From the NCBI GenBank assembly GCA_963555755.3, contig OY820905.2, positions 640,001 to 704,000 of the forward strand: 64,000 nucleotides of DNA. Reading direction: 5' to 3'. This stretch comes from Nitrospirales bacterium (GTDB taxonomy: Bacteria > Nitrospirota > Nitrospiria > Nitrospirales > UBA8639). The translations under genes and the position numbers were made by a program. The first letter of the stretch is position 1. The number at the start of each line of letters is the position of its first letter. Of this stretch, positions 1 to 64,000 are shown one piece after another. The notes under the pieces were generated by a model that was not told the DNA's origin, ran no database searches, and worked only from the letters and a program-made list of their open reading frames with translations.

Positions 1-465
1 TTGTTCTTTAAGGGGAGATGATATTCGTAAGCCGTTGGGATCAATGGTATAAACAACGTCATAAACTAACTCATCCTCGTGATATAACTTCGAAGCTCCA
101 ACATGGTTCTTGGTGGGGGAGTATCCGAGGATATCATTTTCTTTTTTATCAAAATAGCCTCTTGTATAAGTGCTTTCATACCGGGATTGTGGGGGCGGTT
201 CTGCGCGGATCCAAAAAAAAGCTTCAAAAATACCTAGCGCAAAAAAGATCGCACAAAGATTTATCCACACAATTTTCCAAGAATCTTTAGAACTTACTTT
301 TATAGCTGAGATACAGACAAATACCCAGGACAAGGCGGCCCAAAAAAAAGGCACCGGAAGGAAATTTAAGGATAGAAGAGGGACAATAACACCAAAAATT
401 ACAAAAGCTGCGGAAACAGAGTATAGGTATTTCTTCTTTGATTTCAATTCAAGACCCGAATACAA
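1..465 (-). CDS. Membrane-anchored SGNH/GDSL-like protein, N-terminal part (runs off the window); absent from the ORF track
   Basis: Manual translation of an open minus frame gives hydrophobic helices (YSVSAAFVIFGVIVPLL, WINLCAIFFALGIFEAFFW) then ILGYSP...YDVVYTIDPNGLR. A GAGGGG RBS precedes a TTG start. Confidence 0.55.
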   Translation of the reverse strand, partial: MYSGLELKSKKKYLYSVSAAFVIFGVIVPLLSLNFLPVPFFWAALSWVFVCISAIKVSSKDSWKIVWINLCAIFFALGIFEAFFWIRAEPPPQSRYESTYTRGYFDKKENDILGYSPTKNHVGASKLYHEDELVYDVVYTIDPNGLRISSPLKEQ

Positions 466-1751
466 GGTGAAAGACCCCTCCCGGTTTTCCGAATAATTTT
501 TCTTTATTTTTTTATGAGTGAATTAAGGTAAACAGGGTCTAAATGGAGTCTAAATGAAACTCCGGCGCTACCTAATGCAGGGGGAGTAGATGGTCGGCGT
601 GTTCTAGCCCTAGATAACTCTCTTTTCCCTGCTATTTTCCCGATCATTTTCTCTCGTTCTCTTACACAACTGTCGCACTCCGGCTGTTGCATTATTGCCG
701 TTGATTTATTGAACTGTTATTTTTTCCAATTTTCACTGAGATACCTAATTTGCTGACTTCATGCGTGTTTTAAGAGTGATGCAACAACTACCATGAAAGA
801 CAAGTTTCCTTATTAAAACAGGAAGGAACTGTGCAATCGGGGATTCTTATCCGGCATTTCTCTAATTCCGAACTTTGGAGACATTCAAGGCCATCTTCCC
901 TCCATCCCGTAAGCTGAACAAGACAACCAATAGGGTGCTCAGTCTGGAATCCCCCCTGGAACTTTTTCGGGGATTTTTGTAGGGTTTGGTTGAGACGATG
1001 TCTCAGACCATAGAAAAGCTGCACCATACCTTTTATACAGCAGGATATATTGGTTCGTAAACAATTGCAGATCCTCGATGCTGGACTGGATTCCAACATA
1101 GCGAAACACACTGTACATGAGAAACCCAGCATTCATTGATGCAAAGGCCATATGCGTCCAATATTGTTCGAAATAATCATCAACAGCCCCCACGAGCATG
1201 AGTACAACCATCCCATAGACAACCCCAATGTACAGGGCAGGAACACTGGTCCGCCCCAGAACTTTGGGGGTCCGGCAAAAGGGAGTCTTTTGTCCCGTCA
1301 GGGCTTGACGCATTGATTGGATGACCCCTCCAAGGTGGACGGGGACAAGTAGTAGATTGATGGCATACACCCGTGGCAAGTCCCTCCACTGATACCCAAT
1401 CAAGGTCAGGTCGTATCCGTACAGAGCAAAATAGGGCAATGCCGTCAGAGGTAACCACAGGCTGTTCATCTGATTATCAAAGGGATAAAACAGAAGAAGG
1501 ACCAACCCCACATTGACGCTCGTGATGGAGAGCAGATAATGGCTCCGCATGAGGCCTTCCTTTATGGTTCTCCACCTCATGGGTTGATTGAAAAGATACC
1601 GAAGCAAATTCGGGAAGATCAGAAGGCCTCCGTTGGCCCAGCGTCGCCGCTGGATTAATAACGCCCCAAAGTCAGGGGGCGTGGCACTATACGCCAAACG
1701 TTCTGGATAATTGTAGAGTTTCCACCCGCGAACCAGGGCCATTTCATTCTT

Positions 1752-2763
1752 TATGCCTTCCCATTTAACTAAGGTTGCTTCAGTTTATTGAATCCCAAGG
1801 GTTTTGAGCTGCTGGTCAGGATTTTCAACAAACTCTGGAAGGTACTCATTGGAGTCTCACGGCGGTTATAGCGAAAGACAAACTCATCAAGATAGTGTTG
1901 CAGGTATTTTGAATCCACTCCATGGTGAATCCCGTTCAGCCAGGTCTGCAGATTGCCGAACGCTCTATGGATGTGTGGAGCGTGCTTCCCAGCACTTGCT
2001 GGGTCACCCTGGGTCCGTCTCAGGTGTTCGTATCCTGCCAAGGCTTTTGCCGAGTATCCCTTCCAACCATCGGACTTGATCTTACTGCCCTCAGCGACAT
2101 GGCTATTGAGGAATGCTTTGATCTCGTTCTCTCCAGCGTCTTGAAGAATCGCTAATCGTAAACGCCCTGCTTTCTCTCGAAAGTGATCCCCTTGTGTGTA
2201 CGTGACAATTTCTACGGCTCCGGCTATTAACGTCTTGGTTTTCGCTTTCGCGACGCCACGGCCCGTTTTGCCTTTTACCGGTCCACCGATATGGGTTTCA
2301 TCGGCTTCAACTGTTCCTGCGAGCCGTTCACGGTTCTGTCGTACCATTCCTCGTCGCAATCTGTGGAGCAAATACCAGGCGCTATCCACCTTCTTGATAC
2401 TGAGTTGACGCTGCAATTGCACAGCACTGATGCCAGGTGTGTGCGTGGAGACGAAATAGGCAGCCCAAAACCAAAGCCGTAGCGGCAAGTGCGATCTATG
2501 CATCACTGTGCCGCTTAGCGGTGATGTCTGTCTATGACACGACGAACACTCAAACCGGAAATATTTTTTGAGCCACCAACCACCGCGATGACCGCAAGCT
2601 GGACACATAAACCCGTCTGGCCACCGAATCGCCCGCAAGTACTCGAAGCACGCTTCTTCGGTGTGGAACCTAACAGAAAAATCCAAGATATCAGCAGCAT
2701 ACCCTGTGTCCATAGTCCAGCAGACTAGTCTAGGGACTAACCTTAGTCAAATGGGAAGGCATA
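1752..2763 (-). mobile_element. IS1595-family insertion sequence nested in the ISAs1 end
   Basis: About 25-bp TIR TATGCCTTCCCATTT(A/G)ACTAAGGTT. 8-bp TSD TCATTCTT at 1744-1751 and 2764-2771. Confidence 0.93.
1769..2713 (-). CDS. IS1595-family transposase
   Basis: Zn ribbon CPACG...CSSC, VEADET, SDGWKGY, YLDEFVFRYNRR. Confidence 0.95.
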   Translation of the reverse strand: MDTGYAADILDFSVRFHTEEACFEYLRAIRWPDGFMCPACGHRGGWWLKKYFRFECSSCHRQTSPLSGTVMHRSHLPLRLWFWAAYFVSTHTPGISAVQLQRQLSIKKVDSAWYLLHRLRRGMVRQNRERLAGTVEADETHIGGPVKGKTGRGVAKAKTKTLIAGAVEIVTYTQGDHFREKAGRLRLAILQDAGENEIKAFLNSHVAEGSKIKSDGWKGYSAKALAGYEHLRRTQGDPASAGKHAPHIHRAFGNLQTWLNGIHHGVDSKYLQHYLDEFVFRYNRRETPMSTFQSLLKILTSSSKPLGFNKLKQP

Positions 2764-2814
2764 TCATTCTTTTTATAAGCAAGGGATTCCATGAGGTTTT
2801 TTGTGCCCTCTTTT

Positions 2815-4562
2815 TCAGGGCAGGGCCATGCGGATGGCTAAATGGGGCTTGCCCCAGAGCAGTCTACACGCCTGCGCGATATTGGTGTAGCCTTTCAGGC
2901 GTAAGAGACTGATGGCATAGCGTCTCAGACAGGTCATGACCATTGGGCCATTGAGACTTCGTATCTGACTCCTGTCTTCATCAAAGGTGACGTCCAACAC
3001 ATAATGCTGCTTATTCTCCACACTCCAATGCTTTCGGTTTTGCGAGAGGATGGTCTTCGGCCCCGCCTTGTCTTTGGACTGACTCGTGACACCGCAGACC
3101 GCTTCGACGGTCGTGAGGCCCTGCTTGAGATGCGTCACTTCCCTCTCAATGCAGAAGACTTGCTGGACATGAGGAAAGTTGACATAGGCATTCAGGGAGT
3201 CATCGCACCAGATCCTGCGGGTCGTGATCTGCCCATGGCCTTTCTCGGTGGTGGCATAATCGCACCGGCGTGCTCGCAACGCTAAGGCCTCAATGTCGTG
3301 CTTCAAGGTGGGCTGGTTTCCCTTGACGGTGAAGACGAAGTCGGCGCCGCGTTCGTGCACCAGGTACTCGGCAATCTCTTTCTGGGTGAGGAGCGCATCC
3401 GCCGTGATCACCTTCCCTGCGATCTCGAGCGCATCTAACAGGGGCCGCACGCAGGGGATCTCATTGGTCTTGGAGTGAACTTTTTTTGGGTGAGGTGGCG
3501 CCCGGCTTGATGGGTGACGGCGCTGAGGACGTGGGGCTGTTCGCTTGGGACCTTCGACGTCCCCCGCATGGTCTTCCCATCAATGGCAATGCCCTGATCC
3601 TCCCCGCCGAAGGTGTCCAGCCACCGGCCGAGCAGGGTATCGACTTCACAGGGGTCGACGGCCGTGATAAAGCGGTAAAGAGTGCTGCGGCTCGGGACGA
3701 GGTAGCGCCCCCCTCGCTGAGTACAGCCTAGCCGCTTGCGCATCGGCTGCGATAACTGCTGGGCCCAGTCCGAGATCGCTTCATAGCCGCGCGCGCCGCA
3801 CAAGGTGGCACAGAACATGATCGCCGTGAGGGCGCGTCGGGTGTGCCGTTGCCCTTGCAAATGGCGGGGATCGGTCAGCTGCACCACATACGTAAAGAGG
3901 GAGTCCGTCTGTTTTGTATTCAATCTCATCTGAGGCGCTTCTCCTTTCTGATAGGGCTGATCAAGCATCGGGCGTGCAAGGATCTCTCGGGCTTGGGGAT
4001 GCAGCCGCACGACTAGGATGCGCTTCGGTCTCTCATGCTGAACATAACACGTGTTCGACTTGCGAAACCCTCGTGTCAGACCGAGCTCGTGCCACCCGGC
4101 GGCCCGATAGCAGGTCCCGGTGAAGCGGGCAGGATCGACGAAGGTCTCTAAGAGGAGCAAGGGGTAGCCGTGGTACAGTTGCCAATCGGACGAGATCCGT
4201 TTCGCGCAGAGCGACAGGACTTTCGAGGCGAGGTTCTTTTGCGAACAGCCCGGCAGCATGAGAAACCGGGTGTTGTTGGCCAGTAAATGGAGTCGTTGCC
4301 ATTGAAAACAGGGGGGCCAGCCGATCCAGTGGTCTCGCGGTCTCGATTTGAGGGCCGCCGCCGCAAACACCAGCAAGGCCAGCCAGCGATCCTGCACACA
4401 GGCGAGATATTGTATCGATTGGCCAATCAGCGGGGCATGACCGAGGTAGTGGTGTCTGTCGAGAAGGGTCTTGAAGGCGTCCTTTTCGTCTCGGACAATT
4501 GGGCGAACCACGACTTGCCTCAGATCAATGTCCGGCTGTCCGCTTGGCGATTCGTCTGGCAT
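2815..4562 (-). CDS. DUF4338-ISAs1 transposase fusion, two ORFs joined by a probable -1 frameshift
   Basis: ORF1 has RHHYLG, NNTRFL, LETFVDP, GTCYRAAGW, then DPR and AIDGKT. ORF2 has TADAL, VKGNQ, EKGHG, HWSVEN. An A7G slippery run at ~3480-3487 links to KTNEIP. Confidence 0.85.
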
Positions 4563-6123
4563 GCAAAAGAGTATGCCGTAAACGAAAAGAAAAAGCCAGC
4601 CTAAATCGATTATTCCTTATTATCTATAAAGTTACACTTTAATATGAAATAGCCCTGCCCGCGAACAATCAGATCAATACTCGATTCCGTATCCTCAATG
4701 ACCGTACGATCCTGGATAAATTTAATAGTGGGAAGGTTGGGGTCTCCGCTTTTTCTGGCGATTTCTTTTAAGGCGGATTTCCGCAGAAGGGCATTGGCCC
4801 CCACCCAATAGGTCCCTTCATATTGGGTGAATCCCTGATGGGTGATGTATTGAATATCAGTGGTAGCCCCCGCAATCCGCTCAATGAGGTTAGGGGCGTC
4901 GGGAATGGCACTATAAGGGGTTTGCGCAACGGCAACCCGGTGCTGTTGTGGTTGCTCCATAAAGTGGACCAACCGAAGAGTATAATCAGGTAAAATTAAA
5001 CTATCCGCATCCAGGGTCAACACATACTTGGCATCCGGGATATAGAAAGTATCCTTTTTCTTGGAACTCCGTTTAAGCACCAGTCCTTCCTGTCCTGTCT
5101 CTTCGAACAGGGAGTTGCCCATCAAGCCCATATACGTATTTAGGTTCATGGCCTTATTGGGTTCATGAGAAAGATTTCGGTAACGCTTCCGTTCAAAGCT
5201 AGAAATTTCACAAGAAAACAGAGCCTTGAGGAATCGATATTCTTGATGAATCACTTGGGAAAGCTTCTCCCCATTACTTGTTTGGTGCCGTAGTAACGTT
5301 GCGGCTCTCCTTTCCAACTGTTCATTGTGAACCAAAAGAATGTTTTGCACGAACCACCGGTTCGTGTGTGAATCCCCTTCAATACTGAAGGTTTGCTGAT
5401 GAAACCAGCTTTGAATCTCTTGAAAGAGATGGATCAAGTGACCGACTTCCCCATCAAAATGGCTTAGCCCTTTCTGCTCACGTTCACGAAAGGCCGCATA
5501 AGCCTTATCAATCTGGGCCTTCTGACTGTCTAATAATTCCTGAATGTGATGGGGGAGAGCCCGGAGAGCCGTAAGATTTTCTTGGTCTTTTCTTGCAGTT
5601 GGATGGGAAGGGTCATCAATGAGTAATACGATCCGGCAATGATGATAGTCTTGGAGAGCCGCGGACAACAGGGTTTGATAGACCACTCCGGGCTCTTCCT
5701 TAAACGCAGGTACCAAAATTGTTACCCAGGAAGCCGAACGTTTATACCAACCTTCTAATTCAAGTCGGGGGGTTGGAGAATGGGTAGCCCTTCTGGAGAA
5801 ATAGGCGTGGCGCGTGAATTGGTACACTAAGTTCCCATAAACAAGGAACATGACAACCCCCACAAAAAGGAGGGTTTCAACTTTTCCAAACAACCCCGCA
5901 TGTTGAAAAATTCCTGAATGGGAATAAAAGGTTTCCCATACAAACATGCTGAAGGCGAAAAGCGTGGTTCCGATCCCTAGCAGAGTTAGAAGGAAATCTA
6001 ATTTTGAGTGACGGTATAGAGTTGGTTGTGTTGGGTAAGATTCCATAAATGATTATTTTTGGTGCAGAAAGGTGGTTCAAAAAATCGCACGCTCCAATGC
6101 TTGAGAGGGTATGATCAACTTGA

Positions 6124-6267
6124 GGGCACCTCTAAAAACCGTCCTTTTCCGTGATGGCGGCGTCAGCCGCGTGCTCACATCCTCATGTATTCGCCCCCCA
6201 TACACTCCGGTTTTCCGCGCGCGGCTTCCTTGCCCTCACAAAACATGCCTGGTTTGTAGAGGTGCCC
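6124..6267. repeat. MITE, 144 bp
   Basis: TIR GGGCACCTCTA/TAGAGGTGCCC with 4-bp TSD TTGA on both sides. Confidence 0.75.
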
Positions 6268-6372
6268 TTGAGCCAAATTTGGCTTCGTCAACACATGGAG
6301 CGTATTCCCTGATCTCTGCCAATTCAACATGTTATGTCCAGGTGAATTGTCTGTTCAGGGTCAAATTTTCCG

Positions 6373-6387
6373 TAAGTTGACAATACC
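6373..6387. mobile_element. Isolated IS6-type terminal repeat; a second IS6 end remnant lies at ~8650-8728
   Basis: TAAGTTGACAATACC is identical to the IR of the IS6 at 50139-50941. 8714-8728 reads AAATTGACAATACC. Confidence 0.6.
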
Positions 6388-6409
6388 CTAGACTTCATAA
6401 AAATGGGTG

Positions 6410-6450
6410 AATAAAAAAAGCCCTGTGGGGCGTCTCAATCCCCAAAGGCC
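6410..6450 (-). terminator. Rho-independent terminator-like hairpin
   Basis: GGCCTTTGGGG...CCCCACAGGGC followed by T7 on the minus strand. Confidence 0.55.
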
Positions 6451-6860
6451 ATCCGTAGTCTCAACAGGGTTATCGTATCGTTAATGGTGGTGGGTTCGGT
6501 CGTCTCCTTCGACTCACCACCCCATCGTAGTTCAGCAGTGAAGTGTAAAGAACGGGGGTAATGAAAGTAAATTGGGTGTATTGGCTAGGTGAAGACCTTA
6601 AGAACGAATGGGATATCGAGAAGATGGAGCTGCCAGGGACAACGAAGCCCCCGCGACGACCGGACAAACTACGCGAGATTCGGTTTAGATACTATTTCTG
6701 GGCAGTCCTGGCGATGGGGGTACGGGAACGACACCTAGGGCTTCTTTTTTGCCAGAGGGGATCAAGCGTACCCATCATGGCATACCCAAATCATAAAAAT
6801 CCGCAGTATCGTTGCCATTCTCCTCCTGCCCGTCCTGGCGATACCCGCCTCACCAGAAAG

Positions 6861-7053
6861 TTTCGGATCATGCAGAATGTAGGGTTCTGGCAGCACAATA
6901 CGATCAGGTGCACATAAATTTATGGCACTCCTCGTGGGTGATGTCGCCTCTCCTTTTGAGCGAATGGCGTCATCTTGTATTTTTAGGTAGCTGCAGCATC
7001 TCATGCTGCCTCTTCCTGGCGTCAGAGCCCCTTGGTCCGTGGGAAGAGGGCAC
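6861..7053 (-). repeat. ~190-bp dispersed repeat, inverted copy at 42087-42280
   Basis: Direct comparison by eye shows only a handful of substitutions. Confidence 0.85.
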
Positions 7054-7320
7054 GATACGATCGTGCAGCGACACAAGCCAGACAGCTCACAGGAAGCAAC
7101 GCCATGGCCAAGAAACTCCATGTGGCCAGAATTGGATGGCGGTAGGATAGAACCATATATTCTGGATGATCCAAAGTATCCCCGCCACCCGCACCATGCC
7201 GTAGCTCTCCGGTTGTCGTGTACAGTGAACCACGACCCCCCTTATTGGTTATCCTAAGGGATATTCCATGAGGAAAATCTCACCAATCTTAGATTAGGAA
7301 ATATAGCATTTTTTTAATAC

Positions 7321-8595
7321 TTACTGATGGGTGTGCGACAGCTGAAGCGTGGCATCCTGAATTAGACGGTCTGCCACAATAGTGGCTGCAAGTTTTTGGC
7401 CACGGGGTGTCCAGTGATTATTGCCATGATGATAGTATAGCTCATTACAGGCTTTCACATGAAACACATCAAAAAGGTTGATAAAGGGGAGGCCGTGCTT
7501 GGCGGCACTCTTGGCAATGATCGTTGTCAAAAGGCGAGGATCATAGTCTGGAAAGGTTCTTTTATCAATTTGCCAATCATAGCCAGCGCAAACATCAATG
7601 GGTGACGGTATAATTAACAGAAGACCAAAAATATGAGATGTATCAAAAAGTGTCCGGAGTTCCCTGACTAATGAATCGAACAATGCAATTTTGGTTCGTG
7701 CAGAATGGCTAGTAGGCGCCGTGGAGACGTCCACATCGTAATGATCGCTTCGAATGTTATCTAAATGAATAATGGCTTTCTTACCAACTGAGTATTCCTG
7801 GAACTCGGCCTGACTGCGGGCCAACCAAGTTTCAATCCAGTTCGTTGCAGAATCAGTTTTATACGCACTATTAATCTCGACAGAGGACACGAAAGGGATT
7901 GTTAGATTCAGGCGTCTTTCTAATAGCACTCTGAGTTCCTTACGGATAAGGTCTGGAGCCCTGATGGCACGTTCAATGGCAAACATGTTTGAAAGTTGCC
8001 GTTTTCGCCTATACGACTCGATGACCTCAGGTGCCAGTTCGATTGTCCGAAACCCAAGACCACCGTTTTCTTGCCTAAAAAGAATTTTATTTCTGACGAG
8101 ATCACCAAGATCGTTGTCAGCAAATATGGAAAAAATAACCATGTCATGTCGAAACGCTGAGACAGCTTGTCGTAATCGTAAGTAGGTTTGATCGGGGCCG
8201 TACCCATCCAAGCCTGCATTGAAAGTGGCAATGGAAGGTTGGGCCCGTTGTTCCAATTCCTTGTGCAGGTAATAAGCAAAGGTTTCTTCACTTTGCACAA
8301 AACTACCCTGAATAAAAGAATCACCATACACACCAATAGCCAGATCGGCGGTGGCCAAGTTACCACCATCCATAACACGATGGCCCCGCTCATCAAATTC
8401 CGTCCAAATCACTTCCCCACCATTTTCCGGCATTTGGACAAAGGTAAACCGAGCTGAGGGGTTCGGATGATAGATGAGGGTTTCATCAAGAACAAACGGC
8501 GTATCGTCTCCCAACCGAATGGCATTCACTGCACCCTCCACCACTGCCAGACAGAAGCCGATGGTTAGCAAGGTAAATAAAATATTTTTTCCCAT
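7321..8595 (-). CDS. SGNH/GDSL hydrolase-like protein (AlgJ/AlgX-like)
   Basis: N-terminal TM, GDSF, NAGLDGYGPDQ, NDLGD and NNHWTPRG. The start could extend to 8649. Confidence 0.75.
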   Translation of the reverse strand: MGKNILFTLLTIGFCLAVVEGAVNAIRLGDDTPFVLDETLIYHPNPSARFTFVQMPENGGEVIWTEFDERGHRVMDGGNLATADLAIGVYGDSFIQGSFVQSEETFAYYLHKELEQRAQPSIATFNAGLDGYGPDQTYLRLRQAVSAFRHDMVIFSIFADNDLGDLVRNKILFRQENGGLGFRTIELAPEVIESYRRKRQLSNMFAIERAIRAPDLIRKELRVLLERRLNLTIPFVSSVEINSAYKTDSATNWIETWLARSQAEFQEYSVGKKAIIHLDNIRSDHYDVDVSTAPTSHSARTKIALFDSLVRELRTLFDTSHIFGLLLIIPSPIDVCAGYDWQIDKRTFPDYDPRLLTTIIAKSAAKHGLPFINLFDVFHVKACNELYYHHGNNHWTPRGQKLAATIVADRLIQDATLQLSHTHQ

Positions 8596-8816
8596 GGCAT
8601 TGTCAATGTAACGAAGATCAGACACTGAGCACACAACTCCCCAAGACATAATCCGTTGACTTGTTAGAGATCATGTTACGAGTTCTACACGTCGATGGAG
8701 CAAAATCTGGTTTAAATTGACAATACCAAATTCTAGGCTTTTCGGCTCGAAGATTGAAATAAAAAAGATAGAGAGGTAAGGGGCAGGGGGTAGCTGTGCG
8801 TTTCTACCTCGCGACT

Positions 8817-9005
8817 TTACCCCTTCCCCTTCGGCAGAATCCCCTTCTTCTCCATCTCCTGAACCCTAGCCCGCGCAAGGTCCATCAGGAACTGCTTGAC
8901 GGTCTTTCGCTCATACGCGGCGGCCATTTTGACCTTCGCCATCAACCCTCGCGGTATCTCCCGAAAATTCCACGCCCCGGTACCTTCGGCTGGTTGTCGT
9001 GCCAT
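8817..9005 (-). CDS. Small ribbon-helix-helix-like DNA-binding protein
   Basis: WNFREIPRGLMAKVKMAAAYERKTVKQFLMDL has an RHH-like pattern and lies next to the integrase. Confidence 0.55.
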   Translation of the reverse strand: MARQPAEGTGAWNFREIPRGLMAKVKMAAAYERKTVKQFLMDLARARVQEMEKKGILPKGKG

Positions 9006-9116
9006 GACGGTAGCCTAGCACTATTGCTTGATGGCTGCAATGTCATTTAACAGACTTAACTATCATATGATAGTTTACATACACTACATATTTTAGACCC
9101 AAAGGAGGTGACGCGC

Positions 9117-9269
9117 ATGCAGATGGAACGAGTGCTGGTCCAGTTTTCGGCATCGACCAAAAAGAAGCTGGATGATTTGCGAAAGTACGATTTCACGATC
9201 GCCGGTTTCATTCGTGCAGCCGTGGAAGAAACACTCAAACAACCTCTTACTTTCAAAAAAGGTCAGTGA
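9117..9269 (+). CDS. Small RHH-like protein (50 aa), absent from the ORF track
   Basis: Strong RBS AAGGAGGTG. Sequence MQMERVLVQFSASTKKKLDDLRKYDFTIAGFIRAAVEETLKQPLTFKKGQ stops 3 nt before the integrase ATG. Confidence 0.6.
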   Translation: MQMERVLVQFSASTKKKLDDLRKYDFTIAGFIRAAVEETLKQPLTFKKGQ

Positions 9270-9272
9270 CAC

Positions 9273-10306
9273 ATGGCACGGAAAGGACACCAAGACCGCG
9301 GATTGATGAGTAAGGTGGACCCGACGGGGAAACTCCTGTGGTATGTCCGATTGATGCACGACGGCAAAGAAGGGCGATTCGGTAGTTTTCGACGAAGACC
9401 AAGGCGCCTCAATTCTATGAGAAAGCGAAAACCGAGCAGCATGAAGGCCGGTTCTTTCCCGAACGCGATCAGCATGGCAGGTATGAATTGGTCCAAGAGA
9501 CCATTGACCGCTATTTGGTGAGCATGAAAGGCATCCGGAAGGATTTGATGAAAGGCCGAAGCAATGGCCGAGTCAATAAGTATGTTGACTGGTTGCGGGC
9601 CTGTTTGAATGTGGCTATCAAGCAGAACAAGTTGACCGTCAACCCTGTGGCGAAGTTGAAATGTTTGCCGGAACCTGAGACCAAAACCCGATTGTTGACA
9701 CCTGAAGAAGAAGCCAAGTTGATGTCGGCGGTTGGTCCAACCATTGCCCCTTGGGTGCGGTTTGCCATTCTTACGGGGTTGAGGCAAACAGAGCAGTTGA
9801 CGATGGAATGGGCAAACGTGGACCTTGAATTGGGGATTGTCACCTTGCCAGAGACGAAAGCCGATGGGGTGCACTATGCCCCGTTGAACGAAGAAGCCAA
9901 GGACATTTTGAGGAACTTGGATTCCTGGCAACGATCGAAGTGGGTGTTTCCGAGTGGTAACCCCGCGACTCATGCAAACATTGCGAACCTCAAGCGATGG
10001 TTTAGAAAAGCGGTGAAACAGTCGGGCATTCCCTGGGTACGCTGGCATGACCTGAGACATTGCTTTGCCTCTCGGTTGGCCATGAGCAGGGCTCCACTGG
10101 GCACGATTGCGGCCCGGTTGAGGCATAGCGGAACGGGATTGGTGAAGCGCTATGCCCACTTGGACCCCGACCATTTACGACAAGCGGTGGAGGTGGTGGC
10201 AAACTTCGGGAAGGCCCAGAAACCGGAAGCCGCCACTAGGTTACAAAATGAAACCGTGACGGCAACCGGTACTGAGGAGAAAAATGAAGTCCGACCTAAT
10301 ACGTGA
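9273..10306 (+). pseudogene. Tyrosine recombinase/integrase, frameshifted in the N-terminal region
   Basis: Catalytic TGLR, HDLRH, LRH and RYAH lie in 9488-10306. The N-terminus is in another frame (9273-). Abuts the tRNA 3' end. Confidence 0.85.
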
Positions 10307-10319
10307 GTCTTTGATTGTA

Positions 10320-10397
<78 letters not shown>

Positions 10398-10499
10398 ATG
10401 TATGAGAAACCAAGCTGATTAGGCCATAGGAGCCTGTCCGACATTAGCGGATCTACTGCGATTGCGCTGGAGGTGGCCAGCTTTTCCAATCGTTTTCGG

Positions 10500-10618
10500 G
10501 GAAGGTTGAAAAAGGCCGCCAGCTGCGTTCTCGGGCTTTTGGCGTGCTCACGTACTCCGTGTACGCTCCGCGCTCCAAAAGCCCTGCGGCCTTGCTGGAC
10601 AGCCTTTTTCAACCTTCC
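10500..10618. repeat. MITE family B (other copies 28255-28376 and 33273-33418)
   Basis: TIR GTTGAAAAA...TTTTTCAAC and shared core CAGCAAGGCCGCAG...GGAGCGTAC...GTACGTGAGCAC. Confidence 0.8.
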
Positions 10619-10700
10619 CCGTTTTCGTTAAATAGTCACCACTATTCGCCTCAAACGATCGAAAAATCTGCCTCAAACCAGTACAGTCTCGCGACGATCC

Positions 10701-11807
10701 CTAATGTCGGACAGGCTCAAAGGGAAACCCATGAGCCTCAGCCACAGCCTGGTAGATGACATGACCATGTTGAACATTCACACCCTTGGCGAGCCACGGA
10801 TCAGCAGAAAGGGCCTGTTTGATCCCCGCGTCAGCCAATCGGACTATAAAAGGTAATGTGGCGTTGGTCAAGGCATGGGTCGCGGTCACCGGAACAATGC
10901 CTGGAATATTGGGGACTCCATAATGCAGCACCCCTTCAGATTCATACACTGGGTCGGAATGAGTGGTTGGTCGAATGGTCTCGACACACCCGCCTTGATC
11001 GACCGCCACATCAATAATGACGGAACCAGGTTTCATCGAGGACACCATCTCGCGAGAAACGAGCTGCGGGGTCCGCGCGCCTTTAATCATGGCAGCACCA
11101 ATGAGCACATCGGCCTCTCGGATGGCCTTCTCGATCGCAATCCGATTGGGGAACAGGGTGGTAATCGACACGCTAAAGCGCTCCTCCAGACGCTGTAATT
11201 GATCCACATCGACACTAAACACCGTCACCCGTGCTCCCATCCCGACAGCAAGTTGTGCGGCAGCCGCGCCAACTCCACCAGCGCCGAAAATGACCACATG
11301 AGCCGCTCTCACACCCGGCACACCTCCCAACAACAGACCCCGGCCACCACTAGTTCGTTCCAAATAATGCGCTCCAATTTGAATAGACATGCGTCCAGCA
11401 ATCTGGCTCATGGGAAGCAGCATGGGTAACCGCCCGGCATGGTCTTCGGTCGTTTCATAGGCAATCGCGGTCATACCCGAATTCACCAACGCATCCGTGA
11501 GTTCTTTTGACGCGGCTAAATGAAGAAAGGTAAACAGGGTGTGATGCGATTCAAAAAACGGCATTTCAGAAAGCAAGGGTTCCTTGACCTTTAAGATTAA
11601 GCCAGATTCTTTGAACACTTCCTCCTTGGAAGCCGAGACATGGCCGCCCATGTCTCGATAGTCTTCATCAGAGAAGCCACTACCCTGCCCGGCATCGTGC
11701 TCAATCCATACCCCATGCCCATGCCCCACCAGTTCAGCCACTCCTTCAGGTGTTAACGCCACTCGAAACTCATGATCTTTGATTTCCTTAGGAATACCTA
11801 TGTTCAT
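10701..11807 (-). CDS. ald: Alanine dehydrogenase
   Basis: IGIPKEIKDHEFRVALTP, KVKEP, AYET, DVAVDQGGC. Confidence 0.96.
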   Translation of the reverse strand: MNIGIPKEIKDHEFRVALTPEGVAELVGHGHGVWIEHDAGQGSGFSDEDYRDMGGHVSASKEEVFKESGLILKVKEPLLSEMPFFESHHTLFTFLHLAASKELTDALVNSGMTAIAYETTEDHAGRLPMLLPMSQIAGRMSIQIGAHYLERTSGGRGLLLGGVPGVRAAHVVIFGAGGVGAAAAQLAVGMGARVTVFSVDVDQLQRLEERFSVSITTLFPNRIAIEKAIREADVLIGAAMIKGARTPQLVSREMVSSMKPGSVIIDVAVDQGGCVETIRPTTHSDPVYESEGVLHYGVPNIPGIVPVTATHALTNATLPFIVRLADAGIKQALSADPWLAKGVNVQHGHVIYQAVAEAHGFPFEPVRH

Positions 11808-12009
11808 GTCAGATTCCTTTCGGAAAAAAGTTGGGCCCCATGGTCAAATTGGAGATACCTCAAACCGTAGATAGAGTCCTCAATTCATTGTCTCATGGCT
11901 ACCGCCCAAACACTATTCATTTTCCCTGTTCGTTTATTGATGCCATACCCAGATTTTCCGAAATTTCACAACTTGCCCACCATGGGACTTCTAGAGTACA
12001 AAAGAAAGA

Positions 12010-12375
12010 ATGAGCGGCTTTACACACCATATTTTCATCTGCATCAACCAACGACCCAAAGGCGACCCACGCGGTTGTTGTGCGGATACGGGGTCGGTCG
12101 AATTGCACGCGTTTTTCAAGAAAGAAGTTGAACGTTTAGGGTTGAAAGGCATTGTCCGGGCAAACAAAGCCGGGTGTCTTGACCATTGTGAATATGGACC
12201 AAGCCTTGTTATTTACCCGGAAGGCGTGTGGTATTGGATGGGAAGTGAAGCCGATGTGACGGAGATCATGGAACGTCACATCATCAAGGGGGAACTCGTT
12301 GAACGATTACTCATGCCAGGTCATGATGTCCCACTCTTACAATTGAATTCTCGGGCAACACCTATTCCCAAATAA
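12010..12375 (+). CDS. Thioredoxin-like [2Fe-2S] ferredoxin
   Basis: HIFICINQR...GCC...AGCLDHCEYGP...YPEGVWY. Confidence 0.9.
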   Translation: MSGFTHHIFICINQRPKGDPRGCCADTGSVELHAFFKKEVERLGLKGIVRANKAGCLDHCEYGPSLVIYPEGVWYWMGSEADVTEIMERHIIKGELVERLLMPGHDVPLLQLNSRATPIPK

Positions 12376-12451
12376 CATGGTATGCTGTTCCGTTCCCGCA
12401 CAACACCCCCAGTCGATTTTCATATAGCGTTTCGAGAATAACGAGACTCGC

Positions 12452-12871
12452 ATGTCCATCAACGAAGCAAAATGGAAGGCCAATCAAGATAAGGTCGCGT
12501 TCCTTAAACAATTTCCCGGATTGGTTCAGACATGGGAAGAAGCCATCGGGCAAACCGTGGAATCCGTTATTCCTCTTAAATCCAATTCCACAATAGCGGT
12601 TATTGTATTGTCAAATGGGCATTTTACCATCGCGCATGCCCCAGAAATCGAGCCCAAATTTTTGCGTGAAAGCATTGAAACGGCTCGTCCAACGTTAGAA
12701 CCTATCCATCCTGATGCATTTGTACAATATGATGTTCTCGCAAAACGTGACCATGAAGCAACACGGACGGCACGACTGGAAAATATTCTCGGTGCCATTC
12801 ACAATAACGTAGAAGAGATTCCTGAGTTGAAAGATCGTCTTCGATCACTCGTGAAGGAGTGGAATTCTTAA
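12452..12871 (+). CDS. Hypothetical protein
   Basis: Operonic between two ferredoxin genes; no motif recognised. Confidence 0.75.
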   Translation: MSINEAKWKANQDKVAFLKQFPGLVQTWEEAIGQTVESVIPLKSNSTIAVIVLSNGHFTIAHAPEIEPKFLRESIETARPTLEPIHPDAFVQYDVLAKRDHEATRTARLENILGAIHNNVEEIPELKDRLRSLVKEWNS

Positions 12872-12872
12872 C

Positions 12873-13163
12873 ATGCGACGCCCAGCCAATATGCTCGATA
12901 TGTTTTCAGGCGGGTTATTTGAAGGAATTAAGCCTATGATGCTGACACGCGACCATTTAATCCGTCATCCGGACCGTTGCACACACAATGCCGTCTGTAT
13001 TCCGGTCTGTCCAACAGGGGCCTGGTTATCCACGCCACCGTATAAACTTGACGAATCACGCTGTATGGAAACCTGTCGATTGTGTCTCGATGCTTGCCCC
13101 ACACAAGCCATCTACGCAGTCTTTCGGAAAGGGGAGAAACTCATTACCCCGCAAAAGGAATAA
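12873..13163 (+). CDS. 4Fe-4S dicluster ferredoxin-like protein
   Basis: CTHNAVCIPVCP and CMETCRLCLDACP. Confidence 0.8.
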   Translation: MRRPANMLDMFSGGLFEGIKPMMLTRDHLIRHPDRCTHNAVCIPVCPTGAWLSTPPYKLDESRCMETCRLCLDACPTQAIYAVFRKGEKLITPQKE

Positions 13164-13220
13164 GGTTCCCCCCAGGGGATGCTCAAATTACGTGGATCGA
13201 ATTATAGGGTTTTTGCGGGG

Positions 13221-13375
13221 TTGAAATTCGAAATCCGAATATCGAAATCCGAAACAAATCCGAAATGCACCACCCGAATGTTCCAAACAGTTCATTGTGT
13301 CTTGGTTTCGGATTTTCTTCTGTTATTTGGTTATTTGAATTTATTTCGAATTTCCACATTCGAGTTTCGGATTTA
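13221..13375. repeat. Heptamer-periodic inverted repeat (TTCGAAA/TCCGAAA); related copy at 27241-27402
   Basis: Arms of AAATTCG/AAATCCG units mirrored by TTTCGGA/TTTCGAA units, between convergent genes. Confidence 0.75.
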
Positions 13376-13404
13376 ATAATGTATGTCTCCGCAGAACCTA
13401 CACG

Positions 13405-14448
13405 TTACCCCACCGCTTTTCGAAAATGCCCCCAATAGGCTGTGCCCATATACGCACTACCTCCGGTCAAGGTCGTACTCAATACAATTCGGTAGACTTC
13501 CATTCGAGAAATTTTGAGTGAGTACGTTGGGTCCAGCATATTGCCACATGTGGTCAACAAGTGTAGCGTTCGAAGCGCAATGAGGATCGGCCACATGCAG
13601 GCTAATCGAAGACGAATTTCGAAACGCGGAATCGACATCGTGTAAAACCACCCTTGGTCTAGATGGGCGAGGGTAATCCCCACCAATTTTTGCAAGACAG
13701 GGTTAAATCTGGACATATTTTTTTTATCCAGGAGGTCCCTGGGTTCCAACCCAACGGATTGCAACAACTCCAATGGAATATAACAACGGCCTCGGCGAAG
13801 ATCCTTGGGAAGGTCTTTCAAAATATTGGTTAATTGCAGGCCCTTTCCAAACCGAATCCCAATTCGATTTTTCTGCTCCCGATCCCAGCGCCGACGAATT
13901 CGTGGAAGATGGGAGCACATCAGATTCGTCCAAAACTCTCCGACACAGCCAGCCACACGGTACATGTAGGTATCCAAATCAGCCATGGTCGGAAGCGCGG
14001 CCAATTGTGATTCCGATTCCCCAGAAAACACCTGCAAATCCATTTCCATCCCACTGATCAAGGTCAGGAGAACCTGACGAATTTCCTCCTGGTCTTCTAA
14101 CTCGAGCGTTTCATACAGGTGAAAACAGGCTTCCAAATTTTCGAGCAATTTCCGTTCGCCGGGATGCCCCTGTTGCGGAGCCATCATGGATTGGACTGCA
14201 CTAATTTCATCCCAGTTGAGATCTTCACGAACAAACTGAAGCTTAAACTGCTGAAGAAACAGCACGCGAGCACTTCGGTCCACCAGACCGGTATCAGCCA
14301 CCGTGTCGGCAGCACGCGCAAAGAGATAGGCTATGCCTACCTGCTTCGCTACGCGAGAAGGCAACACCGCCAATGTGAGATAAAATGATCGCGAGACCTG
14401 CCTCAATAAATCATGCAGGAGATAGTCTTCATTGGGCTCTTGACTCAT
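13405..14448 (-). CDS. Squalene/phytoene synthase family protein
   Basis: VSRSF, YLFARAADTVAD, YRVAGCVG, GLQLTNILKD, GRCYIP. Confidence 0.92.
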   Translation of the reverse strand: MSQEPNEDYLLHDLLRQVSRSFYLTLAVLPSRVAKQVGIAYLFARAADTVADTGLVDRSARVLFLQQFKLQFVREDLNWDEISAVQSMMAPQQGHPGERKLLENLEACFHLYETLELEDQEEIRQVLLTLISGMEMDLQVFSGESESQLAALPTMADLDTYMYRVAGCVGEFWTNLMCSHLPRIRRRWDREQKNRIGIRFGKGLQLTNILKDLPKDLRRGRCYIPLELLQSVGLEPRDLLDKKNMSRFNPVLQKLVGITLAHLDQGWFYTMSIPRFEIRLRLACMWPILIALRTLHLLTTCGNMLDPTYSLKISRMEVYRIVLSTTLTGGSAYMGTAYWGHFRKAVG

Positions 14449-14457
14449 GGGAGTAAG

Positions 14458-14907
14458 CTACCGAACTTCAAGGTGGCCTTCCATACCTTCATCACGATGC
14501 ATGGGAAAGAAGAGAAATTGTTTGTCGCAATAAAATGTATAGGTACCGGGCGTGGTTAAAAAAAGTTGAAGATTCACCGAATCCCCCGCGCTGATTTCGA
14601 TTTCATGATGAAGGCCCATCGCTGGATTATCAATCACAAAATTATGAGGGATCAGGAACGAATGATTTTCCAATCGAATCGAAACGGGCGTATCGGCTTG
14701 AATGATAATGTCATGTGGCGAAAAAGAATAACTTTCCATGACGATCGTAATCCGTTGCACCCCGTCTTCGTCCGGTACAAGTGAAATGGGAGGCGATGTT
14801 TCAGCAAATCCGGACACGGGTATCAAATATACAAGGAAAAGAAACCCACCCACCCATAGGAGTAGACATTTCGATACGCAAATCCATCGCTGGAAAATAT
14901 TTTCCAT
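14458..14907 (-). CDS. Cupredoxin-domain protein
   Basis: Signal peptide, PHNF, GTYTFYC...HRDEGMEG. Confidence 0.85.
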   Translation of the reverse strand: MENIFQRWICVSKCLLLWVGGFLFLVYLIPVSGFAETSPPISLVPDEDGVQRITIVMESYSFSPHDIIIQADTPVSIRLENHSFLIPHNFVIDNPAMGLHHEIEISAGDSVNLQLFLTTPGTYTFYCDKQFLFFPMHRDEGMEGHLEVR

Positions 14908-15189
14908 ATCAGCTGAAACTCAAGAAAATATCCGAAAAGGAGATTAACAAAAACTTTATAATTCGTTTATCATCACTGCTAACACCATTCTCAACCTTGA
15001 CTCATAAAAAAATGGTATTATATATCAAATAGTTAACAAAATTGATTGCTCTTTTTTCGTGTACCCTCCGCATCCTGCCGAAAGGGTACCATGAGTGACG
15101 GAGAAAGGCTTCAATACAACCGGAGATCTGAACTGACATGCACAAACATATGATTTTTCAATTCCCATGCCCTGTAGAGGAGAACATGA

Positions 15190-16074
15190 ATGAAAAAGCT
15201 TAAAGGTATTGGCCTGCTGCTTCTGTCCAATATACTCATCATTGCAACCCTTTCGATTACGTTCACCATTCTCTCCCAAGTGATCTTGCCTTACTTCGGC
15301 ATAGACATCCGCGGAATAGTTTCGGGGCCAAATCTGTTATTTGCATCCTTTTTTGGATTTGGTGGCGCCTTTCTCAGCTTGGCGTTGTCAAAATGGCTTG
15401 CAAAGAAGATGGTTGGGGCCACTCAAATTACCCACCCCCGAACCCAGGCCGAAATATTAGTGTTTGAAACAATCCAAAAAATTTCCGAACGGCTCAGTAT
15501 CACGATGCCTGAAGTGTACATTTATGAAGCACCAGACCCTAATGCTTTCGCCACAGGACCATCCAGGAACAAGTCGATGGTCGCCGTCTCCACGGGTTTA
15601 CTGCAAAATTTACATGAAGGGGAAATCCGGGCTGTGTTGGCTCACGAAATGGGGCATGTCTATCATGGAGATATGTTCACCACCACGGTCTTGGCGGGTC
15701 TTATGAATACCTTTGTGTATTTAATCGCCAATGTTGTGTATAGATTTTTGGCTGAACGAAGCGAGGGAATGGCCTTCATCGGGTACTTTATTATCCATAT
15801 GGCCCTTTCATTCCTTGCAATGATTCCCATTAGCTGGTGGTCACGACGCCGGGAATTTTCAGCGGATAAATTTGCGGCGAACACCGTGGGCAAGGACAAC
15901 ATGATCTCTGCCCTACAATCCATCAATCGATGGGTCAATCAAGTCCAATATCAGTATCATTCCGAGGACGCGTTAGCGACCATGAAAATTTCAGGTCAAA
16001 CTCGAAGTTTCATGCAATTATTCTCTACCCATCCACCAATTGAAGATCGTGTGACAGCACTTCAACAATTGTAA
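15190..16074 (+). CDS. htpX: Zinc metalloprotease HtpX
   Basis: PNAFATG, LAHEMGH, SRRREFSAD, STHPP. Confidence 0.93.
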   Translation: MKKLKGIGLLLLSNILIIATLSITFTILSQVILPYFGIDIRGIVSGPNLLFASFFGFGGAFLSLALSKWLAKKMVGATQITHPRTQAEILVFETIQKISERLSITMPEVYIYEAPDPNAFATGPSRNKSMVAVSTGLLQNLHEGEIRAVLAHEMGHVYHGDMFTTTVLAGLMNTFVYLIANVVYRFLAERSEGMAFIGYFIIHMALSFLAMIPISWWSRRREFSADKFAANTVGKDNMISALQSINRWVNQVQYQYHSEDALATMKISGQTRSFMQLFSTHPPIEDRVTALQQL

Positions 16075-16102
16075 GAAGCAACGCCACATAGGTCCTAAAA
16101 GG

Positions 16103-16143
16103 AAAAAGCCGTCACCTTCCCTCGTTGTAGGTGACGGCTTTTC
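16103..16143 (+). terminator. Rho-independent terminator
   Basis: AAAAGCCGTCACC...GGTGACGGCTTTT. Confidence 0.8.
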
Positions 16144-16722
16144 TTATTTCGGTCAAGGACCCCCCCCACGTTTAAAAATACCGAGCACTCCCCTCCCCTG
16201 ATAAACTCATAAATTTCCTAGAAAGGCAGATCAAGGCCAAAACTTTTTAACCCCTAGCGTGTTTTTTAATTTAAAAACGCTAACTTCCGATAGAATCAAT
16301 AAAACTTTCTAAGAAAATGAGTAAATTAATTCAGCTAAGCTATTATACTTATATTAACCCCCCAAAATGGGAACTTCAAATTCTTTCATGAAATTTGCGA
16401 TAATACAGCATTGGTTCTAATTTCACTTGGGTCAAATGTCCGAGAACTATTCGGGCGTATTTGTAATGGTGGAAACTGAAAAGGGTATGTGTTTAGGGTC
16501 TACGAGGAAACATGTGGAGGAATTCTGAAAGTCCGAAGGTCCGAGATCATTCGGTCGGGGGCTGGCGCATGTATCTGGGAATGCTGGCTAGTCTGGTGTC
16601 CAAGGGGCAACTATGTGGATGTAGAACAGCTTGATTGGCTTACATCGTACGCTTAAAGGTTACCATGATTTTTGTATTCCAACCGCAGTTTCTAGGTGTA
16701 CATTGAGGTTCATTTGGGAGAG

Positions 16723-17427
16723 ATGAAAATGGGAATACTATCTAAACACACGTTCATCATTATTGTTGCACTAGGAATGACCATAACCCTGGGCGATCAC
16801 GCCCACAGTGGACATGGTGTGACTAATGTGTTGCGGCAAAATCTTGGTCAGCTCACAGAAATAGCGGACATCATTTTGGTTGGCAAAGTGGTTGAGATAC
16901 ATGATGGGCTGGCAGAGAACAATCTTCCTTACACCGAGATCACATTTGAGGTCAGTCGGTTGATAAAGTCAAGGGGTGATAAATTTAAAGATCGACCGAA
17001 ATGGGAACGCCGCCAGCTGAGCGATCGGCCAGATCGGCATACCTTTACTTATCGCCAATTTGGTTTATTGAAACCACGGGATATGGGCAACGGGATGGCT
17101 TTGGCCGCCACCTTGGATGGATTTCCCAAGTATGCGATGAACGAAGAAGTCATGGTCTTCCTCTATAAGCCTGCAGGCCTCAGTGGCTTTCGGACAACCG
17201 TCGGGCTAGCCCAGGGTAAGTTTTCTATCAAAAAAGGGAAAATGGTCAACCGCATCAATAACCGCCATTTGTTTGCCAATATGGAGATTGAACGAGAGAA
17301 GCTCCGGGTAGAGGAGCGGCACATGTTCACGCAACGCTCGGGCCCTCTTGATGCGAACATGGTCATTAACCTGGTCTCGCGTGCCGTCAAAGAAGGGTTG
17401 TTTACACGGTTTAAAGTTGCGCAATAA
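16723..17427 (+). CDS. Secreted hypothetical protein, translationally coupled to the downstream protease
   Basis: Signal peptide, ADIILVGKV...TVGLAQGKF, and a TAATG overlap with the next gene. Confidence 0.75.
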   Translation: MKMGILSKHTFIIIVALGMTITLGDHAHSGHGVTNVLRQNLGQLTEIADIILVGKVVEIHDGLAENNLPYTEITFEVSRLIKSRGDKFKDRPKWERRQLSDRPDRHTFTYRQFGLLKPRDMGNGMALAATLDGFPKYAMNEEVMVFLYKPAGLSGFRTTVGLAQGKFSIKKGKMVNRINNRHLFANMEIEREKLRVEERHMFTQRSGPLDANMVINLVSRAVKEGLFTRFKVAQ

Positions 17428-20400
17428 TGAAATCATTTTCGAAAAAGCCATTTCTTGTTCTACTTTGTGGCCTACTGATTCTTGCCAGTTCCAGCTTGGC
17501 ACCTGCCGGCGGTCCTATATCCCTTTTTGATAGCGGAACACCTACTCTGTGGGGTGGTGGTGTCTTTGCTACTTTCCCGATTCCTTACCTTAAGGACCAA
17601 GGCCCTTTGGGGCCGTTGAGCAACAGTGAAGCAGACGCCCTCACCATTTTCAGTATGAACGAGTGGGATGCTGTCTCTACATCCACGTTTTCTGTGATTG
17701 ATGGTGGGGATACACCCTTCGATATCACATCCGCGAATGCTTCCAACTATCTTTTTAACTTTCATGGGTCTGTCATTGATGTCGTGTATGATGACAATGG
17801 AAGCATTTGTGCTGCCGTGTTTGGTTGCCCCCCTGGAGTGTTAGGACTTGGCGGACCCCTATTCGTTGGCACCACAGTTCCTGCAATTGCCTCAGCCCTG
17901 GTGTTAATGAATGGGGCGGCTATTGATCCATCAGATACTGGTGGCACCGCCTATCGAATCGTGTTCAGTCAGGAATCCGGCCACGCCATCGGCCTACATC
18001 ACGACCAAACCAATGGAGCCGTCTCGTTTTTTGGGGATGAATCTGCTCCAACCGGGTGCCCGAGTGTCGGAGCACCGTTCTTCTCCGATTTTACAGCGAT
18101 GTACCCCTTTGCCAGTGTTTCCCCAAGTGGCCCTGGCGCAGAAGCCGCTTCAATCGACCATCCGGAAGATCTCCATGCCCTGTCGAGGTTTCACCCCGTT
18201 GCAACCTATTCGGCCACAACGGGCACCATAACAGGGACGGTGTTTCAATCGGATGGTATCACGCCAGTCAATGGTGTAAATGTTATCGTGCGAAGTGTGA
18301 CCGATCCTTTTGGAGATGCTCGATCGACAATAACGGGTGACCTCTCCATTCCTACCGGTGATGCATTTGAAGGCACCTTTGTCCTGACGGGGTTAACCCC
18401 TGGAACGATTTACACGTTGGCTATTGATAATATTGTTGATGGTGCGTTTCCCCAACCTCCCGCCCCTTCCTTTACTGAAGAATATTGAAATGACACATCT
18501 GAATCCAGCAATTCGGCCACAGACAATCCTTGTGATCTGACTCCGATCATCCCCGTTGCAGGTTCAACCGTAGTTGCGAACTTTGTTTTAAACGGGCCGG
18601 ATACCACCGGCCCCACCGTCACGATTAACCAAGCCGCCGCGCAACTGGATCCAACGAACGCCTCCCCGATCAATTTCACGGCGATCTTCAACGAACCCGT
18701 CAGTAATTTTGCCACGGGCGACGTGACCCTCAGTGGCACCGCAGGGGCGACCACGGGCACCGTCACCGAGATTGCGCCCAATGATGGCACCACCTACACC
18801 GTCGCCGTCAGTGGCATGACGAATGATGGCACCGTCATCGCCGACGTGCTCGCCAACGCCGCCACGGATGGGTTGGGTAACGGCAACACCGCCTCCACCA
18901 GCACGGACAACACCGTCACCTTCGATGCCACTGCCCCCACCGTCACCATTGATCAAGCCACCACCCCCCCGCAACTGGATCCCACTAGTGCCTCGCCGAT
19001 TAACTTCGCCGTCGTCTTTAGTGAAAGTGTGGCCGACTTCGACAGCAGTGATGTCACCGTCAGTGGCACGGCCGGCGCCACCGCCGGGACCGTCACAGGC
19101 AGTGGGACCACCTATAACGTGGCGATCAGTGATATGACGGGCCCGGGAACGGTCGTCCTCGACATTGCGGCTGGCGTCGCGACCGATGGGCTCGGGAACC
19201 CGAACAGTGTCGCCACCATTCTCGATAACACCGTCACGTTTGTGGTTCCGGGGGAAGAGTTTCAACAAGATTCGGGAATCGATGGGATCGTAGCGCTGGA
19301 AGCCGAGCATGCCGATAGCAACACCCCCCAGGGCGCCCATAGCTGGATCGTCGCGACGAGTGTGCCGGGCTTCTCGGGCGACAGTGCGTTAGCCGCCACT
19401 CCGAACACGGGGATCAACAACGATACGAATTATGCCGCGCTCAGCCCGCGGCTGGACTTTGCCGTGAACTTTGTGCACACCGGAACGCACTATGTGTGGA
19501 TCCGCGGGCTGGCGGCGACGACCAGTGACGATTCGGTGCATGTGGGGCTGGATGGGCAAGAGCTGGCCAGCAGTGATCGCATCGACGGCTTTGGAACGAG
19601 TTGGACCTGGTCGCCGTCGACGCGAGATGGGGTGGTGGCCACCATGCAAGTCGCCACCGGTGGCCTGCATACGGTGAATGTGTGGATGCGGGAGGATGGG
19701 TTTGTCCTGGATAAAGTGGTCTTAACCATCAATGCCAGTTTCCCCACGCCGGTGGGCGAGGGGCCACCGGAAAGCCTGCAAGGCCCGCCACCGCCGCTGC
19801 ACACGCTCAATGTCACGGTGAACGGGAGTGGCAGTGTGACGAGTGTCCCAAGTGGGGTGGCGTGTCCGGGGACCTGTAGTGTTGACTATACTGAAGGGAC
19901 GGTGGTGATACTGACGGCAGTAGGCGATTCCGGGTTTGGCTTTGACGGGTGGAGTGGGGCCTGTACGGACACGGGGACCTGTAATATGACGATGGATCAA
20001 GCCCAGGCCGTGACGGCGACCTTCTCACTCCTGCCGCCGACGCCGCAGACCTTAACCGTCACGCTGAGCGGCAATGGGACCGTGAGCAGTGTCCCAGGCG
20101 GGATAAACTGTCCGGGCACGTGCACGATCGATTTTCCGCAAGACACGGCGGTCACCCTCACCGCCCAAGCGGATCCCGGCTCGGTGTTTATGGGATGGAG
20201 TGGTGCGGGGTGCAGTGGGATGGAGCCGTGTGTGGTACCGATGACTCAACCGCAGAATGTGACGGCCACCTTTGTGGTTCCGGGGGCAGAATTTCAACAA
20301 GATTCGGGAGTCGATGGGCTCGTAGCGCTGGAAGCCGAGCATGCCGATAGCAACACCCCCCAGGGCGTTCATAGCTGGAGCGTCGCGACGAGTGTGCCGG

Positions 20401-20825
20401 GCTTCTCAGGCGACAGTGCGATGGCCACCACGCCGAACACGGGGACCAACAACAATACGAATTATGCCGCGCTCAGCCCGCGGCTGGACTTTGCCGTGAA
20501 CTTTGTGCACACCGGGACGCACTATGTGTGGATTCGGGGAATTGGGGCGACGAACCTTGACGATTCCGTGCATGTGGGGCTGGATGGGCAAGAGCTGGCC
20601 AGCAGTGATCGCATCGACGGGTTTGGAGCGAGTTGGACCTGGTTGCAGTCGACTCGCGATGGGGTGGTGGCCACCATGCAAGTTGATACCGTTGGCCCCC
20701 ATACGGTGAATGTGTGGATGCGGGAGGATGGGGTGCTTCTGGATAAAGTGGTCTTAACCATCAATGCCAGTTTCCCCACGCCGGTGGGCGAGGGGCCACC
20801 GGAGAGCCTGAAAGGGCCGCCGTGA
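17427..20825 (+). pseudogene. Secreted multidomain protein (metzincin-like, carboxypeptidase-regulatory-like, 2 Ig-like, 2 GH115-C/CBM-like, 2 InlB-B-like repeats) with one in-frame TGA
   Basis: ORFs 17427-18488 and 18723-20825 share a frame. The only stop is TGA 18486-18488 in EEY*ND. Motif QESGHAIGLHH. Confidence 0.8.
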
Positions 20826-21824
20826 GTGGTTAGGACGCTCGGGTACAAATACAGGATTGCGGTGTAAAAACTAATTTTGGCCGAATCAACATAAGGGCGC
20901 GTGCCACCCCTTGGGCACCAGCCAGAATCTGAATATGATTGTATCTGAATAGGCACATTTCTGAGTGGCTTTGAGCCTGCAGGGCTTGAATACCTAAGTC
21001 CTTTTTTCGCATACCCCAATTCAATTCGGCTCCCCTCCTCTTCGGTTAGGGCGTGTGGGAGGGCATTTTGGGCCAAAAGGCTCTGGCTGCCAAGGGAAAC
21101 CCAAGGTCCAAGTGCAGTTCGTCATACGGGGTTGGATCACCTCAAGGGCATTGGAAAGCATGCTGTCCTCTACTCAATAAGCCTTCCCAGTTGGGGCTCA
21201 TTTTAAGAAATGTGAACCGCTACGATTTTCTCCGCTTCTCGAACTCACCGATTCAAAAACCAGCGCAGGCTTTTCGACCAAACCAGATGGCAGAAGAGTG
21301 TCTGCATTCTCGGGTGCTCAAGGCACACACCGTTGTCAGAAACAGGCAGTTCCCTAGGTATTCCAAAGATTGATCAATTCCTTTAAGGTACAAAGAAGGT
21401 TTTTAGTAAAACAAGATGTGCCATAGGCGAAAGAGGCTATAGAATATTTGAAAATTTCTCGATGGCCGGCAACGCCAGACACATACACTAAATCGGAAAG
21501 AGGAGTCTGAACTGGATTTTGTGAACTACTCCCAAACCGTAAAAAAAGAAGTTTTCATGTCTTACGTTTCACGCATTACGTCACAAAAGAACCCCGCTGG
21601 TGGCCTTTAGAGAAACAGTCCCGGAAAGAGAGAAACATGAAAAGGAGTGTAATGAACAGCGTGACTCAGGAGTTATTTGAAACCATTACTCGGATTCTTC
21701 AGGATTGAATGGTGAAGGAATACCTCGACCAAAGAAAATTTTTTGTCATCGATCGATTCTCACCTCAAAGATGGTCAAGAAATACTCAGGACTCGTTTTT
21801 TGAACAAATTGTGAGGAGATTTGC

Positions 21825-22583
21825 ATGAAATGTCATGAAGTTAATTACCACATTATTGGACACGAAATGCAGGTAGTCGAAGTAGAGTTGGATCCAGGGG
21901 AAACAGTCATCGCTGAAGCCGGAGCCATGAATTATTTCGAAGAAGGCATTAGTTTCGAGGCGAAAATGGGGGATGGCTCAACACCTGACGAAGGCATCAT
22001 GGGAAAATTATTTGGTGCGGGGAAACGCATGCTGATCGGAGAGTCGATGTTTCTCACGCACTTTACCAATCGAGGAACTGGAAAAAAATGTGTGGCCTTT
22101 TCTGCGCCCTATCCCGGTTCCATCATCCCGCTCAACATGTCCGAATTTGATAACGAAATTATCTGCCAAAAAGACGCCTTCCTCGCAGCGGCCTTAGGCA
22201 CGAGTATCCACATTACCTTTCAACGGCAACTCGGCACAGGGTTTTTTGGTGGAGAAGGATTTATCTTAGAAAAACTTGTCGGTGATGGCATGGTCTTTAT
22301 TCATGCCGGCGGAACCGTGGTCAGAAAAGATCTTCAAGGTGAAACGTTAAGATTAGACACTGGCTGCCTGGTCGCTTTTACGCCAGGAATCGAATATTCC
22401 ATTGAATCGGTTGGAAGCTTAAAATCGATGTTCTTTGGAGGGGAAGGGTTTTTTCTTGCTACGCTTCGAGGAACTGGTACGGTATGGATTCAAACCTTGC
22501 CTTTTTCGCGTTTAGCCGAACGCATCGTTCAAAGCGCTCCAAGCCTCGGAGGCAGTCGCAAAGGCGAAGGCTCGATCTTTTAG
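21825..22583 (+). CDS. TIGR00266/AIM24 family protein
   Basis: AEAGAM, GESMF, CQKDAFL, FFGGEGF twice, QTLPFSRLA. Confidence 0.92.
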
Positions 22584-23231
22584 GTTTTCTTGGCCACATG
22601 AGAGACAGGGATGAATCTTTTCGCTCATTGCCTTTCAAAACCAAATAATTTCTTCACACGTTTATTTTTGACGGTTTTTGCATTTCTCCCACAATTCTCC
22701 CCTGTTGTGAATTGGCGGCACACAGTGCAACCCTCAAGCTGACTACCCCCGTAGCGCTCGTTGCACTCGCCCTTAAACAAAGTAATAGTGGTTGGATCCC
22801 AAATGTCCGCGCAATCTCTTGGCGCACATTTTTTTTGCGTCTACCTGCCATTTCCAAATAATGTAACAAACCCTCATCGCAACCGGTTAAAAAAAGATGC
22901 TGAGGCCCTTCCAAAAAAAATGGCCGGAAAATCGAAACCTCAGAAGACTATCCACAGCCAAACCGACAAGTATTAATGCAAATGTCGGTATTTCACTGAC
23001 ATGCAGTCATTAACATTCTGTTCAGCTCAATCCAGACTCGCTGGTTGCATCTGTAGCAATCCCGGAGAAAGAATAAATTCTGTTGGATACCATACAAAAG
23101 AATCAAGCGGAAGATTCTAGTAAGAACATAGGGCAGGCTGTCCCATCGTCCGAAAAAACTGAAGACGAAAACCAGCCAAGCCCCGACTTACCATTCTTCG
23201 AGGTATCCCGATTAAAACGGAGGTCGAATCA

Positions 23232-23525
23232 ATGAATCGGACGTTACGAGACTGCACGTGCATCAATATCGATTCTCAGGGAGCCCTCCTGGATTTGGGG
23301 GAAGCCACATGCCCGGAGCTTCCAGTGGAAAGCAAGCTGTTTGTTATTCTCCAACTTGCCGGTGAAACCGTGAAACTCCCAGGGATCGTCCGACACCGAA
23401 AAGGAAACGTGTTGGGGATTTTCTTTCCCATCGAAGGCGATCCCAATTTCGAAGAAGAAAGAAAAGTGTTTTCCATTATCCTCCAAACCCTCGAACGAGG
23501 AATCGAACGAAGAACAAAGCGCTAA
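23232..23525 (+). CDS. PilZ-like domain protein, possibly 5'-truncated
   Basis: CINIDSQGALL...GIVRH...LGIFF. Confidence 0.6.
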   Translation: MNRTLRDCTCINIDSQGALLDLGEATCPELPVESKLFVILQLAGETVKLPGIVRHRKGNVLGIFFPIEGDPNFEEERKVFSIILQTLERGIERRTKR

Positions 23526-23741
23526 CCCTATTCCCCTCACCCTCTTTTTCCGTTTTTCATTTTTCTCGATACTCTTCTCCTCGCTGACAAGCACTTTTTT
23601 TCCTTCTCCTTTTTATTTCCATCTGCTCCAATAGTTCCATCACGCCTTTCCGTTGCCTGAACATTTCTGTTAGGATTTTTCTGCAATAGGAATTTAGCTT
23701 GCGGTTTGAAGAAGCCGATTCAAATTGAAAGGAGAGATCTC

Positions 23742-24539
23742 ATGCGCCCATCTGCCACAATGTTCACAGCGGCTTTCCTTTTCGCTTCCCTTTTTACCGG
23801 TCAGGCGGGCCACGCCTTTCCCATCAGTTCCTATGCCTGGACCGATGCACAGTGGGAAAAACGGTGCGCCAACGTTCGCACTTCCTATAACCCGAACGCA
23901 CCTCTTCATAGCACGCAACTCACCATTTCGCACAAGGACCCACGATTCATCGACTTTCTCCATTGGGTGTGGGCCAATAAAATTATCGAGCATCAAGTCG
24001 AACAGGTCGGGGGCACTGAATGGGATGGTCCAACGAACGGCGTCATCTTTCACTGGGCGCCTGGGTCACGATGGGAAATGCATACGGTGGCGCCTTTTAA
24101 ACACGCCATTCACCACCTCACTGAAGAACATAATTGGGTCGATACGATGTTTAGCGATTTCTTTGATCAATTCAGCAAAAGTACAGGCGTGAGCATTGCC
24201 GAAAGACTTTCCGCAGACAAAGCCCCGACCTGGGCCATGTTTCTCAAGCATATTGGCGGTCCGGAAAGCCCGTACTATCGATACGTGTTTCATCAGGAAA
24301 GTTACATCGATACTGTCAACCAAAAAATCATCATGGTCGGTGGCCAAGGTGTCGAGTTTCACTATTCCTACGATCGGTATATGCACGAAGTGAAAGAAGT
24401 CCTCACCGATTGCAAAGCCTTTCAATTCTTTCAGCTCTACGATCAATATGGCCAAGGCTTTGCTTCAAACCTCGGCTGGGCCGGCCAACCCCTCCCCAAA
24501 CGCCAGCAACACAGTCAGACAGAAAGCCCGACTCCCTAA
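23742..24539 (+). CDS. Secreted hypothetical protein
   Basis: RBS AAGGAG, signal peptide ending AGHA, long clean ORF. Confidence 0.75.
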   Translation: MRPSATMFTAAFLFASLFTGQAGHAFPISSYAWTDAQWEKRCANVRTSYNPNAPLHSTQLTISHKDPRFIDFLHWVWANKIIEHQVEQVGGTEWDGPTNGVIFHWAPGSRWEMHTVAPFKHAIHHLTEEHNWVDTMFSDFFDQFSKSTGVSIAERLSADKAPTWAMFLKHIGGPESPYYRYVFHQESYIDTVNQKIIMVGGQGVEFHYSYDRYMHEVKEVLTDCKAFQFFQLYDQYGQGFASNLGWAGQPLPKRQQHSQTESPTP

Positions 24540-24957
24540 TCCAAGCTCTGACGCTGATAAAGGCACACCCTTCCCCATACCGCATGCCCTCAAAAATATT
24601 TGATGCTATGCTATAGGGGCAATTCATTCCACAATCGTTGAGAATCCTGCCACTCTTTTTTCCTATCTCTTTCTTGGGTCTATCAACACAGATCAACGGC
24701 AATAAACAAAGACAATAAACGTCGGAAAATTTTACAATTTTGAAATACAGTGAAAAGTGACTCCAATCATTTGATTCCAAAGGGAAAATCATACCTATTT
24801 TTTTCTACACCTTCTTAATTGGTAGTGACACTGTAAGAATATTTGACGATTCTTAATGAAGAACAACATTACTCGAAAGAGGAATATTTTTTATCACCTG
24901 ATGAAATTCGCCAAATATTCTAACAAGTTATAAAAAGCAATTGACCTGTAAAAATTT

Positions 24958-24973
24958 TGGCACATAGATTGCT
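24958..24973 (+). promoter_or_regulatory. Sigma54 -24/-12 promoter
   Basis: TGGCAC-ATAGA-TTGCT, about 60 nt upstream of the PEP-CTERM gene. Confidence 0.8.
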
Positions 24974-25031
24974 TCAAATATACCAAGACAGTCCACCTTA
25001 ATTTTCACTTTGATTGAAAGGAGACCAATTA

Positions 25032-25751
25032 ATGTTACGAACATTTCAACGGCACAAGCGAAGACCTCTCATCGGTTTGCTAATCGCTGTAGGGTTGACG
25101 TTAGGCCAAGCCATACCTGCCCAGGCATTAAATTTTGGATTTGAAATTTTCAATGTAAACGGCAATGTAAATGGATCTGTTACCGGGAGAATCCTGGGGT
25201 TGAATGATAATATGGTTAATCAGGCTGCATCCAGCGTCATCATTGATACTCTTCCAGAAGTATTTTCCCCAGTAGGGTCTATCCCAAACCCAGGAGGTTT
25301 TGGTAGCAATGTTCTCCCGTGGACTGAATTCACTGCAAACAATTTCTCCGTAGCTAACGGGGACATCACATCGTATGATGTCCGTCGTTCCACCGGCGTT
25401 GGGGGACAATTGTTTTTCCTCTCGGATACCCAGTTTGGTGGAGAAGCATTTTTAGGTGAAGATGTTAATGGAGACGGATTTTCAAATGACTTGCTGACAG
25501 GATCCCTGGACTTAGGAAGTCCGCAAAACGTTGTTTTCACACCTCTGAGTCAACCTAACAAAATATTCTTAGTTAAGATGCATTTGAGTCAAAGGAATGT
25601 GGGAACAGTCGACACAATGTTTAAAGCCCCAGAACTTTTCTTTGACATCATCTTGGCTCCCCCCCATCCCGTCCCAGAACCCAGCACCATGATTCTCTTG
25701 GTCAGCGGCTTGGCCGGAATCGTTGGCTGGCGTGCGAAAAAACGCAGCTAA
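25032..25751 (+). CDS. PEP-CTERM sorting-domain protein
   Basis: Signal peptide and C-terminal VPEPSTMILLVSGLAGIVGWRAKKRS. Confidence 0.92.
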   Translation: MLRTFQRHKRRPLIGLLIAVGLTLGQAIPAQALNFGFEIFNVNGNVNGSVTGRILGLNDNMVNQAASSVIIDTLPEVFSPVGSIPNPGGFGSNVLPWTEFTANNFSVANGDITSYDVRRSTGVGGQLFFLSDTQFGGEAFLGEDVNGDGFSNDLLTGSLDLGSPQNVVFTPLSQPNKIFLVKMHLSQRNVGTVDTMFKAPELFFDIILAPPHPVPEPSTMILLVSGLAGIVGWRAKKRS

Positions 25752-25782
25752 GATTGTACTCTCGATAAACCTAACGTTGATT

Positions 25783-25822
25783 CAACCGCTCTACATCTTA
25801 CCGTGTAGGGCGGTTTTGTTTT
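25783..25822 (+). terminator. Rho-independent terminator
   Basis: AACCGCTCTAC...GTAGGGCGGTTTTGTTTT. Confidence 0.7.
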
Positions 25823-26279
25823 ACTACTCTTTCACACGCCTTGGGCGCGGAGGCGGAGGGACCCCCATGGCAATGGCATTCGCTTAAGCGTAAAATCGCC
25901 TAAAAGTCGATACTTTTAACTTTTTCTATTTTTATAACATGTTGTTTTATTAGGATAAAATTTTTTTACTTTTTATAATTTTTTGTGATTTCGCCTTAAC
26001 CGAATGCCATTGACCCCCATGGGGCCGCGCACGGGCAAACATGGTTTTGAGTCCTTTGGCCGAAACAAAAGCCTGTCCTGAGCTTGCCGAAGGAGCCTCG
26101 TCGCGCGGGGACGAAACCCTGCATAAAAATAATTCTGACAATAAAATTACCAGTCCAGAACTACAGATTTCTCCCTTCCTCCTTCGCAGGAGCTTCGGAG
26201 GACAAGCCGGTTGAAATGACACCCTAAATATCCACCTACCTTGCTTGCTCCAACCTCTCGTTCATGAGACACTTTTAAA

Positions 26280-27230
26280 ATGGAGTCGTCTCCCTTGTCC
26301 AATCAGGCCCTCACCCATCGGTTGTATTGGGGCCTCGCCATCAATGCCGTGATTATTGTCGCGGAATTCACCGGTGGCTACTTGATCAACAGCATTGGGT
26401 TGATGAGCGACGCCGGACATAACCTCATTGACCAAGGGGCTCTTTTTCTCGCCCTGTACGCTCATGTGCTCGCGGCTAAGCCTGCGACTGAAGAACGTAC
26501 CTTTGGGTATCACCGAGCAGGGATCCTCGCGGCCTTTGTCAACGGGTTTGTGTTGCTGCTGACAGCAGCCTTCCTTGGGTACTTGGCCCTGAGTCGATTT
26601 TTTACCCCAGTCGATGTTCCCGGAGGCTGGATCATCACCATTGCCAGCGTAACCTTCATTGCGAACCTGGCTGTGGCATTGTTGCTTCAAGCAGGAGCAA
26701 AAGACGATATAAATATTCGTGGCGCCTTTTTGCATATGCTGGCGGATGCGTGGGTATCACTGGGGGTGGTGTTGTGCGGAGTAGGCATTTTGTTGGGAGG
26801 ATGGACTTGGCTGGATCCGCTGATCAGTCTCCTCATTATCGGAGTGATCGTGAAAGGTGCGTGGCCGATTTTTCGTGAGTCGCTTGAGGTTCTGTTGGAA
26901 TCAACCCCGCCCGGAATAAAAACCACGCATGTGGTTGAAGCCATTGAGCAGATTCAAGGAGTAGACAATGTTCATGACCTGCATATTTGGGCGGTGGAAC
27001 CACGTCTCGTGATGCTCACATGCCATGTCATGGTGAACCGAGACAGCACACACCTTAAAGATGAAATGCTCTCGACGATTCGGGCACAGGTCGCATCGGA
27101 ATTTGGTATTCACCATTTGACCATTCAACTGGAAACCGAATGTGCCCAGGACAACAGCCAGCATTGCGATCTGAATCAACTGCCCCCCCGTTCGGCTTCC
27201 CCGGATTCAGACCACGCGCATTTGCACTAA
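26280..27230 (+). CDS. Cation diffusion facilitator (CzcD/ZitB-like)
   Basis: SDAGHNLID, TFGYHR, LHMLAD, VHDLHIW, HLTIQLE. Confidence 0.93.
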   Translation: MESSPLSNQALTHRLYWGLAINAVIIVAEFTGGYLINSIGLMSDAGHNLIDQGALFLALYAHVLAAKPATEERTFGYHRAGILAAFVNGFVLLLTAAFLGYLALSRFFTPVDVPGGWIITIASVTFIANLAVALLLQAGAKDDINIRGAFLHMLADAWVSLGVVLCGVGILLGGWTWLDPLISLLIIGVIVKGAWPIFRESLEVLLESTPPGIKTTHVVEAIEQIQGVDNVHDLHIWAVEPRLVMLTCHVMVNRDSTHLKDEMLSTIRAQVASEFGIHHLTIQLETECAQDNSQHCDLNQLPPRSASPDSDHAHLH

Positions 27231-27454
27231 CATAAAACAACTCCGAAACTCGAATATCGAAATCCGAACTAATTTCCAATGACCAAACCTCCAATAAGGA
27301 AAACGCTAGGAGTCAGCCGATAAAACTTGGGGTTTCGTTTGAAACATTCGAATTTGGTATTTCGAATTTGTTTCGGATTTTGATATTCGCATTTCGAGTT
27401 TTAAAAAAAATAAAAAGCCATAAGTCCGCAGAAATATTTACCCACAGGACCTTT

Positions 27455-28000
27455 TCACACCACCTGAGTTCCTTTTTGAAACCATTTTGATCGAATCACG
27501 GCGTAGCCTAGAGTCATCCCCACCATGCCACCCAGCCCCCACCCGGCTAAGACATCTGTTGGGTAATGCGCTCCAAGATAGATTCTGGACAATCCCACAA
27601 CCATCATCATCGTACCGACGACCCATCTGCATGATGGAAACACCACCCACAAAAACGCGGCAGCCGTTGCCGAGTTCATGGCATGATTTGAAGGCATGCT
27701 AAACGACCCACCACAACCCACGAGCTCCTGCATATGTAAAAACACCTGACAGGGTCGTGGCCGCGCAAAATAATTCTTTAGCTGCAGCCCAATAAAATCA
27801 CTCATACCAATGGCCATCCCCAATACCGGTGCTGCCACTATCCCTTGTTTCCAATTTAACCAGGTTCGATATCCCAAAAACGCCAACGCCAGGATCACAA
27901 AGTTGCCCGCATTGGAACACTCCAAGATAACCCAATCCAGCGCATCGGATTGACCGGCCCAACCATTGATTTCAAAAAACAACCTACTATCCCAGTTCAC
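27455..28000 (-). CDS. PAP2 family phosphatase
   Basis: K...RPRP, PSNHA, SRIYLGAHYPTDV. Confidence 0.92.
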   Translation of the reverse strand: MNWDSRLFFEINGWAGQSDALDWVILECSNAGNFVILALAFLGYRTWLNWKQGIVAAPVLGMAIGMSDFIGLQLKNYFARPRPCQVFLHMQELVGCGGSFSMPSNHAMNSATAAAFLWVVFPSCRWVVGTMMMVVGLSRIYLGAHYPTDVLAGWGLGGMVGMTLGYAVIRSKWFQKGTQVV

Positions 28001-28021
28001 GACTGTGAGTCTCCTTACTTA

Positions 28022-28200
28022 GGGCCTATGAAACAATAACTTGACAAAATCGCATCCCATCTTCGGGCCATCTTTGAACGCGCCTCAATCGAAAAAACCT
28101 CAACATAGGCATGCTATGCCTCGATTTTTTCTCAATCGTTACGTCCAATTCCGACCCAAATCTGGGCGCGATTTTGTCCAAGTTGTTGTTTCACAGGCCC
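28022..28200. repeat. MITE family C (other copies 31409-31587 and 31679-31858)
   Basis: TIR GGGCCT(A/G)TGAAACAA...TTGTTTCACAGGCCC flanked by TTA. Confidence 0.8.
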
Positions 28201-28394
28201 TTACTTCTTTCAATATGGACGATATGTTAAGATTAGATTCTATTATTGATGAAAGGGGCTGTTGAAAAAGGCCCGTCCAGCAAGGCCGCAGGCGCTTTGG
28301 CGCGCGGAGCGTACTCATAGTACGTGAGCACGGCAAAGCGCCGAGAACGCCGCTGGCGGCCTTTTTCCACAGCCCCTCAAAGGACCATTTTTCT

Positions 28395-29174
28395 ATGCTG
28401 ATTGATAGCCATGTGCATTTAGATGACCCGCGCTATGACCAAGACCGTGACCAGGTCTTTCAACGGGCGCACGAAGCTGGCATCGAAGCGTTTGTCACCA
28501 TCGGATGCGATCTCTCGACCAGCCAATCGGCTGCCAACCTCGCTGAAGCGCACGACAATGTGTTTGCCACGATTGGCGTTCACCCCCATGAAAGCAAAGA
28601 AATCGTCAATGGTTGGTACGACGAATTTCGAAAACTGGCTCAGCAACCCAAGATTGTGGCCTATGGAGAAATTGGCCTCGATTATCATTATGATCATTCC
28701 CCGCGAGATGTCCAACGTCAGCGATTTCGAGAGCAGGTTCAGTTAGCCAAGGAGCTTCATCTCCCCATTGTCATCCATACTCGCGAGGCCCAGGAAGACA
28801 CCATCACGATCTTGAAAGAAGAAGGCGCTGCTGATGTGGGTGGGGTGTTCCACTGTTTCTCTGGTGATGCTTGGTTGGCGAAAGATGCGTTGGACCTTGG
28901 ATTTTATCTCAGCTTCTCGGGGGTCATTACCTTTAAGAATGCTTCGATGCTGCGCGAAATCATCCAAACTGTTCCCTTAGATCGCATCATGGTAGAAACT
29001 GATTGTCCATACCTCACCCCGGTGCCGAAACGCGGGAAACGCAATGAACCGGCATTTGTTCGCCATGTAGCCGAGACCCTTGCCGACCTCGTAGGAAATG
29101 GCACGCCTTCTGCTTTTGAAGACATTGCTCGCATTACGGTGGAGAATACCAAGCAGTTATTTAAAATCCCCTGA
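28395..29174 (+). CDS. tatD: TatD family hydrolase
   Basis: DSHVH, GVHPH, GEIGLDY, IHTRE, HCFSG, ETDCPYL. Confidence 0.95.
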   Translation: MLIDSHVHLDDPRYDQDRDQVFQRAHEAGIEAFVTIGCDLSTSQSAANLAEAHDNVFATIGVHPHESKEIVNGWYDEFRKLAQQPKIVAYGEIGLDYHYDHSPRDVQRQRFREQVQLAKELHLPIVIHTREAQEDTITILKEEGAADVGGVFHCFSGDAWLAKDALDLGFYLSFSGVITFKNASMLREIIQTVPLDRIMVETDCPYLTPVPKRGKRNEPAFVRHVAETLADLVGNGTPSAFEDIARITVENTKQLFKIP

Positions 29175-29715
29175 GCTGCCGGTTCCGGTTGCGCTGCGCT
29201 TTGGGAAGTTTGCGAGGATTGCCTTTTTTGTCCGGTCGTTTGAGTGAAGGCTCATCATCCATTTTTCCATAAGCCGTAGAAGCCGAATTCTTCGCCACAC
29301 GCCTACCGGGCTTTCCAACGTTCCCAACAGATTGCAGCTTTCTTTGAAACTCCTGCGCGCTGATAATGAAGGCGCCATGATCTTTCGCCGTAGCCACGAT
29401 CTCTAAATCCGAGGATACCACCACACAATCTCGTCCAAACTGCCTGGCCATCCGCTGGATGACTTGATCCGCACGCTCCCCAGCTTGCGTATAGATGACT
29501 TGAACACCTGATCGATGTTCCCGATGCTCCACATTGCGCTCCCGCCAGGCATCAAACACCACCGTGACAGGATGCCCCTTGCGATGTCGGTAACGAGACA
29601 ACTCTTGAATGAGCCGCTCCCGAACCTGTTCCCCATCTTGAGAGGACGACGCCATCCCCGTCCACCCTCGAACACCAAGGACATTATACCCATCAATAAT
29701 GACATGCATGCCCAT
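29161..29715 (-). CDS. NYN-domain (YacP-like) protein
   Basis: IIDGYN, VVFD, ADQVI, VVSSD. Confidence 0.88.
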   Translation of the reverse strand: MGMHVIIDGYNVLGVRGWTGMASSSQDGEQVRERLIQELSRYRHRKGHPVTVVFDAWRERNVEHREHRSGVQVIYTQAGERADQVIQRMARQFGRDCVVVSSDLEIVATAKDHGAFIISAQEFQRKLQSVGNVGKPGRRVAKNSASTAYGKMDDEPSLKRPDKKGNPRKLPKAQRNRNRQLRGF

Positions 29716-29834
29716 ATCGAGAACCACGCTAACGCACACCTTGCTCACTGTCAAACCTGACGACCAACCACATTTCCATCTTGACAATAGCTCGATCTTC
29801 TGAGAAAACAAGAGAAACAGCTGTTCACAAAATA

Positions 29835-31289
29835 ATGATCCTTCGTAGACTCATTCCCCTCACAACTCTACTTGTTTTCCTCAGTGTTCTCCCAGTTGGT
29901 CAAATTTCTCTTTTTGCCCAAACACAGAGTTCTGAGTCAAGACCGTTTGGACTGTCCCCAGTTGTTATCGCTAAAAAGGCCAAACAGACCTCCCGTGTTT
30001 CGTCCCCACTTCGGGTCAAAAATGTTCGCTATCACACACACAAAAAATATACTCGAGTGGTGTTGGATCTTCCTGCCCGAACTACCCTCAGAGAATTAAA
30101 GAATACAAAAAGAAATCGGGTGACCATTGAGCTTGCCAAATCACGACTGAGCAAACGCGCGTTGCGAAAAATCCAAAGTAGAGAATTTCCCAAATCCATT
30201 ACCATCAAAGAGGGAGCAGGTCAGACGGTCTCGATCACCCTCGACTTCACCGCCTTACGAAAGTACGAATTACTAACCCTCCGACACCCGAATCGCGTCG
30301 TGGTCGATTTATTTTATTCCAAAAAGAAACAGGTCGCGGTCTCAAAGCGAACACCGGCCAAAACGAAGAAATCAGCCAAGGTATCAGGACCACCACCTAA
30401 AAAAAAGGCGAAAAAGGTCGTTAAAAAACTCCAGCCTTCGACATCGACGAAATCAGCGAAAGCCGCGACTTCGCCGCCAAAGAAAAAAGCCATTGCCACA
30501 CCGGGCACGCCACCACCGAAAATAGCATCACCATCAAAAGGTAAGACTGCCGCAAACAAGAAGCTTACTCCACCACGCTCTCCTTTATTCACCGCAAAAC
30601 ATGTCAAAGATTTAGTTGTGGTCATCGACCCCGGTCATGGCGGCAAGGATCCAGGAGCCACGGGAAAGAAGGGAACCAAGGAGAAGCACATCACGTTAAA
30701 GATTGGGCAATACCTTAAAGACCTGATTCAAAAGCGACTTGGCTCGACAGTGTTCCTCACCAGAAACAAAGATACCTTTCTCGATTTGGAAAAACGGGTC
30801 GAGTTTGCCAATAAGAAAAAGGCCGACATCTTTATTTCGATCCATGTCAATTCCCATCCTCAAAAAAGAATCAAAGGGCTCGAAGTCTACCACTTCGGCA
30901 AAGCCAGTGATCCTCGTGCGTTGGTAGTGGCTGCGCGGGAAAATGGCATGAAATTGGAAGATAACGCCCCCCCTTGGCAATTCATCATCGCCGACAAAGT
31001 GAACGATCAGAAAATCGAGCAGTCGCAAACCTTTGCCTGGACCACGAATAAAACACTCGTGAAAACCTTAAAAGCCTCCTATACCGTAAAAGATCATGGG
31101 GTAAAGACCGCTCCCTTCTATGTCCTTCGATTTACAACCATGCCGAGCATTCTGGCTGAAGTCGCCTTTGTCTCCAATCCAGAAGAAGAAAAGCGGTTGC
31201 GAAGCAAAGCCTTTCAAAGGAAGCTTGCCGAAGGCATGTATAAAGGCATTCAATCGTATCTCAAGACCGCCTTCCCGACCATATCCTAA
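29835..31289 (+). CDS. amiC: N-acetylmuramoyl-L-alanine amidase with AMIN-like domain and Lys/Pro-rich linker
   Basis: VIDPGHGGKDPG, FISIHVN, APFYVL, ILAEVAF. Confidence 0.9.
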   Translation: MILRRLIPLTTLLVFLSVLPVGQISLFAQTQSSESRPFGLSPVVIAKKAKQTSRVSSPLRVKNVRYHTHKKYTRVVLDLPARTTLRELKNTKRNRVTIELAKSRLSKRALRKIQSREFPKSITIKEGAGQTVSITLDFTALRKYELLTLRHPNRVVVDLFYSKKKQVAVSKRTPAKTKKSAKVSGPPPKKKAKKVVKKLQPSTSTKSAKAATSPPKKKAIATPGTPPPKIASPSKGKTAANKKLTPPRSPLFTAKHVKDLVVVIDPGHGGKDPGATGKKGTKEKHITLKIGQYLKDLIQKRLGSTVFLTRNKDTFLDLEKRVEFANKKKADIFISIHVNSHPQKRIKGLEVYHFGKASDPRALVVAARENGMKLEDNAPPWQFIIADKVNDQKIEQSQTFAWTTNKTLVKTLKASYTVKDHGVKTAPFYVLRFTTMPSILAEVAFVSNPEEEKRLRSKAFQRKLAEGMYKGIQSYLKTAFPTIS

Positions 31290-31336
31290 TCCTGTACCCT
31301 ATTCAGGCTGTGTGATACGGCAAGCCTTGTCCCTTA

Positions 31337-31675
31337 GGGTTCGCGCAAGAATAACTCCCCATGTTTGGGCGTCGATCCATCCCGTCTGGCGGCGTTGCTC
31401 GTCCCTTAGGGCCTGTGAAACAATAACTTGGACATCTCGCATCCCATCTTCGGGCCATCTTTGAACGTACCTCAATCGAAAACACCTCAACATAGGCATG
31501 CTATGCCTCGGTGTTTTCTCAATCGGTACGTCCAAATCCGACCCAAATCTGGGCGCGATTTTGTCCAAGTTTTTGTTTCACAGGCCCTTCCATACTAGGA
31601 GTATGCGCAGTCCTCGCGCCTTGCCAGACAGGTGTCTCAGCACCCAAACATGGAGAGTTATTCTTGCGCGAACCC
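31337..31675. repeat. MITE family A with a nested family C copy (other A copies 34736-34893, 37478-37625, 39452-39608)
   Basis: TIR GGGTTC(G/C)CGCAAGAATAAC...GTTATTCTTGCGCGAACCC with TTA on both flanks. Confidence 0.85.
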
Positions 31676-31872
31676 TTAGAGCCTGTTAAACAATACCTGG
31701 GACAAAATCGCGCCTAGGTTTGGGTTAGATTTGGACGTAACGATTGAGAAAAAACCGAGGCATCGCACCGCTATGTTGAGGCTTTTTCGATTGAGGCACG
31801 TTCAAAGGTGGCCCGAAGATGGCATGGGATGTTGTCTCAGGTATTGTTTGACAAGCCCTTACATGCACGCTT

Positions 31873-32622
31873 ATGCCCACCTATAAACTCACCATAGAAT
31901 ATGACGGCACAGCGTATGCCGGCTGGCAACGCCAACCCGACCAACCTACGGTCCAACGTACGCTCGAAGAGGCCCTTTTTCAAATTTCACAAACCGGCAC
32001 GCCGACAATCGCGGCAGGTCGAACCGATGCGGGAGTACATGCCCTTGGGCAGGTTGTCAGTTTTCGTTCTGACAAACCACTCTCACCTGAGGAATGGACG
32101 CGTTCGCTAAATGGTGTTCTCCCCAAAGATGTCTGCGTTCACCAGACTGAGCAAGTGCCTGAGACCTTCCACGCACGGTATAACGCAAAACAAAAAACCT
32201 ACGAGTACCGAATCCTGAATCACCCGATACGTCCCGTTCTCAATCGCCTCCGCATGTGGCACATTCCCAAGCCATTGAACCTCACTTCCCTTCAAGCGGC
32301 AGCCCCTACTCTCAAAGGCCAATACGACTTTTCTTCGTTTGAAGGGTCGCCCACCGACAATGAGAATCCCATCTGCCATATGCATGCGTTGAGCATTCAC
32401 GAAGAACCACCCATCATTCGCATCACGTTCAAAGCTGATCGATTTCTCAAGCAAATGGTCCGCGCCATTGTGGGGACACTTGTAGAGGTGGCACAGGGAA
32501 CACGATCCCCCGAAGAAATGAAAGCCATTCTTGAGGCCCATGACCGACGTGCGGCCGGGAAAACTGCACCGCCTCATGGTTTGTATTTATTGAATGTGGA
32601 ATACGAGGGAGAAGAAGGGTAA
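31873..32622 (+). CDS. truA: tRNA pseudouridine(38-40) synthase
   Basis: YDGTAYAGWQ, AGRTDAGVHA, FHARY, FLKQMVR. Confidence 0.97.
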   Translation: MPTYKLTIEYDGTAYAGWQRQPDQPTVQRTLEEALFQISQTGTPTIAAGRTDAGVHALGQVVSFRSDKPLSPEEWTRSLNGVLPKDVCVHQTEQVPETFHARYNAKQKTYEYRILNHPIRPVLNRLRMWHIPKPLNLTSLQAAAPTLKGQYDFSSFEGSPTDNENPICHMHALSIHEEPPIIRITFKADRFLKQMVRAIVGTLVEVAQGTRSPEEMKAILEAHDRRAAGKTAPPHGLYLLNVEYEGEEG

Positions 32623-32630
32623 ATAGGAAG

Positions 32631-33032
32631 TTACAATTCGGTTGTATTGAAATTTCGACTGGGTGGCGGATCGACCACGATCACCCCGCGCATAAAGGGG
32701 TGAATGTTACAATGGTACGGATAGGTTCCTGGTTCTAAATCACGCACCACAAACTGTTCGTCCGGATGAAGATGACCCGAATGAAAGGCGCATCCTACCT
32801 GCTGACCACAGCCATCATGGGTGATGGTATGGGATTGCATCGATCGATTTTGCCACTGGACTGTTTGTCCTGATCGTACCCTCCAGGTGGGAGGAGAATA
32901 AAAGGGCTCTCGATCTAACACCAATATGTGTGAACGACCTGGAACTGCAAAGCCAGTGGGCACAACAAGAATCCCCAAAACCCCAGCAATACACAGCGCG
33001 AACGCCATCCTCTTCAGTGAATTCCCTATCAC
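32631..33032 (-). CDS. Plastocyanin-like cupredoxin
   Basis: HTIT...GTYPYHCNIHPFMRG. Confidence 0.88.
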   Translation of the reverse strand: MIGNSLKRMAFALCIAGVLGILVVPTGFAVPGRSHILVLDREPFYSPPTWRVRSGQTVQWQNRSMQSHTITHDGCGQQVGCAFHSGHLHPDEQFVVRDLEPGTYPYHCNIHPFMRGVIVVDPPPSRNFNTTEL

Positions 33033-33476
33033 GACGCATCAGCTCCTTTCTCATATTTTACAAGGCATCAGACGTTCAGTAAATGCCATATTTTCGACAA
33101 ATGGCTCATTTCTCAGAAGAAGACCTCGTGCCATTACTTATCGGAGATATTGGCACAATTCTTTGGTGACATACCGTAAGTACAGGAGTAAGATTTTAGT
33201 GAAGGGGCCTGTTGAATATTTTACTCCAAAAGCAAATAGAAGCTCCAAATGAGCCACGCATCGTCAAAGGGAGGGGATGTTCAAAAAAGCATGCCCTGAG
33301 TCTTTCCGAAGGGTCTATCCAGCAAGGCCGCAGCCATTTTGACGCGCGGAGCGTACTCATAGTACGTGAGCACGGCAAAATGGCGAGAACGCCGCTGGCG
33401 GCTTTTTTCAACATTCCCTGAAGCATCTTTTTCACAAAACCTTTTCTATACACACACCGGGAAAAAGGTCACGTCC

Positions 33477-34736
33477 ATGATCATACCAGAGCTAGACCAT
33501 CCAACGTTGCATCTTGCCTGGGCTCAATTTGACCAAGCCGCCGACGCCATGAATTTGGATCACAAACATCGAGAACGATTAAAAACTCCCCAACGCTCGC
33601 TCATGGTCGGCTTGCCCATCTTAATGGATGACGGCAAGGTCAAAGTATTTATGGGATATCGTGTCCAACATGACTCGGCACGCGGTCCATTTAAAGGAGG
33701 CATCCGCTACCATCAAGACGTGAATTTAGGTGAGGTTTCCGCACTCGCTATGTGGATGACCTGGAAAACGGCGATAGCGGGTGTGCCGTATGGCGGAGCC
33801 AAAGGCGGTGTCAGAGTGAATCCGAACGAGTTGTCCCTCTCGGAATTAGAACGACTGACACGCCGGTATGCCGCCGAAATCTTTCCCTTGATTAGCCCGG
33901 ATCACGATATTCCAGCACCAGACGTCGGCACCAACCCACAAATCATGGCGTGGTTCATGGATACCTACAGTCAACAGGTGGGCTATGCCGTGCCTGGTTG
34001 CGTCACAGGAAAACCTCTGGCCATCGGTGGCAGTTTGGGACGAGAAGACGCCACTGGCCGTGGGGTGGTGAATGTGACAATGGAAGCCTTGCAGCATCGA
34101 GGCATTCGTCTTGAAGATACGACAGTAGTCGTCCAGGGAATTGGAAATGTCGGATCCCACGCTGCTCGGATCATGAGCGATGCTGGCGCAAAAGTCATAG
34201 GAATCAGCGACGTCTCAGGCGGAATCTTTAACCCTCAGGGATTACATATCGAGTCAATTCTTCGTGACCATACCCATGGCATGCCGCTCTCAGAGATAAA
34301 CGTTGGTGACCATGTCACAAACGAAGAATTACTGACGTTGGAATGCACGGTGCTGATACCTGCCGCCTTGGCTGAACAAATTACCGTCAAAAACGCGGGG
34401 GACGTACGATGTCAAATCTTAACCGAAGCCGCCAATAGACCCACGACATTAGAAGCCGATGCGATATTGCACGATCACAATATCTTTATCATTCCCGACA
34501 TCCTTGCCAATGCCGGTGGGGTGATCGTGTCCTATTTCGAATGGGTCCAAGATGGACAACATTTTTTCTGGAAAGAATCTGATATCCATGAACGCTTACA
34601 TGACATTATCACGGGAGCCTTTCAACGAACGCTGGCGTTTGCTCAGAAAAAGAACACGTCCATGCGAATGGCGGCCTTGATGAACGGAATCGATCAAGTG
34701 GTCCAAGCACACAATTTGCGGGGGTTATATCCTTAG
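33477..34736 (+). CDS. gdhA: Glu/Leu/Phe/Val dehydrogenase (glutamate dehydrogenase)
   Basis: KGGIRYH, GGAKGG, PAPDVGT, QGIGNVG, NAGGVIVSYFEW. The ORF's upstream extension is MITE sequence. Confidence 0.92.
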   Translation: MIIPELDHPTLHLAWAQFDQAADAMNLDHKHRERLKTPQRSLMVGLPILMDDGKVKVFMGYRVQHDSARGPFKGGIRYHQDVNLGEVSALAMWMTWKTAIAGVPYGGAKGGVRVNPNELSLSELERLTRRYAAEIFPLISPDHDIPAPDVGTNPQIMAWFMDTYSQQVGYAVPGCVTGKPLAIGGSLGREDATGRGVVNVTMEALQHRGIRLEDTTVVVQGIGNVGSHAARIMSDAGAKVIGISDVSGGIFNPQGLHIESILRDHTHGMPLSEINVGDHVTNEELLTLECTVLIPAALAEQITVKNAGDVRCQILTEAANRPTTLEADAILHDHNIFIIPDILANAGGVIVSYFEWVQDGQHFFWKESDIHERLHDIITGAFQRTLAFAQKKNTSMRMAALMNGIDQVVQAHNLRGLYP

Positions 34737-35004
34737 GGTTCCCGCAAAAACAACTTTGCCTTTGGGGGTGCCGAGACGCCTGTCTGGCAAGGCGCGAGGA
34801 CTGCGCATACTCTTCGTTATGTAAAGGACCAGCAACGCCGCCAGACGGGATGGATCGACGCCCAAACACGTGAAGTTATTTTTGCGCGAGCCCTTAGGAA
34901 GGGTAAAAGAACGGGTTGGAGAAGGATAAGCAATTTATTTTGGTGAAGACCTAGACTCGCCTTCACCAAAACGTAATGTTCACAAGAAGACACGTTTCAA
35001 AAAC

Positions 35005-35946
35005 CTACTCAGTCTCTCCTGCATAAATCTTCATTACGGCATCTAAAAACTTCAGGGCATCCGGCTTTGATCGTTGAAACGAGTTCCGGCCTATAATCGA
35101 CCCGAACCCTCCACCATCGCGAATCGCCCGGGCTTCATCAAAGATCTTGTTGTCTTCTCCTTTCGCTCCACCAGAGAAAATCAAGATTCTCCGACCATCG
35201 AACGTACTTTGCACCACATGACGAATTCGGTCAGTTGGGGTGCTGATTGGGATTTTCTCGGCGTCATAAACCTTTTTCGCTTCGGCTTGTTCAATATGAT
35301 CCGTAGGCACTTTCACTTTGATGATATGCGCCCCTAATTGAGCGGCAATCTGGGCTCCATAACAAACCACATCAATGGCAGTTTCTCCGGTCTTGCTCAA
35401 GTTTCCGCCACGCGGATAAGACCACACGACCACCGCCAACCCAACGGATTTCGCTTCCAAAGCAATTTCCGCCAAAGTTTCATACATCTCTTGACTATAT
35501 GCCGAACCGGGATAAATCGTGTAGCCTACAGCGCAACATCCTAAGCGAAGTGCATCGTCAACACTCCCCGTCACCGCTTGATTCGGATCATCCCCGCCAT
35601 ACAACGAATCACTATTGTTGAGCTTGAGAATGAGAGGAATCTGTCCGGCAAATTCCGCAGCACCGGCTTCCAAAAACCCTAATGGAGCCGCATAGGCATT
35701 ACAGCCAGCCTCAATGCCCAATTCAAAATGATAGTGGGGATGATAAGCCGAAGGGTTTGGAGCAAAACTTCTCGCCGGTCCATGCTCAAAGCCTTGATCC
35801 ACTGGAAGAATGACGAGTCGTCCTGTCCCGCCTAATCGGCCACTCATCAGTAATCTGGCGAGATTCGCGCGAATTCCTGGCGCGTCACCACTGTAGTAAC
35901 TCAAGATTTCTTGAACCCTCTTGGTCATTCTGAAACCTTCACTCAC
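35005..35946 (-). CDS. fbaB: Class I fructose-bisphosphate aldolase
   Basis: LPVDQGFEHGP, WSYPRG, IIKVK, FSGG, IIGRNSFQR. Confidence 0.93.
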   Translation of the reverse strand: MSEGFRMTKRVQEILSYYSGDAPGIRANLARLLMSGRLGGTGRLVILPVDQGFEHGPARSFAPNPSAYHPHYHFELGIEAGCNAYAAPLGFLEAGAAEFAGQIPLILKLNNSDSLYGGDDPNQAVTGSVDDALRLGCCAVGYTIYPGSAYSQEMYETLAEIALEAKSVGLAVVVWSYPRGGNLSKTGETAIDVVCYGAQIAAQLGAHIIKVKVPTDHIEQAEAKKVYDAEKIPISTPTDRIRHVVQSTFDGRRILIFSGGAKGEDNKIFDEARAIRDGGGFGSIIGRNSFQRSKPDALKFLDAVMKIYAGETE

Positions 35947-36134
35947 GATCAGTCCCTCCTGTGGAAGGTTGAAACTTTTGGAGAAAACTCAAGAACGTTA
36001 TTGGCAAATGATTCGAATGAAGATGTGTGCAATCGAAAGGACATGGACTCCATCGAGTCCATCTCATGGCAGTATATGATTGAATAGGACTTGATTCAAT
36101 ACTTTTTCGTTGTGGAGGGATTTTTTTCACATCA

Positions 36135-36779
36135 TCACGTTTCAGGATTTTCTAATTTCTTCCGCAATTCAATAATTTCCCGTTCCATGGCCTCAAACCG
36201 TTCAGCCACTGGATCGGGAATATTGGCATGGTCCATGGATTCTTCCGGGACTCGGTCTCCCACGGTTTTGATAATTCGCCCTGGTATCCCAATGACCGTA
36301 GAGTTCGATGGCACGGATCGCAACACCACCGAATTGGCCCCGACTTTCACAAAATCACCAATCCGAATATTGCCGAGGACTTTCGCGCCAGATCCTACCA
36401 CCACATGATTGCCTAACGTGGGATGCCGCTTGCCTTTTTCTTTTCCCGTTCCACCAAGCGTGACACCTTGGAACAAGGTCACGAAATCGCCGATTTCGGT
36501 TGTCTCACCAATGACCACGCCCATGCCGTGGTCGATAAAAAACCCATGGCCAATGATTGCCCCTGGATGAATTTCCACACCCGTAATCCATCGAGAAAAT
36601 TGCGACAGCAATCGTCCCAACAGCCGCAACTTCATCCTCCATAATCGATGAGCTATTCGATGGAACATCAACGCCTGAAAACCGGCGTAGGTCAGAATCA
36701 CTTCCACACGACTTCGCGCAGCCGGGTCCCGCTCGAACACGGCACGTAAGTCTTGGTCAATGTCTTTAAACATTTTCAT
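36135..36779 (-). CDS. cysE: Serine O-acetyltransferase
   Basis: [29 protein letters not shown]. Confidence 0.96.
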
Positions 36780-36796
36780 ACAAATCCTTCAGGGAA

Positions 36797-37282
36797 TCAC
36801 GACGGCGCACGAATTGATTCAATAAGGCAAATGGCTTGAGCCGCAATGCCTTCCATCCTCCCGATCGCGCCAATGTGATCCCCACTTTTGACTTTGACGC
36901 TCACCAAATCAGGATCAACCGCAAGCACCTCAGCCAGTCGTTTGGCCATATCGGCCAAATAGGAACCCAGGCTCGGGGCTTGGGCAATAATCACCGTGTC
37001 TAGATTAACAAGACGGAACCCCCGTTGAGCAAGTTTTTCAGTGACTCCCTGTAACATATCAAGACTAATCATATCCTTACACGTGGGATCACTGCTGGGG
37101 TAATAGCGTCCAAGGTCGCCCTCGTTCATTGCCCCTAGAAGCGCATCGCAAACCGCATGAGTCAAGGCATCGGCATCGGAATGACCGTCCAACCCATGCG
37201 TGTGTGGCACGTGAATGCCACCTAATATTAGCGGCCTTCCTTCTTTCAGTCGGTGAATATCGTACCCAATTCCGATCCGCAT
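36797..37282 (-). CDS. ispF: 2-C-methyl-D-erythritol 2,4-cyclodiphosphate synthase
   Basis: RIGIGYDIH, GHSDAD, HAVCDALLGA. Confidence 0.96.
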   Translation of the reverse strand: MRIGIGYDIHRLKEGRPLILGGIHVPHTHGLDGHSDADALTHAVCDALLGAMNEGDLGRYYPSSDPTCKDMISLDMLQGVTEKLAQRGFRLVNLDTVIIAQAPSLGSYLADMAKRLAEVLAVDPDLVSVKVKSGDHIGAIGRMEGIAAQAICLIESIRAPS

Positions 37283-37625
37283 GCACTATCCTCTCATTCG
37301 TGATATCGAATAATGATTTACAGTACTGGAACTTTCTACTCGCACATCTCAAATCTGACTCCCTCGCCCCTGAGGGGAGAGGGTGGGGGTGAAGGTTAAC
37401 TCATTGCCAAGGGAAAAATACGTTACCCAAAAGAATACAGGAAATTGGTCATGCCTGAAAAGAGCGCACGGGGGTTAGGGTTCGCGCAAGAATAACTCTC
37501 CCTGTTTTGGTGCTGAGACACCTGTCTGGCAAGGCGCGAGGACTGCGCATACTCCTCGGACGGGCAACGCCGCCAGACGGGATGGATCGACGCCCAAACA
37601 GGGAAAGTTATTCTTGCGCGAACCC

Positions 37626-38336
37626 TTATGTACAGGTACCTGAACTTTTAGCGGTAAAAATAGCCTCGCCCATGTGAAGATCTTCCGGTCTCGTGACTTT
37701 GATATTATCGGAACTGCCTTGGACAATCGCCACGGTAAGCCCTAATCGTTCCACTAAAAACGCATCATCGGTTGCATCAACGCCATCGGTTTCGCCTTGT
37801 TGATGGGCTCGGAGCAACACATCAAGCCGAAAAGCCTGGGGGGTTTGGGCCAACCATAATTCTTCTCGATTGAGCGTCTCTTTGATTATCCCCTCGCCAT
37901 TGACACGCTTGACAGTATCTCGCATTGGCATAGCCACAATAGCCGCGCCGTGATTTCGCGTGGCTTCAACAACCTGAGTAATCATCTTGAGTGTCACGAA
38001 AGGCCGAACCGCATCATGCACCACCACAATGTCCGTTGCAGAGTTGGCAGCCCGTACACCATTTAATACGGAATCCTGTCGACGTCGCCCGCCTGCGATA
38101 ACCTGAGACACTTTCTTGAGACCGTAGGATGGGACAATCTCTTCACGGCAATACTGACAATCGTCCTGTGGCACCACGAGTATGATTTCAGAAATGATGT
38201 GAGCAGCCTCAAAAGTTTGAAGAGAATGAACGAGCAGTGGAACACCGCCCAAGGTGAGAAACTGCTTTGGAACACCGGCACCCATACGGACCCCACGGCC
38301 CGCCGCGGGGACAACCGCCGTAATCCAATCAGCCAC
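37626..38336 (-). CDS. ispD: 2-C-methyl-D-erythritol 4-phosphate cytidylyltransferase
   Basis: AAGRGVRMG, PKQF, VHDAVRP, QTPQAF, TDDA, NIKVT. Confidence 0.96.
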   Translation of the reverse strand: MADWITAVVPAAGRGVRMGAGVPKQFLTLGGVPLLVHSLQTFEAAHIISEIILVVPQDDCQYCREEIVPSYGLKKVSQVIAGGRRRQDSVLNGVRAANSATDIVVVHDAVRPFVTLKMITQVVEATRNHGAAIVAMPMRDTVKRVNGEGIIKETLNREELWLAQTPQAFRLDVLLRAHQQGETDGVDATDDAFLVERLGLTVAIVQGSSDNIKVTRPEDLHMGEAIFTAKSSGTCT

Positions 38337-39357
38337 GTACGAAGCTCAACACGTCTCGATCCGATTCTTCTTTCAGGCGAGTAAAGATCATGCGTCCAGC
38401 ACTCGTCTGCAATACGCTCGTGACAATGACATCCACATTTTTGCCAATACTTCGCTTCGCGTTATCCACAACAACCATCGTTCCATCATCCAAATACGCC
38501 ACGCCTTGTCCAGTTTCTTTTCCCTCTTTTAACACAAACACTCGAATCGTTTCACCTGGCAAGACCACCGGTTTCAGCGCATTGGACAAATCATTGATGT
38601 TGAGCACGCGAACGCCTTGCAACTCGGCCACTTTATTAAGATTCAAATCGTTCGTTAAAATCTTAGCCCCAAGCTTCTTGCCCAATTCAACAAGCTTCGC
38701 ATCGACCTCTTTGATATGCGGGAAATCTTCTTCAACAATGGTCACGTCAATATCGATTTTCTTCTGAATGTGATTTAGAATATCAAGACCTCGTCGACCA
38801 CGAGCACGTTTTAACCCATCAGCCGAGTCCGAGATATGTTGTAACTCTTGTAGAATAAATTGAGGAATAATAAAGCTGCCTTCAATAAACCCGGTTTCAC
38901 AGATATCGGCGATACGCCCATCAATAATCACACTCGTATCCAATAATTTTGGAACCGCGGCATTCCTGTTAGACGCCTCTTCCTCTTTTGTACCAATTTT
39001 CCAGTCACTCGATTCCCCTAGCCGCAGGCCCACAATGAGACCAAGATACGGCAGGACAATCAAGACCGCCATTGTTCCAAATTGTGTCACGAGCGTGGGC
39101 TGGGGAAAAATCTGACCAGCCGAGAAAATGAGCACACCAGCCAGGATAACGCCGATGCTGAATCCCACCCCAGCACCAATTGCCATCACCGAAGGAACAC
39201 GTTGAAGCGATTGCTGGACGGCAATGATAATCCCGCTTATCAAGGCTCCGAGCGCTGCGCCAATGAAAAGGTGCATGCTGTCGCCCGAGCCAGACGCAAA
39301 TCCAACCCCAAGGCCGAGCAACACGCTGATGCTGAGAAAAATGGCTCGCAGAGCCAT
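38329..39357 (-). CDS. PIN/TRAM-domain membrane protein (YacL-like)
   Basis: LDTSVIIDGRI, RGRRGLD, QGVAYLDDGTMVVV. Confidence 0.93.
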   Translation of the reverse strand: MALRAIFLSISVLLGLGVGFASGSGDSMHLFIGAALGALISGIIIAVQQSLQRVPSVMAIGAGVGFSIGVILAGVLIFSAGQIFPQPTLVTQFGTMAVLIVLPYLGLIVGLRLGESSDWKIGTKEEEASNRNAAVPKLLDTSVIIDGRIADICETGFIEGSFIIPQFILQELQHISDSADGLKRARGRRGLDILNHIQKKIDIDVTIVEEDFPHIKEVDAKLVELGKKLGAKILTNDLNLNKVAELQGVRVLNINDLSNALKPVVLPGETIRVFVLKEGKETGQGVAYLDDGTMVVVDNAKRSIGKNVDVIVTSVLQTSAGRMIFTRLKEESDRDVLSFVRG

Positions 39358-39608
39358 CCTGGTTCCTCCTATTTATCATACACCTGGTCATACTACGAAG
39401 AACAACTATAATGCTCCAGGCGCTACACGCATCCCCAAAACAATTCAGTTAGGGTTCCCGCAAGAATAACTTCCCAGGTTTGGGCGTCGATCCATCCTGT
39501 CTGGCGGCGTTGCTCGTTCTTTCCATACGAGGAGTATGCGCAGTCCTCGCGCCTTGCCAGACAGGCGTCTCAGCACCCAAACCTGGGAACTTATTCTTGC
39601 GCGAACCC

Positions 39609-40613
39609 TTAGCCCATCTCCGGCTTAAGAAACTTCTCGGCCAACTCCACATCATCTCGGCTCCCAATCACTAACGGCACTCGTTGATGTGGCGTCTTAG
39701 GCTGAATGGTCTGAATCCGTTCAAACCCTGTACTCCCAATGCCACCAGCTTGCTCAATGACAAAGGTCAAGGGAGCCGCTTCATACATAAGCCGAAGCTT
39801 CCCTTCCGGTTTGTCGACCTCTCCTGGGTACAAATACAGCCCGCCTTTTAAGAGCACACGATGCACATCGGCGGCCAAGCATCCGGTATAGCGTAGGGAA
39901 TACGGGCGATCCGTGGCCGGATCGATTTCCTGAAGGTGATCAATATAGTTTTTCATTCCATTTGACCATTTCAGACAATTCCCCACATTGAGGCAATAAA
40001 TTGCCCCGCGCGCAGGCATCGTGATATTCGACCCAGATAGAAAAAATTCACCAATACCAGGATTCAAGGTAAATAGATGAACCCCATCCCCACACGTATA
40101 CACCAGGATCGTACTCGCGCCAAAGAGAATATAGCCTCCTGCCACCTGCTCAGCACCCGGCTTCAAAAAACTCGCACCGCCATTTCCCGAAGGCGATGGC
40201 GACAATCGATGGATTGAAAAGATCGAACCTAGGGACGCATTGACATCAATATTGGATGAGCCATCGAGGGGATCGAAAAATACCGCGTACTTTCCAGTCC
40301 GCTCTGCCGAAACCACGGTATACGGGTCTTCCATTTCCTCGGAGATCACGGTCCGAACAAGTGTACTCGATTCAAACACTTGAACAAACGTCTCATTGGC
40401 CCGTTGATCCAGCTTCTGCACTTCCTCGCCTTGGACATTGACTTCCCCGGTTGCGCCTAAAATATCGAGAAGGCCTGCTTGCCGGAGATCTTGCGCAATC
40501 ATTTTTCCGCCCAACGCGATTTGGGTCATGATGGCGGAAAACTCCCCGGTGGCCTCAGGGTGCAATCGTTGCTGAGTCAAAATGTGTTGAGTGAGCGAAA
40601 TGGGTCTTGACAT
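39609..40613 (-). CDS. fbp: Class 1 fructose-1,6-bisphosphatase
   Basis: GEEVQKLD, SEE, FDPLDGSSN, GKLRLMYE. Confidence 0.96.
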   Translation of the reverse strand: MSRPISLTQHILTQQRLHPEATGEFSAIMTQIALGGKMIAQDLRQAGLLDILGATGEVNVQGEEVQKLDQRANETFVQVFESSTLVRTVISEEMEDPYTVVSAERTGKYAVFFDPLDGSSNIDVNASLGSIFSIHRLSPSPSGNGGASFLKPGAEQVAGGYILFGASTILVYTCGDGVHLFTLNPGIGEFFLSGSNITMPARGAIYCLNVGNCLKWSNGMKNYIDHLQEIDPATDRPYSLRYTGCLAADVHRVLLKGGLYLYPGEVDKPEGKLRLMYEAAPLTFVIEQAGGIGSTGFERIQTIQPKTPHQRVPLVIGSRDDVELAEKFLKPEMG

Positions 40614-40640
40614 TTCAAAAAAGTCCTTTTTTTCTCCTAC

Positions 40641-41462
40641 CTAGTGATTTTCATTATAGGCCTTTTGGTAAAAAAGTCGAGCCGATTTTCGTGACAATGG
40701 CCATTCCTCCAAGACCGCCACCACTGACCCGATGATCATGCTGGCCTCCATCTTCACCGGCACTCGTTTCAGATCATTGGTCAACCAAAAACGAATATTG
40801 CCTTCATTTGAAAAAATACCACGAAACGGCATGATGGCTAACAGGCGCAGGGCTTCTACCTCTCCCCATGGACCGTGTACTGACTCAATCGCTTCAACTT
40901 GCACTTCCACATCATAGTTTTTCTTATCATGGTGAATCGTCACAAAAACCGATTTCCCAGGAACAAGCGAGGGCAACTGACGCAAATAGTACAGGCAGGA
41001 CAACCCATCATGCGTATACGCCGGAATAGCCATAATGCTCCGCGTTCCATCCTTGATAATCGTCACCTGCTGAGATTGATGATCGAAGGTAATATCGAAA
41101 TCTTCATGGCGCGTTCCCTCTCGACGCTGAAAGAATACATGGATCGGAAGTAAGGTTTGAGCATGAACCGTAGAATTTACTACATTGTTGACCGGGAAAA
41201 AGAATGAAATGAAAGCGTTGGACGTGGCAGTCGAGTTAAACTGTATAGTCGAGAGGCCTTCCTGTGAAATTGAGGGCGTTGAATCCATCGTCGCGGTACC
41301 GGCGGGAATACCTAGTAGCGAAATAGCATACTGCAACGATTCATGAGCAGGCACCTGAGGCTTGTACGACATCAACATCTGGCCCGAACTGGGCAGAACG
41401 CCAAGTCCAAGCCCCAGAAAAAGCATCCATACCCACACTTTCCCCATGCAGAACTTCACCAT
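40641..41462 (-). CDS. DUF3108-like exported protein
   Basis: Signal peptide, DGLSCLYYLR, FWLTNDLKRVPVK. Confidence 0.75.
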   Translation of the reverse strand: MVKFCMGKVWVWMLFLGLGLGVLPSSGQMLMSYKPQVPAHESLQYAISLLGIPAGTATMDSTPSISQEGLSTIQFNSTATSNAFISFFFPVNNVVNSTVHAQTLLPIHVFFQRREGTRHEDFDITFDHQSQQVTIIKDGTRSIMAIPAYTHDGLSCLYYLRQLPSLVPGKSVFVTIHHDKKNYDVEVQVEAIESVHGPWGEVEALRLLAIMPFRGIFSNEGNIRFWLTNDLKRVPVKMEASMIIGSVVAVLEEWPLSRKSARLFYQKAYNENH

Positions 41463-41689
41463 AGAAATATTGTACGTGATGAATCAGAAAAATGCAGGAA
41501 AGCCGATAACAAAAGTCCAGCCCGCTTCCATTGGCACACCCATCCGCTCGGTGCAGATTTCTGAAAGGTTGAAGGAAAAAGGGAAGTGACCAATAACCCC
41601 TCAACAGGCAACTACCTATCGCAGCTCTTATAGGGATCAATTTTCAATCGTGAGATTACTCAATTTTATCGAGTCTAACCGTATGCCGT

Positions 41690-41900
41690 GCATACCGTTT
41701 CACTATGTCCAGCTTGATCTTGAATCTTGGTGGGCTGATTGGTTTTATCCTACTCCGTATGAAGCGTGTGTTGGTCCGGATCGGTTAAGACGATGAGATT
41801 CCCATTGGCGGCGTACTGATGCGCCTGACCAGATTGCCGGCCTCGGTGCGTGGCAATAAACGATCGGCTTGGTCGTAAAATAAAGTCGTCGGATCCACCC
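41690..41900 (-). pseudogene. Rhs/YD-repeat remnant marking the island's left edge
   Basis: YAANGNLIVLTDPDQHTLHTE*DKTNQPTKIQDQAGH resembles the fragment at 54200-54420. Confidence 0.6.
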
Positions 41901-42080
41901 ATGGTTCATTGGTGAAGTCTTCGAGGATCAAACGGCCATGTGTTACACAGTTGTTCACGGGGCAGGTTGCAGGCAGGTTGAAGAAGAAAGGAAAGAAGGA
42001 AACTCAACCGAACAAGTTGGGACATCTAACGCCCAGAATAAATTATCCGTGAAAAGTATTAGTCAACCAAAGACTTGACC
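41807..42080 (+). repeat. ~270-bp near-identical direct repeat, second copy 43981-44256
   Basis: TGGCGGCGTACTGATG...AGTATTAGTCAACCAAAGA...TGACC in both copies. Confidence 0.9.
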
Positions 42081-42276
42081 TGTACCCGTGCCCTCTTCCC
42101 ACGGACCAAGGGGCTATGACGCCAGGAAGAGGCAGCATGAGATGCGGCAGCGACCTAAAAATAAAAGACGACGCAATTCGCTCAAAAGGAGAGGCGACAT
42201 AACCCACGAGGAGTGCCATAAATTTATGTGCACCTGATCGTATTGTGCTGCCAGAACCCTAAATTCTGCATGATCC

Positions 42277-42402
42277 GAAAGGACACGTACCAAGAAGATC
42301 CTGGCCGTGAGGTTTCAGAGTGATGCCGTGTGCTTCAACTAAAGGTGGGAGCGACACATCGAACTTGAGCTGCTCAATCAGCGTCTCAGAAATTCTGGCC
42401 AT
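42277..42402 (-). pseudogene. Truncated CHC2 zinc-finger DNA primase N-terminus
   Basis: RBS GGAGG; MARISETLIEQLKFDVSLPPLVEAHGITLKPHGQDLLGTCPF, then broken. Divergent from the XRE gene. Confidence 0.7.
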
Positions 42403-42521
42403 CGACCGCACCTCCAGAAAAATTATTTTTCATCACCAATGGATGACGAAACGTACCAATATGTGCTAGAGTCATCAAGCCTTATTGGTATTGACCATCA
42501 CCTCTTAGGTAGTTAAATTCT

Positions 42522-42917
42522 ATGAACCCGACGATTTCACAGCACTTACACGATTCTTTGGTAAGAATAATGGTAACAGGAGACAAGATCTTTGCGAGTC
42601 GCCTCCTTGCCCTGCGCAAGCAGCAGGGGTGGTCGCAACCAGAATTGGCCAAGAAGGTGGGGACGTCCGGAGCGATTATTGGGCGCTACGAACGGGGGGA
42701 GACTATTCCCTCGATTGGGGTGGCCCGCAAGCTAGCGGAGGCGTTGGCAGTCACGCTGGATTATCTGGTGGGTGACAATGACCTCGATACCGTGCAAGAT
42801 AAGGTCATGCTCGAACGCTGGCAGGCGCTGACAGCTTTAGCGCCAGAAGATCGAGAACGGATTTTATTTGTGTTCGATAGCTTGATGCGAGAAGCCCGGA
42901 CCCGTCAAGCCTATTAG
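42522..42917 (+). CDS. XRE-family HTH regulator
   Basis: LRKQQGWSQPELAKKVG...YERGETIP...TLDYL. Confidence 0.92.
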   Translation: MNPTISQHLHDSLVRIMVTGDKIFASRLLALRKQQGWSQPELAKKVGTSGAIIGRYERGETIPSIGVARKLAEALAVTLDYLVGDNDLDTVQDKVMLERWQALTALAPEDRERILFVFDSLMREARTRQAY

Positions 42918-42940
42918 GGAGGCATCTAAAAGGAGGGCCC

Positions 42941-43150
42941 ATGGACTCACCGACTCACCAACTGGACCACGTGTTGGGCAAACTACAGGGATTAGCGCCG
43001 CATCGGCTCCTGGAAGTCGAAGACTTTATTGATTTTCTGAAACAGCGGGATGACGAGCGGTCCTTCACCCAAGCGGTGCAGGCAGCGTCAGAACCCGTGC
43101 TAGACCAGATCTGGAATAACCCGGACGATGCCGAATACGACCAGTTATAA
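42941..43150 (+). CDS. Putative antitoxin (DUF2281-like)
   Basis: EVEDFIDFL...WNNPDDAEYDQL; overlaps the toxin start. Confidence 0.75.
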   Translation: MDSPTHQLDHVLGKLQGLAPHRLLEVEDFIDFLKQRDDERSFTQAVQAASEPVLDQIWNNPDDAEYDQL

Positions 43151-43475
43151 CTTCGGCACCATTGTCCTGGTCGCGTTTCCGTTTTCCAATCAGACGGGAC
43201 ACAAACAACGCCCCGCCATCGTCGTCAGCACGCAGGCCTACCATCACGCGAAACCCGACCTTATTCTGCTGGCTGTAAGCAGTCAGGTGCGGGGCCCCCT
43301 AGCATTTGGTGAACGCCAAATCACGGCATGGCACCAGGCTGGGCTCCTCAAAGCGTCCGTGATCAAACCGGCACTGTTTACGCTGGAACAACGATTGGTG
43401 CGCAAAACCTTAGGCCAACTCACACCGCAGGATCAGCAGGCCGTGCGAACCACCCTAGCCGACATTCTTGGCTGA
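43128..43475 (+). CDS. PemK/MazF-family toxin
   Basis: GTIVLVAFPFS...KQRPAIVVS...GLLKAS. Confidence 0.88.
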   Translation: MPNTTSYNFGTIVLVAFPFSNQTGHKQRPAIVVSTQAYHHAKPDLILLAVSSQVRGPLAFGERQITAWHQAGLLKASVIKPALFTLEQRLVRKTLGQLTPQDQQAVRTTLADILG

Positions 43476-43527
43476 TGCGACGAAGTAGCGCTTCAGCCAA
43501 CTCGAACAACTCTCCCCCGCGCAACGC

Positions 43528-43723
43528 AAACCCATCATTCAAGTGCTGGATGCCTTTCTTCAAGGCACGACGGGTAAACGCAGCTAAGGCAAGAGCTGTA
43601 AGAAATTTCACCGACCAAAAACGGAGAGGGAACAACGAGGGGAACGCGGGAGACCTGCTCGGTGAGACGAAGCCGGAGAAACACCTAATGAGTTAAAAAT
43701 GTATTAAATCAAGTCTTGACCCC
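43528..43723 (+). repeat. ~170-190-bp repeat unit (XRE C-terminal remnant plus tail); copies 43731-43925 and 47688-47854
   Basis: Shared CAAGGCAC(G/A)ACGGG(C/T)AAACGCAGCTAAGGCAAGA. Two copies end TGTATTAAATCAAGTCTTGACCCC. Confidence 0.85.
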
Positions 43724-44292
43724 ATGACCCAAACCCATCATCCAAGTACTGGATGCGTTTCTTCAAGGCACGACGGGCAAACGCAGCTAAGGCAAGAGCA
43801 AGAAGAAATTGCAGCGACTCAAAACGGAGAGGGAACGACGGAAGAAACGCGGGAATCCTACTCGGCGAAACGGAAGAGCGAGAAGCAACTAATCAATTAA
43901 AATTTTATGCATCAACACCTACCCCCACCTCAAAATTATCCGTGAAAAGTATTAGTCAACCAAAGACTTGACCCGTATCTTGGCGGCGTACTGATGCGCC
44001 TGACCAGATTGCCGGCCTCGGTGCGTGGCAATAAACGATCGGCTTGGTCGTAAAATAAAGTCGTCGGATCCACCCATGGTTCATTGGTGAAGTCTTCGAG
44101 GATCAAACGGCCATGTGTTACACAGTTGTTCACGGGGCAGGTTGCAGGCAGGTTGAAGAAGAAAGGAAAGAAGGAAACTCAACCGAACAAGTTGGGACGT
44201 CTAACGCCCAGAATAAATTATCCGTGAAAAGTATTAGTCAACCAAAGATCTGACCCGTAGTCTCGTAGTCGGAGTTTGACCCGTAGTTCCAT

Positions 44293-44622
44293 TTACTCAA
44301 AAGAAGTCAACCACACAATATCACCAATATCTGGCTCTCTCCCTAAACTCGACCAAAGCATTTCAATTTGGTTTACACATTCTTCTTCCGACAATTCCCA
44401 TTTAACAAATTCACCAGATGCATTAGGATTCCCGGCAATAATTTTATTTTCCTTTAGTAATTTACTAAGTAAGGAAAGGACTTCAGTACGAATACTATCG
44501 GTAGAAATTTCAGGTTTCGCTTCACGATATGCCCGAACGAGTACCCATAATCCAACATAATCTTCTTTACATTCCGTCAAGAAATCTTTTTCAATATCAG
44601 CCATAAACATATACATTCTCAT
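44293..44622 (-). CDS. Putative immunity protein
   Basis: Overlaps the toxin-tip stop, AT-rich, acidic; EDYVGLW...LGREPDIGDIVW. Confidence 0.7.
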   Translation of the reverse strand: MRMYMFMADIEKDFLTECKEDYVGLWVLVRAYREAKPEISTDSIRTEVLSLLSKLLKENKIIAGNPNASGEFVKWELSEEECVNQIEMLWSSLGREPDIGDIVWLTSFE

Positions 44623-45367
44623 GGAGTAAATTTGATCTTTGCAATAGAAATATTGGGAATATTTACATCAATTGTTGCTGAGGTGTTGGGACTATTTGTC
44701 ATTTTAGTTCTTAAGCCTACAGTTCCCCTATTCGGCAACTTCACCAAGGTGCCTGGAAATGAGCTCCCCTTCACAATTTGACCACCATTAGAAAGTTGAT
44801 TAAAGAGCTTTTGCGCGTCATTAATGCCCCCAGATAGTACACGTATATTCTCCCGACTTCCGGCCTGCCCAAGTGCATTTCCCCCAGGCAACAATAAATT
44901 CTCAACTTTCGACCCAAAGCCCAGCACTATCCTTGCTTTTTGAATATTCCTACTAACAAAGTTCACAATTGGGCTAAATAGTTTTCCAACACCAGCCACA
45001 CCAACCGAGGCAGGCCCACCAGGAGTAAAGGTATTGACGTCCTCTGGTGAAGGGGACGGTCCTGGGGCTCGGAAGCCTGTCAGCACGGTGAAGTCATTAC
45101 CACCTTCTGAAGTCCCCCCCCAAGTAACCGATTGGCCTGCCCACCCAGACCAGTACCTCCTCCACCCTGAGAAGTATAACTCACGTTCTGCGTATTGGCG
45201 TTGGTCCCAGAATTTGATCGCGGGATCGTCCCCATCGGGTCGGTAAAGTTGACGGGATCCCCGCCCGCATAGGCGTAGAGGTTGGTACCGCCTTGGAGGC
45301 CAATCGGGTCGGGTTGCGTAAATCGCCCGGTTTCAGGATCGTAGTATCTCGCGCGGGAGTAAACCAC
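44619..45367 (-). pseudogene. Orphan Rhs core end plus toxin tip, frameshifted at a G8 run
   Basis: RARYYDPETGRFTQPDPIG...DPMG; the tip is in another frame and ends TIDVNIPNISIAKIKFTP. Confidence 0.85.
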
Positions 45368-45707
45368 TCGGCCCTACGACTCGTCGCCGTACGTTGCCCA
45401 ATTTCCTCTATGCTTTCTTCCACTTAGCCGCCGTGTGGTCCTGAGCTCCTTCCTTCCAACAACTTTTTTGCCCAGACGCGCGTTTTCGCTGTGCGCTCGG
45501 CCTCCCTCTGTTGGTCACATCCTTGGTGTTGGTTGGTGATCACCGCCATGATCATGAATCCACTGCGGCGGCAGCTTAGCACACTTGTCACCGAAATTCT
45601 TCTTCCCTTTTTAGCTGCCAAGCGATGGTAGGCAATTGAGCACACCCATGCTATAAGTGTGCGAAGAGTACAGGATGATCGTTTTGCCGTTACGGACAAT
45701 TCCCTGA

Positions 45708-45950
45708 GTGAGCACGCGTGAACACAATGAACGGAAGTTTCCTAACTGGAAGAACCTCGCTTCCGGTGGACGACGCTATTGGCTGGATGTGCTCGGCCGC
45801 CACGGCTGGAAAGCTCGGTACGTGAAAGAGGTTGACGCCATCGAAGTAACAGTGCGATTTTACCAAGAAATCTACAACGAACAGGGCACCCTCGTCGAAA
45901 TGCACGAGAAATATCCCCTCGATCACGGCCATAAACAGGTGGAACCATGA
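45708..45950 (+). CDS. Small hypothetical protein, first gene of a coupled pair
   Basis: 80 aa with an ATGA overlap to the next ORF. Confidence 0.7.
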   Translation: MSTREHNERKFPNWKNLASGGRRYWLDVLGRHGWKARYVKEVDAIEVTVRFYQEIYNEQGTLVEMHEKYPLDHGHKQVEP

Positions 45951-46213
45951 GTCAGATCATTACTCGCCAGATTGTCGCAGACAAACTCGCTGCCTACCTC
46001 CAGCATGAGCTCTCGCTCCCTGAGCTCGTCACGTGGGCTGAATCGGCTTTGATGGAGGGGGAGTTTGAGTCGGAACATCTCATGGCCATTCGCGACGCGG
46101 TCGCCCGCCTCGGCGTGGCCGACGTCCGGGCCTTCGGACTGACGTGGGACGACTGCGAGCAACTCCTGAAGCAGCTCGGATATGCGGCGCATGTCCACAT
46201 CGAAGTTGCGTAA
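45947..46213 (+). CDS. Small acidic hypothetical protein (antitoxin/immunity-like)
   Basis: 88 aa, helical and acidic, coupled to the upstream ORF. Confidence 0.7.
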   Translation: MSQIITRQIVADKLAAYLQHELSLPELVTWAESALMEGEFESEHLMAIRDAVARLGVADVRAFGLTWDDCEQLLKQLGYAAHVHIEVA

Positions 46214-46493
46214 TCCTCATTGAGGACAAGCCCACCTCTCCGCTTCTAGCCCACTGCGCTTCACGATTTTCGCGAGCGCCTCCCAACAAAATATACGCTT
46301 CCCTTTTTAACTGCGTGATTTCGATTCGTCTGTGTGTGTCGTTGTTCTGGGGACGGCCGCTGAGGACGGAGCGGAAGACAGCTTCTGGCTGAAGCCGCCC
46401 GCAGGCGGACGCGAGGGTGGGTGGGGATACGATGCTATTTTTTATTTTGTGCGCTGCGCACACCCTACCGCGTCTTCGCGGCGCGGGCAGTTC

Positions 46494-46588
46494 GCATAAC
46501 GACTGGTTATCCGGCCTGGCGAACCGGAGGGTCGACCCCGCGTGCGGTTTCGTGGGGCCGGGGCTCTGGCGGATAACCCGCGTTATGT
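46494..46588. other. attC-like imperfect palindrome
   Basis: GCATAAC-GACTGGTTATCCG ... CGGATAACCCGC-GTTATGT. Confidence 0.5.
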
Positions 46589-46886
46589 GAATCTACCCGC
46601 TTGAGGTCCCCTTGGGGGGCGCTGGGGGGAGTAGTGGCGGCCGCTCTCGCGTCTGCGCGTGAGAGGACGACACGAATGCTTCACCGCGCTCTGACGTCTG
46701 CGCTCTGAACGCCACCTTTGAAACATTGCCTGGCTTCTGGTGAAAAACCGGTGCGTGTATTTGCCCTGTGATCGACGAACGGCGGGCGACCCATACTCAA
46801 CCATATTCCGTTTCAAGGTGCCATTGCGCATCAGCGCCCGGCGCCGGCCTGCAAGAGGGGTGACGAGGCCATGGATGGCCGTGATA

Positions 46887-47393
46887 GGGTCAGGCCTGCG
46901 TTATTGCAATAATCTAATCCCTTCAATGACGATTGGATCATGGCCAGAAAACCATGACTTCATGTCCCGGGAGGGGTTTATCATATGATTCTTCGGGGGA
47001 ATGGGGGCCAGGATATTTTCTTCGCTGACGAAGACCGGCATCACGTGTATGGGTTGCTCCACCAGGGAGGCGAGCGCTATCGCCATCGGATTAATGGTTT
47101 CTGTTGCATGACCAACCACCTCCATTTTGCCATTCAAGTGAAGGAAAAACCGTTGAGCCAAATCATGCAAAATCTGGCCTTCCGCTATACCCGGTGGATC
47201 AATCAAAACACCGGTTGGTACGGCAACCATTCAGGAAGTGGGGATTTATTGGAATCGTGATGCCTCCACCTTGAGTCATCAAATTGGAAAAATAGATGCA
47301 AGCGTGCGAGGGCAGGATGGGCTTCCCTCTCAGCTTCGTGGATATATCAAAGCATTAACGCAGGCCTGACCCCATTATGACCCCATTACATCT
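46887..47393 (+). mobile_element. Internally deleted RAYT (Y1 HUH transposase) element
   Basis: IR GGGTCAGGCCTGCGTTA/TAACGCAGGCCTGACCC; MARKP*LHVPGGVYHMILRGN...CMTNHLH. Its 5' end is duplicated at 50036-50138. Confidence 0.8.
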
Positions 47394-47406
47394 AGGTTCG
47401 CTTGCC

Positions 47407-47543
47407 CTACGGCCTGCGGCTTTGCCCATGGGAAACTTCAACCCCTGATTACTCAGACGCTGCTTCCCGGTGCTAGAAAGGTGTACGAACAACTCCTTTC
47501 GCGGGACTTGAACCCGCTAGACACACCGCCGATGACGGCATGC
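47407..47543 (-). ncRNA. Possible group II intron 5' (domain I) fragment
   Basis: GCATGCCGTCATCGGC...GCGGGTTCAAGTCCCGC...AAAGCCGCAGGCCGTAGGGCAAGCGAAC resembles bacterial group II intron 5' regions by pattern recognition. No RT or domain V is visible. Confidence 0.5.
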
Positions 47544-47678
47544 GGTCAAATCTTTGGTTGACTAATACTTCAGCTCACGCCCCCTTCTCGGAATAGAAGA
47601 TCACTTGCACATAAAAAGGTTAGTGGCTAAAAGAAAGCCGAAGAGTTAAAAACGAAACTCTCAACCAAAGATTTGACC
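47544..47678. repeat. 135-bp element with perfect 18-bp TIRs (REPIN/MITE-like)
   Basis: GGTCAAATCTTTGGTTGA ... TCAACCAAAGATTTGACC. Confidence 0.8.
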
Positions 47679-47839
47679 CCTTTTCTTTTCCAAGGCACAA
47701 CGGGCAAACGCAGCTAAGGCAAGAACCGCAAGAAATTGCAGCGACTAAAGATAGAGACGGAACGACGGGAGGAATGCGAGAGACCTACTCGGTGAAACGG
47801 AAGCGCGAGAAGCAACGAACCCGTTAACAATGTATTAAA

Positions 47840-48319
47840 TCAAGTCTTGACCCCATACCCAACCTGACCCCTTACCTTTTTTGTAGCCTTTTTTAAGATT
47901 CCAAGAGTTTCAGCACGCTCTAACCAAATATCACTCACCTTCTTGTCTCGTTTGACACCAATTCCATAATAATAGCACCGACCAACCTCGTGCACAGATT
48001 GGTGGTCTCCATACAAAGCTGCACGGGTGTAATATTCAAAGGCCAATCGTTCGCTTTTTCTAATTCCTTCTCCTTTTTCGTAACAGATGGCCAGGTCATA
48101 CAGTGCATTTGCAACATTGTACCGCGCGGCTTCTTGAAGAAAAGCAACGGCCTTTCTTAAGTTTTTTCCTACATGTTGTCCAAATAAATACCAGGTTCCT
48201 AGGGCATAGGTGGCATCAGGATTCCCTTCAGCATGAGCTTTTTGTAAATACTGAAGAGCCTTTTGAGGATTAGGGGGCGTTTTCGTAATCTGCTTGAAAG
48301 CGGCTTTATAGTAATCCAT
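47840..48319 (-). CDS. Sel1-repeat protein, putative immunity; 3' end runs into a junction motif
   Basis: ATYALGTWYLFG, ALYDLAICYEKGEG, VGRCYYYGIG. Confidence 0.88.
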   Translation of the reverse strand: MDYYKAAFKQITKTPPNPQKALQYLQKAHAEGNPDATYALGTWYLFGQHVGKNLRKAVAFLQEAARYNVANALYDLAICYEKGEGIRKSERLAFEYYTRAALYGDHQSVHEVGRCYYYGIGVKRDKKVSDIWLERAETLGILKKATKKVRGQVGYGVKT

Positions 48320-48382
48320 CTTAGATTTTCAAATTCCCAGTATTTGGAAAAAACATTTCATAAATCTCTTTATCAAAGATAG

Positions 48383-50035
48383 TTAACGCTTGGCAATTTG
48401 GTCACCAGGACTAGGGACGCCAGGGTAGTAAATCCCAGGAGCAAACATACAAGGATTGATAAAGATTGGACCCGGCGTCTTAATTTTTGGGCCTTTATTA
48501 GGCATTGGTGTTTTAGGTTTTGGTGAATCCTTAGGTGGCCAGGGGCCCTTGTGGTTCTGTGGCTTAATAGTATTCGGACGACGTCCTGGGTCTGCCTTTT
48601 CACCACCACGACTTTTCTTTTTATTTGCTTTGCCTTTTTCATGCTTTGGCACGTTAGCTGGATTCGTATTAGAATTGTGTTCCTTATAGGCTAGTTGTAC
48701 GGGGTTCTGCGTATCCTGTTGAGAACCTTGACCTTGTCCCCCATACCCCAGCCCACTCAGGCCTGTGCCCCCACTACCCTGAGACGTATAGCCGGTATTC
48801 TGTGCATTAGCATTAGCACTGGCTACGGACCACGGTGTGGTCCCCATGGGGTCGGTATAATTGGTAGGATTCCCTAATGCATAGGCATAAAGATTGGTGC
48901 CGCCTTGGAGCCCAATCGGATCAGCCTGCGTGAAGCGTCCCGTCTCCGGATCGTAGTATCTGGCGCGGTAGTACACTAATCCCGTGTCGTCGGGTTCTCT
49001 GCCTGTATATCCATACTGCGGCACGGTGCCGGTTTTGAGGGTGGGGTTGCCCCACGCATCGTAGCGGACTGTGCCTTGCGCTTCCCCTGTTTGGTCCGTC
49101 ACGGCCACGACACTGCCGAGGCCATCTTGATGATAATACTCGATGAGTCCACCGCCGATGCGGATGAGGGGGGTGTCAATCCCTGGGCCATGCACATATC
49201 TGGCGGTCGGCGTGGTTGTCCAGGTGCTGCCATATTCGGCGATGATATCGAGGCCATCGTAGAGGTAATGTCGCTCCGCGCCCCCAACGGTCTTTCTCAC
49301 ACGCCGCCCCAGATCATCGTAGCCATACGTCTCGGTATGCGCCCATGTCTTCTGCGTTTGCGTCACTTGGTCCCACGCGTTGTAGATCATCGAAAGGACT
49401 TCACCTGTGCCTGCCTTGCTCTCCATGTTCCCATTGAGATCATATTGAAAGCTGGAGAGGATAGGGCCGGCCTCCGTCCCTTGCCGAATCGTGGTGAGTT
49501 GATTGGCGGCATCGTAGAGATAGACTTCTGTGGTGCCACCAATGGTGCGACTCGTGCGATTCCTGAGGATGTCGTAGGTGTAATCGTCTTGGGTATTGGT
49601 GATCAAGCCACCCTCATCTTCATCGGTCAAGACTTGCGTCAGGCGATTGAGTTCATCGTACGCATAGGTTGAAGTCGTAACGGTACTACACGAGGGGTCA
49701 TTGTCAATGACCGTTTCCCGGTTGCCCAGTGTATCATAGGTGTAGTTTTGTTGCGCTAAAAGGGTGCCGCCGACCGTGCGATGGTCCACCTGATCAAGCG
49801 TGTTATCGACATTGTAGGTATAGCGCGTGTTGACGCCATTCGGGAGCCATTGTTCAGTAAGCCGTCCGCCGTCATCGTACACAAAGCTCACCAGTTCGCC
49901 TTGTCCGGCCCACAGGCCGTTTAAGCGCCCCACGGCATTGTAGAGATAATCCGTGCGGCTGACTTCGGTGAGACTGGCATCGAGTGCTTTGCGGCTGCGG
50001 ATGCGACCCCCGGGGGTGTAGTCAAACGTCAGGCT
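48383..50035 (-). CDS. 5'-truncated Rhs protein (YD repeats, core, basic toxin tip)
   Basis: YGYTGRE, YYRARYYDPETGRF, DPMG; tip EHNS...KHEKGK...GGEKAD...KGPWPP. Rhs-like frame extends up to the RAYT end. Confidence 0.9.
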   Translation of the reverse strand, partial: SLTFDYTPGGRIRSRKALDASLTEVSRTDYLYNAVGRLNGLWAGQGELVSFVYDDGGRLTEQWLPNGVNTRYTYNVDNTLDQVDHRTVGGTLLAQQNYTYDTLGNRETVIDNDPSCSTVTTSTYAYDELNRLTQVLTDEDEGGLITNTQDDYTYDILRNRTSRTIGGTTEVYLYDAANQLTTIRQGTEAGPILSSFQYDLNGNMESKAGTGEVLSMIYNAWDQVTQTQKTWAHTETYGYDDLGRRVRKTVGGAERHYLYDGLDIIAEYGSTWTTTPTARYVHGPGIDTPLIRIGGGLIEYYHQDGLGSVVAVTDQTGEAQGTVRYDAWGNPTLKTGTVPQYGYTGREPDDTGLVYYRARYYDPETGRFTQADPIGLQGGTNLYAYALGNPTNYTDPMGTTPWSVASANANAQNTGYTSQGSGGTGLSGLGYGGQGQGSQQDTQNPVQLAYKEHNSNTNPANVPKHEKGKANKKKSRGGEKADPGRRPNTIKPQNHKGPWPPKDSPKPKTPMPNKGPKIKTPGPIFINPCMFAPGIYYPGVPSPGDQIAKR

Positions 50036-50138
50036 GTGATAGGGTCAGGCCTGCGTTATTGCAATAATCTAGTCCCTTCAATGACGATTGGATCATGGCC
50101 AGAAAACCATGACTTCATGTCCCGGGAGGGGTTTATCA

Positions 50139-50941
50139 GGTATTGTCAACTTAACCCGCGTTTGGCAGACTGGGCAGCATGACAACCAAAAAGCCCAGCT
50201 GCCAACGCCATCGCTTTCCTTCCGAAATTATCAGTCATGCCGTTTGGCTCTACCATCGATTCTGCCTCAGTTTCCGTGAAGTCGAAGAACTCTTAGCTGA
50301 ACGTGGAGTCACGGTGACTTATGAAACCATTCGCCAGTGGTGTCAGAAATTTGGGCCTACATACGCACGCAAGCTCAAGAAACGACAAGGGCGTCTCGGT
50401 GATACGTGGCACATCGACGAAGTGTTTGTGACCATCCAAGGGGCCCGACACTATCTCTGGCGAGCCGTGGATCAAGACGGCGATACCATTGATATTCTCG
50501 TGCAGTGTCATCGTAACAAAAAAGCGGCGGAACGCTTCTTTCGCCGCTTACTGAAAGGCCAAGGCCGTGAGCCGCGCTGGATGATCACCGACAAACTCAA
50601 AAGCTACGGCGCCGCACACCGGGCCGTCATGCCGACCGTCGAGCATATCAATCGGTCTATGCGAATAACCGAGCGGAAGTGTCGCACGAACCGACCCGGC
50701 AACAAGAGTATCATATGCGAGGATTTTCTTCCTCGACTCAGGCTCAAAGATTTCTCACACTGCACGGACTCACACAGAATCTCTTTCGTCTCAGCCGCCA
50801 CCTGATGCAGGCGGTCAACTATCGGCTCTTACGTACTCAGGCGTTCCAAGTTTGGCAGGAAGCGGTATGCGCGTAAGAGACAATGCCATCGCTCGGCGAG
50901 CGCGTCCCAACTTGGCCGCAGCACCTTAAGTTGACAATACC
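50139..50941 (+). mobile_element. IS6-family element with frameshifted transposase
   Basis: TIR GGTATTGTCAACTTA; WHIDEVF, LWRAVDQDG, ITDKL; frameshift near 50650; no TSD. Confidence 0.93.
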
Positions 50942-51076
50942 CCGAAGAGAAAGGAAGAGATGGGGTGAGGGGTTACCGCACCAGATGTCCCAAGTATATC
51001 ATCCTGAGCAGAGCAAAGGACCGTGCCCTTTCTGGTAAATGAAATTCCAGCACTGACAATTAATGAGATTTTCTTT

Positions 51077-51400
51077 TCAAACAGACACAAATTCCGCTCT
51101 CTGCTCCTCAATATTTTTTCGAACCCTGTTGGGCAAAGCTTTTTCAGCCATTCGCAAAGCATAGGATGCCTGGAGATTCATCCAGAATTTAGCCGTGTTC
51201 CCAAAAAATTCACTCAACCGGACAGCCGTATCACCCGTAATGCCCCTCTGTCCCTTGATAATGGCCGTGATCCGATTGGGCGGCACTCCTATCGCATTCG
51301 CTAAAGATGCCGCGGTCAACCCTGTATGTTGTAACGGCCTTAAAAATTCTTCTCCCAGAATTTCTCCTGGATGTATCGGCCTCATTTTATTCTTAACCAT
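51077..51400 (-). CDS. higA: HigA antitoxin
   Basis: PIHPGEIL...RGITGDTAVRL...FWMNLQ. Confidence 0.93.
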   Translation of the reverse strand: MVKNKMRPIHPGEILGEEFLRPLQHTGLTAASLANAIGVPPNRITAIIKGQRGITGDTAVRLSEFFGNTAKFWMNLQASYALRMAEKALPNRVRKNIEEQRAEFVSV

Positions 51401-51411
51401 CCTAACCTCTC

Positions 51412-51690
51412 CTAATGATAATCGGTTATTTCCACATCATACGAGCCATCTTTTTTCCACACAAAACACATCCGCCACTGCGCATTAATTCTCATGCTGT
51501 GCTGGCCCTTTCTCTCTCCCCCGAGCCTTTCTAATTTGTTTCCTGGCGGCACCAATAAATCTACCAGTTCTTCGGCGTTGTCTAAAATCTCCAACTTTCG
51601 TTCCGCGGCCTTTTTAAAGCCTGAAAAGGCCTTAACCCGTTCTCCGCCAAAGAATCTTTCCGTACTCCGATTTTTAAAACTTCTTATCAT
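51412..51690 (-). CDS. higB: HigB (RelE/ParE family) toxin
   Basis: MIRSFK...PPGNKLERL...SMRINAQWR...DYH. Confidence 0.93.
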   Translation of the reverse strand: MIRSFKNRSTERFFGGERVKAFSGFKKAAERKLEILDNAEELVDLLVPPGNKLERLGGERKGQHSMRINAQWRMCFVWKKDGSYDVEITDYH

Positions 51691-52123
51691 GACACTATCA
51701 TAATTTATGTTGTACGTAAATCATACACTTAATATACTATCTAAACATCAAGGTGACAGCATGTCAACAATGTCATAATGAGCCCGCCCCTGCTCCATCA
51801 ACGTGTCTGCAGAATCGGCCCCCATGACGCGGGTGGTCGATAGGCATACGAGTGAAAGGGCCACAATGAGGGTAACGACTATTCCACACCGAATCGGACG
51901 AAACCTGTGAGAGGAAGGAATCGGTAAAAAGGTTGAAGAAATAGTCACAAAGAGGACCTCAAATCGTTAAGGCTTGAAGAAAGCCATTTGAGGGCAAAGC
52001 CACCGCAACATAAACACTTAACCTTGCGCCCTATCCCATAACAATAATTCTCTCATAAATCTCCAATGCCAGCTTCCAACCATTGAACCTTGAAGGGGAG
52101 TAAAAAAAGGGCTCCCCACAAAT

Positions 52124-52774
52124 TCATACCTCGTTGCCGTGAACAAGTTGGAATTGGCGTTGCGCGAGAGATCGGCCAAGATCACGTATCGTGATCGCCC
52201 CCGGCGTTCGACTCAGGAGGTGTCGACCGAGGGACAAGACGAGCCGGCGTTTCGTGGTATTGGCTGGGTAGCTGTGGTGAAGGTTCTGCTGGACGGCGGC
52301 TTGGCCCACGAGCCAGAGCACGAACAAGGCCAAGGCTCCAAGTAACAGCAGGATCGCTAACCGCTGTGGGGTTCGCGTGTGACTGGCGGCGAAGCCCAAG
52401 CCATAGCGTGCACTCTTGAGATCCCGAACGGCTTCCTCAATCTGCATCCGTTGCCGATAGATCTGTATGATCGTTTGGCCGGCCACGCCCGTAAGCTTAG
52501 GGAGGAAGCAAGCAGCCACGGTTCACGGGCCCGGGTCGCCTGTTTGCGACTATGCGAGGAGCGAACGGGCTGCCCCAAGACCGAAGTATAGCGCCGGCCC
52601 TTGGCCGGTTGCCGGACCAGGTGCACCGTGCAGCGATGGGGAGGGGAGCGAACGAGTTGCACCTCGCCGAGCGTCGTGGGGCGCGTCGTGGCCGCCGCAT
52701 ACAAGTGCTTGCAGGGCATCAGGTCTCGGCGCCCGCTTGTTGCACGAGCGTCCGATTGCGAACTCGCCCCACCC
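52124..52774 (-). pseudogene. IS4-family transposase C-terminal remnant
   Basis: REPWLLASSL and YRQRMQIEEAVRDLKS, with frameshifts. Confidence 0.8.
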
Positions 52775-54199
52775 TGTTGTGGTCTAATGGAAATGGACCC
52801 CTCGAAACGCCCGAGGCATACTGCGGGCAAGGAGGTGAAGGATGGCAGGACAAGCGAGAAAAGAGTATACGCCCGAGTGTAAGCGGGAGGCGGTGGCCTT
52901 GGTCACTGAACAGGGGTATACCCTGGTGGGCGCCGCGCGGAATTTGGGAATTACTCGAGACATGCTGCGTCGGTGGAAACGGGAGTTGGGACAGGATGGT
53001 GGGATCGCGTTTCCTGGGAAAGGCCACCAGACGCCGAAGCAAGCGGAGTTACAGCGGATGCAGGAAGAGAATCGCCGGCTCCGGATGGAGCGGGACATTT
53101 TAAAAAAAGCGACGGCCTTCTTCGCGAGCGAATCGCGATGAGATATCAGTGTATCCAGCAGGAGCGGCGAGCCTATCCACCGACGCTGCTGTGTCGGATG
53201 ATGCAAGTCAGTCGGAGTGGCTATTATGCCTTTCTCCAGCGAGCCGAGCCGCCGAAGCCTGTGACAGCCGAGCTGGCGTTGGTGGCCGCAGTCCAACGGA
53301 TTGCTCAAGACACCCATGCCACGTATGGCAGTCGGCGGATGATGCACGAGCTGCAGGCGAGCGGCCACGCTGGGGGACGGTATCGGACCCGCACCCGCAT
53401 GAGGAACGCGCAGGTTCCGGTAAAACGCCGAAGACGGTGGACGACCACCACCCAGAGTCGGCAGGCCCATCCCGTCGCCTCCAATCCCCTGGCGCGCCAG
53501 GTCACGGTGGCTGCTCCCAATCAGGCCTGGGCGGGAGATATTACATATCGTGTGGACCCGGCTGGCTGGTTGTATCTGGCAGTTGTGGTGGATCTGTTTT
53601 CCCGCAAGGTGGTGGGGTGGGCCCTGGAGGCGACGTTGGCCAGTGTGCTGGTGGAAGAGGCCCTGAAGATGGCGGTCGGCCGGCGGCAGCCCCCACCAGG
53701 CCTGCTGCACCATTCGGATCGGGGAAGCCAATAGGCCGGGCACGATTATCACGCGTTGTTACAGACTCATAAGTTTCAGTGTAGCATGAGTCGAAAAGGA
53801 AATTGTTGGGACAATGCGGTGGTGGAAAGGTTTTTGGGCACACTGAAGCAAGAGTGGACGCATGACCGAAGTTTTCTGACACACCAGGAGGCGAAGGCCG
53901 CCGTGATTGAGTACAGTGAGATGTTTTATAACAGCCACCGGCGTCATTCAACACTGGGCTACCTCAGTCCCAATGAGTTTGAAGCCCAGGCCCAGGTTGC
54001 GACAGAGGAAGGTGCTCGGCAACATGGGGGGATCCCGGAGTAGGGGGGATAGAGGAGATCGTTGATTGTGAGGCAACCTGGAAAGAAATTTTTCCCAGCC
54101 GCCAGTGCCAAATCAGACCGGCGGCCCAAATCTAGGAGAAAGGCTTTACGGAGAGCCAAACGGACTTAACCCGGTGTCCGTTTTCATTGAACCACTACA
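52775..54199 (+). mobile_element. IS3-family element (orfA 52842-53141; orfB with an in-frame stop at 53732-53734)
   Basis: TGT...ACA imperfect TIRs; ILKKA with A7G; WAGDITY, DLFSRKVVGW, HSDRGSQ*, CWDNAVVE. Confidence 0.92.
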
Positions 54200-54420
54200 C
54201 CCTGCGCTTTGAGCCGGCCTTGGTCTTCGGGGCCATAGTATTCAAACGTGGTGGTATTCGCATTGGGGTCAGTCACACTGCGCACCCGGCCCACCAGATC
54301 CACTTCGCGTGTCACCGTATGCCCGGCTTGGTCGGTCAGCTTAATGGCATGGTTGTTGGGATCATATTCGGTCTGCAGTTGATGCTGATCCGGATCGGTC
54401 TGCGAGGTGCGATTCATCAA
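54200..54420 (-). pseudogene. Rhs/YD-repeat fragment; another core fragment at ~54730-54810
   Basis: TDPDQHQLQTEYD...VTDPNANTTTFEYY; second fragment YYRVRYYDPEVGRFTQLDPVG. Confidence 0.75.
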
Positions 54421-54848
54421 CTGTCCGCCATAGCCAGAAAAACCTAGCGGGGGAAAAATACCAAGTCAAGCAATGACCTCAAATCCAAGATTAGGGGCAC
54501 GCTTTCGTGAGCGAGTGAGGACGAGCAACTGTTGCTTCAACAGTAAATTCTCGGCCACCACCGCCCTCATGCCGTCATGTTTGAGGAGTGTGATTGTGAG
54601 CGAACCCAGGCACGTGAAAACCATGAATAAAAGTTTCATGGCAGGTGAGAGTACGGAGGGTGACAGAAAAGATCAAGCCTGACAAAAGATCGGGCTGGGA
54701 GCGGAAATTAGGAATTCGCCAAGGACAGGTTCAAGCCGCCGTTGAGGCCCACCGGGTCCAGCTGCGTGAAGCGTCCGACTTCGGGATCGTAGTATCTGAC
54801 GCGATAGTAACCCCTTTCTCAGAACAAATTATTCGTGAAAAGTATTAG

Positions 54849-57800
54849 TCAACCAAAGACTTGACCCGTATCGGCTGTGCCGCCTACCGTCACATCGTCG
54901 GTGGCGAAGTCCGCGACCGATTCACTAAAGACCACGGTGAAGTTAATGGAACTGCCATTGGTCGGATCGCTTTGCCCGCCGGCTTGGTCAATCGTGACCG
55001 TGGGGCCGGTGGTATCCGTCGAGAAGGTGACGGTGTTATCCGTGGACGTCGAGGCACTATTGGCATTGCCCACACTATCGGTGGCGATATCCGCGCCAAT
55101 GGTAGCGATGACGAGGCCACCAGTGGTCATGCCTGTGACGGCCACGTTGTAGGTGGTGCCACTGCCGGTGACCGTGCCGGTGGTCGCCCCGGCTGTGCCG
55201 CCTACCGTCACATCGTCGGTGGCGAAGTCCGCGACCGATTCACTAAAGACCACGGTGAAGTTAATGGAACTGCCATTGGTCGGATCGAGTTGGCCCACCG
55301 CTTGGTCAATCGTGACCGTGGGGCCGGTGGTATCCGTCGAGAAGGTGACGGTGTTATCGAGAATGGTGGCGACACTGTTCGGGTTCCCGAGCCCATCGGT
55401 CGCGACGCCAGCCGCAATGTCGAGGACGACCGTTCCCGGGCCCGTCATATCACTGATCGCCACGTTGTAGGTGGTGCCACTGCCGGTGACCGTGCCGGTG
55501 GTCGCCCCGGCTGTGCCGCCTACTGTCACATCGCCGGTGGCGAAGTCCGCGACCGATTCACTAAAGACCACGGTGAAGTTAATGGAACTGCCATTGGTCG
55601 GATCGCTTTGCCCGCCGGCTTGGTCAATCGTGACCGTGGGGCCGGTGGTATCCGTCGAGAAGGTGACGGTGTTATCCGTGGACATCGAGGCACTGTTGGC
55701 ATTGCCCACACTATCGGTGGCGATATCCGCGCCAATGGTAGCGATGACGAGGCCACCAGTGGTCATGCCTGTGACGGCCACGTTGTAGGTGGTGCCACTG
55801 CCGGTGACCGTGCCGGTGGTCGCCCCGGCTGTGCCGCCTACCGTCACATCGTCGGTGGCGAAGTCCGCGACCGATTCACTAAAGACCACGGTGAAGTTAA
55901 TGGAACTGCCATTGGTCGGATCGCTTTGCCCGCCGGCTTGGTCAATCGTGACCGTGGGGCCGGTGGTATCCGTCGAGAAGGTGACGGTGTTATCGAGAAT
56001 GGTGGCGACACTGTTCGGGTTCCCGAGCCCATCGGTCGCGACGCCAGCCGCAATGTCGAGGACGACCGTTCCCGGGCCCGTCATATCACTGATCGCCACG
56101 TTGTAGGTGGTGCCACTGCCGGTGACCGTGCCGGTGGTCGCCCCGGCTGTGCCGCCTAATGTCACATCGTCGGTGGCGAAGTCCGCGACCGATTCACTAA
56201 AGACCACGGTGAAGTTAATGGAACTGCCATTGGTCGGATCGCTTTGCCCGCCGGCTTGGTCAATCGTGACCGTGGGGCCGGTGGTATCCGTCGAGAAGGT
56301 GACGGTGTTATCGAGAATGGTGGCGACACTGTTCGTGCCAGCCGCCGGGCCCGTCATATCACTGGTGCCACTGCCGGTGACCGTGCCGGTGGTCGCCCCG
56401 GCTGTGCCGCCTAATGTCACATCGTCGGTGGCCGGAACTGCCATTGGTCGGATCGCTTTGCCCGCCGGCTTGGTCAATGTGACCGTGGGACCGGTGGTAT
56501 CCGTCGAGAAGGTGACGGTGTTATCCGTGGACGTCGAGGCACTGTTGGCATTGCCCACACTATCGGTGGCGATATCCGCGCCAATGGTAGCGATGACGAG
56601 GCCACCAGTGGTCATGCCTGTGACGGCCACGTTGTAGGTGGTGCCACTGCCGGTGACCGTGCCGGTGGTCGCCCCGGCTGTGCCGCCTACCGTCACATCG
56701 TCGGTGGCGAAGTCCGCGACCGATTCACTAAAGACCACGGTGAAGTTAATGGAACTGCCATTGGTCGGATCGCTTTGCCCGCCGGCTTGGTCAATCGTGA
56801 CCGTGGGGCCGGTGGCGACACTGTTCGGGTTCCCGAGCCCATCGGTCGCGACGCCAGCCGCAATGTCGAGGACGACCGTTCCCGGGCCCGTCATATCACT
56901 GATCGCCACGTTGTAGCCACTGCCGGTGACCGTGCCCTGTGCCGCCTACCGATCGTCGGTGGCGAAGTCCGCGACCGATTCACTAAAGACCACGGTGAAG
57001 TTAATGGAACTGCCATTGGTCGGATCGCTTTGCCCGCCGGCTTGGTCAATCGTGACCGTGGGGCCGGTGGTATCCGGCGCAGTAGTGAAGGTGGCATCAA
57101 CGCTGGTTGCCAAATTGCCGGCGGCATCACTACTCAGAACACGAACGTGATACAGGGTGGAAGCGGTCAGCCCGGAGAGAGACACGCTATGGTTGGTCTC
57201 CAGAGTGCTATCGAGAGGAGTGACGTTACCGTACGCCGTGGTCAGCCCGTATTCTACCTGCGAATCGGCTGGCTCATTGGTGGTCCACGTAATTGTCGCA
57301 GTGGATTGAGTAAGACTTTGGCCAACCACTGGAGAAACCAGCGGAGGCAGCGTATCAGCGGTTGTAGTTGCGCTGGCTGTACCAGAGTAGGAACTGAAGT
57401 TGCCAGCAGCATCGATCGCCCGTACGCGATAGCTATAGCTTGTGTTAGTGAGCAGATCCGTATCGCTCATGGTCGTCCCTAAGGGTGTCGCAATCTGAGC
57501 GAAGTTTGAACAGCTTGCACCTTGGCACTGTTCTATTTCATATCCAGTCACACCAACATTATCATTGGATGCGGTCCAGGTTAGCGTGATTTGCGTACTG
57601 GTGACTATCGAAACCGTCAGCGTTGCTGGAGCCATTGGTGGTGTTGGATCAACAATGAGTGGCGGAGTAAAGCCGCTTAAATTTCCAGCAGCATCGCGAG
57701 CGCGCACTCGGTAGCGGTAGGTTGTATTCGCCATGACTCCAGAATCGCTAAAGGTTGTAGCAGTACTCGAGGTGGTTGCCCCAATTCCGGTAAAGTTGGC

Positions 57801-58445
57801 ACACACTGCGCCTTCACAACGTTCGACGAAATATCCTGTCACTCCAATAAGGTCAGTCGAGGGTGACCATGTTAAGTCAACTTGAGTTGGTGACACCAAC
57901 TGGTAGGCGAAGTTTTGCGGAACCGACGGGGCAGCTGTGTCGATGACTCCCCCTGTTGTCGTATTCACCACGTTAGAATATGGACTCTTTTTTCCGCCGA
58001 GATCTACAGACCGAACACGATAATGATAGAGGGTGCCACCGCTGAGACCGGAATCAAGAAACGTTATGGTCACAACAGATGAGTCAATGACACTAAACGA
58101 TCCATTGCCAATACTTTGCTCGACTTCGTAATGATCGAGCACACCATTTCCAGCCACCCACAGCAACATAATTGTTGTTGAATCCACGACGGTTGCTGAA
58201 AGGTTTAACGGCGTAGGTGGAGTAGGAGGCGGACAGTGATCGACTAAGTATAGGAAACCTTCCGAAGCAGCATGAAGGTTACGGTTCAAATTGAACTTGG
58301 GTTTTTTAGGAGGACACGGATCTGTCGATTTATGCGAAAGATGACCTTTCTCAGCGAAGACATTCGCTTCATGAGAGGAAGCAGATAGCGGGGCAAACGC
58401 AACCGCAATTCCAAGCAAAATGCTAATAATACACTGCTTCCTCAT
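54849..58445 (-). pseudogene. Surface protein with signal peptide, ~4 Fn3-like domains and ~7 Ig-like tandem repeats; frameshifted and 3'-truncated
   Basis: Fn3 motifs YRYRVRARD, YSYRVRAID; 318-bp repeats DTTGPTVTIDQA...FTVVFSESV; the ORF ends inside a junction motif. Confidence 0.85.
54870..57075 (-). repeat. 318-bp tandem repeats alternating between two variants (636-bp super-period)
   Basis: Opposite-strand ORFs recur at 55153, 55471, 55789, 56107. Variants ISDMTGPG and VTGMTTGG alternate. Confidence 0.92.
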
Positions 58446-58881
58446 GCGACCTCCTCTAAGAGCCCCCTCCGCACTCGTATGAGCGATACAAGAAATTCTT
58501 TCAGAAAATTATCTAAATTTATATTATTAAGTATATTTACGTATACACCAGTACAGACCATCTAGACAAACCCTTAGCCTCCATCCCTATTGTGGTTTTA
58601 CGGGTCTACTTTTGTTTCATTTTTACTGGTCTTTAAAACTAATTTCTTACTAAAATTTCTCCTCCATCATTTTTAACGTTTCTTAAATATTTCCAGCTAA
58701 CCTTAACAAGCACGAGTAAGAATGTTTCCGGCCTGCCCATAGATAAGCGTTGTTTCCTTCACATTCAGATCACACATAAATTTCAATCAATCAAAAAATC
58801 CAAAGACTCCTAACACCTTTTCGTCTCCCTCCATATATTTATTTCGCCCGAATAGCATGGGATCTCCTCTTTCCCAACGTC

Positions 58882-59373
58882 TCATAAAGACCCGATAGTT
58901 AAATCCTTCAGCAAAACTTTTAACTCTGATAAATATGGCGATGAATTTAAAATAAAAAAAACCATAGGCGGTTTATGCTTTATATAATGTTCTGTAGGTT
59001 GAGCTGCATTTAAAGCAAACCATACAACTTCCTTTAACGAATCCTCTATTAGATCCGTTGTTAAAATATGACCATCTTCAGGTTCTTTTATGTTTTGATC
59101 GATTTCCCGTTCAACAATGGTTTCATCCACCCAATCATGCAACCTTTCTCCTCCATTCCCACCGCAAACAAAATAGCAGACCCCTTTATCTAATAACTCG
59201 TTAACAAACAGGTCCAATTCTTGTTCAATAGCCAACTCTTCCTTGGTGGCAAAAATCGTGGCTAGAAAATAGGGTTGGGGAAGATTTAAATCTTCCGGCA
59301 AACTTGAAAATTTTTCCAAAAAGACCAAGAAAAGGTTTTGGCTCACACTTTTCCACACTTCATGAGTTCCCAT
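58882..59373 (-). CDS. Putative immunity protein
   Basis: TAATG coupling to the Rhs stop, acidic, AT-rich; YFVCGG...ERLHDWVDE. Confidence 0.75.
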   Translation of the reverse strand: MGTHEVWKSVSQNLFLVFLEKFSSLPEDLNLPQPYFLATIFATKEELAIEQELDLFVNELLDKGVCYFVCGGNGGERLHDWVDETIVEREIDQNIKEPEDGHILTTDLIEDSLKEVVWFALNAAQPTEHYIKHKPPMVFFILNSSPYLSELKVLLKDLTIGSL

Positions 59374-60890
59374 TATTTTTTATAAACCTGTTGGAGCATA
59401 TTTGTATTAGGTTTATTCGGATAAATTACAAAACCTCCAGCGGAAGCATTGAATACATCTGCGAAGGCAGGATCAATATTAAAACTAAAAGAAGGTTGGG
59501 TATCAGGTACTTCCGGGTTTGAATTATTGAAATCAGATGGTGGGTTGACTGGAGTATCACCAGGCACTGAAAGTATAAGCCCTAATACAATTAGGAACCT
59601 GTTTCCAACACTAAAAAATAAATCGAAAAAACCTTGACCATCCAACGATTTAAGAGAATTGATTTGGTTTTGATAATCATTAATACTGTGAGTCAACCCT
59701 TTGATTCTACCGTCTATTATTGATTGCCTTCGAATCAGGTTATCACCTGCCCTCTGTAAGTGACCTTTATTATCATGTGCATCTGGATTTTTCTTATAAG
59801 CCTTCAATCTTTCAATATGTATATCTCTTATATTACTTAATCCCTTGATCTTATCTAGTTGGTTTCTTGTTAATTTTGAACCCAAACCCAGATATTTACT
59901 TAAGGCATCCAGCGGAGATTGACCTGTGGGATCCCGCAAATTTATGGGGTTATTATTTACATACGCATAAAAGTTCACCCCTTCGCTGAACCCCAACGTA
60001 TCTTCCGTGAGAAACCGGCCTAACCCTGGATCATAATGCCTCGCCCGATAATAATAGAGTCCACTTTCAGTATCCCGCTCCCGACCAGTATAGCGAAGAA
60101 CTGAACAGCTTGCTCCAGCTCCGCCGATTTCATCCCCGAAGGGAGCATACTGGGTTGTTTGGATGGTTGCCCCCTCATGTCCCGAAAGACCCACGACAGA
60201 CTGCAGCGAATCATGCGCATACGTATAATTGGTCCAGACGCCTTGCGGATCGTATTGATACCCATTGACGATTTCATCAATCACGACCCCTCGAAAGAAC
60301 TGTGCTGGTTGATGGCTCCCAGTGACCTTTTCTACATGCTCCCCTTCGAGAAGATAGTCCGCAGCCACCCCAGGCCCTGCCTTACTAATTCGGTAATCCA
60401 TTGGATCGTACGAATAGGTAAAGAGCTCTCCGCCCGTGATCATTTGTGTGATACGGCCTTTGGCATCGGTGCTGTAACTATGTAGTAGAGTGCCTAATCC
60501 ATCCCAACGTTCAGTCATATTTCCATCATCATCATAGCTAAACTGATTTTCCAAGGGTCCGGTTACGCTGCCATCTCGAATTTCCAGCAGACGATTCCCT
60601 TCGTTATAGATGTAGAACTGGGTCGTCGTGTCTACTGTTTGGGTCAGACGATTTCCTACTCCATCGTAGGTGTAGTTATAGGTATTCCCCGCACCTGGAT
60701 AGACGGCATCGGTGAGGCGGTACAGGGGATCGTAGGTAAACGTCGTTGTCCCTTCGCTGCTGCTATTGGTGAGAATGTTGCCGATGCGGTCTCGCGTATA
60801 GCTTTCCTCACCCACCACACTTCCATTCGCATGCTCGGTCGTCAGACTTACCAGCCGGTTATTGTCGTCATAGCCATAGGACGTTGTGGT
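59373..60890 (-). CDS. 5'-truncated Rhs protein with helical toxin tip and conserved terminal peptide
   Basis: RYTGRE, YYRARHYDP, DPTG; tip YKKNPDAHDNKG...IIDGRI; ends GGFVIYPNKPNTNMLQQVYKK. Confidence 0.9.
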   Translation of the reverse strand, partial: TTTSYGYDDNNRLVSLTTEHANGSVVGEESYTRDRIGNILTNSSSEGTTTFTYDPLYRLTDAVYPGAGNTYNYTYDGVGNRLTQTVDTTTQFYIYNEGNRLLEIRDGSVTGPLENQFSYDDDGNMTERWDGLGTLLHSYSTDAKGRITQMITGGELFTYSYDPMDYRISKAGPGVAADYLLEGEHVEKVTGSHQPAQFFRGVVIDEIVNGYQYDPQGVWTNYTYAHDSLQSVVGLSGHEGATIQTTQYAPFGDEIGGAGASCSVLRYTGRERDTESGLYYYRARHYDPGLGRFLTEDTLGFSEGVNFYAYVNNNPINLRDPTGQSPLDALSKYLGLGSKLTRNQLDKIKGLSNIRDIHIERLKAYKKNPDAHDNKGHLQRAGDNLIRRQSIIDGRIKGLTHSINDYQNQINSLKSLDGQGFFDLFFSVGNRFLIVLGLILSVPGDTPVNPPSDFNNSNPEVPDTQPSFSFNIDPAFADVFNASAGGFVIYPNKPNTNMLQQVYKK

Positions 60891-61030
60891 TTTTCTCTCC
60901 TATTCGATTGAAACGAAAATATTTCTATGGAAAGTTTTTTCTTTAAATTACCTTTCGATGAATAAGTACCTTTTCGCCATAACCTTGATCCGAAACGCAT
61001 TCGGTCATTCTGTAATTAAGATGAGCGAAA

Positions 61031-61492
61031 TCACCTAATTTCTTCTTTCAAATAACCTACAAACTTTTCGAATTCTTTTTTCGGACCTGGTAAAAACGTT
61101 CTCATCGTTATCGTAATGTGACAAGGAAATTCCTTTTGTGAAATAAGAATCTGCACTTCATGGAAACATCTATACTTCGTGGTCACTGAAACACTGGTAA
61201 TGGCCCCTCTCTCGACTTTTTGAAAATAGGTTAAATAGGTTTTTCCGATAATCAGAAAACTATTGGTAACAGCGAATTTATATAAAAACGCATTAAATTC
61301 TCGAACAATTTCCTCTTGGACTCTGAATCCCTTAAAACAATTACTCCGCAAACTTCCCACCGGAATAACCATCAGTGGTTTTTCGTTTAACTCTGAAAAT
61401 TTTGGGTGCCCAAGCACAATCCGATTGTATCCCCCAATATAATAATGATCGAAGACAATCAAACAAATCCCAAGAACGAAAATCAGATCCAA
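61031..61492 (-). CDS. Putative immunity protein with N-terminal TM segment
   Basis: AAGGAGGAG RBS, directly downstream of an Rhs gene, AT-rich. Confidence 0.7.
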   Translation of the reverse strand: MDLIFVLGICLIVFDHYYIGGYNRIVLGHPKFSELNEKPLMVIPVGSLRSNCFKGFRVQEEIVREFNAFLYKFAVTNSFLIIGKTYLTYFQKVERGAITSVSVTTKYRCFHEVQILISQKEFPCHITITMRTFLPGPKKEFEKFVGYLKEEIR

Positions 61493-61546
61493 TCTCCAAC
61501 TCCTCCTTTTACAATTTCCTAGGGCTCATCCATCAAAGTTTCTGTT

Positions 61547-63301
61547 TTATTTAGAATATACACTTTGCAACGTATTCACATTGGGTTTATTGGGATACAG
61601 CAGAAACCCACCAGATGCTCCAGAAACTGAGCTGCTAGACGATAGACCGAAAAAATTTTGCACACCTTCTATTGCATTGTTAAATGAGTTAACTGCGTCC
61701 CCTATTACCGTACTCCGAAAAAGCGGGGTGCCTGTTGTTTGAGTTATACCAGCCTCGAAACCAGGAGTACTTCGAGATAAACCGAACTCAGTAAAGAAAG
61801 GTTCGCCGGGCCCGGAGGTGTCCGGGAAAGACACAGCACCACCAACACCTATACCCGATTTACCCGTAAAAGACCCACTCATAGAAACCCCAGGCCCCTC
61901 TAAATTACTTAAAGTTGCATCTTCACTTCCTATGAGGACGTTACCAAAAATACCCAGAGATCCGATCCCTGTACTTTTCCCTAATCCGCGTTCAGTCTGC
62001 AGAACCGCCGAAATTTCTAGGGTATCTATATCAATCGCTAATATAATACTTGCAGCTCCTTTCCCGCCAGGTGCTGTCCTGCCGGGATCGAGAACACCTG
62101 AAACACCCACATTGACCCCGACCGGTTCTAACCCTCTCGGGTCATTAGCATTAATCGGATTATTCCCGACATACGCATAAAAATTTGCATCACCCGCACC
62201 AAATCCTAATGGGTCTTCGGTGATAAACCTTCCGAGCTCAGGATCATAATACCGTGCCCGGTAGTAGTAGAGCCCACTCTCCGCATCTCGTTCCCGCCCC
62301 GTATATCTTAAGACCGAGCAACTGGCGCCTGCGCCATCGATCTCCTCACCGAAAGGGCTATATTGAGTCGTCTGGATCGTCGCACCTTCATGCCCGGAGA
62401 GGCCGACCACCGACTGCAGTGAATCATGTGCATAGGTGTAATTGGTCCAGACGCCCTGCGGATCGTATTGATACCCATTGACGATTTCATCTATCACCAC
62501 GCCACGAAAGAACTGGGCGGGTTGATGACTCCCTGTCACCTTTTCTACATGTTCACCTTCGAGGAGATACTCCGCAGCCACGCCCGGCCCTAATTTACTG
62601 ATGCGATAATCAAAAGGGTCATAGGCATAGGTGAAGGGCTGTCCGCCCGTTGTCATCTGCGTGATACGTCCCTTGGCATCAGTACCATTACTTTGTAGAA
62701 GAGTGCCTAATCCATCCCGACGTTCAGTCATATTTCCATCATCGTCATAGCTAAACTGATTTACCAAGGGTCCGGTTACGCTGCCATCTCGGATTTCCAG
62801 CAGACGATTCCCTTCGTTATAGATGTAGGCTTGGGTGGTTGTGTCTATTGTTTGGGTCAGGCGATTGCCTACTCCATCGTATGTGTAGTTATAGGTATTC
62901 CCCGCCCTTGGATAGACAGCATCGGTGAGGCGGTACAGGGGATCGTAGGTAAACATCGTCGTGCCCTCGCTGGTCGTCACCGTTTGGATATTTCCTACAC
63001 GATCCCGGGCATACGTTTGCTCGCCCACGACACTTCCATTGGCATGCTCGCTCTTTAAACTCACCAAGCGATTGTTGTCATCATAGCCATAGGATGTGGT
63101 GGTCCCATTCGAGAGTATTCGCGTCAGCAACCGGCCTGCGGGGTCATACTGATACCACACTTCGACGTAGTCGGGATTGCGCATGCTAACTAGGCGATTG
63201 GCACTATCGTAACGATAGTCCGTGACCGCACCTTGATAGTCGGTCTTGGTCAGGATATTGCTCATCGGATTTCTCACCATTCTCCTTGTGACATGTGCCA
63301 T
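61547..63301 (-). CDS. 5'-truncated Rhs protein with Gly-rich tip and conserved terminal peptide
   Basis: YD repeats, YYRARYYDPELGRF, DPRG; ends GGFLLYPNKPNVNTLQSVYSK. Confidence 0.9.
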   Translation of the reverse strand: MAHVTRRMVRNPMSNILTKTDYQGAVTDYRYDSANRLVSMRNPDYVEVWYQYDPAGRLLTRILSNGTTTSYGYDDNNRLVSLKSEHANGSVVGEQTYARDRVGNIQTVTTSEGTTMFTYDPLYRLTDAVYPRAGNTYNYTYDGVGNRLTQTIDTTTQAYIYNEGNRLLEIRDGSVTGPLVNQFSYDDDGNMTERRDGLGTLLQSNGTDAKGRITQMTTGGQPFTYAYDPFDYRISKLGPGVAAEYLLEGEHVEKVTGSHQPAQFFRGVVIDEIVNGYQYDPQGVWTNYTYAHDSLQSVVGLSGHEGATIQTTQYSPFGEEIDGAGASCSVLRYTGRERDAESGLYYYRARYYDPELGRFITEDPLGFGAGDANFYAYVGNNPINANDPRGLEPVGVNVGVSGVLDPGRTAPGGKGAASIILAIDIDTLEISAVLQTERGLGKSTGIGSLGIFGNVLIGSEDATLSNLEGPGVSMSGSFTGKSGIGVGGAVSFPDTSGPGEPFFTEFGLSRSTPGFEAGITQTTGTPLFRSTVIGDAVNSFNNAIEGVQNFFGLSSSSSVSGASGGFLLYPNKPNVNTLQSVYSK

Positions 63302-63414
63302 TCCCTGATTGACGCACAGTTACGCATAGTGCACCTCATTAACTCTTCTAAACTCACCAGCCCTAGCTCTTGGGCTTTTTTCATAAAAAAGGTTCCTGAC
63401 ACTTTTTTCTTTCC

Positions 63415-63741
63415 CTATTTCTTCTTTAAAACACTTCCTCCCATGTGTCTGTCAATAAATTCATCACTAACCAGATCCAATTTTTTTATCATTTTTTCCC
63501 ACAGCATTACGCCAAAGCCCACACCAACAGCCGCACCAATGATGAAAAAGAAGAAGGCAATTTTCACATCTATATTACTTACTTCATCCAGAAAAATGGG
63601 ATCCAGTGATCCATGCTTCACTAGAAAAAATAAAGCCCCTATTCCTGTTGCACCCAACATCCCCAAAACGGATATAAACACCACCAATAAAAATGATGCC
63701 AAAAACTTTCGTGTTCGGGAATCCTTCAATCGACCAGGCAT
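63415..63741 (-). CDS. Two-TM putative immunity protein
   Basis: GGAG RBS before ATG 63741, 13 nt after the upstream toxin stop; two hydrophobic helices. Confidence 0.75.
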   Translation of the reverse strand: MPGRLKDSRTRKFLASFLLVVFISVLGMLGATGIGALFFLVKHGSLDPIFLDEVSNIDVKIAFFFFIIGAAVGVGFGVMLWEKMIKKLDLVSDEFIDRHMGGSVLKKK

Positions 63742-63754
63742 ACACTCCAATTTC

Positions 63755-64000
63755 CTATTTCGAATACACCGCTTGTAGCATATTGAGGTTTGGTTTGTTT
63801 GGATATAATAAGAAACCTCCAGCAGCATTGGAGAGACTGGGGCCCTGATCTAAGCGTGGTAGATCAAAATTAAAGCGAGCGTTTGAAAGGGGTCCAGCAA
63901 GTCCTAAGGGTACGACAGGCAAATTGCTGAGCGTATCCCCTACAAACCCTCCTGCTAAATCAAGTCCTGAAGAAAGAACTCCTTGCGCAGTTCCTCCTGC
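63755..64000 (-). CDS. C-terminal end of a further toxin (probably Rhs), partial; absent from the ORF track
   Basis: Open frame AGGTAQGVLSSG...SLSNAAGGFLLYPNKPNLNMLQAVYSK* (TAG 63755-63757). Confidence 0.85.
   Translation of the reverse strand, partial: AGGTAQGVLSSGLDLAGGFVGDTLSNLPVVPLGLAGPLSNARFNFDLPRLDQGPSLSNAAGGFLLYPNKPNLNMLQAVYSK

Follow-up and report, generated by a model that had tools for sequence, protein, structure and literature searches.

The window, a 64,000-nucleotide stretch of contig OY820905.2 from a Nitrospirales bacterium, carries three Rhs toxin cassettes close to its right end, each followed by a small gene (Table 1). RHS repeats and the Rhs-associated core were detected on both window ORFs (PF05593 and TIGR03696), and the core ends of the three cassettes read DPSG, DPRG and DPTG. 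The remaining ORF runs off the window, as the initial annotation had observed; its full stop-to-stop frame is 882 residues long and includes an Rhs core end. DNA identity among the cores is 78-80%, while the tips have no mutual similarity once the tail is removed (BLASTP E 0.41 or worse). Related cores, unrelated tips and a small gene downstream of each characterize the locus as a polymorphic Rhs cassette array. The first of the likely immunity genes starts at 63741 with GGAG ahead of the start, the second has no Pfam match, and the ATG of the third overlaps the stop codon of the cassette 3 toxin. None of the three tips matched a family; a protein search with tip 3 returned only itself and one weak plasmid match, and tip 2 gave no usable match in an Atlas search.

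Table 1. Features of the Rhs cassette array. Positions refer to the window, except those beginning with G000:C1 (G000, this genome); the immunity roles are assigned from gene position.
Feature	Position	Strand	Description
Conserved tail 1 + stop	63755..63826	(-)	AAGGFLLYPNKPNLNMLQAVYSK
Conserved tail 2 + stop	61547..61618	(-)	ASGGFLLYPNKPNVNTLQSVYSK
Conserved tail 3 + stop	59373..59444	(-)	SAGGFVIYPNKPNTNMLQQVYKK
Rhs ORF 1, 3' end	63755..64000	(-)	Gly-rich 214-aa tip
Rhs ORF 1, whole frame	extends to G000:C1:706403		882 aa stop to stop
IS1380-type transposase	G000:C1:706464-707774		PF13701; cuts 5' end of Rhs ORF 1
Likely immunity gene 1	63415..63741	(-)	108 aa, two hydrophobic segments
Orphan Rhs cassette 2	61547..63301	(-)	partial core, DPRG core end
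Cassette 2 tip	61550-62131	(-)	194 aa
Likely immunity gene 2	61031..61492	(-)	153 aa, N-terminal hydrophobic segment
Orphan Rhs cassette 3	59373..60899	(-)	partial core, DPTG core end
Cassette 3 tip	59376-59921	(-)	182 aa
Likely immunity gene 3	58882..59373	(-)	163 aa, DUF7684 (PF24733), acidic

All three ORFs end in the same conserved tail, located at the coordinates that the initial annotation had given, on the reverse strand and with a stop codon after each copy. At up to five mismatches, only these three copies were found in the 4.6-Mb genome; the tail is absent from the six other Rhs core ends that a pattern located there, and a search of 40 related genomes did not find it. Its occurrence nevertheless extends beyond the local paralogues, since 536 protein clusters (50% identity) match the motif and the carriers are spread over several phyla. 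The consensus comprises 23 residues, AxGG[FY][VL][LI]YP[NS]KxNxNxxxxVYxK*. The pattern proposed at the outset, GGF[LV][LI]YPNKPNxNx[LM]QxVYxK, captures a real motif but is slightly too tight at three positions: residue -7 is [LM] in the window tails and variable elsewhere, -12 is P, S, I or L, and -14 is N or S. In the tail alignment, residues that the search pattern did not specify are conserved to the same degree as those that it did: N-9 is kept in 85/88, V-4 in 84/88, Y-3 in 88/88, K-1 in 88/88 and A-23 in 82/88. The motif is almost always terminal: among the best 150 of the 536 clusters it lies within two residues of the C-terminus in 149 and exactly at it in 143, and a second search found it terminal in 68/68 matches.

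The larger set also confirmed that selection acts on the tail peptide, not on the DNA. The tails show a pN of 0.21 against a pS of 0.87, with synonymous sites saturated, every synonymous codon used and all three stop codons in use. Within the window, the tails share 45-49 of 69 bases, and tails 1 and 2 differ synonymously at 13 of 23 codons, with four further differences altering the residue. A DNA-level relic without protein function, left by a recombination arm or a recent duplication, might be suspected from the swapping of cassettes by recombination and from tails 1 and 3, which align at 74% over 70 bases. However, the excess of pS over pN refutes this explanation, which also conflicts with the full use of synonymous and stop codons and with the occurrence of the tail in several phyla; its probability is close to nil.

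The tail is not a named domain in the libraries searched, as no Pfam, NCBIfam or PDB entry matched it, and 60 tails compared with NCBIfam and Pfam at E up to 1 gave single chance matches only. Viral contigs yielded a single match, internal to a helicase-like protein and due to chance. No description of the motif, or of any post-toxin Rhs tail, was found in the literature searched, which lay mostly outside subscription papers. The carriers belong to a class already reported (Zhang 2012); the tail itself appears to be undescribed.

The tail marks one clade of Rhs toxins, characterized by a signal-like N-terminus and an inactive-transglutaminase module. When full-length proteins were collected by the module alone, 92 of 101 bore the tail, five had a decayed tail and four had none; on the question posed at the outset, the motif lies on a single Rhs core clade. 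Pfam domains in the relatives are PF01841, DUF6531 and RHS, and 93 of 99 proteins have a signal-like start by a crude hydropathy rule, used in place of SignalP. The module spans about 900 residues, and no solved homologue was found for it beyond its first domain. Its model matches the fold of 3isr (Z 11.1, rmsd 3.3, 138 aligned), and fold searches, which barely tested residues beyond ~500, returned transglutaminase-like and Rhs matches only. The position that we take to be the catalytic Cys of a papain-like triad is Asp in 100/101 of the proteins collected by the module, while the other two triad residues, His and Asp, are retained in 98/101 and 91/101. In the N-terminal self-cleavage motif PVxxxxGE, Asn replaces Glu in 101/101.

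A conserved upstream gene encodes a secreted helical partner of 200-270 aa, which gave no usable match in the Atlas search. The carrier itself is often split at GGY[VL], as in the operons of Thiobacillus denitrificans DSM 12475 (L013/L014) and Aquabacterium commune DSM 11901 (L064), and the fused and split forms interchange at least four times. The core tree is a quick tree with only five outgroup rows; its row S_L022, cut at the wrong motif, was ignored. Row F_P0127 of the N-terminal tree is long and unreliable, and the module alignment includes full-length rows with tails. The architecture of Zhang 2012, with signal peptide, transglutaminase with incomplete triad and RHS repeats, recurs in the relatives, and the genes of the window have no such N-terminal module. 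Neither the module nor the N-terminal cage half was found by tblastn and HMM searches in G000, which is 99.4% complete. The nearest relative, P0081, shows 85% identity over the core and is a whole member of 2368 aa; about 1500 N-terminal residues have been lost from the local array. Because an insertion sequence has decapitated the array and the module was not found, the array is probably inactive in this genome, where its cassettes are remnants that lack a module for delivery.

No secretion system is common to the 31 carrier genomes, so the proposed search for co-occurring secretion genes brought no shared candidate, with the reservation that incomplete genomes and divergent GspL limit the count. 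TssC was found in 13/31 genomes but not in 18/31, GspL exceeded the cut-off in 17/31, and G423 and G429, two genomes with whole operons, yielded neither. Pfam searches of the carriers revealed no PAAR, VgrG or T6SS adaptor domain; TcA and SpvB/propeller domains were not detected either, in the scanned set of carriers and neighbouring genes. Among the roles that the initial annotation had offered for the tail as a signal, a T6SS loading tag is disfavoured by the signal-like N-termini and by the 18 genomes in which TssC was not found, whereas a handle or a plug is favoured, on indirect evidence. The tail might also be read by machinery outside the toxin, as a signal for outer-membrane export or surface sorting in the producer, or for entry through binding by a target-cell protein. 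Its strictly terminal position, invariant last Lys and poor tolerance of extensions resemble C-terminal signals, and GspL is present in over half of the carrier genomes. Nevertheless, we consider such a signal highly unlikely, given the lack of a common secretion system and of the membrane helix or Cys of sorting signals. Furthermore, no non-Rhs protein with the tail occurs among the 218 matches listed, many of them short fragments, and cargoes predicted to act in the cytoplasm and in the periplasm both bear it.

The domains preceding the tail include Tox-GHH, WHH, GH-E, Tox-REase-7, Ntox44, alpha/beta hydrolase and PF02557, that is, nuclease, RNase, peptidase and hydrolase cargoes. Since it follows unrelated toxin domains, the tail is independent of the cargo. 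In six nuclease or RNase cases the toxin domain ends 66-130 residues before the C-terminus, and a linker and the tail follow; in this the carriers depart from the usual polymorphic Rhs cassette, which is variable up to its stop. No Pfam family matched 91 of 107 short tail-bearing relatives scanned. The tips, tail included, measure 160-250 residues in 177/182 cases, a narrow range, as expected for cage-packed cargo, and have a mean net charge of -6.8 (94 tips). The tail could accordingly be a passive packing signal on the inner face of the N-terminal plug, allowing the cage to close around its cargo during folding in the periplasm without any pulling. The narrow tip length and the indifference to cargo fit this explanation, as does the tether between cargo and plug in a teneurin-like toxin (PMC13018210, available part). 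However, other Rhs cages, among them the six tail-less cores of this genome and the solved T6SS Rhs structures, pack cargo without such a motif, and the junction-like start of the tail (see below) would be left unexplained, which makes a purely passive role distinctly unlikely.

Two tail-less relatives retain the transglutaminase-Rhs organization. L115 ends in an HNH domain, and the second is a 1906-aa protein on a Methylomonas koyamae plasmid, where a tail-bearing chimeric cassette lies behind the tail-less carrier. Module toxins that have no cage also lack the tail. Together with the two tail-less sisters, which would function without it if they function at all, they indicate that the module has no general need of it. 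The ending LFxGFGT[IV]R is common to three cage-less toxins; it was considered as a second shared tail and set aside because two of the three share an NlpC/P60 domain, and it may belong to the toxin.

The first six residues of the tail, AxGG[FY][VL], repeat a motif at the junction between module and cage. A[GSN]GG[YW]V occurs at this junction in 93/101 proteins and in 81 tails, with four matches elsewhere and 12 expected in shuffles; this Gly-rich, six-residue match may be convergent. The xGG junction motif is present in the tail-less transglutaminase-Rhs and cage-less relatives as well, and in the latter the sequence switches from conserved to variable at xGG. Judged by eye, 16 of the 17 distinct Rhs subunits that stand alone have a signal-like segment that stops immediately ahead of GGY[VL].

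These observations could mean that the tail is a cleavable pro-peptide, with one activity cutting after A-x and before GG[FYW][VL] at both sites, which would separate the cage from the module and relieve the toxin of a closing peptide of 21 residues. The register is the same at junction and tail, the stand-alone subunits would mimic a cut product, and the variable part of the cage-less toxins begins at the same point. The Glu of PVxxxxGE, the usual N-terminal cleavage residue (PMC11461821, available part), is Asn in all 101 proteins, so another cut may be needed. Two members of the triad, moreover, are largely kept. On the other hand, Asp occupies the presumed Cys position, inspection of loci showed no recurrent neighbouring protease gene, and genes may fission at a domain border without any cleavage. 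Processing would also leave the invariant YP, K, N, N, VY and K behind the cut unexplained, and we regard a pro-peptide as unlikely.

Structure predictions, suggested earlier for the core with its tail, were informative for the cage only. In an AlphaFold2 model of the last 1199 residues, which omits the module and the initial ~260 residues of the cage, the cage is confident, tip and tail have pLDDT below 50, and no binding site for the tail was found. A complex prediction of the module with the junction (961 residues) and the tail scored 0.02 against a mark of 0.32, with controls not folded, and speaks neither for nor against a contact. Residues that change with tail decay provided only weak hints, on which nothing here is based; the strongest is the Asn directly ahead of the junction, altered in 5/13 rows whose tail is decayed or absent. 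Asp at the old catalytic site was considered as a clade-specific partner of the terminal Lys and dropped because tail-less relatives also have Asp, or Ala, Ser or Glu.

The reading that we prefer, with a probability of roughly 0.5, is that the tail tethers the caged toxin by docking its C-terminus at the N-terminal module or plug end, for exit C-terminus first. From known Rhs biology, the toxin would be exported by Sec, its tip packed inside the cage and severed from the carrier by self-cleavage at the DPxG core end. The tail would then re-link the cut toxin by binding the module or plug, perhaps at or beside the site that holds the GG[YW]V strand of the junction, and the toxin would be drawn out C-terminus first. 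The available parts of the sources offer precedents. Tc cargo leaves its cocoon C-terminus first (10.1101/590430), a Cys near the cargo C-terminus of a Bacillus teneurin-like toxin is bonded to the N-terminal plug (PMC13018210), and the N-terminal domain of Tse15 has been proposed to pull the toxin out (PMC11461821). Tc cargo must be net-positive and has no conserved motif (PMC6868009); with tips averaging -6.8, a dedicated handle would replace this charge rule.

A bolder extension, which we hold only tentatively, is an undescribed, T6SS-independent injector, composed of the secreted helical partner, the pseudo-transglutaminase module and the Rhs cage. The tail would be its universal handle; by exchanging places with the GG[YW]V strand of the junction, it would open the cage and let the cargo leave C-terminus first. 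If so, the injector would package and deliver any ~20 kDa protein fitted with the tail, and the cage-less toxins fused directly behind the terminal xGG of the module would be served by it as well.

For T6SS Rhs effectors (PMC11461821) as well as for Sec-exported shells (PMC13018210), the available parts of these papers describe the way in which the cage releases its cargo as unknown. Rhs cargoes normally share no sequence, and mutagenesis therefore has no common target. In the present clade, a single 23-residue element with invariant positions is common to hundreds of unrelated cargoes, with decayed and tail-less relatives as natural controls, so that release becomes directly testable by point mutants and reporter fusions in harmless isolates; a handle, if real, would allow the exit of such toxins from the cage to be tested directly. 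As a clean marker, the tail can also guide the search for new antibacterial toxin domains, and it points to a little-studied delivery module common to caged and cage-less toxins.

Among known C-terminal elements, the MYXO-CTERM and JDVT-CTERM tags of RHS proteins combine a membrane helix with either a Cys or a cluster of basic residues, and the gene for a sorting protease lies nearby. They share with the tail the form of a short conserved tag at the C-terminus of a large secreted RHS protein. The tail, in contrast, is polar, has no helix, Cys or basic cluster and resides on cleaved cargo; its composition likewise separates it from PEP-CTERM-type signals, which are defined by helix, basic cluster and sorting enzyme.

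The comparisons that follow extend to the available parts of the cited sources. The closest relatives are the inactive-transglutaminase Rhs toxins of Zhang 2012 (PMC3482391), which have the same signal-like N-terminus, Cys-less transglutaminase domain, RHS repeats, variable tip, downstream immunity gene and orphan cassettes. That account describes no conserved post-toxin peptide, whereas here a 23-residue tail follows a linker, a secreted helical partner is encoded upstream and the carrier is often split at GGY[VL]. T6SS Rhs effectors (Tse15, PMC11461821; Salmonella and Advenella, 10.1101/2024.02.26.582050) share the DUF6531 plug, the Rhs cage, the DPxG end and the cassette arrays; unlike them, the carriers have a signal-like N-terminus, no PAAR or VgrG and Asn for the cleavage Glu, and many of their genomes yielded no TssC. 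The B-C cocoon of Tc/ABC toxins (10.1101/590430; PMC6868009) resembles them in its YD-repeat shell, aspartyl self-cleavage and small, variable, size-limited cargo, and provides the model of exit that we borrow. Its cargo, however, is net-positive and motif-less, whereas the tips here are net negative on average and bear a fixed tail, and Pfam found no TcA or SpvB/propeller domain in the carriers. The teneurin-like toxins BiTLP (PMC13018210) likewise have a Sec-type signal, a YD shell and small polymorphic cargo, whose C-terminus is tied to the N-terminal plug, as we propose for the carriers. They differ in their N-terminal domains and in the tie, a single disulfide in one structure as against the proposed non-covalent 23-residue motif common to hundreds of cargoes.

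The three 23-residue C-terminal peptides (tails) of the Rhs array lie on the minus strand where the initial annotation placed them, each followed by a stop codon, and they are all the copies found by a genome-wide motif search of the host genome (G000), whose six further Rhs core ends all lack a tail. The Rhs core end is present in all three tail-bearing ORFs. The variable toxin parts (tips; 214, 194 and 182 residues in ORFs 1, 2 and 3) show no mutual similarity, as noted initially, while the cores are 78-80% identical at the DNA level. A different small gene follows each ORF, also as noted; from position only, these genes are read as immunity genes.

The tail is real and widespread. Searching the species-genome collection with a DNA pattern limited to the first 11 motif residues yielded 114 matching stretches. 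Their record titles name Beta-, Gamma- and Alphaproteobacteria, Nitrospinia, Desulfobacterales and further groups; a few of these names belong to short MAG contigs and may reflect misbinning. The stop falls exactly 10 residues past the pattern in 90 of 103 distinct matches and 11 residues past it in 8; L067 and L068, the two loci farthest from the consensus, look like chance matches. A profile built from 60 tails matched 536 clusters at 50% identity, and among the best 150 of these, 143 end at the motif, five one residue, one two residues and one 88 residues beyond it. All 68 proteins of a second search, including the window's own, end within 4 residues of the motif. The tail is almost always terminal and is not confined to the local paralogues. 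Among 88 tails, the residues conserved outside the search pattern, numbered back from the end, are A-23 (82), N-9 (85), V-4 (84), Y-3 (88) and K-1 (88). Selection on the peptide, proposed initially, is borne out by a pairwise pN of 0.21 against a pS of 0.87 and by the use of all three stop codons (TGA 32, TAA 32, TAG 24). Outside the pattern the two values are 0.31 and 0.85; they are uncorrected, and pS is saturated. Pfam, NCBIfam and PDB sequences gave no match beyond single chance ones, and the tail is apparently undescribed in the openly accessible literature searched.

By sequence, tail and toxin are separate elements. In a Pfam scan of 107 short tail-bearing relatives, 16 tips contained a domain (Tox-GHH, WHH, GH-E, Tox-REase-7, Ntox44, alpha/beta hydrolase or DUFs) and 91 had no match. 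Tips are 160-250 residues long in 177 of 182. Six nuclease/RNase tips were read, and their toxin domains end 66-130 residues ahead of the stop. Ser, Gly, Ala and Asn are abundant in the 30 residues preceding the tail.

Whole carriers are either fused proteins of 2250-2560 residues (signal-like start, transglutaminase-like domain, about 650 residues, DUF6531, RHS repeats, tip and tail) or split into a gene for the N-terminal module of about 900 residues and a Rhs gene of about 1560 residues with its own signal-like start. With the module only as query, 132 proteins matched; from the 120 matches listed, 101 of more than 2200 residues were kept, query included, and 19 shorter ones were left out as fragmentary. 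The tail scored at least 20 bits in 92 of the 101, was decayed yet recognisable in 5 and missing in 4; in P0147, one of these 4, a frameshift seems to lie immediately ahead of the tail site. Restriction to one Rhs core clade, which the initial annotation asked to have checked, held: a quick tree built from the final 330 residues of the core (one mis-cut row ignored) has a branch with support 97 that separates the carriers from five tail-less cores, decayed and tail-less members being nested within the carriers, and 182 of 182 tail-bearing ends with the core motif are closer to clade references than to a tail-less sister. The module was found in only 31 of 48 tail-bearing genomes; orphan arrays are therefore common, or assemblies broken. 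Asp occupies what we take to be the transglutaminase catalytic Cys position in 100 of 101 proteins, with His and Asp mostly retained. In the accessible part of Zhang et al. 2012 (PMC3482391), which proposed peptide binding for the inactive transglutaminase domain, we found no mention of a post-toxin tail; the carriers are the inactive-transglutaminase Rhs class described there.

Upstream of the carriers lies a poorly conserved protein of 200-270 residues (10 loci aligned), mostly helical by pattern, with a signal-like start, an LxAIR motif and a terminal PT[LIF] motif, and without a Pfam or Atlas match. A squalene-hopene-cyclase-like/TSP3 protein follows the carrier in two loci. In the Nitrospinia-labelled locus L061 the module lies within a much longer, 3870-aa open frame, heading a four-cassette array with tails on all four. 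Tip 2 of the window has relatives (35-38% identity, none with a Pfam match) behind the clade cores P0082, P0255 and P0318, and may with them represent an unnamed toxin family.

Coordinates of features in the window and in loci from the collection searches
Feature	Location	Strand	Basis
Tail 3 and stop	window 59373-59444	minus	sequence
Tail 2 and stop	window 61547-61618	minus	sequence
Tail 1 and stop	window 63755-63826	minus	sequence
Tip 2	window 61619-62131	minus	
FN3-repeat protein	window 56946-58445	minus	
Big_12-repeat ORF	window 54849-56909	minus	
Tail-less Rhs fragments	window 48383-49933, 54184-54420	minus	
Tail-less Rhs fragment	G000:C1:685080-685373		
HigB/HigA-type pair	window 51077-51690	minus	
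IS6-type transposase fragment	window 50179-50805		
Upstream partner	L060 227-904; L021 3-728; L024 238-861; seven other loci		
Module in long frame	L061 3-8063 (G436:C25)		
Tail-less carrier and chimeric orphan	L123 5014-14700		
Cage-less module toxin	L116 14334-18002	minus	
Cage-less module toxin	L117 2356-5718	minus	
Cage-less module toxins	L118 2550-6020, 7105-8169	plus	
Cage-less module toxin	L119 388-3324	plus	
Cage-less module toxins	L120 7470-10589, 15037-18132	minus	

The start of the tail recurs at the border between module and cage. The last element of the module is a beta-hairpin, after which comes A-G-G-G-[YW]-V, matching the register of A-x-G-G-[FY]-[VL] in the tail. Of the 101 proteins, 93 have the shared pattern at this junction and 81 have it in the tail; it turns up 4 times elsewhere and 12 times in shuffles. 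Of 17 distinct stand-alone Rhs subunits, 16 have a signal-like stretch that, judged by eye, stops directly before GGY[VL]. A quick tree implies 6 switches between the fused and the split state, of which well-supported branches force at least 4. Tail-less relatives also have the xGG boundary at the module end, and so do cage-less module toxins, in which it is directly followed by variable cargo. The Glu that, in the accessible part of one report, T6SS Rhs proteins need for N-terminal self-cleavage (PMC11461821) is replaced by Asn in 101 of 101 clade proteins.

In the cage-less toxins (L116-L120) the pseudo-transglutaminase module is fused straight to a variable cargo at the C-terminus, which in L118 is NlpC/P60. 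Immunity-like genes lie downstream and an orphan cassette also occurs, so that the whole looks like a cage-less polymorphic toxin system. A secreted protein of 2300-3200 residues adjoins them in L116, L118, L119 and L120; the one scanned, from L116, has alpha/alpha toroid, CARDB and FG-GAP domains. LFxGFGT[IV]R ends three of the toxins (near 14334 in L116, and near 6020 and 8169 in L118), and is possibly a second post-toxin tail, or possibly part of the toxin domain.

An AlphaFold2 model of the last 1199 residues has a confident cage, with tip and tail below pLDDT 50. In the module model (mean pLDDT 76; junction and plug start poorly modelled) the first 290 residues match transglutaminase-like folds (Z 11.1), and fold searches gave nothing clear past residue 290. 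As to co-occurring secretion genes, among 31 carrier genomes, a set enriched for whole operons and of completeness not given, TssC was found in 13 and GspL above cut-off in 17; no one system was found in all, and neither gene in two isolates with whole operons. An external signal, akin to the export tag first considered, is improbable.

The window array itself is probably a silent toxin remnant. An IS1380-type transposase adjoins the start of the first Rhs ORF, and searches of the G000 assembly (99.4% complete) detected neither the module nor the upstream partner nor the N-terminal half of the cage. The closest whole relative, P0081 (core 85% identical), has 2368 residues; about 1500 residues are therefore missing from the local version. 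The tail was not found in 40 related genomes searched. The immunity genes may still be useful to the host. Nearby, the FN3-repeat protein has a signal-like start and ends within a Big_12 repeat, the same one that occupies the following ORF; 54849-58445 probably encodes a single large adhesin, interrupted by a frameshift or in the assembly of tandem repeats. The tail-less Rhs fragments, of a different core type, lie among IS remnants, and two of their tips start with related sequence. The HigB/HigA-type toxin-antitoxin pair (PF05015, HTH_3) adjoins the IS6-type fragment.

Cargo is joined to the module's end in cage-less relatives. In the mechanism that we propose for the caged clade, a DPxG cut, suggested by the intact core motif, would break this link; a fixed peptide at the cargo's far end, starting like the junction strand, would re-establish it. 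Because of this presumed break, the junction-like start and the precedents below, we favour the tail as a tether or handle, with a probability of about one half. A cleaved pro-peptide is an unlikely reading, and a passive plug a slightly less likely one still. Two transglutaminase-Rhs proteins without a tail (2392 and 1906 residues), and a chimeric tail-bearing cassette behind the latter, count against all module-based readings. Over its first 538 residues that cassette shares 55% identity with the 1906-aa protein, and its end is from the tail clade. The locus, on the Methylomonas koyamae plasmid pLM6 (L123), adjoins genes for conjugation and for the exosortase XrtM.

The toxin class is known, and the tail appears to be a variant feature of it. 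In the accessible parts of the respective reports, Tc cargo leaves C-terminus first (10.1101/590430), a disulfide ties the cargo C-terminus to the plug in a Bacillus teneurin-like toxin (PMC13018210), and the N-terminal domain of Tse15 is proposed to pull the toxin out (PMC11461821). Whereas Tc cargo, in the part of the source available, relies on positive charge and no motif (PMC6868009), the tips of this clade have a mean net charge of -6.8 without the tail (94 tips), and a fixed tail.
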